NCBI GenBank assembly: GCA_950097015.1
Contig: CATNEN010000026.1
Coordinates: 310,001 to 374,000 of the forward strand
DNA from: Macrostomum hystrix
Lineage: Eukaryota > Animalia > Platyhelminthes
Length of the DNA stretch: 64,000 bases
Direction: 5' to 3'
A program made the position numbers and the translations under genes. How positions within the stretch are numbered: position 1 is the stretch's first letter; each line of letters begins with the position of its first letter. Positions 1 through 64,000 of the stretch are shown one piece after another. The notes under the pieces are model-generated. The model was not told where the DNA came from. It worked only from the letters and a program-made list of their open reading frames with translations, and made no database searches.

Positions 1-685
1 TCCTCCGTTGAAACGGATCTTTAGGTCTGGATCGTGAAGACGGGCAGGAGTTGATGCACTATGAGTTAGGTTGAGTCCTGGGGGCTCATCACGAGGACAC
101 TCATATAGCGGAAATCATCAGACGCTGAGATGAACTTGCAGCCGTTGTGTCCACATGCAACACCATCCATCTTGAAGGCCTTACCCTAACTAGGGTAACT
201 GCTAGGTAACTGCTTACCACGAAAGGAGGAGGTTGGCTGTCTTTTTATTAAACTTTGGAGCTAGATTAGTTCAAAGTTATTTTCAGCGCCGAATCAACTC
301 AACCCACTGAAGCAACTGCACAGAAATTTGTAAGTGCTAATTATCTAGTATTCAGAAAGTAAAAGTTCACTAATTTGCAGAAATCAGTCAATTTTTAGGG
401 GAAATCCAGAAATATATATTTAATCAATAAAAAACCAAAGTTAGTAAACATGAGCTTTTGTGAAAAATATCAATGGGCGCTTCTGATTACTGTTTATATA
501 ACTCCCTAAATTTAGGTCCTTAAAAGTATGGTATCAGAATTCCACGTGATTATCTTTTGATTAATCAACTCTTGATAATAAATAATATTTATAAGGAATA
601 ATCGACTTTAAATAGTTCTCACAAATGATTAGGGTCATGGCACCAGAGTTGTTGTTCTGTAACCACCATTTGTTCACACGTGAAT

Positions 686-3600
686 CTACAATTTATGACT
701 GCTCCTCATTTCAATTGGGGCTACTGAGCTCTTCTTCAGCTTGAGGATCACCAGCACCAGCAGGGCAGCCAGCAGCAGGCCGGCCAGGTAGGAGGCGGAC
801 ACAATCATCAGCCGGATGTCATTGCTCAGCAGGCTATTAGGCTCCGTTGGCGGCGTCGGGCGCTTCTTCAGCTCTTCAATCTCCTCTTTGGCATCCTGTT
901 AGAGAAATCGAAAAGCTGGAAATTATGTTTCCATTCTTTGCCATTATCTTGCAGTAATTATAAAAACGATCGTATAATTGTTTTAGAGAGAAATCTTCAA
1001 GGAAGCGGAACAGACACAATAAATCACGATGGCATATGGACTATTGAGGACTATTGAGATGTGTATATAGAGGCCACTGGTCAAGCTTATTGTTGTGCTT
1101 GGAACCTGATATTTCTACTTATTTTGGGGTTTAGGGCAGTTAGTATTAGGTAGCTAGTGTGCATTGTGGAGTGGTACTTTGTGGTATGGCGAGGGATCAA
1201 AGTGAAATAAGCAATCCGAGGATTTTTTAAAAATGGTTAAATGTGCAGACCGTGAGCCGATCTCGCTGGTCCCTCTCAGCGCACAATCCAAGGTAAACAA
1301 CCAGCCGCCGGAAGTCGGTATTTGATTGGTAGCGCCCATTCATCAGTGTAAAGTCGAGAGAGTCTCCATTGAAGCAGGGCTCCTTGGCCTTCACATTTCG
1401 GTACCAGGTTAGACATTGGTCCGAGCAGCGGTACTCGTACATGTGCTGGCACTCGCTTTCGATGTCCTTCTGATACTTTTTGATCAGCTGGCCCGATGTA
1501 ATGGACTTGATGTCGCAGCCGTCGACAAAATATTCTGTTTGAATAGCGTGCACAGGTGTAGGTGGAGGTTGAGTTAAAAAAAACGGAAAAAAGAAACCTA
1601 AGCAGCTAGTTCAAGCGCTAAAATTATTTTAACTTTTTTTGAACCCGACCTTGCGAGTCGAAATAGTCATCTCTGTTCTCAATTTTTTTATACGACTCAC
1701 GGGTAACACTCTTAAGACCCAGGACGCAGTAGTCGATTTTGCCAAAGCTGGAGCACAGGTCAACGTTTGGCCAAGTCTGCGCCTTGGTCCTATTGTGCGG
1801 GAAGTACTGGAAGAAGCTGTAGCACATCTCCTCCTGGGTGGACTCGCCCCAGTAGACGCTGCGGTTGGTGCCCACAGTGCTGTAGTAGCAATCGGTGCGA
1901 ATCTCATCACCAGGCAGGTAGTCGATTGGCTGGGCGTACTCAAACACAATCGGTGTGTCGTAGTCGAAACTGTGCATTGGAATGAGGTCTCGAACCTTCT
2001 GGCCACCGCGCCAGAGAGTCACCTGCGGCGTTGCAAAATCAGGTTTGCTTCTTTACTACAAAGCTAAGTTTAGAATAAAGGTCATGAATCTAATTAAATA
2101 ATCAATGCTACTCACCTCACCCCTTGTCCCGTACAGGTGCATGTGCAGGGTGCCCCAGAGCAGCTTGTAGCCACTATCTGGTGGCAGGAGCTCTTGCGAG
2201 CTGCGCTTGTCGCTGATAGCCATCCGGTGAATCTCCTTCTGTCTGGGTGCCAGGTCCAGCTTCACCTGGCCGTACATTATCACGCCGGTGTCGAACTGTC
2301 TCAGCGTCGGCGAGAAGTACAATTCGAAGCCGGACTCGTCGTACCAATTGGTGACGCCAGCCGGGTTGTTCCAGTGCAGCTGCAGCACAACGAACTGGTA
2401 GCCTTCGACGCCGAATGGGGCACCCACATTGTCCCGGTAGCAATTTCCAGGCCGCATGCCCAGACCCCACAGGTCGATGAGATTGTAGCAGTTGGCTGCG
2501 CTCATGCCGCATTCGAATGGCTTGTTCAGTTGCACTGGGTTGGGGATGGGTCAGAGAGGAAGATTTGGGGTTGGTTGAGCTACTTTGTTGACTGCTGTAG
2601 CTTTGATTGAGCGCATGTCGTGCTTGAGAATTTTCAAAGTACTGTTGTTTGTAACAATGTCCAGTAATTTCCAACAATCTCAGACTCGACCTAAACATAT
2701 TGACCTAAAATAAAATATAATGTCAAAGAAAGAATTTTTTTGCATGTCTGATACATCTTTCTAGTAATTGAAATTAAATCAGAAGATAAATGGTAGGCGA
2801 AAAAATTGCTAACTTTGCGAATCCGGAACTATTTAATCGATACCAACGTTTAGGACTGTGAATAGTGGAGCGCCAAGGCTTACCATTAGGCTTGCTAGTG
2901 CACCCGTAGATAATCATATGATGCAGCACAGCGGGGTTGTCAATAATGGGCACGGCGGCGATCATGTGCTCCTTTTGCATCCGGCTGACCTCATAGGCCT
3001 GGCACATGTAGGTGGTCTCCTTCTGCGGCACCGCAGTCCTGTTCAGCCGCATGGACATCTGGCGCACTCCCGGCTGGTGGATGGCGCTGCAGTTGAACTG
3101 CTCCGGGCATTTGAAATCCCCGTTGAGCTTGACGCACTTGTCAGAGTGCACCGGCTCGCAGATGCCCGGGTGAGTGATGTTGGTGGTGCGGCCCGGCGTG
3201 GCGCCCTCTTTCCACACGCAGTCGGGGTCGCCAAGCTCCTCGCCGTTCGTACGGCCATCTCCGTCGGAGTCTTTGCGGCACAGATCCTGGGTCCATTTCT
3301 GTTACAGGGTTCACAAGGGGTAGTAGATGCGTCCCTGTCCTATAGTTAACTTCATACAGTGTTCTCAGAGGATAATTTAAACATCTAAAGTTTATTTTTC
3401 ACCGCAGATTATTTATCAAAACATTATTTGTGAAACCTGACGTTGCTGTTACTATTGACTGAAACCTGACATTGCTGTCACTATTGACTGAAACCTGACA
3501 TTGCTGTCACTCTTGACTGAAACCTGACATCGCTGAACTCGTTGACCTCGCCTACTCACCAATCCCGCAGCTTTGAAGTCCACCCCAAATGGATTACGCG

Positions 3601-3778
3601 GTCCACCACCAGCCTGGTTGAAGTGCCCGACGCCCGGCCACAGCTCGGCGGAGTTGCACGGACTCTGGACGCCGTTGCCGTTGGGCACCCGAACAGCAAA
3701 GTACGGATGAGCGGTTGCCAGGCGGCTGGTTGCCAAGGCAACGAGCAGCGTCGCCAGAAAGGCTGCTACAGACCGCAT
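686..3778 (-). CDS. Temptin-domain + copper type II ascorbate-dependent monooxygenase (DBH/MOXD1-like), signal peptide and C-terminal TM helix, ~622 aa, 6 exons
   Basis: Exons 3778-3560, 3298-2884, 2534-2116, 2022-1701, 1534-1251, 895-686. All introns are GT-AG and phase-consistent; the donor at 1250 (GTCTGC) is weak. The N-terminus (VPNG..PC..GVGH..GGGPRNPFGVDFKAAGLKWTQDLCRKDSDGDGRTNGEELGDPDC) matches Aplysia temptin. Copper ligands are present: LHHMIIY, LQLHWNNP, LHMHLYG, EEMC. The last exon encodes a hydrophobic helix. Confidence 0.9.
3431..3535. repeat. 29-bp tandem repeat, ~3.5 copies, intron 1 of the monooxygenase
   Basis: Unit TGAAACCTGACATTGCTGTCACTATTGAC starts at 3431, 3460, 3489 and 3518. 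Confidence 0.9.
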
Positions 3779-4568
3779 TTGTTTTGCAAACTGACTTGAA
3801 AATGAAAGTTTTCGTCCAGAAAAACGTTTTTACACCACCCTTGCACAATTTTATTCTCACCTGTGCTCTCTCGGACTTTTATGACCCAGAGTGTTCGCAA
3901 CAAAAATAGATTGTACTTCTATGTCACGCTATTGCTACCTGGCAACAAACATTAATCAGACTTACCAAATTTGGGGAAGGCATTTTGGCTTGATCTAGCT
4001 GTTGCAGTAGCCGTCATGGCGCGGTTACTGGAACTGGCACTGTGCGTCATCTCACATTTGTGATTAGATAAGAGGAGATCACTCAAGCACTGCAGCTGCA
4101 ATTTTAATAGTTGCTCAAAGTTGAGTCAGAGCTGCCAGAGATAATAGCGAACAACGAAAACTAGTTACACTAGTTACTCATATTTTCAAGCGAAAAAGAA
4201 CTCGCCATTTAGTTGTTCTGCTAGACTAGTCCTGATTGCTAAGACAAATCTAAAACAAAACTTTTTGTAAATTCTTTTCTTAGTCGGTCAAAAAGTAATT
4301 TACGGGATAAAAGTTATATTTCAGTGCTGTTTCTAAAATTACTCGTACTTACCTGCTTACTGCACATTGGGAGTGCCACTTCGATAAACTTGCACGAAAA
4401 TTTTTAATTGACTGTATTAAAAGTGCTTCAGGGACTTTTTCAACCGGCTGATGGAGGCTTTGGCCTTACACTACTCCCGTAACTCTTAGCTCTTAACTCT
4501 CAACTGAGGCCCATTGTTTTGTAATTAATTAGTAATTTTAAACAGTATAATAAAATAAATGCACAAGG

Positions 4569-4818
4569 ACTCTGAGCACTGGCACTGCATTTGGGGACAG
4601 AAGCCACAGCCAGCGAGGAGGCAATTATGGCCATTTCGCAGACTCCTGAGCACACACGCACACATGCAGATACTGTTCGCAGGCACGCGCTCACAATGGG
4701 TGTACATCTGCCCTGACTTTATGAAACTTTGATTGTGATTTGGAGGTTGGCCCTCAATGGCCAACCGACTGACCTCAACTAAATGTGGCCTCGCGAAAAA
4801 AATCGAACTCAGGGACAT
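4569..4818 (-). mobile_element. SINE family A copy, degenerate, head eroded
   Basis: Shares cagccagcgaggaggcaatt, ctcctgagcacacac, caggcac.cgctcaca and tggaggttggccctcaa with the TSD-flanked copy at 49897-50242. Confidence 0.75.
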
Positions 4819-4985
4819 TGGTGAATAACAGAGGTAGAAAACGCAACTCAATTTCCTTTTATTTGCAAGTCAGCTTTGTATAGTCCCATTACTCGTGCAT
4901 TTATAAGAGAAATCACAAACATGGTCCCGAACTTTGAACATCTTACACCCGAGGACAAAGCGACCTTCTTAACAGTAGAAGACTA

Positions 4986-5287
4986 CGGGGGTCGGCAAAC
5001 TTATTAGCTAGCGGGCCGAAGAGAGAACCTAAAAGACGACAGCGGGCCGCATTGACTGTAGAAATATGAGATAGGGGAGAGATAGGACAGAGAAGAGATG
5101 ACAGGAGAGATGAGACACGGGAGAGATGAGACAGCGGAGAGATGAGACAGGGGAGCGATGAGACCTAGGAGAAATGAGGCAGGATAATATATATCAGGAT
5201 ACAGTAGGTGTCGGAAGGGTCAACGGGCCGGATTTGGGAACTTCGAGGGCCGCATGTGGCCTGCGGGCCGGAGTTTGCCGACCCCTG
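4986..5287. mobile_element. Non-autonomous hAT/Charlie-like MITE, ~300 bp
   Basis: 16-bp TIRs CGGGGGTCGGCAAACT / AGTTTGCCGACCCCTG (1 mismatch) and subterminal CGGGCCG motifs typical of hAT-Charlie elements. No 8-bp TSD is visible. Confidence 0.7.
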
Positions 5288-6064
5288 CTCTACAATTCCC
5301 TAACTGCGTCGATAATGTCCGTAAAATGTTGAACGTAATCTGCTCATGAGCAAATACAAAAATACGCACTTCAACTACCACCTGAAAAGCAAGAGAGCAA
5401 AATAAATTGAAGGCGTATGAGTTAACAGAACTTCTGAACTAAATCTTCAAGCTATAATTGTAGGCAAACGTTTATTGCAAAATAGCATGAAAATAGTTAA
5501 TCATGTCACAGAACGACACAAGCGAAGCAGTTTCTGGAGTAAAAAATATATTTTTTAATTGAAGCAAAGAGAAACTAGTCATATTCCAATTTTTGTTGCA
5601 GTTTTTGCTTTCTCAAAGCAATTATTAACTAAGAAGGACAAGTACTAAACTCAGAGCCAGAGCTCTTTGTCTAGAGCAGATGACGACGCTTATATACAGG
5701 TAAAGTAAAAAGTATTCACCAAAAATCCGAAGTCTAAAACAAATAAAGAACTACAAGTGCTAAGTGAAGACGAGCGACTTGCGAGTATCGAGCTTAAGAA
5801 TCGTTCATACGTGTATTATCGACTCCGAAGAAAGTTGAACTCCACTACTCATAGTAGGTTGGCTAATAGAACTGAAAAAAATCGAGGCTCGGAAAATAGA
5901 AACTGCATGGAAGGCGAGAAAGAGAAGATTGCTTATCTATTAGAACTACAGTGAACCGCTAGACACTCATTTTCACTGCTGCGTGTGCGAACCATGTGTA
6001 GTCAATAGGAAGTAAAGACTAAACTATGTGAGAAAATTATTGAACAAATATGAGCCGAATACTG

Positions 6065-9000
6065 CTAGATGACGGGACCCGTCTTCTTCCCGACTTCGTC
6101 GTCCCACTTGTCGCCCTGTTCGGCAACGTCCGCGCAGTCCCCGACTACTGGCTCCAAGGACAGAAGTTCGGGTTCCGGCTTTTGGGCGGCCTGCACTTTG
6201 TTGTAGGACGGACTTTTCAGCCGGCGCTGAGTGGACATGCGAGGAGAGACGAAGGTATGCGACTAGTGTCAGTTGAAATTGTCGCAAACGTCTGTGTATC
6301 AGCTCACAAAGACTCTGTGTATCAGCTCACAAAGCATGTGTGTATCAGCTCACAAAGCATTTGTGTATCAGCTCACAAAGCATTTGTGTATCAGCTCACA
6401 AAGCATTTGTGTATCAGCTCACAAAGCATTTGTGTATCAGCTCACAAAGCATTTGTGTATCAGCTCACAAAGCATGTGTGTATCAGCTCACAAAGCATGT
6501 GTGTATCAGCTCACAAAGCATTTGTGTATCAGCTCACAAAGCATGTGTGTATCAGCTCACAAAGCATTTGTGTATCAGCTCACAAAGCATTTGTGTATCA
6601 GCTCACAAAGCATTTGTGTATCAGCTCACAAAGCATTTGTGTATCAGCTCACAAAGCATGTGTGTATCAGCTCACAAAGCATTTGTGTATCAGCTCACAA
6701 AGCATTTGTGTATCAGCTCACAAAGCATTTGTGTATCAGCTCACAAAGCATTTGTGTATCAGCTCACAAAGCATGTGTGTATCAGCTCACAAAGCATTTG
6801 TGTATCAGCTCACAAAGCATTTGTGTATCAGCTCACAAAGCATTTGTGTATCAGCTCACAAAGCATTTGTGTATCAGCTCACAAAACATCTGTGTATCAG
6901 CTCACAAAGCATCTGCTCAAAAACTAGCCGATTCTACCCCATCTGCTGGGCTTACCAGCAGGCCTCGCAGGCAGGGCATGATGTACTTCTCCTCTGGCTC
7001 ACTGGCGTTGGCGTCCAACATGTTTGGTAGGCTGACTAGCAGGCCGATCAGCAGACACGAACCCACTCCGATCGGACCGTACCATTGGAATGAGACGCTG
7101 TATAATCCGGCCAGACCGCTGGGCAGTTCGCCCAGGCCGGCTGTCGTTGTTCTCATTGCCGTCATCGTCACTGACGTGAGCGACGCTGTGACATTGAAGT
7201 CTTCTGCGCTGCTGCAGTTGGCGTTGGGCAGCGGCAGCATTACCGGGCCGCCGCTGCTGCCGCCGCTGGCCAATGAGCCGATGCAGATCCAGCCAACGAG
7301 GATCAGCGAGGCCAGCGAGCCGAAAAAGGCGCCCTGCCAGGTGCTCTTCGGCACGCACGCGGCCAGCAGGTAGACGCCGAGGGTGGCCCCGGTGCTGGCA
7401 TTAAGTAGTGAGGCCGATATCTGTGCCAGAGAGACGCCGCTGATGAACGAAGAGGCGAAGGCGATCACCGCGCCCAGTACGCCGTAAGCCACCACTAAAT
7501 AAGTTCAAGTCAGACTGTTTGTATCCTAATTTGACTACTTGCAGTAGAAATATGCGCATCACATCTGCGTGTCAAAAGCAGTACAATCACGATCGAGCTT
7601 TATTACCCAGATTTCAGAATTAGGATAAGAAGAAAAATATTTTACAGTTTAAAATTCGAGTTCCGATCTGCATCACGTCAAAAAGCTCGTAATGGCTTTG
7701 ACTACGACGATTAATTAAAAAAATACAAGGTTTGTACTTTTACAGTTTTAATCTAGCAGTGGCAGAATTCCTTGGCACAGCAATGTCAGACAAAGAAGAT
7801 ATTGGGACACAACATGCATGAACTTCATGGATAATGCAGCTACTGATAGAGCTCATTGAGAATGCTTGTGCTCCAGTGTGAATAGCGGGGTACACGCATC
7901 TCAGTTTACTAAAATGGCGACCAGACTACTAGCTTCCTGCTGCATAGGGCCGCCCCAGGTACTCGTACCGAAGTACTGCAGCATTCTCATGCCATTGTGT
8001 GATGGCTGACCAAGTTTATGAGAGAAGCTACTCAACTCAATTTCTTTTCTAGCTGTTTTATTTCATCTCTTAGTAATCTTTGATAGAGAATATTTTGATT
8101 AGAATATATTATTAACCCTTAAAAGATTGCCTTCTCTCCACCTGGTTTAGGTAGTCTGGTACAGAAATTTATGAAGTCTCGCACTCCAACAAAGCAGCAT
8201 AGGACATTTAGGCAATTACAGAAATCGTAGAAGCAATCTTAGGACTTGCTTTTTGAGAAACTTACAAACTTACAAAATATTCAATGCAAGAAGCTTAAAG
8301 TGAATGAGAACAACCTCAGCTCCACTCACCTAGCCATTTGGTCAACACTGTGGCTTTGTCATCGGACAGTTGTCGATAGGGTTGGATGAAGTCGATGACT
8401 GTGACGGCTGCCTGCGAGTTCAGCACCGTGCTGGTTGTGCTGGAATAGCAATTGCAATGAAAACTGCGTCGTAGGAGACATTGCGTGGATATGCCAATAG
8501 GAAATGAAGAGGATGGGGGCTGGCTGGTACTGGTTGGTATTGCAGGATGGGGCTGGCTGGGACTGGTTGGTATTGCAGGATGGGGCTGGCTGGGACTGGT
8601 TGGTATTGCAGGATGGGGCTGGCTGGGACTGGTTGGTATTGCAGGATGGGGCTGGCTGGGACTGGTTGGTATTGCAGGATGGGGCTGGCTGGGACTGGTT
8701 GGTATTGCAGGATGGGGCTGGTTGGGACTGGTTGGTATTGCAGGATGGGGCTGGCTGGGACTGGTTGGTATTGCAGGATGGGGCTGGCTGGGACTGGTTG
8801 GTATTGCAGGATGGGGCTGGCTGGGACTGGTTGGTATTGCAGGATGGGGCTGGCTGGGACTGGTTGGTATTGCAGGATGGGGCTGGCTGGCACTAATAAG
8901 ACATTTGCATCCGCCTACACTTCCCATGCTCGCACCTGAACGCTCCGCTGAGGATGCAGGCGATGAGTATGCCGCCGAATGACGGAATTTGCAGCTCGTT

Positions 9001-12000
9001 CTTCACGTAGTAAGGAAGCAGCTGAAAAAAACGGGAAAAGTGTTATTAATTTCAAAGTCGGACACAGCTGGCTACAATGGACAGCCGATTTCAGTACTCT
9101 GTCTTGCCTCATTGACGGACTTGATTGAAGAGGCCGAGAACGGGTCGCAGCCGCGAATCGCGTAGAAGGCAAACAGAGCATAGCCAGTCAGAGCCAGCAG
9201 TGTGAACAGGATGAACACGCCCAGCACGTTCAGAATTATCGACCTGAGGGTGGCCGATTTGTGAGGACAGGTATATTAGATTTACCTGGCCACTAATATA
9301 CCTGTGAGTCTATCCGTCCCAGCTACTATTCAACCCATACCAGCGCCTCATCACCGTGCCCATTTACCCATTTTCATTCATCTAAGCTTTCATTCATTCA
9401 TCTTTCATTCATCTACTCATCAGTGTCTTGTCACTCATCACCCACCCCAGTGTCTTGTCACTCATCACCCACCCCAGTGTCTTGTCACTAATCACCACCC
9501 CAGTGTCTATCGTCACCCACCCAAATAAATAAGTGTATTATCTGTCCCAGTGTCTTGTCACTCGTCACCCACCCCAGTGTCTAGTGCATGATTGTCTCAC
9601 CATTTGGCTTTAGCAAGCGTCGGCAGGGAGCCGAACCTCTGAAAGGCGGCCTGGTTCGGTCCGTACCAGGGAATCCAGCCGAACATCACCCCGATGGAGC
9701 TGCTCCAAACTGTGATGCGGACTCGTGGATCGATTCTCCAATCGATCGCTTCAAACCGGCCCCATCGCGAGCTGAGGTCGAACACGTTAGCGAAGCCGTC
9801 GGAGTCGATGGAAGCCTAAAGTTTTTGAATTTAAAAGTCCAAATGTTGAATTTCCTTTCGAATCGATTGGCGTTAAGAAGCAGAGCAACGCGATATGATT
9901 ACCTTGACAACCACAGCGAGAAGGCCGATGAGAATAAAGAATGATTGAAATACATCAGACCAGATCACCGCCTTGATGCCGCCCTAAATTATTTTGAAGA
10001 CCTTTACAATTTAGTATACGTCTTGGTTTGCTTAGGCAGTTGTTAAACATTTACGACTTACAAGCGCGGTGTAAATAACGGAGATCACACTGATGATCAG
10101 AATACCAGCCCACTGGGGAATGTCCATGACTGTAAGTGAAACGATTTATAACAAATGGCTTTCTTGGAAAACTGTGAGTTAAAGACACAAACGGGCGGGA
10201 GCAAAAAAATAACGATAGACGACTCCTAGGCTCCTATATGTTTTAGCTCCTCGTAATTTCTCATTCCACACAGTGAAGGAGACCTTGACCTTGAAGCACG
10301 CACAGCATGCGTGTCAGTGTATTATCTGTCTTCTTTGAATGGCTGTTAAAAGTAGATATTTAGACTTATCACACTTGGACTTATCACACTTATCAGACTT
10401 ATCAAACTTATGAATTTGACCTTGAAGCATGCACAGCATGCATGAGAGTGTATTATCTGTCTGATTTGAATGGCTGTTAAAAGTACATATTTAGAATTAT
10501 CACACTCTCGTGACGAGATTAGGGTACCAGTTTGCTAGCCTAAATACGGCTTGATAGTAGCTTAATTCTGTAAGGCATTACATAACTTTACCATATGCGA
10601 ATATAGCCACTAGAAAGAAAATATAAATAAGAAATATTGCAAAAATGTTTTGCAAAGAATGTTTTTGTTCTTTTTTAAACTGTAGCTAGAGATTGTTCAT
10701 TGCTAACTATAAACATAATAATAAAAATATAAGCTCGTAGGAGTGATAGTGTTAGAGTGAATGGACACATAAGAATAGAGTCATTAGATGGATAGAAGTT
10801 TCATAGTACAGTAGGAGCTAATACCCAAACGCAATATGAAATGAAGCACCACACCTGAATCTAGTGCTATCGCCGGAGCCAGCTGCGCCACAGCTAGATA
10901 CAGAACCTGCGGAGCGTGCGCGTTATGTGAGACAGCTGCAGCTTAGTCATCGAAATGCTGTGCTTTAAAGCGATAATAAGATCGCACAAAACCGGCAGTC
11001 ACATAGGGTGCGAGTTTCGAGATCCACGGGAACTTTGACTGGTTCTGCTACATTGGCAAAGTGAACTAGGGCATGCTTAGTTGCTTAGTTATTCTAGCTA
11101 GCACATTTTGAACTTTAGTTCTATTCTCTTTAACAGCAATGCCTAACTATAATTATAATATGTGCTTTTGATTATATTTTACTGTGAAAACATGCAATCA
11201 ATCTATCTGTTCTGTCTCTCGGCCTTTGCTTTTTGGAAATTGAGACCACGTGTTCTGATGGGACCATTGTTACTGTAGCTTTTCAGAGATGTGTTCGTCT
11301 TGCAAATTGTACCTTAGACAATTTAAGAGCTAGGAATTATTCCTCTGTGCTAGATAAAACTCACGCTAGTGATGACGTACAACAGAGTGCTCCAGTACCT
11401 GATGAACTTGTTCTGGTAGCGCAGCTCCAGGTACTGAAAGAGAGACGATACGAACTCGCTTGTTTATTCAATATTAGAAAGACCTCGCTAATTACCCTGG
11501 GGAACGACCAGTAGTTTCGGTAGTGAGTTGCGGAGCCATTACACGGCGAGGTACACATTCATTTGGGGCGCAGCCGTGGAGAGAAGGCTTGGGGCCTTGT
11601 TGTGCAGTTTACACCCTTCAGTGTTAACCTCCAAGGCACAGTGAGAGTGTACACTGCCTGATGATGAGAAAGTGAGGGCAGTTGTACACACCTACGGGTG
11701 TCTACGGGCATTGAGCTAATGAAGCATCCTTCGGTGACAGTCGAACTACAGCCAGCGAGGGTACAACTCTCAACTTAGAGCACACAGCCGAGAGTCCTGA
11801 GTACACAGAGGCTCACGGACGTGTAGACAGGTACACTTGTGAGCGGTCGGAACATCTGCGTTGATTTTTTCTTATAACCAGGCAATGCACACTCTCGCTG
11901 TTCCTTGACGTCTAAGCGCTCATGGCTGCAAATTGCACTACAAGCCCCATCGCCTCAAATTAATGTGGCCATTGTGGACCTTGTCGCGAGAGTCGGGCGC

Positions 12001-14655
12001 GTTACGGCTCCGCAAAGCAACCCCTTCTACGAGGTTTGTGTCATAAATTCGCTGACAAACTTACATAGCGTCTGTTTCTTTTGTACTTTGGGGCAGAATT
12101 TTTTTATACAGACTAAGGCACCATCGATCTTATTGTCTATGGAAAATCTTCCCTCTGGCTTTTGAGACACGGCAGAAATCGAGTGGCATTCAAACCACCC
12201 TTTTATCCAGTACGGAGAAAAGTGAAGCTACCAAGCGTCTGTCTTTTGGTCTTTGTGGAAGAAGCAGAAGAAGCAGGCTGATATTTACCGTGAGCTGCTG
12301 CAAATCTTTAGCGAGGATGCACCTTCGAAACAAACTGTGTCAAAGTGGGTGCAGCGCTTTGAGGACGGCTGGGAAACAGTTGATGATGCTCCCCGCCCAG
12401 GTGCACCGCGGTCATCCACTTCCAGTGACAACATCCAGCGTGTGCAGCATGCCCTGGACGATGATCGTGGAGCAACCCTGAGGCAGTTAGAGGACTTGTT
12501 GGAGATACCAATGAAGTGCATTCATTGCATCATCTCCGACCATCTGCATATGACACGAGTTGTTGCACGATGGGTCCCTAAACTGCTGACTCCTGTCCAA
12601 CTGCAAGAGAGGGTCCGCCACCTACTCAACGCCTATCAAAACGAGCCCGACTTTCTTGGCCGCCTGGTGACTGGTGATGAAACGTGGTTTCACTTCTACG
12701 AACCAGAAACGAAACGGCAGAGCAGCGTCTGGAAGGCTACTCACGAACCCCCACCGGTCAAGGCCAAGGCGGTGCAGTCAGCAGGTAAGCGCATGGCCAC
12801 CGTGTTCTGGGACAGAGAAGGCATCTTGCTGATCGAGTGGCTACCTGAAGGCAGAACCATCAACGCCCAGTACTACTGTGAAATATTGGAACGGCTGCGT
12901 GAGAAGATCAAGAGTGAGCGCCGGGGAAGGATCACCAGGGGCATTGTGCTGCAGCAGGACAACGCCAGGCCGCATACCTGCAATGCAACTATGGATGTCA
13001 TCAGGAGACTAGGCTTCGAGTTGCTGCCTCACCCTGCCTATTCTCCTGACCTGGCCCCCAGTGACTACTGGTTGTTCCCTAAAATGAAAGAGCCTCTTGG
13101 TGGCCATCGCTATGGAAGCCTTTCTGCTCTCAGCTCGGCCATCAGCCAGTGGGTTCGAGGGACCCCCACCGAATTCTTCGCCCAGGGCATCAGCAAGCTG
13201 CCAGAGAGATGGCACAAATGTGTGCAGCTTGGGGTGACTATGTTGAGAAGTGCAATGTTGTCAATTAGCTGTTCTTTGTTTTGTTTCTTTGATATCTGCA
13301 GTTGTCAGCGAATTTATGACACAACCCTCCTAGATCATTACGTTGGGTTCCCGACATTCAGAAATCATGAAGTTGGATTCTCATTTAACCATAATTTTAC
13401 TACTGTTTTTATTGCTCCCGTCACATCTCATCAGATTCTTCCATTCTTGATGACTTACCTCGTAGATGCTGGTGATCTCCAGCGGATAAAACAGAGGCAC
13501 GAAGGTGAAAGCGCTGACCAAACAGGCCAGGGAAATCCCAATGCAGGACATATTATAGTAGCTGCCAAAGTAGAAGATTTCCGCTGGGGATCCTGTTTCA
13601 GTATGTCAGTATGAAATGTTTCATTAAATCATCGATTGATTCATATCTCGTAGATCCATCCCTAGTTGCGGTCTCAATCTAGAATCACATGACATTCCCA
13701 GCATATCAGCACGCAGTTATGACTGTGTGACAGCTTACCTAATGTCATGCACTCTATACCCTTTGGTATAAGGTAGCCAAGCAACACACTTCACGATTTG
13801 AAAGCGCAGATAAAACTATCGGCCCCCCATATAGATATGAACGGCCCTATTATCCTTTGAGTTTAACTCTGGCTGATAACACGCGTCGCCTGCGCTACAC
13901 AGAATAAGCTTCCTGTGAATTTCAAAGAAGATAGCAAAGATTGTGGGACAAAGGTTAGTAAAATTTGAACATACTAAATAGAGAGACGACATGCCAGCTG
14001 AGCAATAGGAGTTGGGCATTCTCGGCTGCATGCTTATTACATAAGGAAAGAGAGCACGCGGAGAGAAATTCATGAGCAGTCTCACTAAAGGTGCGACGCA
14101 TACGTTGCTTGTGCGTATGCGAGCGCTCACGAAGCCTCCGTACAGTGAGTGGCGCCCGCCCCCACTCCTCTGGATTTGTTCTCCCCGCCTTCTCTTCTCT
14201 GCTTCTTCTATAAGCTGTATTGTAGTTTTTATATTCAACAAGCACTCTCGCAGTTGCCACCCCTAGCCCCGTCATTCAGTCCCTAGAAATTGTTGACTGC
14301 AAGTTACTCACTGAAAATCGATGCGCCTCAAAATGGTCAACGTAGGTCATAAATTGGCTGAGTAAGAGAATGAGACCGTGGCAGTGAGAGAGATGGAAGT
14401 AGGTGAAGACAGAGGAGGATGAAGAGGGCATGAGGCTAATGACCGAAAGCAATATTACTAACCCAGCAAGGCTACGGCCGACCAGAAGGACACCAGGATT
14501 GAGATGGCCACGGGCAACAGTCGCATTTGCCTGTTACCCATCACGTACTCCTTGGTAGACTTCTGCCTGCCGCCGGTGCACGACGTGAAGATGCCGATGC
14601 CGACGGAGGCCAGGCAGATCACGGCGATGAACACGTAGTCTACGGGGTGCATCAT
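6065..14655 (-). CDS. Sodium:solute symporter, SLC5A5/6/8/12 (SMCT/SMVT/NIS) subfamily, 626 aa, 12 exons
   Basis: Exons 14655-14463, 13592-13459, 11433-11365, 10906-10855, 10129-10062, 9983-9903, 9815-9601, 9243-9108, 9021-8936, 8439-8330, 7494-6956, 6262-6065 sum to 1881 nt in frame. Motifs: YVMGNRQM..LPVAISILVSFWSA..LLGSPAEIFYFG, YEYLELRY, GGIKAVIWSDVFQ, NQAAFQRF, CDP, LLPYYV. Intron 9022-9107 is GC-AG. Confidence 0.93.
6293..6915. repeat. 23-bp minisatellite, ~27 copies, fills the last SLC5 intron
   Basis: Unit TGTGTATCAGCTCACAAAGCATT. It explains the spurious ORFs 6050-7373. Confidence 0.97.
8511..8890. repeat. 33-bp minisatellite, ~11 copies, in SLC5 intron 8440-8935
   Basis: Unit GGATGGGGCTGGCTGGGACTGGTTGGTATTGCA. 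Confidence 0.97.
9421..9580. repeat. Imperfect 27-bp tandem repeat in an SLC5 intron
   Basis: Unit CAGTGTCTTGTCACTCATCACCCACCC: 3 adjacent copies plus one displaced copy. Confidence 0.8.
10286..10505. repeat. Local duplication of a ~90-bp segment
   Basis: TTGACCTTGAAGCA.GCACAGCATGC...TTTGAATGGCTGTTAAAAGTA.ATATTTAGA.TTATCACACT occurs at ~10286 and ~10416. Confidence 0.8.
11542..11860 (+). mobile_element. SINE family A, 5'-truncated copy
   Basis: cggcgagg.acacattcatttggggcgcagccgtggagagaaggcttgggg...gatgagaaagtgagggcag.tgtacacacc matches family A copies at 41849 and 49897. Confidence 0.75.
12030..13330 (+). mobile_element. Full-length mariner (Tc1/mariner DD34D) transposon, 1301 bp, in SLC5 intron 2
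   Basis: TA duplication at 12028-29 and 13331-32. ~29-bp TIRs CGAGGTTTGTGTCATAAATTCGCTGACAA / TTGTCAGCGAATTTATGACACAACCCTCC (2 mismatches). Transposase motifs WVPKLL, TGDETW, QDNARPH, YSPDLAPSDY with D34D spacing. Confidence 0.96.
12212..13251 (+). pseudogene. Mariner transposase, probably inactivated (eroded start, C-terminal frameshift)
   Basis: The expected start region reads ACG GAG AAA AGT.., out of frame with the main ORF. The canonical end G-D-Y-V-E-K (GGT GAC TAT GTT GAG AAG) is shifted by 1 nt at the G-run 13231-13234, so the listed 453-aa ORF reads through the TIR. Confidence 0.8.
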
Positions 14656-15504
14656 GGCTTGGCTGGCTCTGCTATTCGCTGAATGGCTGGCTGGAAGCTC
14701 GCGAGCTCTTTACGAGTTGAAAAAAAAAGAAAAAGTAGCGGGCGTACGCTCTTAATGCTGCATTTTAGAAGCCTCTAATTGGCTGCCATTCGCCAGCAAA
14801 TGAGTGGACGGGAGAAACGTTTGTATCAGCCATGCGAGACCAACTCATAAAGATGTTATCACAAGTGTACATGTACACTTACAAATGTAACTTGGCAAAT
14901 CAGCTGTCAATATATAGTTATTGTTATTTTACCTACGGAGTGGGTGGTTAACAGAAGTTCTGAGTGCGCTATGAGAACAGGTGTTTTCAAACTGGAAACA
15001 ATAGTAGTGTAACTCGTCGCATTGATGATGCACTCGCAAGATAACTTAACCTTTTGTTTCACGCTACAACTACCGGGTCAGAATTTACAAGTGTGTGTGT
15101 GAGTGTGTTAATATAGCCAAAGAACTGGTTAAACTCATAGATTTCTATATGCATTGTTCTCTCCATCTCCCCTTCTTCTTTACTGCATTGTCTTGAAACC
15201 CAAAATCTCTCTCCACAACCCCACTCAACATTCCTGTGTTGTGCCCGAAAATTCTACCAGAAGTTTTTCAGCTTTGGCAACCAAAAAGAAAACCTAACCT
15301 CTACCATAGAGCTCTGAATCTAGAAACTGGAGACAACTCTCCGCCAAACCCCCATTTTCCAGACCAGAGTAGGCTGACTGGCTGGCCCAAAAATACACAA
15401 AGCAGATAGGAGATTCTGATGCACTACTTTGAGAAAAGCACAGAAAACTTCCGTATCGTGAAACAGATTTTCAAAACGTTTGTTTTATTAGAAAGCTGAA
15501 TAAT

Positions 15505-15870
15505 TTTGTTGTGTGTGTGTGTTAACCTTGGCTCGGCGGGCCAGGGCCAGTACCTGCTCCTGGGAAAAGCTCGGCGAAGAAGCCCCAGACGGTCTTGGGC
15601 TGGGACCAGAGATCCCGCGGGACGAGCGAGGTGGGACGAGCCGGGCAGGCGAACAGATGCGTGACCGACTCTTCCTCGCCGTGGCAACGCGGGCAGGTGG
15701 CAGGCGACTCCTGGTCGAGGCGGTGCTTAAAACTGGCCAGGTGAAGGCAGAAACCCGACCGGAGTTGGGCTAGCGCGGGCGGAGCGCGGCAACTGCGTCT
15801 CGGAGGCGTCGATCACAGGCGGCGGCGCGCCGAGCGTCAGCATTGTCGAAGATCCTGGTGGCAAGGACAA
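15505..15870 (-). mobile_element. 5'-truncated non-LTR retrotransposon (I/Nimb-like clade) ORF2 C-terminal fragment
   Basis: The minus strand encodes LGAPPPVIDASETQLPR / AQLRSGFCLHLASFKHRLDQESPATCPRCHGEEESVTHLFACPARPTSLVPRDLW, a CCHC Zn-knuckle region with one frameshift. It ends at TAA followed by a (CA)n/CAA tail. Confidence 0.8.
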
Positions 15871-17963
15871 CTAACATTGCTCAGTAGAAACATCTGTTTA
15901 AACTCAACGAAAATAGCAGACATGGCTACATGGTCACAGGGTCACAATTTGTGAGCAGAATTTTATTACTATTACTATTGATTTTTAATAAAGCAAAATC
16001 AAACACTGGAGCTGGTCGCAAAATCTTTTTGACAAGCACAAAAACGGAGACAACCACACAGTGCACTGAATACACTATGGGACACCATAAACTGTATAAT
16101 ATATATTGCTATATAATGCATAGAGACAGCATGCCAACAAAAATTGGATGAAAATAAAATAAAACACAAAAGCGAGACCGGCACGAGAATATAGCATTGG
16201 TTTGATTGATTGCAACAAAAGCACTGAACAACATACCATCAATACTACTCACTAAACAGACAATAGAGCTTATATATCATGGAAGAATTGACAAACTATA
16301 AGAAAATAAATGGCAATGCGATTTCGGGAGAAAATTGGTCAACCTTAGAAGAGACAGAATAATGCGAGCGGCAAACATTTTATTAACCTTAAATACTATA
16401 AAGCAAAGAACTTATCTCCGATAACAAAAAAGACTTGGAAACTAAACAAATGGTTACCATCTCGACTCAATGAAATTACTAATTTGATCAAATCTGAGCT
16501 TCAAAAACCAGTTGTTTGCTTTACTGAAGGACTAGCCAAGCCACTCTGGAAGAAAATCTACGTATCATATGACTAATTAAGGAATTCGATATATACGCTC
16601 GTAATTAAAGCAATACTGCATATTGGTAGGAGAGAAATGATACACTCTGCCTACAATGCTGATTGGCTGGCTGGTTGAGGTGGGTGTCGACGCTGGCGGC
16701 AGAGCATTTATAGCTTATAAAGGTTCCCACGCCCGCCCCAGCACTGACACCCACCCCAGCCGGGTCAGCCAATCAGAGATGTGGATCGAACAGACCGTGC
16801 TACCTTCCTACTACAGATATACATCAGCTAGTTTCTTGGGGTGGGTCTCAGGGTCGGGCAATAGAAAAGACCTGCAGGCCTTACAATCCATTTTTTAGAT
16901 ATTTCCCCTTGAAGTTTCGTTTGAGTAAATATTGGGAGAAATGGACGAAATTAGACGAAAATAGACGAAAAATTGAAATGGATACAAACAACAGCTTAAT
17001 GTAAAGGCAAGCATTAAAGCATTTTCTTCATATAATCAACTAACAGACAAATCTCAAACAAATATTGAGTACATGAAATTGGTCAATTGGAGTATATGAT
17101 GAGGAAACCGAAGAAGTACCCGACAAATGATCGTGTCGCGTAGTCACGTGTTTCGCATAAGGCTGAGAGTACGATGGATAGGGGTTCTTCAACTATTGAT
17201 ATTCTAAAAATAGAAAATAACTAAAACCACGACAGCCAATTAAAATTTAAAGTACCATGGTCAAGTACCATGGTATTTGCATAAGTTCTGCAAAAAGACT
17301 AGAAAAAGAAGAAATTACGGAAATAACGCGATAATACGCGCAGACTTTGAGGTACTGATTTTTAACTGTTGTGCCAGGGTGAGAAAAAAAGTCGCACACA
17401 TGTTTAGAACATAATATCAAAATAAAACGAATTCAAATGACAAAAGTACAAACTGAACATAAAATTAGAGGCAAAAAATGCCTTCTCTGCCAATAATTGC
17501 GACAAAAAACTGACTTAGTAAGGATGAGATATCCCGTTTCGCTATATTGACTTGAAAACAGAAAGTATTGATAAAGGATTGGAGTTTAAAACGCGAGCAA
17601 CTGTATGAACACAAGCAGAAAGTTATTGAAGCAGGGATTTCAGCAGATTGTAAGTCTCGTTTATACGAGAGGGCTTTCAGTTTCTCAATAGCGATAAACA
17701 AAACAATAAACAATAAGTACATTAACGACCTTTGCCCAGCCAATAAGAAGTGACCATAAAATGTGACTCGCCCATTGAAAAGTGATACTGCAAGTCCAAC
17801 TGGCTCAACTAATTAAAAACTCTCTTTTGATTGACGCAGCCAATAAGAATCGGCGGTGGTATTTGACCTTGTCTCAGCCAATAAAAAGAGACCATGAAAT
17901 CCCATTGGCTAGCAAATGAAAAGTGATCTTAAATAAGCATATAATCCAGTGCTAAATCTATCT

Positions 17964-20900
17964 TTAGAAGCGACCGCCGCTGCCACCGCCAGTGAAGGCG
18001 GACCGGGCCGAGGCTGCGGCGGCGTCGGCAGCGGCGCCTCGGACGGCTTCGTTGGTTAGAACGCCCTGGCTAAACTCTTGCCGGGCCTTGGCGAAGCTGG
18101 CGCCGGTGCTGCGGTAGATACGGTGAACCTAGATAACGATTAAAATGCGAAAAAAGTCACATGAAAGCTCTTCTAAAAACAACGAGTACAGTGTATTAAT
18201 TGAAGGCAGACAGATGAAAAGCACGATAAGCCTTACCCGAATTAAGAGGGCCATGTCTAGGCCAGCCAGTGCGGTGAAACCCAGCGCAATGAGCAGCATG
18301 AAGACGCCAACTGGCGTGCTCTGCTTCATCATAACAAACGCGTTGATCCAGCCGCATGAACCGAGATAGTCCAATCCGAGGCACTGGATGGCCAGGATGA
18401 CAAACTGCACGAAGAACATGGCGAAGAAGATGAAGAAGTTGAAGCTGCTGTCGTTTCTGAAACAAATTATATTATAGATGTTTATACTGAATTAGAATGG
18501 GCACTGTGGTCGAATATGAGGATGTGGGAAGATTGTTGGTCAAATATGAGGATCTGGGAAGATTGTTGGTCAAATATGAGGATCTGGGAAGATTGTTGGT
18601 CAAATATGAGGATCTGTGGAGATTGTTGGTCAAATATGAGGATCTGTGGAGATTGTTGGTCAAATATGAGGATCTGGGAAGATTCTTGGTCAAATATGAG
18701 GATGTGGAAAGATTGTTGGTCAAATATGAGGATGTGGGAAGATTCTTGGTCAAATATGAGGATGTGGAAAGATTCTTGGTCAAATATGAGGATGTGGGAA
18801 GATTCTTGGTCAAATATGAGGATGTGGAAAGATTCTTGGTCAAATATGAGGATGTGGAAAGATTCTTGGTCAAATATGAGGATGTGGAAAGATTCTTGGT
18901 CAAATATGAGGATGTGGGAAGATTCTTGGTCAAATATGAGGATGTGGAAAGATTCTTGGTCAAATATGAGGATGTGGGAAGATTCTTGATCAAATATGAG
19001 GATGTGGGAAGATTCTTCGTCAAATATGAGGATGTGGAAAGATTCTTGGTCAAATATGAGGATGTGGGAAGATTCTTGGTCAAATATGAGGATGTGGGAA
19101 GATTCATCGTCAAATATGAGGATCTGGGAAGATTCTTGGTCAAATATGAGGATGTGGAAAGATTCTTGGTCAAATATGAGGATGTGGAAAGATTCTTGGT
19201 CAAATATGAGAATCTGGGAAGATTGTTGGTCAAATATGAGGATGTGGAGATTGTTGGTCAAATATGAGGATCTGGGGAGATTGTTGGTCAAATATGAGGA
19301 TCTGGGGAGATTGTTGGTCAAATATGAGGATGTGGAAAGATTCTTGGTCAAATATGAGAATCTGGGAAGATTGTTGGTCAAATATGAGGATGTGGAGATT
19401 GTTGGTCAAATATGAGGATCTGGGGAGATTGTTGGTCAAATATGAGGATCTGTGGAGATTGTTGGTCAAATATGAGGATCTGGGAAGATTCTTGGTCAAA
19501 TGTGAGGATCTGGGAAGATTCTTGGTCAAATGTGAGGATCTGGGAAGATTCTTGGTCAAATGTGAGTATCTGGGAAGATTCTTGGTCAAATGTGAGGATC
19601 TGGGAAGTTTCATCGTCAAATAAAAAAAGTGTGGGAATGATGTTCGTTGAATGTGAAGATCAGGAAGGATGCAACTCACTTGAAGGCCTTGTAGAGCGGT
19701 CTGAACCAACAAACATAAGAGGCTGGCAGAAAGGCCACGCAGATGATCAGCGACACGCCAAAAACAGTTCCGGCGTTGGTCTTGCCCTCCTGGACTCCGA
19801 TTAAGTAGGCCAGAGTGCCCAGAATGTTCACTAGCAGCACGCCACAGTGAGCAAGCCACAGGTAGTAGGATAGGCGAATTAAAGAGCGAAACTCCGACGG
19901 TATGTCGACGTCGATGTCCTGATAAAAGCACGGACCCACAGGAAAGAATGCGGGCAGTGGAGGCCAGTTGTTCTGCCGGACTGTAGAAAGGTGTTTTTCC
20001 GAATTTACAATTCTCCGAATTGCCTATTCATAATTAATAACTAAGGATTACACCTGCCCCAATCGGGTCAGACGCGCAGCCGACAGCATAGCATTAGCTA
20101 TTGCACTGTTCAGTCCATGGACTGGGGGGACGCCACACTACCTCTTTTAACAGCTGTGTGAACTGAATCAATGCAGAGTTAATGGTCTTTCTAAAGGACA
20201 CAAATTGTTTCAGTGGATTTGGGAATCGAAACCACTACCTTTAAGTCGTTAGTCTGACGCTCTAACCACTAGGCTACAACCCCTCACTAGGCTAAAACCC
20301 CTCACTAGGCTACAACCACTCACTAGGCTACAACCCCTCACTAGGCTACAACCCCTCACTAGGCTACAACCCTCACTAGGCTACAACCCCTCACTAGGCT
20401 ACAACCCCTCACTAGGCTAAAACCCCTCACTAGGCTACAACCACTCACTAGGCTACAACCACTCACTAGGCTACAACCACTCACTAGGCTACAACCCCTC
20501 ACTAGGCTACAACCCCTCACTAGGCTAAAACCCCTCACTAGGCTACAACCACTCACTAGGCTACAACCCCTCAACTGCCTTTTTGTCAAAGCTTGACAAG
20601 ATAGGATTTCGATCAGGGGTGAGTGGCACAGCAGCCAAATCCACTCACATCCGCCAGCGGCGCCGCCGGCACCAGCCGCCAATTCTGCTTCGCGTCGTCT
20701 CTGCTCTTCCTCTCGGCGCTCCAGCTCGCGCGCCTTGGCTTCCAGCTCGCGCTGTCGCCGCTCCAGCTCCTCGTTGGTGATTCGCTGCTGTGCGCTGGCG
20801 CTGTAGGCTGGTGGCGGCTGCGGCTGCTGAGGCTGGTAGGGCAGCACAGCTGGCTGCTGAGGCTGCAGAGGCTGCTGCTCGCTTGCACTGAATGGGCTGA

Positions 20901-22000
20901 AAGTGTCCATGGCCGAGCGTGATGAGGCCGGCTGGTTGCCTCTCACCTGCTGCACCGAGGGGTCCTTCCAATGTAGCAAGGAAATACAGCATACTTATAT
21001 GAGGCAATGCAGAGTGTGTCATGCTAAAGGACACAGTTTGTATAAGTGAGGTTGAGAATTGAGCTCGCAACCTTTAAGCTGTGATTCTAAACAATGATTG
21101 TAACCTTGCCTAGGTAACAAACTAATGGTTAATTTCTCTGCTAGTTATAGAATGTGTTTCATTAAAAAAATTTACGAGTAAGGTTAGCAATATGACAACA
21201 ACATTACTTTAAGACTTAATACTTTTACATTTTTGTAGATAAAAAAGGTTAATCAACTCTATTCTGTAGGAAGAAATTTATACTAAAATAACTATTTATA
21301 GACTATGTTGAATAAATAATCCCTATACATTCTAGTCATGTATTATTATTTATATAAAAGTAATGTATGTTACACTATTTTTAACATTTCAAGCCTTTAG
21401 TGCTCAGAAGTATAAGCCTATGGTTGTATGGACAGTTTTAACATTATAGAATATATCTAAATACTCATTTCTAGTTTCTAAATATAGATAGTATACAAAG
21501 TATGTAGCTACTGGCTCCCATGAAATAAGATCACAATTTTTTTTATTATTTGCTACAGTAAATAGTTTGCAAATTAGCTATTGGTTCACTTTATTTTCCT
21601 GGTATTTTCCTAGAGATTGTAGGACAATTAGCTAGAAAAATATGCAATAAATTTGAAAACTAGCAAATTCTACCCTAGGACTAAATTAAAGCTAACTAAA
21701 AATAAAGAAATAAATAAGAACATTGTTTGTTAAGTTCCTAGCAATGAACAATATATACATGTCATAAGAAAGTAACTGTGGAATAAAAAAATAAATAATT
21801 TGTAACTATATGCAAGTATAAAAATTGAAACTATTTGAGGAGCAATAGAAGAAATATAAGGTTTTTATATCTGTATTATAAAAAAAATAGAACAATTTTA
21901 ATCATCTAATCCTAAATCAAGACTCAAGAAAACTTACAGAAAAAGGACTTGAATTGGATAATTTGTTGGGATCAGCAAATGGATTGTCGAAATTAGACAT
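17964..22000 (-). CDS. SCAMP: Secretory carrier membrane protein (SCAMP), 354 aa, 5 exons
   Basis: Exons 22000-21938, 20964-20649, 19980-19680, 18456-18237, 18128-17964, phase-consistent. N-terminal NPF, coiled coil [18 protein letters not shown]...PCFYQD, E-peptide [19 protein letters not shown], and [15 protein letters not shown]. Confidence 0.95.
18510..19620. repeat. 30-bp minisatellite, ~37 copies, fills SCAMP intron 3
   Basis: Unit CAAATATGAGGATGTGGGAAGATTCTTGGT with point variants and 28-bp variants. Confidence 0.97.
20046..20285 (-). mobile_element. SINE family B (tRNA-derived, CORE-type), internally deleted copy
   Basis: Minus-strand head GAGGGGTTGTAGCCTAGTGGTTAGAGCG...GTTTCGATTCCC (A and B boxes); 3' end ATTGGGGCAGGTGTAATC. 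Matches 53952-54264. Confidence 0.85.
20268..20572. repeat. 18-bp tandem repeat, ~17 copies, identical to the first 18 nt of the adjacent SINE B
   Basis: Unit ACTAGGCTACAACCCCTC. Confidence 0.95.
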
Positions 22001-22516
22001 TTCTCTTTCAACGTTTTATAAAGATTAGAAAGGTATTAGTAAAAAATTGTGAAAGGTATGTCCAAGACTCCAAGTCTATTTCAATGACAAAATTTTTAGG
22101 GTAACACTCAGTATTTATTTTTCGATGCAGAAATCTATGAAGCAATTACTATTATTTAACAGTCTTGTAAAAAAGTGACAACTGCAGACAAGTATTAATA
22201 ACTTCTAAATTGTTTAGGTCAGCAACAGACTTAGTAAGTAAGCTAAAGTAAGTATGTACCTAAGCTAGAGAGAACGATGATGTGCATCTTTTTTTCTCGC
22301 TTTAATTATCGCGCAACTCCGAAAATCAGCTTTCGAACGTAAATTTCTAGCAGTAGAACAAAGAAAAAGTAGAAATAAACTTCCACTTTCGCAATAAAGT
22401 GACAAATGAATATTAATTTCTTTATAAAATATTCAAGTATCTCTAAATCATAAGATTATTGTTTCTAAACTATGACGATAATGAAAATATATATGTTTTA
22501 AAAGGCATACCTTCAA

Positions 22517-22668
22517 TCGGCAGTAGTGAAAATGACGATTGATCGGCAGTAGTGAAAATGACGATTGATCGGCAGTAGTGAAAATGACGATTGATCGGCA
22601 GTAGTGAAAATGACGATTGATCGGCAGTAGTGAAAATGACGATTGATCGGCAGTAGTGAAAATGACGA
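22517..22668. repeat. 26-bp tandem repeat, ~6 copies, between SCAMP and espin
   Basis: Unit GATCGGCAGTAGTGAAAATGACGATT. Confidence 0.93.
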
Positions 22669-23318
22669 GTGATATTTGCAAGTATATATATTTTCTATGT
22701 TGATACGTCTATACTTCTACGGAGTTCTACAACACTAACAATGAAAGCCATGTATCCGATTTGGGCCAGATACATGTCCATGTTCTGGCCCAAATGGAAA
22801 ATAAGTTCTCATATACTTTTTGGCACATTTAATTTAATGTTATGTTTTAAGTCTGGTGTTACTTAGTTTATGCAGTGGTAGTTTTGAAGTCTTTGGTCAA
22901 AAAAATATTTTTTAGGATGAACTATTGCTACGTATAGTGCCCGCTGGGATTTAGACACAAACTAAATTTTTCATATCAGGTTTATAATTTCCATTTCACA
23001 AAACTCAATAGTAGCATTTGAATGCTTAAAGGAACGGCAATTAAATGCACTCCCAATCATATTTAGCCTAATAATTGAAGAGACTCACATTTTTCATAGA
23101 GACTCATGTCGTGAGTTAGAAACATGTTTTAGCATAAGATTTCCTGCGCTTTAAGATTCAGATTTTCTAAATATAAAATATTACTAGAATGTACTAAATC
23201 CGCAAGAATTTACTAAATATTTCTACACAGAGTTTTAAATACATTTTCTTACACAATATGGAACAATAGTCAGAAATTAACAAATCATAAAACATATTGG
23301 CTACTAAATCATGCTGCA

Positions 23319-26461
<3,143 letters not shown>

Positions 26462-26855
26462 ACAATTGAGTTTAATTGGACTGCATACAGAGCTCCAAGG
26501 CCCATTAGTCTATTAGTTGTTGTTTTTTATCTTCGAATTAAGACAGAAGGATTATTATTTGTGTCGCACCCTTGTACGGACGAATATTATTTGTTACGCC
26601 ATATTCTTAAAGCACAAGTCTGTCTACGACCAATATTATCGTACCCGAGTGCTTCTCTGATAATCACAATTATGCTTTGTTATACAGGTTACTTGTCTTT
26701 ATGAAATATATTGTAGATCTTTATGATCAATACTGAACAGCTGTTCATTGTCGGCTGAGATCTTCATATATCGTATGCTTTCTTCGCGGATCATGAAATC
26801 TGACACCGATCAGTCCGGAAGCAAATGCTCTTCCACTGACAGAAATAGGCGAGCT

Positions 26856-26862
26856 TATAAAG
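26856..26862 (+). promoter_or_regulatory. Candidate TATA box of the small Cys-rich gene
   Basis: TATAAAG ~50 bp upstream of the ATG, with an Inr-like TCAG at 26881. Confidence 0.5.
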
Positions 26863-26907
26863 CATTCGCGAATCAATCGCTCAGCAAACGCTCAAGCGAA
26901 AAAAACA

Positions 26908-27237
26908 ATGTCGCTAACTTCCACAATGATTGCCTTGGCAACGGTTGCCATGTTGGCAAGCGGCTGCTTCTTTGGCCCGACGCCGACAGACGCGGCGCAC
27001 ATCGAACTGTACGGACCGTCTCTGTCCAACCCGCTGTGCAGGTGCGCAGTGACAACAAAGATCATTTGCGACCCAAGCCAGCCGGGCCAGCCCTGCCTGA
27101 CCAAAGTGTGCGTCAACAATGAGAACTGCTTCGATCTGGTTGGCCACATCAAGGATGTGAATCAGGTGACCAGCGAGTGCCTGGCGAACTCCAACAGGTG
27201 CCGGGTGTGCGTGTTCAACAACTGCAAAGTCTACTGA
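26908..27237 (+). CDS. Orphan small secreted cysteine-rich protein, 109 aa, single exon
   Basis: Signal-peptide-like N-terminus, 10 Cys in the mature part, GC-rich coding-like codons, upstream TATA and downstream AATAAA at 27294-27299. No family recognised. Confidence 0.8.
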   Translation: MSLTSTMIALATVAMLASGCFFGPTPTDAAHIELYGPSLSNPLCRCAVTTKIICDPSQPGQPCLTKVCVNNENCFDLVGHIKDVNQVTSECLANSNRCRVCVFNNCKVY

Positions 27238-27336
27238 TGGACAACTTCTGCTTTTTCTAAGCATTGATTTGCGGTGCAGTGGTGTTAAAAATTAATAAAC
27301 CTTGCTTCAGTTTGTCTTGAAACTTTTGAACGCTTC

Positions 27337-27663
27337 AAAAGGATGTAAAACTCAGACCTCTCATTTATTTGGGGGGTGCAGCCGCAGAGAGAAGGCTTGG
27401 GGCTTGTGCAATTTACGCAAAAGGATGTAAAACTCAGACCTCTCATTTATTTGGGGGGTGCAGCCGCAGAGAGAAGGCTTGGGGCTTGTGCAATTTACGC
27501 AAAAGGATGTAAAACTCAGACCTCTCATTTATTTGGGGGGTGCAGCCGCAGAGAGAAGGCTTGGGGCTTGTGCAATTTACGCAAAAGGATGTAAAACTCA
27601 GACCTCTCATTTATTTGGGGGGTGCAGCCGCAGAGAGAAGGCTTGGGGCTTGTGCAATTTACG
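27337..27663. repeat. 82-bp tandem repeat x4, containing a SINE family A internal segment
   Basis: GGATGT phase marks at 27341, 27423, 27505, 27587. The unit contains ATTTGGGGGGTGCAGCCGCAGAGAGAAGGCTTGGGGCTTGTGCAATTTACG. Confidence 0.93.
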
Positions 27664-28253
27664 TGGACTTGTCCATGGACTGAACAGCCGTACGCAGCCT
27701 TCAGATGCGCCGCGGCTATACGTTTGGCGCAAGAAATTTTCCAATAAAATATTGTTATAGATGATTAAGTGTTGGAAGTTGACAGACTTAAAAGAAATTA
27801 ATTTAAAAGGCAAAACAAGAGGATTATAATTAATTACTCAACCTCGATTCCCCAAATGTCACTCTAACAACATACTTTTATTAAATTGCTAAAAGAAGAG
27901 TCTATTTATCAGATTATCATATGGTTTGAAGGTCTTTTCATGCGTAGACAGTTTGGTTGAGTGGTGACATCTATAATTTAATATGGTAGTAAGCATGTTT
28001 TTTAATTTAACCGCACTGCTTCGCTACATTCTACTAAAAGTAGGACGATGCAATATATCAAATGATTTTTGCGATTCTAGACTTCGCAGAAAAGGTTGGA
28101 AAAGAAGTTAATTTATTTCAGAGAAATAGAGGTGGCCTCCTATTCTAGGGGGAAACATTCACTACAGATACAAACTATAAGAACTGACAGAACGATCAGC
28201 GCGAAGTCTTCGTTCAAAACTGATGCCTCAGGTGTGAAGCGAAGGTGCAGAAT

Positions 28254-28451
28254 TCACAGGCGCTTTTTCTTCAGCTGCCACCAGCCGGCGAACAGCGGGG
28301 CACCGAAGCCGGTCATAGTGTACAACAGCATGACCACAGACAGGCGCGCCTTGTTCCTAACATTGAAGGGCAGCGAGGCGCCGAAGCCGAACGTCTCCGA
28401 GTGACGGACGACGCTAGTTGAGAAAGCGCGCTTAGCAACTTGGCCGAACAT
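28254..28451 (-). CDS. COX7C: Cytochrome c oxidase subunit 7C, mitochondrial, 65 aa
   Basis: MFGQVAKRAFSTSVVRHS...ASLPFNVRNKARLSVVMLLYTMTGFGAPLFAGWWQLKKK fits the COX7C pattern (RxFxTS presequence, NLPFxxxNK, FxxPF..QL.K). A splice acceptor lies just upstream at ~28475. Confidence 0.85.
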   Translation of the reverse strand: MFGQVAKRAFSTSVVRHSETFGFGASLPFNVRNKARLSVVMLLYTMTGFGAPLFAGWWQLKKKRL

Positions 28452-29574
28452 TGCTTTTAGTGGCTGCGTTTGCTGCAAGACGTGAAATATACTTAACGAT
28501 TGACTTGTTTACTAAACAACAAATCAAAGTAAACACAAGCACTAAAGAAATATATATTTATAATAATACAGAAAAAACATAATCATATGTTAATCTATTT
28601 TAAAATCATGTCAATACAAATGACTATTTTTATGCAAATTCTAAACCTAGCCTGGAATCATTAATAACTTCACTATTATTAATTTAAAATTATTATTAGC
28701 TCAGTAACAAACATTAAAATTAAAGCTAAAGTAAATTTCTAAAACTTTGTTTTTGTAGGACTATATTTAATGGAATTTATTATCAAAATCTATTTTAAAT
28801 GTAAAAAATGTAAGAAAACTGTATAGATAAGCTGTTATCATGTCATGGGCATCAATTTATCTGGTGCATATCAAAATTGGCACAACCAAAATGGCCAGGT
28901 GAAATAGCAGCAATGCACAAGAGTCAACTAATATAATAAGCATGCAATCAACAATGTGCATTTATTTTCTAAACACAAGCTAATTTATTATGCTTAAAAT
29001 AAATTGGCTAGAATATTTTGCACTACAAAGAATTTAATTACTTATTGCTAAGCCGGGCTACAAAATTTGCAGTTTAAAATTATAAATAGCCATTTCAATG
29101 TTTTGTACACATGAGAATTTTGAGACATTAAACCTAGAGAATGTATTATTAAAAAAGCCCACTTGAAAATATGAGGTTTAAAAGTGTGAATGAGCATGAT
29201 AATGTTTTGGACACATCAAAGAATTTCTAGATGTTAATATAAACTTAGTGAAATTAGCATTTAATGCTTTACCTAAATTTTAACCTATTGCTAGCAATTT
29301 TGCATATTGTGTTTTGCATATAGGATTATTAAAATGATTCTGAAAAACATTAGTTGTTTTCTTTGTTAAGGCCATTTTTATGTGTCACTAATTTTATATG
29401 GAGCTACTGTATCATGAAAAGCATAAATCTACCAGATTTTTAAAGCACTAAATCATAAATAAATGTTGTATTATCTAATAAGGTATATAAAGTAGTGTAT
29501 AGTTGCCTTTTTAAGCAAGCTGCTCTGCTGATACACTATGCTTTTTTGGCAAAGGCTAATTGTGTACACCTTAC

Positions 29575-29830
29575 CTAATTGGGCCAGATATCCAGTAAAG
29601 AGCATAGCTATTGCACAAGATATCTGAAGGCTGCATATGGCTGTTCAGTCCATGGACTATGGGGATGCCACACCCACCTTCAATTACCCTAGCTAATGGT
29701 GGTACCCATTAAACAGCTGGGTGAACTGAAGAAATGCAGAGGAAAGTGTTTTGCTAAAGGTCATAAATTGTTCTTGTGGAAATTAGAATCAAACACCCAA
29801 CCTTCAACTGTGACACAGAACTGTATGGAT
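29575..29830 (-). mobile_element. SINE family B, degenerate copy
   Basis: atctgaaggctgcatatggctgttcagtccatggact...ggtacccattaaacagctgggtgaactgaag matches the body of 53952-54264. Confidence 0.75.
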
Positions 29831-31393
29831 GAATTTAGAATTATAGGTTATGGAACTATGGCGAAAAACACTGCCTATGAAATTATGTGCAAACCATAGT
29901 CAAGATCAAGCAATTTAGGCTATGTATCAAAAGCCACTCTAAAAATTTAGTTTTCCAATGTGGATCAAACTAGATACAGTATAAAAATGCAATTATGCAT
30001 TAGTTATACCTAAATCCTATTACCAGTATATGATATAGGGTATATCAATCATTTTGGTATGTTTCATATTAGTCATAATACTGAAAGTTATATAGTATAT
30101 AATCAGAAGACCTATAGGCTATTGGCTATAAAGTTTGTAGGGCCTATGCTAAGTGCCAGCTGTCTTGACTTGAGTCTGCCATAAATTTCTATCACACACA
30201 TGATCCTGAGTGTGTATAAAATATGGAAAATATAGATAAAAATGCAATATTGATTAATAGATAGATTTATCTAGAAAAATATTTTTGGTTTAAAATTTTA
30301 GCTTCAGAAGAAATGATAAACAACAAAAATAATAAAACTAAATTTTTGGTTGCTAATTATTTTGACGTTGCAGTTGTCGACTGTAGCTAGGCCTAATTCA
30401 GCTAAAATATTACTAAAATTAATTTCCTAAATAATGTCGACCTAAGCAAGCAAGACAAAGGTGCAGATAGCCTATCCCTGGGTATAGACACACAAGACAG
30501 TCAATCAAAAATGCATGATGCCACACATGATTGTAGGCCTCTTTGTTATTTATTTCGGATATGGAATTAAATTCTGAATTTTCGATGGGCAAGCATGTTG
30601 TGGCAGGTTTATATACTTTTTTAGCAGGGCACTAGCAATACCAATATACCCCTGGTTAGCAAACACTAGCAATCCCAATAGGACCAAATAATGATGTCAT
30701 GCTCTTCAAATTTAAAAGTATTAGGGTTACTGTATGGTGGTGCAGCACATTATTTGTTTGTACAATAAACGTGGCCATATTGTTAAATTCACAACTCATA
30801 AATCTCAAGGTAAGATGTAGCTACCAACATTCTCTTTTTAACACAAACATCTCATTTTTTCACGTATCAAGTGCATTTAAAAAGCTGTTTCCGTTTTGCT
30901 TAAACAAAAGAAACAGTAGTAGGGAAGTAAATAACAGAATATGAACCTGAAGGACCAGTGTGCTTGTATAATTGATTTTTTTACATATTTAAATTTTGTT
31001 TAAAATACTGTTGCAGTAGATAAAATATTTATAATATATAAAACCTTGTCGCGCTGAAAACTAAGTAATCGACAACTGTTTATCCAAGGCGAAATATAGG
31101 GCGAAACGTAAGTATTTCATATTTCTGCTTTTAATTGCTGTCCTACTTTCGATCCCTTCACATAAGAATTTATACGTATCTTGATTATAGTTTCAATCTC
31201 ATAACACTTACAAAGCAGAACTATATACAACCGATTAAATTAAATTAAATTAAATTGAACCTATAGTTTATGAAAACTTCATGTCGTTTTATAAAGTCCT
31301 TTAAATCTGTACTAAAGCATCATTTCGCAAACCCATTCAATACATTTTCAGAGTTTTTTCGTCAGACAAGTATCGTCTATTCAAACTATACTA

Positions 31394-34300
31394 ATGAACT
31401 CCCAAGTCAACACTTCTTGGCAAGTGCCATTACCGTTGCCGGCGCCTGGCAGCGGAAATTTGACCGGGCTGCTGCAAGCTCTAGCTAACCAAACTGCTCA
31501 GACACAGGCGATGTTAACCGCACTACTTGGTCAGTCGTCTCAAACCCAGACGCAGACCCTTAATGCTGCTGGCAGCCACAGCAGTAGTCCGGAAGCGTTG
31601 CTGAAGGCCCTGATGGCGGAAGTTCAGCTGACTGAACAACCATTGCCTGCTGTAACGCCACAAGTAAACGTTAAGCGACAAAAAGTTGGCGGTGTTTCTT
31701 CGCCGTCTTCGTCGTCTCCTGGTAGTTCATCGTGTACTTCGCCAACCCTGATCGATAGTGAGTCTCGCTCCGCTGGCTTGCGTAGTAGCTTCTCGTACGG
31801 TGACGACGGCGGTGGTTGCGGCGGAAACTCGGTCGGCGGGATGGGTGTCAACACACCATGTGTCGTCGGCAATGGCCAAGGAGTCCTCGGGAGAGACATT
31901 GGCAGCACTGGTGTCCAACAGGCCGTTCGGTATGCCAACAGTCCAATTATCGATTTTTATCACATTATTTGCATCAACTGGTGTCCTTTGTCAACATGTA
32001 CTTTTCGCATGATCATTTACTTTATAAAAAACCATAGCGGCACAATCTAATGTCCAAAAGGGATGGATCAAGGAACTAAATAGATTGCTAATCAAGATGC
32101 AACTCCGACTACTGTCGTTATAATTCGAATTTACCCTGTATAAATCTCATATTGCTTTATCGGAGCTGTGTCAAGATTAGCAGTCCATTTAATTCCTTTT
32201 TCCATACCGCAAATTTATTTGCCGTGTGCATTTCCTTTCCTTTTCGTGGTCAGAGAGGTGAACCATCGGCAGGCAATCTGTGGCAGAGCAACTGCGGGAG
32301 TGTGGCTGCTACCAAAGGTATAAATGAGCACTAATGATCTGCGACATTCCCAAGATGCGTTTGCAATTTATTGTACTACACTGGGTTCAATTACTGTAAC
32401 TTGTATTCGATTAGTCAGCGTTTTCACACCAAGTTAGATTCCATCATAAAGTTTTTTCCCAATTAATTTATACAGTTGTACAATAAAGGGCGCATTATGG
32501 CCAAATGAGTCTTGACAACTGTGAATAATGCACCATTGCGGTGGCCTGAGTGCACTCGCACTGTGTCCCACTCGCCTTGGGAGATATGAGCCTGGACTAG
32601 ATCGAGCTGCTGCTAGATCGGAGAGGGTTGGTCTGCCGATACGGAGCCACACGTGACTGTCACGCGAGTGCAGTGTGTTTAACAACTCAGTCACAGCTCG
32701 TAGGGACGGCACAGCACGAAGGACAGGGTCGTCTCCGTTTCAGAGCACAGGCGGAGTTGAACCTTAACCTCTCAAACTTTTAGCTCAAACTTTAAAAAAT
32801 GCATTAGACAGCAGTGAAAAGAGACTTGAAAATTCTGGATTCTAGTCTCATTCTTCAAGTGCTCAATGATCATTAGTTGATAATAAGCGGTGCACGTGTT
32901 ATACACCAGTGAAACTCTGACTCGTAGCCATTCAATCTGACACCTTTTCCATTCTTCTCGCTATTCGCAAAGGTTTTTTGAAGGCACAAAAATATTTTTT
33001 ATCACATCTGAAAAGTAATATCAGCCTTTCATCGGTTTGTTTCCCTAATATACAGTCAAATTAATTTCATTTAATGAACTATCAGTATTCCACTTGCTTT
33101 TAAGCCACAAAGCTATTAATTTTGCTGCGAAATTATCACTTTTTCTATCAACTGTCGCCAAACCTTGAGCAGCTGTGCCGATCGCTAACTTGAAAGTTCA
33201 ATCACGCGTCGCCCACTACTTACAGGAGCTTGAAAAGGCCGTACGAGCAGCCAAAGCAGTACCAGCAGCAGCAGCAACACCAGACTGTGGCTGTTCCACC
33301 ACTAAAACAAGCTGTGCAGTTCCCGGCCACACGCTCATTGCTCAGTGGTGTGAGTGTTGTGCAAAGTACCTCAGCTGCTAGCGCTGCTGCAGCCAATTCC
33401 ACATCCACTGTTGCCTCGGATGCGTAAGACAAGCCGTGCTGGCAATAAGCGCTCACGGGCCCTCACCGATTGATTGGCCAATGCGAGCAGAGCCCCATGC
33501 AGGACCACTCAGTTAGTCTGGTTCTTTGTGGCTGAATTTCAAAGCCTGAAAACCTCTTGATTCCAAACTGCGACGGGTTGACAGCGTTTCGCATGTAGCA
33601 GTTTTGAAAACTGACAACCCAGGTGCAGTGGAGTCAGTATTAAAAAACTTTAATTATTTTTGCTCTAGTTAATTGTTAATCGAGCTACATTTACTACTTC
33701 AAAGCCGCATTGTCCGCTCTGAAATCAGTCTCTGTGGGCCCGTGTACGACAACTGACATATTATAAAAAAGCGAGATGATCCGAATCCTTTACTGGAGGT
33801 AAAGTAAAACGGTTGGTGAGACAGTCATAACTGGGAGTCAGCATCTGCTGTTTTAGTTGCCAGTTTCGATAAATATTCTAGAAATTATAGAAACTCAAGC
33901 AGATGAAATCTGATTGCACCCTTAGTGGGAGACGGTTCTTGTCCTGACTTTTTTCTGCCTGGCTGCAGGCTCAGCGCACTATACTTTATTCGGAGCTATG
34001 TTTTAAGCTCCACGCTGGCATAACACCTGCTGACTGATTATGAACTTCAACTGTGGATTTTGAGACTCAAGGGTGGTGCCAGTCATGTGTTTGGGGTGGC
34101 TTTTACTGCGCAACCCCTTCTGTAACTAACCGCAGCAGATCCTTATCTGTCTCAATTTCTGCTTAGTCTGTAACGTATTCTGTGCACATTTGCAGCATTT
34201 ATAAGCATTCCGCTGTGCCACTGGATCGCTGAAGTGTTTGGGTATCTGCACCAAATTTTTTTCTATCGAATATTTTCACTTTGTTGCAAATTTAATAGCA

Positions 34301-37300
34301 TAATGTTTGCTTGTTTCAAGACAGAAAACTAGGTCAGTGTGTTGTGCGCGATAACATTTGTGTTTGTGGGGTTGGACGAATTGGCTAATTTAATCGGCAA
34401 AGCTCTCGGCAAATCTAGGTCGGGATTGCACATACAAGGTGATTGGAGGCTTTTATTCACGCAACTGACGGGTGGTCAGACGATTTACACTAACAAAACT
34501 GACGTCTGTGGAAGTTCCCAGCTGCAGGTGTGGAAATTTCCAACGACTATAAACCCAACCTGACCGACTTTCTCTTCGGGGATGTGCTTGAGCTGTAGTT
34601 TTCCATTCGGCCTCAGTCAAATCTAACTGATATGGTCGGGTCAGCTTGCGTAACAATCTTATGCATGTGTGGCAACGAGTGGTGACAGTGAGCACTCTTT
34701 TTTAGAGTTAGAGCTATCGTAGATTACGCTAGAAAACAATATGCTTGGAAATGCAGGTTTTGTTCAGTCCCTAATTGTGCACAATTCTCCCCCCCACTAA
34801 GCAGTGACAGGCGCAGGATCCAGCAAGTCAGGGCTGAATCCGGAAGCGACAGTCGCTATGGTCCCTACCAGCTTCTAGTGGCAGCGCAGCCGGAGCTCAA
34901 CCACAGGGCTAGGTACCTCACCGAGGGCTCCAGGGGCGCCGTGAAGGATCGTTCGCAGACTGGATACCCGGCTGTGCAGGTAGGAATGACGACAACTCAA
35001 TGTGTACATTTATTGGCAAATGTCTAACAAGCTTAGAATGTATATTGTGAACGTAATTTAAGTTACAGCATCAGCATCGATAACCATGGAGAGAAAGGGA
35101 CAACGCTAGCGCTTTTCTGGAAATTTTCCAAAATTTTCCACAAACCAAAAAAAGTCAGCTAGGCTTCTTAGAAGCAGGAGTTCGAATGCTTGTGTTGTAA
35201 TTTGCCTTTGCACTGCAGTTAATTTAGGTTGGCAGGGTCACGGCTTTGCTAATCTATTAAAGTGCTTTTCCTGCATACACACCGACTGAATTTGATATTA
35301 GAAAGAAAAACAGTTTAATTATTGCAGTTGTTTACGAAACCAGGAGAGTGTCATACGAAATTACCAGAAGATTCAGTATGATTTAAATGTACAATAAATA
35401 GCTAGAATGAGTCCATTGAGTACTTCGAATCGAACCCGCAGCTGCTGGGCTGGTCGCAGCCTGTCGAGTTGTGCGTGTTCGCCGGCTCGGACACCGGCGG
35501 CCGGCCGAGGCCGCACGGTTATTACCAGGTGTGCCGGGTAGCCGGGCGCCACGGCTGCTGCGAGGCTCGCGAGGTGGTGCAGGACGGCACGCGGATGCTG
35601 CTGATTCCTTTGCAACCTCGCGACGGCGCTGTAATCAGGTGGGCGACAGGGCATTGTGAATGGCTTGCTGCTGGTCCTAATAATAAATTATTACACCTGG
35701 CCGTAATTGGGCCACATGTGCGGCCGACAGCATAGCCGCAGCATTGCCCGGCGCATCTGAAGGCTGCGTACGGCTGTTCAGTCCGAGGACTTGGGTGACG
35801 CCACACCCTCCCTCAATTACCCCAGCTAATGCTGGTACCCATTTAACAGCTGGCTGAACTGAATCAATGCTCTAACGCTCTAACCACTAGGCCACAACCC
35901 ACTTGTATTGCTGGTCCAGTACTATACAATATTTAACACTTGTACTCACGTGCATACAGTCATTTTTCCCGACTAACCCTCCACCTACAGCCTGGACTGC
36001 ATCGGAATTCTGAAGCTGCGCAACGCTGATGTTGACTATCAGCAGCAGAAGCAGCAGCAGCCGTCCTACGAGCACCAACACTCGTCGCCAAAGTCTGCGC
36101 GCCCGAGTCGCGCAACGAACGGCAAGCGCAGCTCCAAGGTCCGGCTGGTTTTCAGAGTGATTTTACCGCTGAGCGATGGCACACGGGTCACACTGCAGAC
36201 CGCCACACAGGCCATTGAGTGCTGTGAGCCTGAAATCTTGAAATCAGCGTCCCTGAATTTTTTGGCCTAAATTTTCCTGTCGTTTGGCTTTCATTAGGCT
36301 AGTCAAGCTACTAACAGTAGCTTAACTAATTTAACCCATTTATTGTTATGTCACGAATAAAATCGATAGAATGGTTACTTATCATAGCAACAATAAGACA
36401 CTAATGCTTGTTTACCCCAAAGATACTAGAATAACTGTTATTCTAGTATCTGTAGTTACAGCCGGTAGGTTCAACACTGGACTCAGAATACACTGCAAAC
36501 AGTACTGCTAGCTACCGATGCCATCCCCTGATAAAGTTTCTCGCCTGTTGCAGCCCAGCCCACCGGTCAGCCGGAGATTCACCGACTGTCCACACACGAG
36601 TCCTCAGCCCGCGGTGGCTCGGACCTGTTCATCATCGGGCGCAATTTCAGCAAAGGCGCTCGCGTGCTGTTCCGAGAGGCGACGGCGCGCACTCCGACTG
36701 GGGCGCCCTGGGAGGCGGAGGCGGTCATTGAAGCCGAGCTCAGCGCAACCAATCATCTGGTCTGCCGCGTGCCCGCCTTCGGCTGTGACAGCAGCCATCA
36801 CAGTGACGACGATTACAGCAACAGCAGCGAGCAGGACGACCGTGGAGACGCGAAGCGGAATCTGCCGCTGCTGACTGCGCCAGTCCGCGTTCTCATCAGC
36901 GTCGTCTGCAGCGACAGGACCTCCGAGCCAGTCTGCTTCACCTACCTGCCCGGTGAGTCCATTGTCTGTGAGGGCTCTTTGGCAGCAAGGCAGAGACAGA
37001 AGAGCGGTAAGTGAAGACAACAGGAGAGGCAGGTGAGAATCATAAGCTTGACTCAAAGCAAGACTCAAAACAATGCCGCATTCTCAAGGCTGCTCAGTCA
37101 CTGAGTCGAGCTACGCCAGCGCAGAGCGCCAAGCTGCAGTTGCTCTGCCTGACTGCCACAACAACCAGCTGCTCCAGCTGCCGCAGCACCAGCCTGGTAT
37201 GCTAGACTACCTGACATCAGCCAGTCAGGACCACCAGCACCTGGAGAACCAGCTTCAACAGCAACAGCAGCAGCAGCGGCGGCAGCATCAACAACTGGAC

Positions 37301-37375
37301 TTTGACGCGGCCTTTCTAACCTGCCCGGATGCCGATGGCTCATCGTCAGTTGCTGGGCCATTGGGGAACTGGTGA
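31394..37375 (+). CDS. NFAT5: NFAT5/TonEBP-like Rel-family transcription factor, ~675 aa, 7 exons
   Basis: Exons 31394-31929, 33226-33423, 34802-34979, 35442-35638, 35991-36223, 36554-36952, 37089-37375, phase-consistent. [56 protein letters not shown]; IPT domain [12 protein letters not shown]...[10 protein letters not shown]; Q-rich tail. The true 3' end could extend further. Confidence 0.9.
35678..35900 (-). mobile_element. SINE family B copy with internal deletion, NFAT5 intron
   Basis: The 3' end, CORE-like block and head remnant ctctaaccactaggccacaacc are present; the B-box segment is missing. Confidence 0.78.
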
Positions 37376-38517
37376 AGTTGAAGGGCGAACCATCGCTGTG
37401 CTGAACTCTCTTATGCTCAAGTGCCGTGGGTTTTAATTAGCTGGATACTCAAAGTATCAGTTTTTAAACAAAATTTTACCAAATTAGTTGTATCTCTATT
37501 CAAATTTTTTAGGACGACATATTTTAAGAAAATGTTCTTAGTATTTCTTTGAGTGCATTTAAACAAAACTTTCCGGGTTATTCATGTAACCACATAGTTG
37601 CTAAAAGGCGTACAAAAATCTACGGCAAAATGGACTCTGAAAGCTGTCAAAAATTTTTACTCACGCTTAAAAGCCATTAGATCAGACATTGTAATGAATG
37701 GCAGTAGATAATTGATTTTTATGTACCGTACTGTAGCTTACACTAAACAGTTTCCAAATGAATGACCGTGATTCCCTGTTCGCGCTGGTATTAGTAATCT
37801 ATCATGTTCTGCTGCGCAAAAGTACACGTGGCAAATTTATACAGTAAATTATAGAATTATATCGTCAGTTTAGCTTACAGTATCCCGTTTACCAAGAAAA
37901 AACAGTTTTCATTTCATCTTCCACCTGTAGAAACGTAGAAACGGCATCTCAGCAGCAGTCATTAGCATTGTTTCATTAATTTAAGCTCTTTAGACAAAAA
38001 ATTTAATCTGACAAATTTGTTTTTTTCTAAAGCTTTTCTCGCTCTCCTTAAATAAATAATCCTGTTCGACAAAAGTGAATAAAATTGTCAATTTGTTAAT
38101 GTTTTAAGTAAGTCCTATTGTCAATCCGAACGACAATCGAATGGAAGTAGAAGTGCAGAATCCACAAAAACTCGCTCCCATGATGGACACCCCCGGAGCG
38201 CTAAGCCGCATTCCTGCCGCGCCACTTCTGATTCACCTTGCGCAACCTTTGACATTTCTCGCACACTTATCAATTGAACAAAAACGAAAACGGACACCTG
38301 GACGAGGTCACACACAAATCCCAATAAGGTATTGGCAGTGCAGCTTTTATAAGGGCCGCTACTGCAATGCGGCGAATTTCTCCGTGCGAATATAAATAGA
38401 GGAACACAAGCACATCAGAGAAAATTGGAATAATTACGGCGGACTTATGCGCCGTTCTTGCTGGAGACGCTTTCCTCTGATTGCAGCAGCAGCAGCCGCA
38501 TTTCAACACTAACACCG

Positions 38518-41500
38518 ATGACTTCAAAGCAGATGAAGTACTCCTTCCCCTTGTCACCGACTGCGCTCATTGCTAGACTATGCTGGGTCTGTGCGCTGAG
38601 CAGCAGTGCTCAACAGGTCCTGTCTATAGCAGGTGAGACAAATGTACTTTGAACGTGCGGCTAGTGAAGTTGAAGGTCAATATTTGAGCACCGCAATATC
38701 CTGGGGTTTGAGCATCGATATCCTGGGGTTTGAGCAGCGACATCCTGGGGTTTGAGCATCGATATCCTGGGGTTTGAGCATCTGATCCCTGGGGTTTGAG
38801 CAGCGACATCCTGGGGTTTGAGCATCTGATCCCTGGGGTTTGAGCAGCGACATCCTGGGGTTTGAGCATCTGATCCCTGGGGTTTGAGCAGCGACATCCT
38901 GGGGTTTGAGCATCGATATCCTGGGGTTTGAGCATCTGATCCCTGGGGTTTGAGCAGCGATATCCTGGGGTTTGAGCATCGATATCCTGGGGTTTGAGCA
39001 TCTGATCCCTGGGGTTTGAGCAGCGACATCCTGGGGTTTGAGCATCTGATCCCTGGGGTTTGAGCAGCGACATCCTGGGGTTTGAGCATCTGATCCCTGG
39101 GGTGTGAGCATCTGATCCCTGGGGTTTGAGCATCTGATCCCTGGGGTTTGAGCAGCGACATCCTGGGGTTTGAGCATCGATATCCTGGGGTTTGAGCAGC
39201 GACATCCTGGGGTTTGAGCATCTGATCCCTGGGGTTTGAGCAGCGACATCCTGGGGTTTGAGCATCTGATCCCTGGGGTTTGAGCAGCGACATCCTGGGG
39301 TTTGAGCATCGATATCCTGGGGTTTGAGCATCGATATCCTGGGGTTTGAGCATCGATATCCTGGGCTTTGAGCATCGATATCCTGGGGTTTGAGCAGCGA
39401 TATCCTGGGGTTTGAGCATCGATATCCTGGGGTTTGAGCATCGATATCCTGGGGTTTGAGCATCGATATCCTGGGGTTTGAGCATCGACATCCTGGGGTT
39501 TGAGCATCTGATCCCTGGGGTTTGAGCAGCGACATCCTGGGGTTTGAGCATCTGATCCCTGGGGTGTGAGCATCTGATCCCTGGGGTTTGAGCATCTGAT
39601 CCCTGGGGTTTGAGCAGCGACATCCTGGGGTTTGAGCATCTGATCCCTGGGGTTTGAGCAGCGACATCCTGGGGTTTGAGCATCGATATCCTGGGGTTTG
39701 AGCATCGATATCCTGGGGTTTGAGCATCGATATCCTGGGCTTTGAGCATCGATATCCTGGGGTTTGAGCAGCGATATCCTGGGGTTTGAGCATCGATATC
39801 CTGGGGTTTGAGCATCGATATCCTGGGGTTTGAGCATCGATATCCTGGGGTTTGAGCATCGATATCCTGGGGTTTGAGCATCTGATCCTTGGGGTTTGAG
39901 CATCTGATCCTTGGGGTTTGAGCATCTGATCCCTAGGGTTTGAGCATCGATATCCTGGGCTTTGAGCAGCGATATCCTGGGGTTTGAGCATCTGATCCCT
40001 AGGGTTTGAGCATCGATATCCTGGGGTTTGAGCAGCGCTAGTCTGGGGTTTGAGCATCTAATCTGTAGGATTGAAACATTGCAGTACTAGTTAGTACTAA
40101 CTAACTAGGTTGTAACATCGAACTAGTAGCACATATGTTGATTAATAATCTTGAAATCCTTTTAAATTTAACTTTTTTAAATAGTTGTTTGATTTTAACT
40201 GCTACAGGAGTTTATAATTTAAGAACCCTTGCAAGGCGCATCAATTTAGTCTTATCTTTTTTGCTGAATAATTTCTGAACTCACTCGCTCTTTCATTTCA
40301 ACATTTTCTTAATTTCTGATAGCATGAGTTTGTGCAACGAGTCCAGAAAGTCCGCTGTACGTGCTTTAAAGTGCAAGCAAAGCGCTTTTTATAGACTGAT
40401 ATTTTCATCTGTACTATTATATTCCACCATTCCTACTTGCAGTAGCAGCACATGAAAAAGAAGCGAATATTCAAAAACCTGGCGCTGCAGTTCCAAGCGG
40501 AAATTGGACAGAATCGAACCGAGAGCGTGATGCAGTGAATGCGGCTGCCCGAGTGGTTGAAATCCGATTCTACATACAGAAGATCCACAGCATGGTATGC
40601 ATGCGTCACAATGTTCCCTTGATTTGCCTTGTCACTTACAGATTTGAGTGTCTCAATTTTATCACTCTGTGCTATTGCAGAATGGTAACAGCCAGACCTT
40701 TTACAGTAGCGGAGTTCTGTCATTGGTAAGCAGAGTTTTGTTTTGTTGCTGACCGACAACTGACAATGGCGTGTCAATCATTGAAAACGGCTAGTTCTTT
40801 ATTAATGATTGACAGTTGACATTGTCAGACCAGTGATTGACAGTTGACATTGTCAGACCAGTGATTGACAGTTGACATTGTCAGACTCCAGGGCTCCAGG
40901 GATCCAAATAGCTGAAACGCTGTCAAACAAATAGCTTCCCCGCCTGCACGCAGCGCTGGAACTTGTCCGCCGAGTCACCGCAGTCGCCAGACTCCTGGCA
41001 GCCGCGGGTGGCTCTGTGGAACGCCGAGCTGGCAGATCCGGATCGGCAGGCGCTGCAGCCGCAGCGTCGTCTACGCCTCGAGCGGCATCCATCAACGGGC
41101 CGGCCTGTCGCCGCCATCGCCGAGCACATCCTGCAGCCGGTGGGGCACTGCGATCACGTGAACTTCGTGCACTTCCCCAAGGACCGGCACAACTGCAGCT
41201 TCCAGGTGGGCCGGGGAGTGCTAATTTCGCTGCTTGCTGTGGCTTGCGGGAGGTTTCAAATACATGTCCCAGCCTCTGCTACACACAGCTTTGAGTATGA
41301 AAGACGTCTTTGTAAATTAACTATATTAATTTGAAAATCTCTATTCATCATGTACTATCAGGGCTCCATCGTTTGTTGATAGATGTTGGAAGAGCTCCAT
41401 CGTTTGTTGATAGATGTTGGAAGAGCTACATCATTTGTTGATAGATGTTGGAAGAGCTACATCGTTTGTTGATAGATGTTGGAAGAGCAACATCGTTTGT

Positions 41501-43432
41501 TGATAGATGTTGGAAGAGCTACATCATTTGTTGATAGATGTTGGAAGAGCTCCATCGTTTGTTGATAGATGTTGGAAGAGCTACATCGTTTGTTGATAGA
41601 TGTTGGAAGAGCAACATCGTTTGTTGATAGATGTTGGAAGAGCTACATCATTTGTTGATAGATGTTGGAAGAGCTCCATCGTTTGTTGATAGATGTTGGA
41701 AGAGCTACATCGTTTGTTGATAGATGTTGGAAGAGCAACATCGTTTGTTGATAGATGTTGGAAGAGCTACATCATTTGTTGATAGATGTTGGAAGAGCTA
41801 CATCATTTGTTGATAGATGTTGGAAGAGCTCCATCGTTTGTTGATTGTGGGTGAGTGGCAGAGCGCATAACGCGCCTGCCTCTCGCACCAAGGTCCCTGA
41901 GCTCGATTCCGCGGCGAGGCCACATTCATTTGGGGCGCAGACGCGAAAAGAAGGCTTGGGGGCTTGTCGTGCAATTTTCGTCCTTGAGGGCCAACCTCCA
42001 AGGTACAGTGAGAGCGTACACTGTCTGTCGATGAGAAAGTCAGGGCAGATGTACACACCTGTGTGAGCGTGTGCCTGCGTACGGTATCCGTGTGCGTGTG
42101 TGCACAGGAGTCAGTAAAATGGGCAGCATTTCCTTCTCGCTGGCTGCAGGTTTAGAGTCATTAATTGCCTGCAGCCCTCCTGCAATTAGAATTACTATTA
42201 GTATAATTAAATCCTTTGTTATTAGGGATTGGAAGAGCTCTGTGCCTTTCTTATTCTTATTTTTGTAAATCACTTTGTCAGTGTTTTTTCTATTCAAAGT
42301 GTAATTTTAAAAAAATCCTCCATTCGATTTCGTCTTCTCTCCTCGCGATCCCAGGTGCTATTCGCCGACAGCCTGACTGAGCTAGAAGCCCGCTTCCAGC
42401 TGCCGACCGCAGGCGATGGCCCTGCCGGCTACCTTGTCGGTTGCGACGGCGGCTGGCGTGTACTGTCCGTAGCCGACAACGTGTCCGATATGGCCTGGCC
42501 GGGCGGGTACCGTCGGTCGGTGTACACCTTTGCTGTTAGCGTTCGACGCGAACACCGCTACTACCTGGTTAGCATGCTGCTGCCAGTGTTGTACCTGGTG
42601 CTGCTGCTGTTCATGGTGTTCTCACTGCCCGTGTCCGACGGGCCGGAAAAAATTCAGCTGTCACTGACGGTACTGCTGGCCTTCACAGTCTACCTGATGC
42701 TCACAGACCAGATGATGCCCAAGATTAAGCAGGTGCCAGCGCTTAGTAAGTATTGGCCTTCAAATACTTATAGGGAGGCTCAGTAGTTATGGCCATGGAC
42801 TTCTGACCGAGATGTCTGACAGGATGATGCCCTGACAGGATGATGCCCTGACAGGATGATGCCCTGACAGGATGATGCCCTGACAGGATGATGCCCTGAC
42901 AGGATGATGCCCTGACAGGATGATGCCCTGACAGGATGATGCCCTGACAGGATGACGCCCTGACAGTGTCGTGACAGGATGATGCCCTGACAGGATGGTA
43001 CTTTGACAGGATTTTTTACAAACATAATGATTTTTGTAATTTTACATAATGATGTTTTTACCTGTGCACTAATAATCTGAAATCGTAAATGAACTTCTTC
43101 GAACTAAAAAATCTAAAAATGCTTTTGAAACAATCATAGGCAACTTCCTGAACAGTCTGATGCTAATTGCGACTCTCTACGTGTGTGCCACAGCGGCCAC
43201 CTGCCGGCTAATCCGATCAGGTGAGGGCTGCGGCAGCACCGGCGGCAGCGGCAACTCAACCCAGAGGTCGCTATGGCAGCCTCTTCGGACGGCGCTGCGT
43301 GCCGTTGGCGCCGACGCCGATTGTCCGCAGGCGATGAAGCGACTGGCAACGCGAATCGACCGGGTCCTGATGACTGTCGGCGTGTTGGCCGTCTCCGTGC
43401 TGTTCGTGGTGCTTGTGCTGCCGCTGCTCTGA
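38518..43432 (+). CDS. Divergent Cys-loop ligand-gated ion channel subunit (nAChR-like, non-alpha)
   Basis: Exons 38518-38632 (signal peptide), 40491-40594, 40954-41205, 42355-42745, 43140-43432; the model between 40594 and 40954 is uncertain. Features: WQPRVALWN, Cys-loop CDHVNFVHFPKDRHNC, pre-M1 VRREHRYY, M1 LLP, M2 GPEKIQLSLTVLLAFTVYL, M4 RIDRV. Confidence 0.82.
38690..40057. repeat. 22-bp minisatellite, ~62 copies, LGIC intron 1
   Basis: Unit CCTGGGGTTTGAGCATCGATAT with interspersed variants (CATCTGAT, CAGCGACA, CAGCGATA). Confidence 0.97.
40805..40885. repeat. 28-bp tandem repeat x3
   Basis: Unit TGATTGACAGTTGACATTGTCAGACCAG. Confidence 0.88.
41364..41845. repeat. 31-bp minisatellite, ~15.5 copies, LGIC intron
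   Basis: Unit CTCCATCGTTTGTTGATAGATGTTGGAAGAG with CTAC/CAAC variants. Confidence 0.96.
41849..42210 (+). mobile_element. SINE family A, near full length
   Basis: tRNA-like head GGGTGAGTGGCAGAGCG...AAGGTCCCTGAGCTCGATTCC, body, and 3' end GCAGCCCTCCTGCAATTA with an ATT-like tail. Confidence 0.85.
42817..43005. repeat. 16-bp tandem repeat, ~11 copies, last LGIC intron
   Basis: Unit CTGACAGGATGATGCC. Confidence 0.94.
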
Positions 43433-45422
43433 CTTGATGGAGTTTCTATGATATTTGTCACGCGATTTAGGATACAACGACAGCATCGGGAATGTGGAAA
43501 CATGTTTTCCCGAAGGAAAGAATGAAGACTCACTAAGTAAGCACCGCTTTCTGGTGTCTATTCTCTGTAGCAACTGTTTATTAAGAGCACCCAGACGTGT
43601 CAAGAACGGTGAGATCACGAGGGTCGGAGGGCCATTTTGGTTGGGAGAGATTCAGCAGAGCGTACGCATAAATAACAAATACCCTCGTACTACACGGCAC
43701 AGAGGGGGGACGGCATGGCTGGCTCCGGTCTAAAATTAGAAGCTTACTGGCTTCTAGACTTGCTCGTTACCTAGCCAATGGCACGCGTGCAAGGGGGGTA
43801 GAAAAAACCCGGCTAACCGCGGCTCGATGTAAGACTTACGCAGATCGGCCAATCGCAGCCAAGCACACACTTAAGAGAGAGCGGAAGAGAAAAGTGTGCT
43901 TATATAGCACAAAAATTTTAGTGAAACAAAAATCGTTATTGTGTCATGGAATATTAATATCCCAGATGGGAAATATATCTCGTAACATGAGATGCGGAAC
44001 TTATAAAAAATGCACTCGTAGTTTTGTTTAAATTTTGTGCTTTTTTTCTTTTTTTTCGGGACAACAAATATTTATAATCCCCCCTGTACGATAAATACTG
44101 TAAATTTATACGCGCTTTTAAAAGCTTGCAGATCTTTCTTACGAAGAGACATGTCTTTAGAGTTTAGTATTTTTGTCACCTAACTATAAACGAAATAATA
44201 ATAGTAATAGTGTGGCTCCATTTAAAATGCTTCACTATTTCTGCAGTGCACTTAAAAATGTACATTTGGCAGCAGTAAGTAATGGCATTATGTTTATTTA
44301 ATTTAATAAATACTGCAGTAAAAGTTTTCTTGTACATGAAATATGTATTGAAAAATCGACATACATGTACTTTTCGACGAATGATAACGGGATATGAAGA
44401 ACAATTATGAAGCATCTTACTAACTATAACAAAGAGGTCTATTATACAAAAAAATCACAACAATTTCAATCAGCGAGGGACAGGTCGAACTGACAAATCA
44501 GAATGGAATCACGGCAGCTTATTGCGATACCAGCAATTCAGATTAACATCTGAGATGAACTTGTTATCAATAAATCGAATCTTCACTTTGCCACGCAAAG
44601 CTTATATGACAGAGCATAGTTGTTAGCTAATTAGATATACTTATGCATGTTAGCAGGCGCAAAAAAACTATAGTAGCTAGTTTTTTCTAAAAAAGCAAGA
44701 TTGTCACAACAAATAACTCTAGCTACGCACTAAATTTACTACTTCCGAGTAGCACACATATTTCAGCAATGCTTGAAATAAATAAATTCCAAAGCCCCGA
44801 CTGCTCTCCGTATATTTTTAACAGCAAATATTTTAACAGCTCAGTGAATAAAAACCGATGGGGCAGTGGTTTCAAAGATTTCTGAGCGGTTGGTGCTTGC
44901 TGAAAGACCTTTGGAGGGAATTCTCCTAACAAGATTCTGAAATTTGATTCCCTTGGAAACTAATGATACTGTTGAATTTCGATTTGAATTCGCGCCAAAC
45001 TAAACACAACTAGTTCTTCGATCATTTGTTTAAATGTTTTCTATCCGAATCCACGCGAATCCAAATTAAAATACCGCCAATCTACAAATGACGTAAGAGA
45101 GAAATGGACAACATACAACAGTGGAGCCTAATGGGTATTGACAAACAAAATAAGTAACTGTGCAGTGCAAAACAGCATTCGTTCTCGCTGCATACTCGTA
45201 ATTACCAAACGAATCTTTGAAATATCAAATCCCCGCAAAGTGCTTACTTTTTCTTATAGTACATGTTTGCACGAATTTAAACATATTTTTAATGAAACGA
45301 TCGAAATATGTGGTTTCGTCGCGTCTAAAGTAGGCAAAACAGGTAAATGAACGCTGGCTGCACAGGTGGCATAGGACTGGGCTGTGGCTTTCGGTAAACA
45401 TATATAAAACATAGTCAAGAAT

Positions 45423-47783
45423 TTAACTTTTCCTGGCGTACATTGCGATGGCGTTCTTCCGTCGGAAGGACACCTTGCGCAGCTTGGCCCGATAGTGGTC
45501 GTTCTCGATCTCGCGCACGTGACTAGCCGGGAACCAGCCGCGCACATTGGGGTCGGCCATGCGGCTCCCGAGCAGCCAGCCTGCAGGTAAATGATCTCAA
45601 CCGAGTTAGTCTATGGTCACTGTAAAATACTGTGCCAAAACAATAATTTACTGCAACTTCCGTCCCTACTCGTATTTGTAGACCGACATATTGTCTATTC
45701 CTTTTATTGAATCAACATTAATTGTCAATAGCTTGGAAATGGAATTGAAATTTCGATATGATGAAAATTACCTATATCAGTTTTGGTGTGATTGTGTATT
45801 GATTTTGTTACAGTCAACCTATACTTAATGATCAGGCGATATAGGCTGATAATCGATGCATGGCGATGCTAATCTAGGGAGTGACCAGGTAATGTATCGG
45901 TCAATCTAGGGAGTGACCAGGTAATGTATCGGTCAATCTAGGGAGTGACCAGGTAATGTATCGGTCAATCTAGGGAGTGACCAGATGATGCATTAGTCAA
46001 TCTAGGGAGTGACCAGGTGATGCATTAGTCAATCTAGGGAGTGACCAGGTAATGTATCGGTCAATCTGGGGAGTGACCAGGTGATGTATTAGTCAATCTA
46101 GGGAGTGACCAGGTAATGTATCGGTCAATCTAGGGAGTGACCAGGTGATGCACTTGTCAATCTAGGGAGTGACCAGATGATGCATTAGCCAATCTGGGGA
46201 GTGACCAGGTGATGTATCGGTCAATCTAGAGAGTGACCTTGTGACAGAGGTTGATTGAGTTAGTGACTATGTGACGTAGCAATTGATGGCTAGTGAACAA
46301 TCTCCATGCTGGCATTGTAAATTATCAATCATCACATTGCATGCTTCACACTTGGGTGGCGATTGCACTACTTTGTAAGATGCATCATGCAATGTTCATG
46401 CATGCGTACTATAATTATCTCATATTGGCAAGAATATAGGAGTAGAGTGCAATCTAAACGCTGCGCTTTTCAACGTTTAATTCGATACTCATTGAGTTCA
46501 TCGGCTTACGCCCTATTCTCAGCGACGGATGCTGTTGCTGACCTGCCCTGGTCATTATTTCCTTGGTTAGAATTAAATCAAGGGAATTGTTACAATGCAG
46601 ATCATTCTTGCTTTAAAACAGCATCGTATGCACGGTTTGTTAGTATTAGAAAAATGTGTAGCCGATGCAGCTCAGCACAGACTCACACAAGTTAGGAGGT
46701 TTTACTGTCACTATTCTACAGTACAGTAAGGCCACCCAAGTGTGTTCCAATGTGGAGAGAAACCAATTCAATATGCAAATTTGAAAAAGAAAAGCTGTGT
46801 GTTATTGAAACTACAGAACCGCTTTAATTGACCATGTAGTATTTGCGGAGAACTCAAATTAATGAATTGGAGCAAATTAATTTGCCTCGGTTTTAGAATA
46901 AGCACAGGAGTCTAGGAAAATGACTACCGGCTTCGAAAGTTAATGTAGCAATTCGGGCAAATCGATGATGAGCATGAAACACACAAGGAGTCAAGGACCA
47001 CTAGAAAAAGGACACTTCGTTTCTTGGAAAATTTATTTAGGTCTGATATTCTTGCAAAAATGCACCAGCGGGATGGGAAATTTTCACGTTTTTTACATAA
47101 CAATTAATTCTGATAACTATTTATTGGAAGCAGATCCTTTAATAATTTTTCCAAGAAACGAAGTGTCCCGTCCTTCTTCTTGTAGTGGTCCTTGGAAACA
47201 CCCGTGCCGTGGTAGCTTCAAGAATTGGTTCGGCTCAAGATTCGGCTCATTCATAATGCCCTCCTATGAAGCTCACGTGGTTCTTGCGTGATATTTTGTG
47301 TGGCACTCACCCTCCTCCGTCTTCTTGTAGATGTTGACAATCTCACCCTCGCGCAGCTCCAGGTCGTCTTTCTGCTGCGGTCGGCACGCCTTCACCACTT
47401 TGGCCTGCGGGCAGTCGTCCGGATCGTACACCGGGTCGCCGAGTTCGTCACGCGGACTGAAAATCAGCAGCCATCGGTCGGCCTCCTCGCGAGACTTTGG
47501 CTCCAGTAGGAGGGTCACCTGAATGATGGGGAGGTCAGTTGACATTGTGCTACTTTAGCTGAACAATAAAGGCATATTGCTAAGTATGCTCGCATTACTA
47601 TTCAGGCAAAAGACACTCTGACGGCTTATAGGACTCAAAGATGCAAAGTGATAGCTATGAGTGGCATGTGCAGATGCATAGAATACGCGAGTCTCGAACC
47701 TCGGGCGTTCCGTCCGATTTGTCTAGGATGCGAAGACGCAAGGTTAGTCTCTGAGCTGAACTCGCACTGCCAGAGCCACCGCT

Positions 47784-47824
<41 letters not shown>

Positions 47825-50800
47825 TGCCTCCGACGCTGCCACCAACGCTGCCAACGACGCTGCCTTGAGCTGGAGCACAGTCGGCGTCCACAAACGAGCG
47901 TGGGCAGTGCTTCAGCACTTGAAAGCCCTGGTCGCTGGAATGAAGACGATGAGAAAGTCAGAGCAGATGTACACACCTGTATGAGCGTGTGCCTGCGTAC
48001 AGTATCTGAGTGCATGTGTGCTCAGGAGTCAGCGGAATGGGCAGAATTGCCTCCTCACTGGCTGCAGGTCTAGTGTCACCAAAATGTCACCAAAATCCAC
48101 CCCAAAACTTCAACCCCCAGCTGATTCTGGGGGGTTAGAAGGGAATAATCTATCATCAATCATTCCTGGAAATATTTGGCAGATAATTTTGTCAAGTTTC
48201 GGGGATGCCGGCGGACTCAACTCACCCTTTAGGTTTCGACACGATCAGTAAATCCGAGAAGGCGTGCAACTGCACGTAGGTCTTCTTCAGGGACATCTTG
48301 TTCATGAAACCCTGAGTGTTGGGCACTGCGTTGATCACTCGCATCTGGCCCTCTTTGATCAGGTGTCGGTTGCTTCCCCAGCAGCCCACCTTCTGGAATG
48401 GGGCGTGTGCGAAGCGCGAGAAATGCGATCAACAGTTTAAAGACCACGCGCCATTTCCCCTGGGGAAAGACCACGCGCCATTTCCCCTGGGGAAAGACCA
48501 CGCGCCATTTCCCCTGGGGAAAGACCACGCGCCATTTCCCCTGGGGAAAGACCACGCGCCATTTCCCCGGGGGGAAAGACCACGCGCCATTTCCCCTGGG
48601 GAAAGACCACGCGCCATTTCCCCGGGGGTAAAGACCACGCGCCATTTCCCCTGGGGAAAGACCACGCGCCATTTCCCCTGGGGAAAGACCACAGCAGTTA
48701 TTTCCCCTGGGGAAAGACCACAGCAGTTATTTCCCCTGGGGAAAGACCACAGCAGTTATTTCCCCTGGGGAAAGACCACAGCAGTTATTTCCCCTGGGGA
48801 AAGACCACAGCAGTTATTTCCCCTGGGGAAAGACCACAGCAGTTATTTCCCCTGGGGAAAGACCACAGCAGTTATTTCCCCTGGGGAAAGACCACAGCAG
48901 TTATTTCCCCTGGGGAAAGACCACAGCAGTTATTTCCCCCAGGGAAAGACCACAGCAGTTATTTCCCCTGGGGAAAGACCACAGCAGTTATTTCCCCTGG
49001 GGAAAGACCACAGCAGTTATTTCCCCTGGGGAAAGACCACAGCAGTTGTTTCAAATACCCTGACGATAGCTCTCAAACCAAATGACCGATTTTCGTGAAA
49101 ATCCACTTTTAGGATCAAATCTGGTCGCGCACCTTAACCTTGGTGAAGCACAGCAGGTTCTGCAGCTTCAACATCTGCTCCTTCTCGGACATCATTCGCG
49201 ACTCCTGGTCGCACTCCCTGGCCAAGCTCAGCAGTTGGCCCAACGCCCGCATGCCCAGGTTGTAGCGATCTGAGTTCTCTGGCATCCGGCGCATCACGGC
49301 GTCCATCAGCAGCTGCAGACTCATGGCGCGCTTCATGGGCATCTCCAGGTAGCTCTGGAGCGGGATCATGCGGCACTCCGGCCGCCTCTCCAGCTCGCTG
49401 AGCTGGGCCACAAAGTCTGCGTTTGAACGCAGCTTCTCGAGCGTCTTCGTCTGATAATAAAAGTTGCGACAGTAGTCTTTGTACACTTTCAGCCGCTCGA
49501 TGCTGTCAAGGAGAACCTGGCTGACCGAGTCCATGATGACACATTTCCGCCATTCGTCTTCCAGAGACTTCAGGAATCTGTAAATGTCAGTCTTCGCTAT
49601 TCATCCCAGACCAAACAGGACTACGAAGACAAAAACCAAGAGGACTCACGTGGCTGAGCATTCAAAGATATCGACTATATTTGAGAACAGGTGATGCTTG
49701 TCTAGAGCTTTCACAATAGCGTTTGGTCGAGTGTGATCAAAGAGTGGACACTTGTAGAATATCTCAATGACAACCATCAGGCTCTTGTAGTAAGTGGCTT
49801 CCGTTGTTAATACTTCAAACTGCGCCTGCAAATGGAACAAGGCTTCACATTTATAATTACGTGTTTAATGCAAAAAACATACATCCTTATAGGCCTAGTA
49901 ATAATAATAATAATTGCAGGAGGGCTGCGGGCAATGGCACACCATTTGGTGACACTAGACCTGCAGCCAGCGAGGAGGCAATTCTGCCCATCCCGCTGGC
50001 TCCTGAGCACACACAAACGCACACACAGATACTGTACGCAGGCACACGCTCACACAGGTGTGTATATCTGTCCTGACTTTCTCTTCGTTGGAGGTTGGCC
50101 CTCAAGGGCGTAAATTGCACGACAAGCTCACAAGCCTTCTCTCCGCGGCTGCGCCCCAAATGAACGTGGCCTCGCCGCGGAATCGAGCTTAGGGACCTTG
50201 ACGCGAGAGGCAAACGCGTTAACCACTCTGCCACTGGCCCCCTCCTTATAGGCCTCCTGTTTTATCTAGAAAAAGTTTGACCACCTCCTGCAGCTTGATC
50301 TCGTCCTTGGACAGTTTGGTCAACAGTCCGGATGCCTCCACCTCCTGCATGTTGCGCCACAGGGTGCGCCCCGGGCCGCCAGTGCCAGTGAAGCGAACGG
50401 TCAGCTCGTCGGCGCCCTCCTTTGCGGCCTTCTTCTCCGACTGCTGAACCGGCGCCTTCTTCTTCTGGCCGCATTCAGTCGACTCCTCGTCGTCTTCCTC
50501 GTCCACAAGTGATATGCGCAGGACGTCTGGGGTAGGGCAGGTAGAAGTTTAGACCATTGGCGGAAGGTTAGAGTAATGGATTAGGGTCTCGAAAGCGTAG
50601 TCAAACTGTCGATGGCAAATCAGCACACGCTAAATCTAATAGTGCGATGTTTTCCTTGGGCGCAGCATCAACCGCCTACCTTGCATCTCCTCGTATCCTA
50701 TCCCGACTCGATCGTCGAAAACTGATTTGTACTTGCTGCGATCCTGCAGTTTCACGGCCTGGTCCTGAAGGATGTGGAGAGCAAGACAGGTAATCGGCTT

Positions 50801-53800
50801 ATTTTTGGAAGCCAACAAGACCATCATTTGTGAGTTTTAAAAGTGCGTGGGCGGTCACCGGGTAGTTTTAGGACCTTGACGTTTATTTCAATGCGGAACT
50901 GGGAGAGTGACATTTTGTTATTTCAATGCGGAACTGGGAGAGTGACATTTTGTTATTTCAATGCGGAACTGGGAGAGTGACATTTTGTTATTTCAATGTG
51001 GAACTGGGAGAGTGACATTTTGTTATTTCAATGTGGAACTGGGAGAGTGACATTTTGTTATTTCAATGCGGAACTGGGAGAGTGACATTTTGTTATTTCA
51101 ATGCGGAAACTGGGAGAGTGACATTTTGTTATTTCAATGCGGGAGAGTGACATTTTGTTATTTCAATGCGGGAGAGTGACATTTTGTTATTTCAATGTGG
51201 AACTGGGAGAGTGACATTTTGTTATTTCAATGTGGAACTGGGAGAGTGACATTTTGTTATTTCAATGTGGAACTGGGAGAGTGACATTTTGTTAGCTCGT
51301 ATTTCAATGTGGAACTGGGAGAGTGACATTTTGTTATTTCAATGCGGGAGAGTGACATTTTGTTATTTCAATGTGGAACTGGGAGAGTGACATTTTGTTA
51401 TTTCAATGCGGAACTGGGAGAGTGACATTTTGTTATTTCAATGCGGAAACTGGGAGAGTGACATTTTGTTATTTCAATGCGGAACTGGGAGAGTGACATT
51501 TTGTTATTTCAATGCGGAACTGGGAGAGTGACATTAGAGTCCAGCACACTTACCCGAAGGAAAATCTCGGCTCGTTCTGTCCTAGTAACATCAGATGAGC
51601 TGCTGCTGCGACTGGCTCTGGTGTTTGTGAATGGTGAAATCATGATGCTTTCGATAATTAAGAACTGCATGACTCAGAAGGGTAATCATTAGCTTACCCA
51701 TTGATGGACTGAACGCTGCTGTCATTTCCGGCTGAAATAGAATTAATTAGTATATTGCGTTGAATAAACACAGTTCATGTTCACATATTTTTTAGTAAAA
51801 TTCATTTTTAAGTGATATTATTTATAAAAATCTGCGATTCAGGTAAAATTTCACGTGCCAGGAAAATTTAATACGCGCAGCTGTTTGACACGTTTTAACG
51901 ATTATAATTTTACTTTCTTGGTTGCAGTTTTAAATTTTTACTATGGAAAATGCGAAAAAAAACTAAAAACACACTGAATGACTGGGGTCATAGCCTACAC
52001 ACTGAATGACTGGGGTCATAGCCTACACACTGAATGACTGGGGTCATAGCCTACACACTGAATGACTGGGGTCATAGCCTACACACTAAATGACTGGGGT
52101 CATAGCCTACACACTGAATGACTGGGGTCATAGCCTACACACTGAATGACTGGGGTCATAGCCTACACACTGAATGACTGGGGTCATAGCCTACACACTG
52201 AATGACTGGGGTCATTGACAACACACTGAATGACTGGGGTCATAGCCTACACACTGAATGACTGGGGTCATAGCCTACACACTGAATGACTGGGGTCATA
52301 GCCTACACACTGAATGACTGGGGTCATAGCCTACACACTGAATGACTGGGGTCATTGACAACACACTGAATGACTGGGGTCATTGACAACACACTGAATG
52401 ACTGGGGTCATAGCCTACACACTGAATGACTGGGGTCATAGCCTACACACTGAATGACTGGGGTCATTGACAACACACTGAATGACTGGGTCATAGCCTA
52501 CACACTAGGGATTATCGGCTAGCACAATGCCGCGATTTGACCTTGAGCTCAGCTCACCATCAGCTGCCGAGTCTGTGTCCGCATACTCCAGCCTACTAAT
52601 GGGCTGAGTAGATTGGCTGTGGTCACTCTCCTTCCCTCGCTGACTATTGCTGTGAGCTCCAACGCAGCCCAATGCCAGGTTAGCCAGGGCTTTCTTCATT
52701 GCGCTGCTCTTGTGCCGGACTGCGCGTTCTGCCTTGACGACCGACTGCTTTACTGAAGTCTTTGTTTATCTTTAATAGCAAATTATTAGCTAAGTTGGAT
52801 TAATTTTGCAGCTAAAGTGAGCCGATTGCTTAACTTGGCTGCTGCACAGTTTCAAATGCTGTGTAGCATTGTGTATCGAGTGTGCGTGCAAGGCTGGCTA
52901 AAGCCTTGCATTTTATACGTAGAATGGCTTTCAAAAGCAGAAAATGAAATGTCTATCTTTTCTTTCAGGCTGAACCCTCCCTCCTCCACTGAGTTTTGGC
53001 TACTTTTTCGTGCCGTCCTCCAGCGGAGAAGACCGTGGGGAGGTCTGGAAAAGTTTCTCATGAATGTACATTCAGCTGTGTACAATCCTGGGTTCTGAGG
53101 CTGCACGCTGCCAAAACCTGATAATGGTTGGGGTAGGGTGCCGGGCACAGGCAGACAAACACCCCACCCACCCCACGCCACGCCGCCACAGGCCGCACAG
53201 GCTAGCAGACGCATTGCACAATTTCGGAAGTGCCTTACACAGATATCTGCAGCTGGTCTTCAGTCAGGGCGAGTACTTCAATGCTTACGAATACTAACAA
53301 GAGTAATAATTGCTGCTTCTGTTCTATCGTCTCTTCTGTCTTTTCCTTTTCAGATGTTGCACCCCCACTGCACTCCACTGTACGCTGTAACGCAAAAGCG
53401 AGACTGACTGGACACACACACACACACACACGGATAGGCAGTAGGTTAGTCAAATAAAAAAATACGTCATGTCATAGTGACGGCATGCAAAGACTGCAAA
53501 GTTGACTTAATTCTAGTCAGCAATAAATGATTCGGTTCATTGTTTAAACAATTCTCAATACTTGACTAGCATGATCTGACCAGAATATAAGAGTTTTTCG
53601 TATACGCAATGCTGTGCAAAGTCATACGCATGCTTTGTAAAGTGCTTTAGCCGAACAAGTGTGTCCAACTACTATATTAATAGCTATACTTCCCTTAATA
53701 TATGAAAGCAATTTTATCTCGAAAGTAATTGTTTACACCATGCTACTTACAGTAGACTATTGAAACTGGCATGAGACGGCTAATATTGCGTCGTCGATCT

Positions 53801-56723
53801 TGCACAAGAAGACCATTGAACTGGTAGAAGTTTACAGATGCTAAAATAGGTGACCTTTTCTTTTATTGCTACTTTTATTAGACTATTCAACTTAGATTTT
53901 TTATGCTGGACTGAACACAATCAAATTTGGAAATAATAGTTGTAACTTAAATAATAATTAATAATTAATAATTGATTACACCTGCCCCAATTGGGTCAGA
54001 TGTGCAGCCGACAGCACAGCCGCAGCTAATGCGCGGCGCATCTGAAGGCTGCGTACAGCTGTTCAGTCCACGGACTGGGGGGACGCCACACCCACCTTCA
54101 ATTATCCCAGCTGATGCTGGTACCCATTTAACAGCTGGGTGAACTGAAGCAATGCAGAGTTAAATGTCTTGCTAAAGGACGCAAATTGTTCCAGTGGAGT
54201 CGGGAATCGAACCCCCGACCTTCAAGTCGTGAGTCCGACGCCCTAACCACTAGGCTACAACCTCTGTAACTTAAAATTAGACCCTATAAATAGCCTGCTG
54301 CTGTCCCACACATTTCTCAAAGAAAACCCATGCTCCTAACTGTTTGTCAGTGTAGTGGCTGAGAATGCAGAAACATAACTACAGAAATCGCTTCCTTTTG
54401 AAGATATCCGATTCTTTGTTCGAATAATTGAAGGAATTGAAAGCAATATACTGTCTTTAATAATTCCTTTGGCAGAAATCTTGAAAATTTAAGATCTTTA
54501 AAAAGAGCTTTTGAAACGTGAGACAAATCTATTGACAGGAAAATGTCTGACAAATCTCATTGGGAAGGATAAATCTAAGTTAACATCAAAATCTAAATCA
54601 AGATATTAAAGTCATGGCTCAGATGTAGAAATATACTAGACTGTGTTAAAACCACCTCAACCTCCACCTCCATCTCCACCTCCACCTGCACCTCCACCTC
54701 CACCTCCACCTCCACCTCCACCTCCATCTCCATCTCGACCTCCATATCCACCTCCACCTCCACCTCCACCTCCATATCCACCTCCACCTCCACCTCCACC
54801 TCCACCTCCACCTCCACCTCCACCTCCATATCCACCTCCACCTCCACCTCCACCTCCATCTCCACCTCCACGTCCATCTCGTCCATGGAGGTGGATTCCT
54901 TTATCTCTTTCTCAATCCCAATCTCTAAACAGTGCATCAATTCTGGTCTCTCTAATCCCTCACCGAATCAAAGTCACAATTCTGGGGCAGATGTAGGCGG
55001 TAGCTAAATACGTATTTTTCCTCCATCTAAACGCATAGAGGCTGTTCTGTTCTCGAAGCCCTGCCCAACAGTCTGCTACATGAGCGCATTCAATCCAAGA
55101 AGACAAGCTGTGTCAGAAACTGAAAACAGATGGCGACAAACTGGTTTTTTAGAACGAGGCGAAGGAGTTGAAAGCAATTAAAAAATCAGCAGCGATTGCT
55201 AATTAAAATCACACATAAAAAACACCTTGGGTTTCGGGTTTCGCTTAACAATACGAATTGTGAGCTCGCAGCCAGTAACATGTTGGATTTCTGAGTTTGC
55301 TAGCTGCTCAAAAACTGCACGCTGGAGCGGGACAAGACTGAGTCAAGATGCCATTCCGCTTTTTAATTGATGCTTAATAGACTGCCAGATTTTTAACCAT
55401 AATTAGCTCACCTTTTGAGACCTGAGGACTCACCGGGTCGCACGGTTTCCAAACGTTTTCAAACAATAGCTAATCTCTACCTGACGCAATACAGAAACTT
55501 GTAATAAAGGCCAAGATGAGGCTCACCAACTAGAGCTGGAGCTGAGACGCAGTCGATTTGTCGTCGGCTTTTGTGGTCGATCACCACGGGGAATGGACGC
55601 AGCTGTGTCTGGTCAGCCGGCGATGATCGCCTTCGCCTAAGAAGGACCTCCTGCGGCTGCTGAGGCTGCAGACTTTGCGACTTCTCTACCTGGGGATGCT
55701 GGGGCTGCTGTTGCTGAGTTAAATTTTGGCCGTCAGTCCACGATGCTGTTGATTCTGTCGGCTGTGAATCGCTGCAATGTGTTGATGTGCATTGTCCAAA
55801 ATGTCTATGGTAATGATATACCTTGACGTTTTGATTGTCAGGCAGTGTACACACCCCTTTGTACTCGTAGGTCGGCCCTTATTATATGCTTATTGCACAA
55901 GGCGAATGACGCTGCACAAAATTAATGTAGCTACGACTCAGAAGCCTCAATTGAAAAGCTTGTTGAGGAAGCAGCGACAGTGATAGGAATATGAGATCTG
56001 ACCTGTGGACTGAGTCTATGTTCTACCTTTGTTCTAGTAAAACAGAACTATAGAACAGAACAGAACAGAACAATAGTGTGCAGTAAAACAGAACAACTTA
56101 CCTGAAAACCTCGCCCCTTATCGTGTGAAGTTCTGAACTGGCACCTTTCTCAACCCAGAAGTCACGGATCCGCTTGTACTTTTCTGCAGTTGGTGTATCA
56201 AATCAAATATATGATTTGACAGTGAATCAGTTTTCCTTTCATAAATCAGTGATACAGTGGTAGTTAAATCAAACCTTATCAATTTCTGAATCTTACGAGT
56301 ACTATTTATCGATCTATCTAAATTACTGCGTTTAAATTCTGTCTATGTTTAGAATATCCAATATTCGCTTTGCCAACGCATGTAAGAACTACATTAAGTA
56401 TTAATACACGGCCTATATGGGCATTTTTATGCATAGACAAGTCATTGAGCTTGTTGAGACTTGAAAGATTGGGTTGAGTTGTGCAGGTGTGAAACTTCTT
56501 GGTCACCTACCGTGAGTATACTCAGCCTCCTCCTCAGACGCAGCTTCGCTACTCCGTTCAATCTGAGCTGCGCCTGGCATGATGGACTCAAATCTTCGTC
56601 TCAAGCTATCCCGTGCGTGCACTCTCGGAGGTAGATCAGACCAGACTATCGAGAAATTTACAGCCTGTTTGTGCGAGGCAAAATGCCAACTGATGTCGAT
56701 GGCTGTGTCGCGAAATTGGCGCT
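45423..56723 (-). CDS. Ephexin-family RhoGEF (DH-PH-SH3; NGEF/ARHGEF16/26-like), 5' end unresolved
   Basis: 14 phase-consistent exons: 56723-56511, 56183-56102, 55804-55527, 52752-52558, 51731-51698, 51617-51554, 50764-50680, 50526-50285, 49825-49650, 49577-49139, 48392-48226, 47934-47700, 47518-47311, 45580-45423. Ephexin signature TLWRNMQEVEASGLL..EIKLQEAQFEVLTTEATYYKSL; DH LQSYLEMPMKR; SH3 QKDDLELREGEIV...GWLLG...GWFPASHVREI. Confidence 0.9.
45871..46237. repeat. 32-bp minisatellite, ~11 copies, last RhoGEF intron
   Basis: Unit AATCTAGGGAGTGACCAGGTAATGTATCGGTC. Confidence 0.95.
46992..47194. mobile_element. MITE-like fold-back element with ~55-bp imperfect inverted arms
   Basis: Left arm CAAGGACCACTAG..GGACACTTCGTTTCTTGGAAAATTTATTTAGGTCTG; the reverse complement of 47131-47194 repeats it. 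Confidence 0.6.
47948..48075 (+). mobile_element. SINE family A 3' fragment
   Basis: gatgagaaagtcagagcagatgtacacacctg...gggcagaattgcctcctcactggctgcaggtctagtgtcacc. Confidence 0.78.
48439..49048. repeat. Bipartite minisatellite: ~9 x 27-bp then ~12 x 29-bp units sharing a palindromic core
   Basis: Units AAAGACCACGCGCCATTTCCCCTGGGG and AAAGACCACAGCAGTTATTTCCCCTGGGG. Confidence 0.96.
49897..50242 (-). mobile_element. SINE family A, full length, 13-bp TSD
   Basis: Head GGGGCCAGTGGCAGAGTGGTTAACGCG...AGCTCGATTCC; (ATT)n tail; TCCTTATAGGCCT at 49884-49896 and 50243-50255. Confidence 0.9.
50883..51535. repeat. 35-bp minisatellite, ~19 copies, with shorter deletion variants
   Basis: Unit TTATTTCAATGCGGAACTGGGAGAGTGACATTTTG. 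Confidence 0.96.
51969..52506. repeat. 28-bp minisatellite, ~19 copies
   Basis: Unit CACACTGAATGACTGGGGTCATAGCCTA, with a ..GTCATTGACAA variant. Confidence 0.96.
53952..54264 (-). mobile_element. SINE family B (tRNA-derived CORE-SINE), full length, 11-bp TSD
   Basis: Head GAGGTTGTAGCCTAGTGGTTAGGGCG...GGTTCGATTCCC; CORE-like block GCGTCCTTTAGCAAGACATTTAACTCTGCATTGCTTCAGTTCACCCAGCTGTTAAATGGG; (ATT)n tail; TGTAACTTAAA at 53941-53951 and 54265-54275. Confidence 0.92.
54652..54885. repeat. (CCACCT)n degenerate hexamer microsatellite
   Basis: Direct reading of the sequence; intronic in the RhoGEF. Confidence 0.95.
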
Positions 56724-57204
56724 CTAAATTGCTGGGAGCAATTCATGGGAGATAATGGAGATTCACACGTCTTTTAGAATGTACTGAGACGCTATTTCGC
56801 AATGGACACTCACCCGAAGCACTGTAGATTTAGATTTTCGAAAAATAACTTCAAATCCAAACCAGCAGAACCAGTGTTTTTTTTCTTAATAGCCACAACT
56901 TAAGTTAAAGCGTTACTCCGATAAGCGGCAGGGCTTTAGTCGCTAACTTATACATTCGACACTGGTCTAATAGGGCAGAGAAAATGCACAGAAATTACAT
57001 GCACCAGGTAACAGTGTTGACAGGTTCAGTGAGACATATAACTAGAGAGAGACAAAGTCTATTGCATGGCCTGTTTACTTTTAGATCGAACCAATCCTGT
57101 AATCTCAAATGTCATGCGCACATACTACAGGGCCCCCCAAGGATTATGTCCAGAAAATTTTCTGCTACAAACAAGCACTACTTACGCAGAAATACTGAAA
57201 TTGC

Positions 57205-57295
57205 ACGTCAAGCCCCAGATGATTGTGGTCTGGCCGCGGAATCGAGCTCCGGGATGGTAAGGTATGAGAAGCGTCAACCGCTTTTCCACTCCTGA
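57205..57295 (-). mobile_element. Degenerate SINE family A head fragment
   Basis: ttgcacgtcaagcc...ggccgcggaatcgagctc matches the head region of 49897-50242. Confidence 0.5.
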
Positions 57296-60174
57296 GTTAT
57301 GGGTTATACCTTACTAACCTTTGCTAAATTCGATTACACTTATTAATTCCTATCTCATATTGGTTGCACATTCAATTAAAAACCATTAACTTGCATCTTT
57401 AGGCTATTTTGTAATATTAGGAGCTGACATTTGTATGAACATGCGGCTCTAGACTGTTTAACTGAACAGAAATATGTTTCTAGAAAAGTGCTCTTACTTT
57501 ACTAAGAATCGATAGAGCTAGCCAACCTATGGCAATATACTCGAGCTTGCCTATCTTTACCTGATCCCGCTCAGTCTCATTTGAATCCTGTCAATTTCCA
57601 TAGAGCAATAAATCATATGCGATTCTACAACAGGGAATCATGAATATGATATAATTGCACCATCGAATATATTAAATTGTCTGAAAGAAAACACATTAAT
57701 CAAGCACATATTGTGTTTTTCGAGTCCAAAATAGTTATCGTTTTATTCCGAATGCAGGATTGGCCAAAACTTGCGCTAAATTGTACAGGTTTGATTTTGT
57801 CTATGGTATTCTTGCTAATGTGCAATCACGAGGCGTGCAGAATTGATTATGTCTATGGAAAAAATTAAATTAGTCAAAGAAGAATGCGATTCTTCATGTG
57901 ATATTCCATTTGCATTCCATAATCCACGGCGTTCGGCAATACGTCAGTTGCACACGCAAAATGTCTATGGCCCAAAGCCATTTTGCCGCTCGCTTTTATA
58001 CTTTATGGGGGGAAACACACATTTTTTGGCAGCGCTCGAATGCTAAGAGCATTAGGTCGTGACTTGTTGGTTGACAGACTAGGCGATGGTGTCCTGCGGT
58101 TGAGCTGCATCTACTCGTAATATTTAGGCTTGATCAAAGAAATTGGAGAAATTCGCGTCAGGGTGTCCGTAGTGGCCTAGTTCCATCTGTTGTAGCCCTT
58201 GAAGGTCCAGCAGTCCGTCTAGATAAAGGTAGGTGACCACAGAAGACGGAGATGATGCAGGCACATTCGGGTAACATGCTGATAAATTTTTAAGGCCTGG
58301 CAATGTCACACTGAGGCGCAGTGCTAATTCGTGTATAGGGGTGTATACAATACACTTGCGCTTATGGGAAAATCCGACCTTCGGCCAGAACCATTGAATA
58401 TCTCGATGGTCTGAAGAGCTGGCGACTTGATTCTTGTTTCAGAAGATGCGCAACAAAAAGTTGGCCCGTGTTCTTGAGTTTTGTGTGCTTGCGTTGCTAC
58501 GTTCGGGTGCAGTAAAACCCCCCTTGGTTTTTGTTAATTGTTAATTGCTGTTAATTGCAATGTGAAAGGGCCTCTAATTGTAACATTTTATTTTACGCTC
58601 GTAAGTACACCAAATTTTCATAGGTGTAGGAAGAGAAAACTGGCTCCATGACAAAAGGCAGCATCAGAAAAAGTTTTCAATAGTGAGACGAGTAGCCAGA
58701 TGAGGGGAGGCACCGCGCGGAAGCTGCTGCTACAAGAAGAGGCGGGCAGGGCGTGCGGGAAGAACGTAAGACCGGCGGAGCGTGTCATCCAGAAATCTAT
58801 TCGGCTCCTGTCCAGTCGTCGGCCCCATCCCTTGCAGATTGAAAATAATAGAGGGGGAGCGACTGGGAGAGCAGCAGCAGTGTAAGGAGCCTAGGACAGG
58901 CAGTGAGGCATATACCAACCGATCAATCAAGTAGAATTATCGATTCCCAGCGAATGCACTAATTACCAGGTACGCGATGCACTGCGGCAGAGTTTATGGC
59001 GGAAGAAATCTCTGTTTCTATTTATTTTCGCTCTCGCTGTCTTTTTCGACCAGTTTCCTGTTATTATCCCTTTTGCGGCAGCAGGGGTGGGGGTGGCTGC
59101 GGAGTCGACAGCGTCGCGTCTTTGAAGCGAGGAAGCGCGCGTGGGGGTGGAGAGACAAAAAAGACAAATGAAGCAGCAAAATATTGGCTTTCATCTCAAC
59201 AAATTTGGCAATCGGTCGGATAATCCGCCAGTGGCCAGAGGCAGAGAGAGGAAGCAGGAAGGACTGTGAGAGAGAAAAAAAGCGATTAGATATGAGGACG
59301 GCCAAGGGGGATAATGGCCGCGCACTTTGGCCAATAGCATACTCAGCTCCCCACGCAGAGTGACGGACGGTGTACTGCGAGTCGTTGAGAACTGCGCCTC
59401 AGATTAGGCTTCCGCAATAGACGAGTGTAGACGGGAGGCTGGGCCAAAGAGTGACTCAGCGGGCAAGAACTGCTGGCAATTCTGTTTCTTCTTTGACTCG
59501 GCTGTCGGCACTTTCCAGAGGCCTCGGTGGTCCGGCTGAGAGGGGATTGAGGGTGGAAGTGGTGGTTCCTTGGAATGAATTCAAATAACGGCAGCTAGAA
59601 ATGAATGCTGTCGGAGCGGAAATTAAGCAGCCAGCTGCCCAGATAATCCTTCTCCTCCCTCCAACCTCTCGTCCTCGCGTCCTCACGATTTCACTCCCGG
59701 CAGCAGCACAGCTGCTCAGCAGCCTTCGGAAGAGGTAAGGTGGAGAGAAGGTGGGCTGCCTAGCATGGGAGAGGGACTTTCCCTTCTCACCACACGCCCG
59801 TCCCACCTCCACCTATTCAAATCCCCATTCTGCATCCCCAATCGGAGTTTGCAGGCGCTCAAACTCCCCCTCCTACCACCTCTCCTTTGATGAAATCGGG
59901 GTCTCCTTCAGTACGCAGCCAATTGGCTCTTCGCGGCATCGCGAACCAACTGGGCAGTACGCGCACGGACTCACGCAGATGCCAGGCATTGTCATACAAA
60001 CTAAAATACAAGCTCCGAATGCACTGCTCTGTCTTGGCTGATCGCTCAAGAGAGACACAACTAGGACTTATAGAGCAGCAGTAAGAGTGCAATTAGCAGG
60101 AAAGTAGTTTCCTCACCAGATCATCCGGCGTGGTCCTTCCCAGGCCAGTCGCCAGCAACTATTAAGCCACCGAC

Positions 60175-61327
60175 ATGGCGGGGTCACTCTCGCCGTCGGC
60201 TTCCCTGCTGTGGTGGCGCGGAGACAATCAGACAGTAGAGAACAGCAGCAGCAACCAGAAGCCGCGCAGTCGCGTTACTGATGGTCTCGGTAGTAGCAAT
60301 GAGCTCAACGACATTGCACGCACCGGAGCTGGCCGCAACCGAGACCCAGTGTTCTGCTGCTGCGGGCCCGGCCGGAAGCGCTACCTGATCGCTCTGCTCT
60401 GCTCACTTGGCCTCACAGTTGTCATAGGCATGCGTGCGGAGATGGTGGCCATCATGGACTACCTGAACCGTAAGGCGAACCTCAATGCGACAGCAGCAGC
60501 GGCAGCCGCAGCCGCAGCTCGCTCTGGCGGCTCTGGTGGAATTTTTCAGCCGAACGCCCACCGCCAGATGCCCTGGCAAAATACGGCCAACGACCTCATA
60601 GAAAATTCCGTGTTTATCGGTTACTTGGTGGCCAGCCCGGTCGGCGGCTACCTGACGGTGCATCACGACAGCTCCCTCCTGTTGGGCTGCTCCGTGGCGC
60701 TCACCTGTGGCCTAAATCTGTTCCTGCCACTGGTGACACAGATAGCGGCTGACATCTCGGCCTCAATCGCCGTCATCGTGGTGCTTCGACTGTTGCAGGG
60801 CCTGGCTGAAGGCTGCCTTATTCCTGCCGTATTCGGCGTGATGCGCTTCTGGGGTCCGGAAGGCGAGCGCTCCTCGCTGTTGTGCTTCGCTGTCATCGGA
60901 GTTTCCTTGGGCCCACTGATCGGCCTGCCCGTCTGCCAAGAAATCGAGAATCACTGGGGCTGGGCGGTGGTGTTCTACATCTACGCAAACATCGGACTGA
61001 TCTGGTGCATCTTCTGGTGGCGTCTGATCGACGAGAAGCCGCTGAAGGACAAGAATCTGGGCAAGCAGGAGCGGCAGTACCTGGAGACCAATATCACCAA
61101 GAAGGTGCTCTATGCCCACCGCCGGCTGCGAGTGCCCTGGAAGGAGATCTTCAAGTCGCGCCAAGTGTACGCCATATTCTTCACATACGCGGCGGACGAC
61201 TGGACCTTCCAGATCAGCTCTGTGTGCATGCAGAGCTACTACCATCAGATGTACAAGACCAACGTCGGTCACACCATCTTCCTGCTGTCCTTTCCATTTC
61301 TTGCCAGGTCGCTATTCGTTCCAATAG
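60175..61327 (+). CDS. SLC17 / VGLUT-like MFS transporter, first coding exon (TM1-TM8); downstream exons not seen in the window
   Basis: ATG at 60175 in good context, preceded by an in-frame stop and an acceptor at 60119. Colinear with VGLUT: KRYLIA..LG....GMR, SVFIGYLV...GGY, RLLQGLAEG, WGPEGERSSL, GWAVVFYIY, ERQYLE, VPWKEIF, WTF, VPIG. Donor GTGAGG at 61328. Confidence 0.88.
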
Positions 61328-62594
61328 GTGAGGTTTATTTGTGCACTCATTCCTTCGTTTCCACACACTGACGTCCTGATTTTACCTGAACCTGCCCAGG
61401 TAAATACATATAAAGTGGCGCTGGTGGAAAAAGCTACAGCAGGTCATGTGACAGGCAGTACGAGGAGTCTGGCCCGGCAAACCCAAACAACTGACTGGTC
61501 CATTGTGTCGCTGCTTTGTTGACAGTCGGGCCCAAAAGGGCAGACAAAGTTGATGAAAATAATGAGGAGATAGAAGTTGAATGATCTCACCGCTCTCCAG
61601 CCCTTCTATCTCTTAGACCACTGAGCCACATTTGTTCTCCTCGTGAGGAGAACTCGCCCTCTCTCACCTCTCGGAAATTTGGTCGCACGGTAAAAGCAGC
61701 CAGAAGGGCAACCCGCCAACCCCTGGTTGTTGAGTCGTGGACTCCGCTCCCACTTAAAGGGCCGCTAAGTATATAAGAACCGCCTCGTTGTACTCCGCCG
61801 GTTCCACTTCCAGAAGCCACTGCACATATGCTACCTTTTCATCCTGTCTTCTCTCTCAGACTCCATCGACGCCCCTCCCCCCGCTTGCTCATCCTTGGCC
61901 TCGCTTGTCTCCCCCTCATTGCCAACTGTTTTCCCTCGTCATATCCCGCCCACAGTGCCAACACTGACTTTGTATTTGCGGCCCGTTTTGCCAGCAGTGT
62001 ATAGCTCCGCCATATAGACACAATTTGGTCAACAGAAATCCTCTGGCATTCGCTTTTTATTTTCTCAGTCCAATTTTTATCTAGTCTTTTTCTTTACCCA
62101 TCCACCGTTTCATTAGGCTTTCAGTGCGCTCTCGCACTGCCCTGAGCGTGGCTGTGTACTTTTCATCAATCCGAGGAAGCTTAAAGAGGGATTTGAGAGG
62201 CGCCGCTCATTCTTTGTTTTAAAACTGTGCGCATTACAGCTTACCATTCTAGGGAGAAGAAAAATATCTAGAAAAACAGCGAATCAACAGGAAAACACAC
62301 ACGGAAGCGAGTCCGTGATTATATTCTGCTTTGCTCTGCTCTCTGACTTAGCTTAAAATAAGCCAACGGGGCCTCTGACGATGGGAGTACTGGGGAATAT
62401 GTAAAACAGCCTGCACTGATTGCAGCTGCTGTGCTGCATTCCGTTACTTTCTTTCTAGTTACTCGTCATGTTCCAGCTCACTCTCTCGGCATCACTTTCT
62501 TGTTCCTTAAACCATTTATGAGTTTTCCAATCATGTTCCTATGCCTTCTCATTCTCTTTTACCTCAATATTTATTTTCTCACCTTTCTCCTCTC

Positions 62595-62960
62595 CTTGTC
62601 TATCATCTCTCCTTTCCTTGTCTATCATCTCTGTCCTCTCCTTGTCTATCATCTCTCCTCTACTTGTCTATCATCTCTCCTCTCCTTGTCTATCATCTCT
62701 CCTCTCCTTGTCTATCATCTCTCCTCTCCTTGTCTATCATCTCTCCTCTACTTGTCTATCATCTCTCCTCTCCTTGTCTATCATCTCTCCTCTACTTGTC
62801 TATCATCTCTCCTCTACTTGTCTATCATCTCTCCTCTACTTGTCTATCATCTCTCCTCTACTTGTCTATCATCTCTCCTCTACTTGTCTATCATCTCTCC
62901 TCTACTTGTCTATCATCTCTCCTCTACTTGTCTATCATCTCTCCTCTACTTGTCTATCTA
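62595..62960. repeat. 22-bp pyrimidine-rich minisatellite, ~16 copies
   Basis: Unit CTTGTCTATCATCTCTCCTCTA. Confidence 0.95.
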
Positions 62961-64000
62961 ATCTCCTCTCCCAGTCGAAAATATATTCTTTCCTAGTCTC
63001 ATCTCTCTCCTCACCTTATCTCCCATTTTTCCTCCCCATATCTTACATCTCTTCTTACATTCTCAGGTCTGTATTTAGCCCTTCATACCACCTTTGTTGA
63101 TCTTGTTTTCCTAATATTCTTATTGTTTTAGTTTCCATCATTGCATGACCACACTGTCTCCTTCTTAACCTGTTTAACTGTCTTAGAGTCATTACCCTGC
63201 TTCTTTTCCGAAACAAGTTGGGAAGATTCGAAATCAGAATTTTATTCGATGCCGCGTTTTATCAAAACCAATGTTAGCCTCTCAAATTTTGACCGCACAG
63301 ATAGTTTTGTGAACACAAGTCTGCAGGAAGGAGACAACATTCAGGCAGCCCGCGATAGTGATGGGAGAGTAAGAATTGTGATCGTAAGTAGACCAGGATG
63401 CTCAGAGTAAGCCCTGTTGAAGCATTAGCCAGGCACTAGTGTACTCGCTAAACTGCATTTTACGACCAAATGCTTAATGGGATTAGATAGCTACATTGGA
63501 GGGGAGTGCATGAAGGTATCCTCTATACTCAGACCTGGGCTCAGACTTCTTATATATTTTAAAATAGGCGTTCGCTTCTGCGACAAGAAGACAAAGAGGC
63601 GGCGGCAACGGCGGTGGCTGCTGCTGCTGCTGGGATGGCCTTACTTAGTACGGGGCTGGGGAGGCCATCTGAATTATGCAAGGGCCTCTGCAGCAAAAAC
63701 GCTAGAGCCGACCCGCCGGCCCCTGGTGGGCTGAGAACTCGCGTTCGAGCTTTTGTAGCGCGGGGCACTTGGCGGCGGGCAGATAAATGGAATGAGAACA
63801 GACAGACGGACAGACGGCAGTCCAGGAGGGCCGGATAGAGGAGAAAAAGAGGCAATGTGAGACACTGTGGTAAAGGATAGGATCTTTGGGATCCTCGCAG
63901 AGTCCGCTCAGTTGCAGCCACTCTCTTATTTACGTCGTAAGATGGCGGCAACTTTGAGGTTTTTCAAACCCATCCCTCAAGCAGTGCCTTTTTTTCTCAT

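What the first reader, a model, noticed from the sequence alone, without database searches (positions are those of the whole stretch)
60175..61327. VGLUT-like transporter with a charge-reversed substrate site (Arg322-equivalent is Asp)
Seen: the exon aligns without gaps around key helices of mammalian VGLUT2. TM1 GMR keeps the R88-equivalent and RLLQGLAEG keeps R184/E191. In TM7, VYAIFFTYAADDWTFQ aligns to VYAIIVANFCRSWTFY, putting Asp (61195-61197) at R322 and a second Asp next to it. The H128 position is Glu (60601-60603), and Y195 and Y327 are Ile and Gln. Established: R88 and R322 coordinate the two carboxylates of glutamate in VGLUT2. Inference: keeping R88 while gaining acidic residues predicts a non-glutamate, probably zwitterionic or cationic cargo, such as an omega-amino acid or amine. 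That would be a possible new vesicular transporter specificity.
Basis: partly seen in the sequence, partly recalled or inferred. Interest (0 to 1): 0.75.

Follow-up and report, generated by a model that had tools for sequence, protein, structure and literature searches.

The report
Flatworm VGLUT-derived transporter, acidic pocket
This is the first exon of a real, expressed flatworm gene from a flatworm-only offshoot of the vesicular glutamate transporter family, in which the arginine that makes those transporters glutamate-specific is replaced by two aspartates, so it probably carries something other than glutamate, but nobody has tested what.

Summary
Window 60175-61327 (+) is exon 1 (384 codons plus 1 base, GT donor at 61328) of a four-exon SLC17 gene in a Macrostomum-like flatworm genome. 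Exons 2-4 lie just past the window end.

- **Expression:** spliced contigs from two public runs carry all three predicted exon joints exactly.
- **Residue mapping:** a HMMER alignment to rat VGLUT2 gives R88=R87, H128=E143, R184=R205, E191=E212, Y195=I216, Y223=L245, R322=D341, S323=D342 and Y327=Q346.
- **Conservation:** the Asp-Asp motif is invariant in every flatworm orthologue that covers TM7 (about 40: Macrostomum, trematodes, cestodes, monogeneans). It is absent from every other protein among the 150 best representatives of a 1.84-billion-protein search.
- **Phylogeny:** trees put this "DD" clade on the VGLUT side of SLC17, on a very long stem. Its sister is a second flatworm clade that keeps the Arg.
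- **Paralogues:** the same genome also has canonical VGLUT genes with the Arg.

VGLUT2 E396, which shares a polar network with R322, is Lys in all DD members, so the change is a reciprocal charge swap. An acid at the 322 position also occurs in uncharacterised sialin-like SLC17s. GABA is unlikely, because parasitic flatworms lack GABA pathways. The substrate remains unknown.

The parts
60175..61327 (+). Exon 1 of the SLC17 'DD-clade' gene: 384 codons plus the first base of a split Gly codon. It encodes the N-terminus, TM1-TM6, the cytoplasmic loop, TM7 and TM8.
   Evidence: ORF. Pfam MFS_1 6.6e-27. PDB sialin/VGLUT2 E about 1e-40. Spliced contig joint at this exon end.
60355..60363 (+). Cys-Cys-Cys (C61-C63) just before TM1. 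C61 and C63 align with VGLUT2 C62 and C64.
   Evidence: Alignment. C62/C64 are palmitoylated in VGLUT2 according to bioRxiv 10.1101/2022.07.26.501550. Function here is inferred only.
60433..60441 (+). TM1 codons R87-A88-E89. R87 corresponds to VGLUT2 R88 (kept). E89 replaces N90.
   Evidence: R and E are kept in nearly all orthologues that cover TM1 (one has Lys for R87). E89 is shared with the sister RN/EE clade.
60601..60603 (+). E143 at the VGLUT2 H128 position (TM2).
   Evidence: Invariant in the clade. Also Glu in the RN/EE clade.
60787..60810 (+). TM4 motif R205...E212, corresponding to VGLUT2 R184 and E191 (both kept).
60820..60822 (+). I216 at the VGLUT2 Y195 position. This Tyr of the R322 carboxyl site is lost.
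60907..60909 (+). L245 at the VGLUT2 Y223 position. A second Tyr of the R322 carboxyl site is lost.
61195..61200 (+). D341-D342 (GAC GAC) at VGLUT2 R322-S323 in TM7. This is the core of the finding.
   Evidence: Invariant in every orthologue that covers TM7 (about 40 of 43) and in 4 own-genome paralogues. Absent from all other top-150 representatives.
61210..61212 (+). Q346 at the VGLUT2 Y327 position.
   Evidence: Shared with the RN/EE clade.
61328..64000 (+). Intron 1, phase 1, with GT at 61328-61329. It runs past the window end. The acceptor AG and exon 2 start at window-equivalent 64255, which is L025 4756.
   Evidence: Joint 1828|4756 in L025 coordinates is present in a contig of run X2.
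62586..62969 (.). Tandem repeat of 22 bp x 17.4 copies inside intron 1.

Best explanation
**What it is.** The stretch is exon 1 of an intact, transcribed four-exon gene of about 556 codons. Exons 2-4 lie 2.9-6.4 kb downstream, beyond the window. The gene encodes a 12-helix SLC17 transporter.

**Descent.** It belongs to a flatworm-restricted clade, here called DD. That clade arose by duplication on the VGLUT side of the SLC17 family, via an intermediate flatworm clade (RN/EE) that still has the TM7 Arg. The DD clade diverged fast at its origin and has been held almost unchanged since.

**What is kept.** The general SLC17 machinery is intact: the TM1 Arg with Y150, the TM4 Arg/Glu pair, and S423 and N450 of the C-domain.

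**What is rebuilt.** The second, VGLUT-specific carboxylate site is replaced:
- R322 to D and S323 to D.
- Y195 to I and Y223 to L. Y327, which belongs to the R88 half-site, becomes Q.
- N431 to A and H434 to V.
- E396 to K, a reciprocal swap with R322.
- H128 to E and N90 to E add two more acids.

Counting formal charges at these positions, the cavity goes from about +1/+2 in VGLUT to about -2.

**Inferred, not shown.** The protein is a working transporter that no longer recognises glutamate as VGLUT does. Most likely it binds a ligand with one carboxylate (at R87/Y150) and a positively charged or H-bond-donating group (at D341/D342). Alternatively it uses the extra carboxylates as proton sites for H+-coupled transport. 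Its membrane location (synaptic vesicle or other) is unknown.
For: **Gene and expression**
- ORF, donor and exon model.
- All three GT..AG joints occur in contigs of runs X1/X2 with no mismatches. There is no contig cover over the unique parts of the introns, as expected of RNA.
- dN/dS against two paralogues is 0.04-0.10.

**Fold**
- Pfam MFS_1.
- An AF2 model of the Spirometra orthologue has pLDDT 85.4 and pTM 0.85.
- Its best structural matches are VGLUT2 and sialin, with target-normalised TM-scores of 0.86-0.92 for the five best.

**Residue mapping**
- HMMER against 7t3o/7t3n; 20 sites across 96 full-length SLC17s.
- The pair (322, 396) is (R,E) in 12 VGLUT-type representatives (canonical plus close nematode and insect kin), (D,K) in 15 of 15 DD members and (R,M) in three of four RN/EE members.

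**Roles of the VGLUT2 residues**
- bioRxiv 10.1101/2022.07.26.501550.

**Exclusivity**
- In an exhaustive phmmer search of 1.84e9 representatives, the top 7 hits (260-493 bits) were all DD-clade representatives, the five that cover TM7 carrying the motif. The next hit scored 194 bits.
- No other sequence in the top 150 has D-D.

**Phylogeny**
- DD clade 100/100. DD plus RN/EE 100/99. The sialin-like group is split off at 100/99. The DD stem is 1.4-2.0 substitutions per site against inner branches of 0.04-0.6.

**Canonical VGLUT in the same genome**
- Three multi-exon loci are 49-67% identical per exon to fish VGLUT1 and have TM7 ...ANFARSWSFY.
Against: - No functional or localisation data exist for any member.
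- The K at the E396 position may neutralise D341. It could even take over carboxylate binding, leaving a dicarboxylate site in rearranged form.
- I could not measure distances in the model, because no coordinates are returned.
- Acidic residues at the 322 position occur in sialin-like SLC17s that are presumed anion carriers.
- In DgoT and sialin, cavity carboxylates are known as proton-coupling sites rather than cation sites (my own knowledge, not read in a paper here).
- Databases name these proteins VGLUT. A tapeworm 'vglut' in-situ marker that labels neurons might be this gene, which I could not resolve.
- The runs that show splicing are not on record as RNA.
Confidence: 0.6

Rival explanations
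1. It is still a vesicular transporter for glutamate or another acidic amino acid. The R322/E396 pair has merely swapped polarity (D341/K). The Lys on TM9 now holds the second carboxylate, and the other changes tune regulation by Cl- and pH rather than specificity.
For: - The (R,E) to (D,K) covariation is perfect in the sample.
- E396, S423 and R322 share one network in VGLUT2.
- R87, Y150, F345, S423 and N450 are kept.
- It descends from the VGLUT side and keeps the VGLUT-type Cys-x-Cys.
- Databases and tapeworm studies treat a flatworm 'vglut' as a neuronal marker.
Against: - Three of the four Tyr that hold the carboxyls are lost (Y195, Y223, Y327). N431 and H128 are also lost.
- A second Asp and two extra Glu make the cavity acidic.
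- Canonical VGLUT genes with the Arg coexist in this genome, so there is no need for a second glutamate carrier.
- The very long stem followed by near-invariance fits a change of function.
Confidence: 0.13
2. It is an H+-coupled carrier of a monovalent organic anion, working as sialin or DgoT do. It may sit in lysosomal or plasma membranes rather than synaptic vesicles. The TM7 Asp pair and the extra Glu residues would act as proton-binding or relay sites, not as ligands for a cationic group.
For: - The TM7 Arg is absent from all non-VGLUT SLC17s, which carry single-charged anions.
- Glu or Asp at the 322 position recurs in sialin-like SLC17s of insects, Trichuris and amphioxus.
- R87 and R205/E212, the generic anion and proton machinery, are intact.
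- The model is as similar to sialin as to VGLUT2.
Against: - The formal cavity charge of about -2 is unusual for an anion carrier.
- The D-D plus K combination is unique to this clade.
- The gene descends from the VGLUT side, not the sialin side.
Confidence: 0.22
3. It is a non-transporting or degenerate paralogue, for example a regulatory or 'receptor-like' MFS protein or a channel-only protein.
For: Many substrate-site residues are replaced. Other notes on this genome report rewired transporter paralogues (unchecked).
Against: - Cavity residues are conserved to an extreme degree across free-living and parasitic flatworms.
- dN/dS is 0.04-0.10.
- The gene is spliced and expressed.
- The predicted 12-helix fold is intact with pLDDT above 90 in the helices.
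- The replaced residues are themselves invariant, which argues for a new site and not a lost one.
Confidence: 0.05

Closest known systems
Vesicular glutamate transporters VGLUT1-3 (SLC17A6-8), e.g. rat VGLUT2, PDB 7t3o/8sbe
   Same: - 12-TM MFS fold (target TM-score 0.86-0.90).
- Same side of the SLC17 tree.
- Kept residues: TM1 Arg, Y135, the TM4 R184/E191 pair, F326, S423, N450 and the Cys-x-Cys before TM1.
- The C-terminal half is much closer to VGLUT2 than to sialin.
   Different: - R322 to D, S323 to D and E396 to K.
- H128 to E and N90 to E.
- Y195 to I, Y223 to L and Y327 to Q.
- N431 to A, H434 to V, and R213 (cytoplasmic gate) to S.
- About 27-29% identity.
- Canonical VGLUTs exist separately in the same genome.
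Flatworm 'RN/EE' SLC17 clade (own-genome loci on C28, C39, C25; Macrostomum lignano PAA55277.1; Cichlidogyrus KAL3311167.1)
   Same: - Sister or parent group (100/99).
- Shares E at N90 and E at H128 (all members), Q at Y327, and L at Y223 in most members.
- Flatworm-only as far as seen.
   Different: - Keeps R at 322, N at 323, Y195, H199, N319 and H434.
- Has Met in most members (Thr in one), not Lys, at 396.
- About 35% identity.
- It looks like the intermediate step.
Sialin (SLC17A5), PDB 8dwi/8u3d
   Same: - Equal sequence similarity on exon 1 and equal fold similarity.
- Also lacks the TM7 Arg.
   Different: - Sialin has Tyr-Asn at the 322/323 positions and Leu at 128.
- It lies on the other side of the SLC17 split (100/99).
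Sialin-like invertebrate SLC17s with ...ENWGFY... in TM7 (e.g. Anoplophora XP_023310014.1, Trichuris A0A5S6QPJ8)
   Same: A single acidic residue at the R322 position. All are uncharacterised.
   Different: - Glu-Asn, not Asp-Asp.
- Gln, not Lys, at 396.
- Leu at 128 and Asn at 90.
- They sit in the sialin-side clade.
SLC18 vesicular amine transporters (VMAT, VAChT): functional analogy only
   Same: MFS fold. In SLC18, membrane-embedded Asp residues serve proton antiport and binding of a cationic substrate (my own knowledge). A cavity lined with carboxylates is what the DD clade resembles.
   Different: Only distant MFS relatives (E about 1e-3; about 12-13% identity). No shared motifs.

Membership tests
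SLC17 / anion:cation symporter family of the MFS | 12-helix MFS fold with significant similarity to SLC17 members | tested here: met
   Pfam MFS_1 6.6e-27. Sialin and VGLUT2 E about 1e-40. The AF2 model of an orthologue matches VGLUT2 and sialin best.
SLC17 / anion:cation symporter family of the MFS | Conserved TM1 Arg (VGLUT2 R88) and TM4 Arg/Glu pair (R184/E191) | tested here: met
   R87, R205 and E212. They are conserved in nearly all orthologues that cover them.
VGLUT (SLC17A6-8) subfamily | Falls with VGLUTs rather than with sialin/NPT-like SLC17s in a tree | tested here: met
   The sialin-like group is split off at 100/99, and DD plus RN/EE lie on the VGLUT side. The root is not inferred and the branch is long, so it is unresolved whether the clade is nested in or sister to canonical VGLUTs.
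VGLUT (SLC17A6-8) subfamily | TM7 Arg (R322), found only in VGLUTs, which binds one carboxyl of glutamate | tested here: not met
   Asp at 61195-61197. The feature is stated in bioRxiv 10.1101/2022.07.26.501550.
VGLUT (SLC17A6-8) subfamily | Tyr residues completing the two carboxyl sites (Y135, Y195, Y223, Y327) | tested here: not met
   Only Y135 is kept (Y150). The others are I216, L245 and Q346.
VGLUT (SLC17A6-8) subfamily | H128 (supports Cl- binding at R184) and E396 (network with S423 and R322) | tested here: not met
   E143. Lys at 396 in exon 2 and in 15 of 15 orthologues.
VGLUT (SLC17A6-8) subfamily | Membrane-potential-driven, Cl-activated glutamate uptake into synaptic vesicles | not testable with these tools
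   Needs expression and a transport assay.
Sialin (SLC17A5) | Groups with sialin in a tree, with the sialin TM7 motif (...HFSYNWTFY...) | tested here: not met
   It lies on the other side of the 100/99 split. The motif differs.

The most novel reading that the evidence does not exclude
The DD clade is a flatworm-specific vesicular transporter that evolved from a VGLUT. It would load a non-anionic transmitter or signal: a zwitterionic amino acid or a carboxyl-bearing or plain amine. Glycine or beta-alanine-type compounds are examples, but not GABA. Loading would be by proton antiport. This would be the first SLC17 member with a non-anionic cargo, and a transmitter-loading step present in all parasitic flatworms but absent from their hosts.
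Probability: 0.25. Interest if true: 0.85.

Novelty: new variant of a known kind. Interest (0 to 1): 0.58.

Why it matters
- **Transporter biology.** Every characterised SLC17 carries anions. A VGLUT-derived branch with an acid-lined, charge-swapped pocket, conserved across free-living and parasitic flatworms, is a natural experiment on what sets substrate charge in this fold. It is also a candidate for an unassigned vesicular or organellar transport activity.
- **Annotation.** Schistosoma, Echinococcus, Taenia, Paragonimus, Fasciolopsis and Hymenolepis proteins filed as 'vesicular glutamate transporter' belong to this clade and lack the glutamate-specific Arg. Using them as glutamatergic markers or inferring glutamate loading from them may be wrong.
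- **Parasitology.** The clade is present in all sampled parasitic flatworm groups, and no host orthologue was seen among the 150 best hits of a 1.84-billion-protein search. If it proves essential, that would make it of pharmacological interest.

Tried and rejected
- **Tapeworm 'vglut' probe.** I tried to find out whether the Hymenolepis microstoma in-situ marker 'vglut' (HmN_000748900; primers in the supplement of PMC10614006) is the DD-clade gene. Peptides translated from the primers match neither the 385-aa H. microstoma model P0018 nor any other collected protein. This stays unresolved. The source paper (Preza 2018) is not held.
- **Literature.** Searches for SLC17 or VGLUT in flatworms, Macrostomum or Schistosoma found no description of this clade.
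- **ESM Atlas.** The feature search gave only generic SLC17/MFS clusters.
- **Earlier notes of this scan.** There was nothing on this gene, only SLC1 notes and a Cys-loop note.
- **Sequencing runs.** The look-up of sequencing runs listed no run on record as RNA. The two runs of unknown kind nevertheless carry the spliced form.
- **No joined protein.** Exon 1 was searched by reference, exons 2-4 were read separately, and a natural full-length orthologue (P0013) was folded instead.
- **No 3D distances.** The structure tool returns no coordinates, so I could not measure D341/D342 to Lys distances or cavity exposure.
- **Canonical VGLUT in parasites.** I could not test whether trematodes and cestodes also have a canonical VGLUT. 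No suitable query or collection was available.
- **GABA rejected.** GABA is not the likely conserved cargo. A trematode study found no GABA synthesis genes or transporters and no GABA receptors in that species or other flatworms, and says this fits earlier genome analyses of parasitic flatworms.
- **Pseudogene rejected.**
- **'Closer to VGLUT than to sialin' on exon 1 alone rejected.**
Full report
**1. What is in the sequence**

The window is G000:C26:310001-374000 of a 220-Mb, 42-contig eukaryotic assembly. The best protein match is a Macrostomum lignano protein at 79% identity, so the genome is a Macrostomum-like flatworm.

An open frame starts at ATG 60175 and runs to 61371. The stretch therefore holds 384 codons plus the first base of a split Gly codon.

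- GAC GAC at 61195-61200 (D341, D342)
- GAA at 60601-60603 (E143)
- CGT at 60433-60435 (R87)
- CGA at 60787-60789 and GAA at 60808-60810 (R205, E212)
- ATT at 60820-60822 (I216)
- CAG at 61210-61212 (Q346)

**2. The whole gene and its expression**

The C-terminal half of orthologues matches the assembly just beyond the window. I fetched C26:369500-379499 as L025, where window coordinate = L025 coordinate + 59499. From it I read four exons:

| Exon | L025 coordinates | Note |
|---|---|---|
| 1 | 676-1828 | = window 60175-61327 |
| 2 | 4756-4920 | outside the window |
| 3 | 6191-6298 | outside the window |
| 4 | 7682-7926 | ends in stop TAG |

All introns are phase 1 with GT..AG ends, and the total is about 556 codons. 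Only exon 1 lies in the window.

Logan contigs of two public runs (X1, X2; kind not on record) carry the three joints: 1828|4756, 4920|6191 and 6298|7682. There are no mismatches, and there is no cover over the unique parts of the introns. This is the pattern of spliced RNA, so the gene is transcribed and my exon model is right. The caveat is that the runs are not labelled as RNA.

Three close paralogues exist on contigs C1, C24 and C38, at 87, 84 and about 75% protein identity. All keep the TM7 motif. dN/dS for exon 1 is 0.037 (window vs C1) and 0.10 (vs C24), with dS near 1. Selection is strongly purifying.

**3. Family and residue mapping**

Pfam finds MFS_1 (6.6e-27). Against solved structures, exon 1 matches sialin and VGLUT2 equally well: 1.5e-41 and 2.4e-40, and 4e-39 and 2e-39. 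The C-terminal half of an orthologue is clearly nearer VGLUT2 (7e-38) than sialin (4e-25).

The HMMER alignment to 7t3o/7t3n (native rat VGLUT2 numbering) has no gaps in TM1, TM2, TM4 or TM7-TM11. It gives these equivalences:

| VGLUT2 | This gene / DD clade | Status |
|---|---|---|
| C62, C64 | C61, C63 | kept |
| R88 | R87 | kept |
| N90 | E89 | changed |
| H128 | E143 | changed |
| Y135 | Y150 | kept |
| R184 | R205 | kept |
| E191 | E212 | kept |
| Y195 | I216 | changed |
| H199 | F220 | changed |
| R213 | S234 | changed |
| Y223 | L245 | changed |
| N319 | Y338 | changed |
| R322 | D341 | changed |
| S323 | D342 | changed |
| F326 | F345 | kept |
| Y327 | Q346 | changed |
| E396 | Lys (exon 2 reads ...GFGLKA...) | changed |
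| S423 | Ser | kept |
| N431 | Ala | changed |
| H434 | Val | changed |
| R440 | Asn or Lys | changed |
| N450 | Asn | kept |

The VGLUT2 structure preprint (bioRxiv 10.1101/2022.07.26.501550) states the following:
- R88, Y135 and Y327 hold one carboxyl.
- R322, Y195 and Y223 hold the other.
- S323, N431 and N450 form an outer polar layer near the amine.
- E396, S423 and R322 form a switching network.
- The TM7 Arg occurs only in VGLUTs within SLC17.

So one half-site (R87, Y150) survives here and the VGLUT-specific half-site is rebuilt.

**4. Conservation and exclusivity**

The word-index search found 37 relatives, all flatworm where named: Macrostomum, trematodes, cestodes and monogeneans. 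Many are annotated 'vesicular glutamate transporter'.

In the 43 collected family members, D-D, W-T-F-Q and E143 are unchanged wherever the residue is covered, and R87, E89, R205 and E212 nearly so (one member has Lys for R87). Three sequences of unknown source read YSADDWTFQ instead of YAADDWTFQ.

The exhaustive HMMER search of 1.84 billion representatives shows a sharp break. Seven representatives score 260-493 bits; all are DD-clade representatives, and the five that cover TM7 carry the motif. The next scores 194 bits at 35% identity, and the rest score below 175 bits. None of the other sequences in the top 150 has Asp-Asp at these positions.

**5. Where it sits in SLC17**

A 112-row quick tree and a 55-row careful tree (LG+C20) agree on these points:
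- The DD clade is supported at 100/100.
- DD plus a second flatworm clade is supported at 100/99.
- The sialin-like group is split off from everything VGLUT-like at 100/99.

The second clade I call RN/EE. Its members are M. lignano, the monogenean Cichlidogyrus, one unknown source, and own-genome loci on C28, C39 and C25. It shares E89 and E143 with the DD clade, plus Q346 and, in most members, L245. It keeps R322, Y195, N319 and H434, and most members have Met at 396 (one has Thr). It looks like the intermediate step.

The DD stem is 1.4-2.0 substitutions per site, while branches inside the clade are 0.04-0.6. That is rapid change followed by near-stasis. The root is not inferred and the branch is long, so whether DD plus RN/EE is nested in or sister to canonical VGLUTs is open.

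The same genome has at least three canonical VGLUT loci (C12, C41, C2). They are 49-67% identical per exon to fish VGLUT1 and read ...ANFARSWSFY... in TM7. The DD gene is therefore an addition to the ordinary VGLUT, not a replacement for it.

**6.

*(a) The charge reversal is reciprocal.* Across 96 full-length SLC17 proteins, the pair (322, 396) is:
- (R,E) in 12 VGLUT-type representatives (canonical plus close nematode and insect kin)
- (D,K) in 15 of 15 DD members
- (R,M) in three of four RN/EE members
- (E,Q) in six sialin-like proteins

E396 and R322 both contact S423 in VGLUT2. The new Lys is therefore probably near D341 and may pair with it, or may even reach the pocket.

*(b) An acid at position 322 is not unique.* Several sialin-like SLC17s have Glu or Asp there. 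They come from beetles, stick insects, wasps, crickets, Trichuris and amphioxus. All are uncharacterised and lie on the sialin side of the tree.

What is unique to this clade is the combination of D-D, Lys-396, E143 and E89.

**7. Fold**

An AlphaFold2 model of the full-length Spirometra orthologue (P0013, 60% identical, built with a 96-sequence alignment) has pLDDT 85.4 and pTM 0.85, with helices above 90. Its best PDB matches are VGLUT2 and sialin, with target-normalised TM-scores of 0.86-0.92 for the five best, and DgoT comes next. The fold is intact. No coordinates are returned, so I could not measure side-chain geometry.

**8. How it most likely works**

*Shown:* this is an intact, expressed, selected SLC17 transporter gene of VGLUT descent with a rebuilt C-domain half-site.

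*Inferred:* I counted formal charges at the cavity positions.
- VGLUT has R88, R184, R322, E191 and E396, plus H128, for about +1 to +2.
- RN/EE comes to about 0.
- DD has R87, R205 and Lys against E89, E143, E212, D341 and D342, for about -2.

With three of the four carboxyl-holding Tyr gone, VGLUT-type recognition of a dicarboxylate is unlikely. I put 'no longer a VGLUT-type glutamate carrier' at about 0.6.

The kept R87/Y150 site suggests the ligand still has one carboxylate. The Asp pair then suggests a cationic or H-bond-donor group at the other end (a zwitterion). The rival view is that the carboxylates are proton-coupling sites of an H+-coupled monoanion carrier, as in sialin and DgoT (established knowledge of those proteins, not tested here).

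E143 next to R205 probably abolishes the Cl- site that protonated H128 supports in VGLUT (bioRxiv 10.1101/2024.09.06.609381).

A trematode transcriptome study found no GABA synthesis genes or transporters, and found no GABA receptors in that species or other flatworms. It says this fits earlier genome analyses of parasitic flatworms (PMC10728431). Yet those worms keep this gene almost unchanged.

The kept Cys-x-Cys before TM1, palmitoylated in VGLUT2, is weak support for VGLUT-like trafficking. Localisation is otherwise unknown.

**9. Known or new**

I found no paper that describes this clade. Its members sit in databases under the name VGLUT. It passes the SLC17 membership tests. It fails the VGLUT functional signature (R322, H128, E396 and three of four Tyr). 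I therefore file it as a new variant within SLC17, not as a VGLUT.

A tapeworm 'vglut' probe used as a glutamatergic marker may or may not be this gene.

**10. Verdict**

Interest is moderate to fairly high. Divergent SLC17 paralogues are common in invertebrates. This one stands out because it is phylum-wide, highly conserved, derived from a VGLUT, mis-annotated in parasite genomes, and directly testable.

Noticed in passing
window 38518-43432: An earlier first-stage note of this scan (s1-253564) reports an orphan Cys-loop ligand-gated channel subunit with an atypical binding site about 17 kb upstream of this orphan transporter gene. Two atypical neurotransmission-type genes as neighbours may be coincidence. 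I did not examine it.
   Followed up: no
window 62586-62969: A 22-bp unit repeated 17.4 times (96% matches) inside intron 1 of the gene. Further repeat-like, proline/histidine-rich open frames lie in introns 2 and 3 (L025 6315-7008 and 7357-7680).
   Followed up: partly
G000:C28:240461-241567, C39:13772810-13773976 and C25:8369500-8371500 (L026, L027, L028): A second flatworm-only SLC17 clade ('RN/EE'). It keeps the VGLUT TM7 Arg but has Glu at the N90 and H128 positions, Gln at Y327 and Met at E396. It is the apparent intermediate between canonical VGLUT and the DD clade, and is also uncharacterised.
   Followed up: partly
G000:C12:766799-769114, C41:3593525-3596929 and C2:3696626-3699345 (L029-L031): Three multi-exon canonical VGLUT loci with identical TM7 peptides (...ANFARSWSFY...). 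A fourth, more divergent copy lies at C2:3688270-3690147. The three or four copies of each SLC17 type are in line with large-scale gene or genome duplication in this lineage.
   Followed up: partly
L025 1772-1814 (window 61271-61313), run X2 record 7: A contig with 4 mismatches in 43 bases continues into a different exon-2 sequence (...FVPIGGLLAD...). It probably comes from a transcribed paralogue of the same clade.
   Followed up: no
L025 4100-4133 (window 63599-63632): Several high-depth contigs of both runs (one 4312 nt long) match only a 34-bp GC-rich patch in intron 1 and run on into unrelated sequence. This is likely a short repeat or low-complexity element shared with abundant transcripts.
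   Followed up: no
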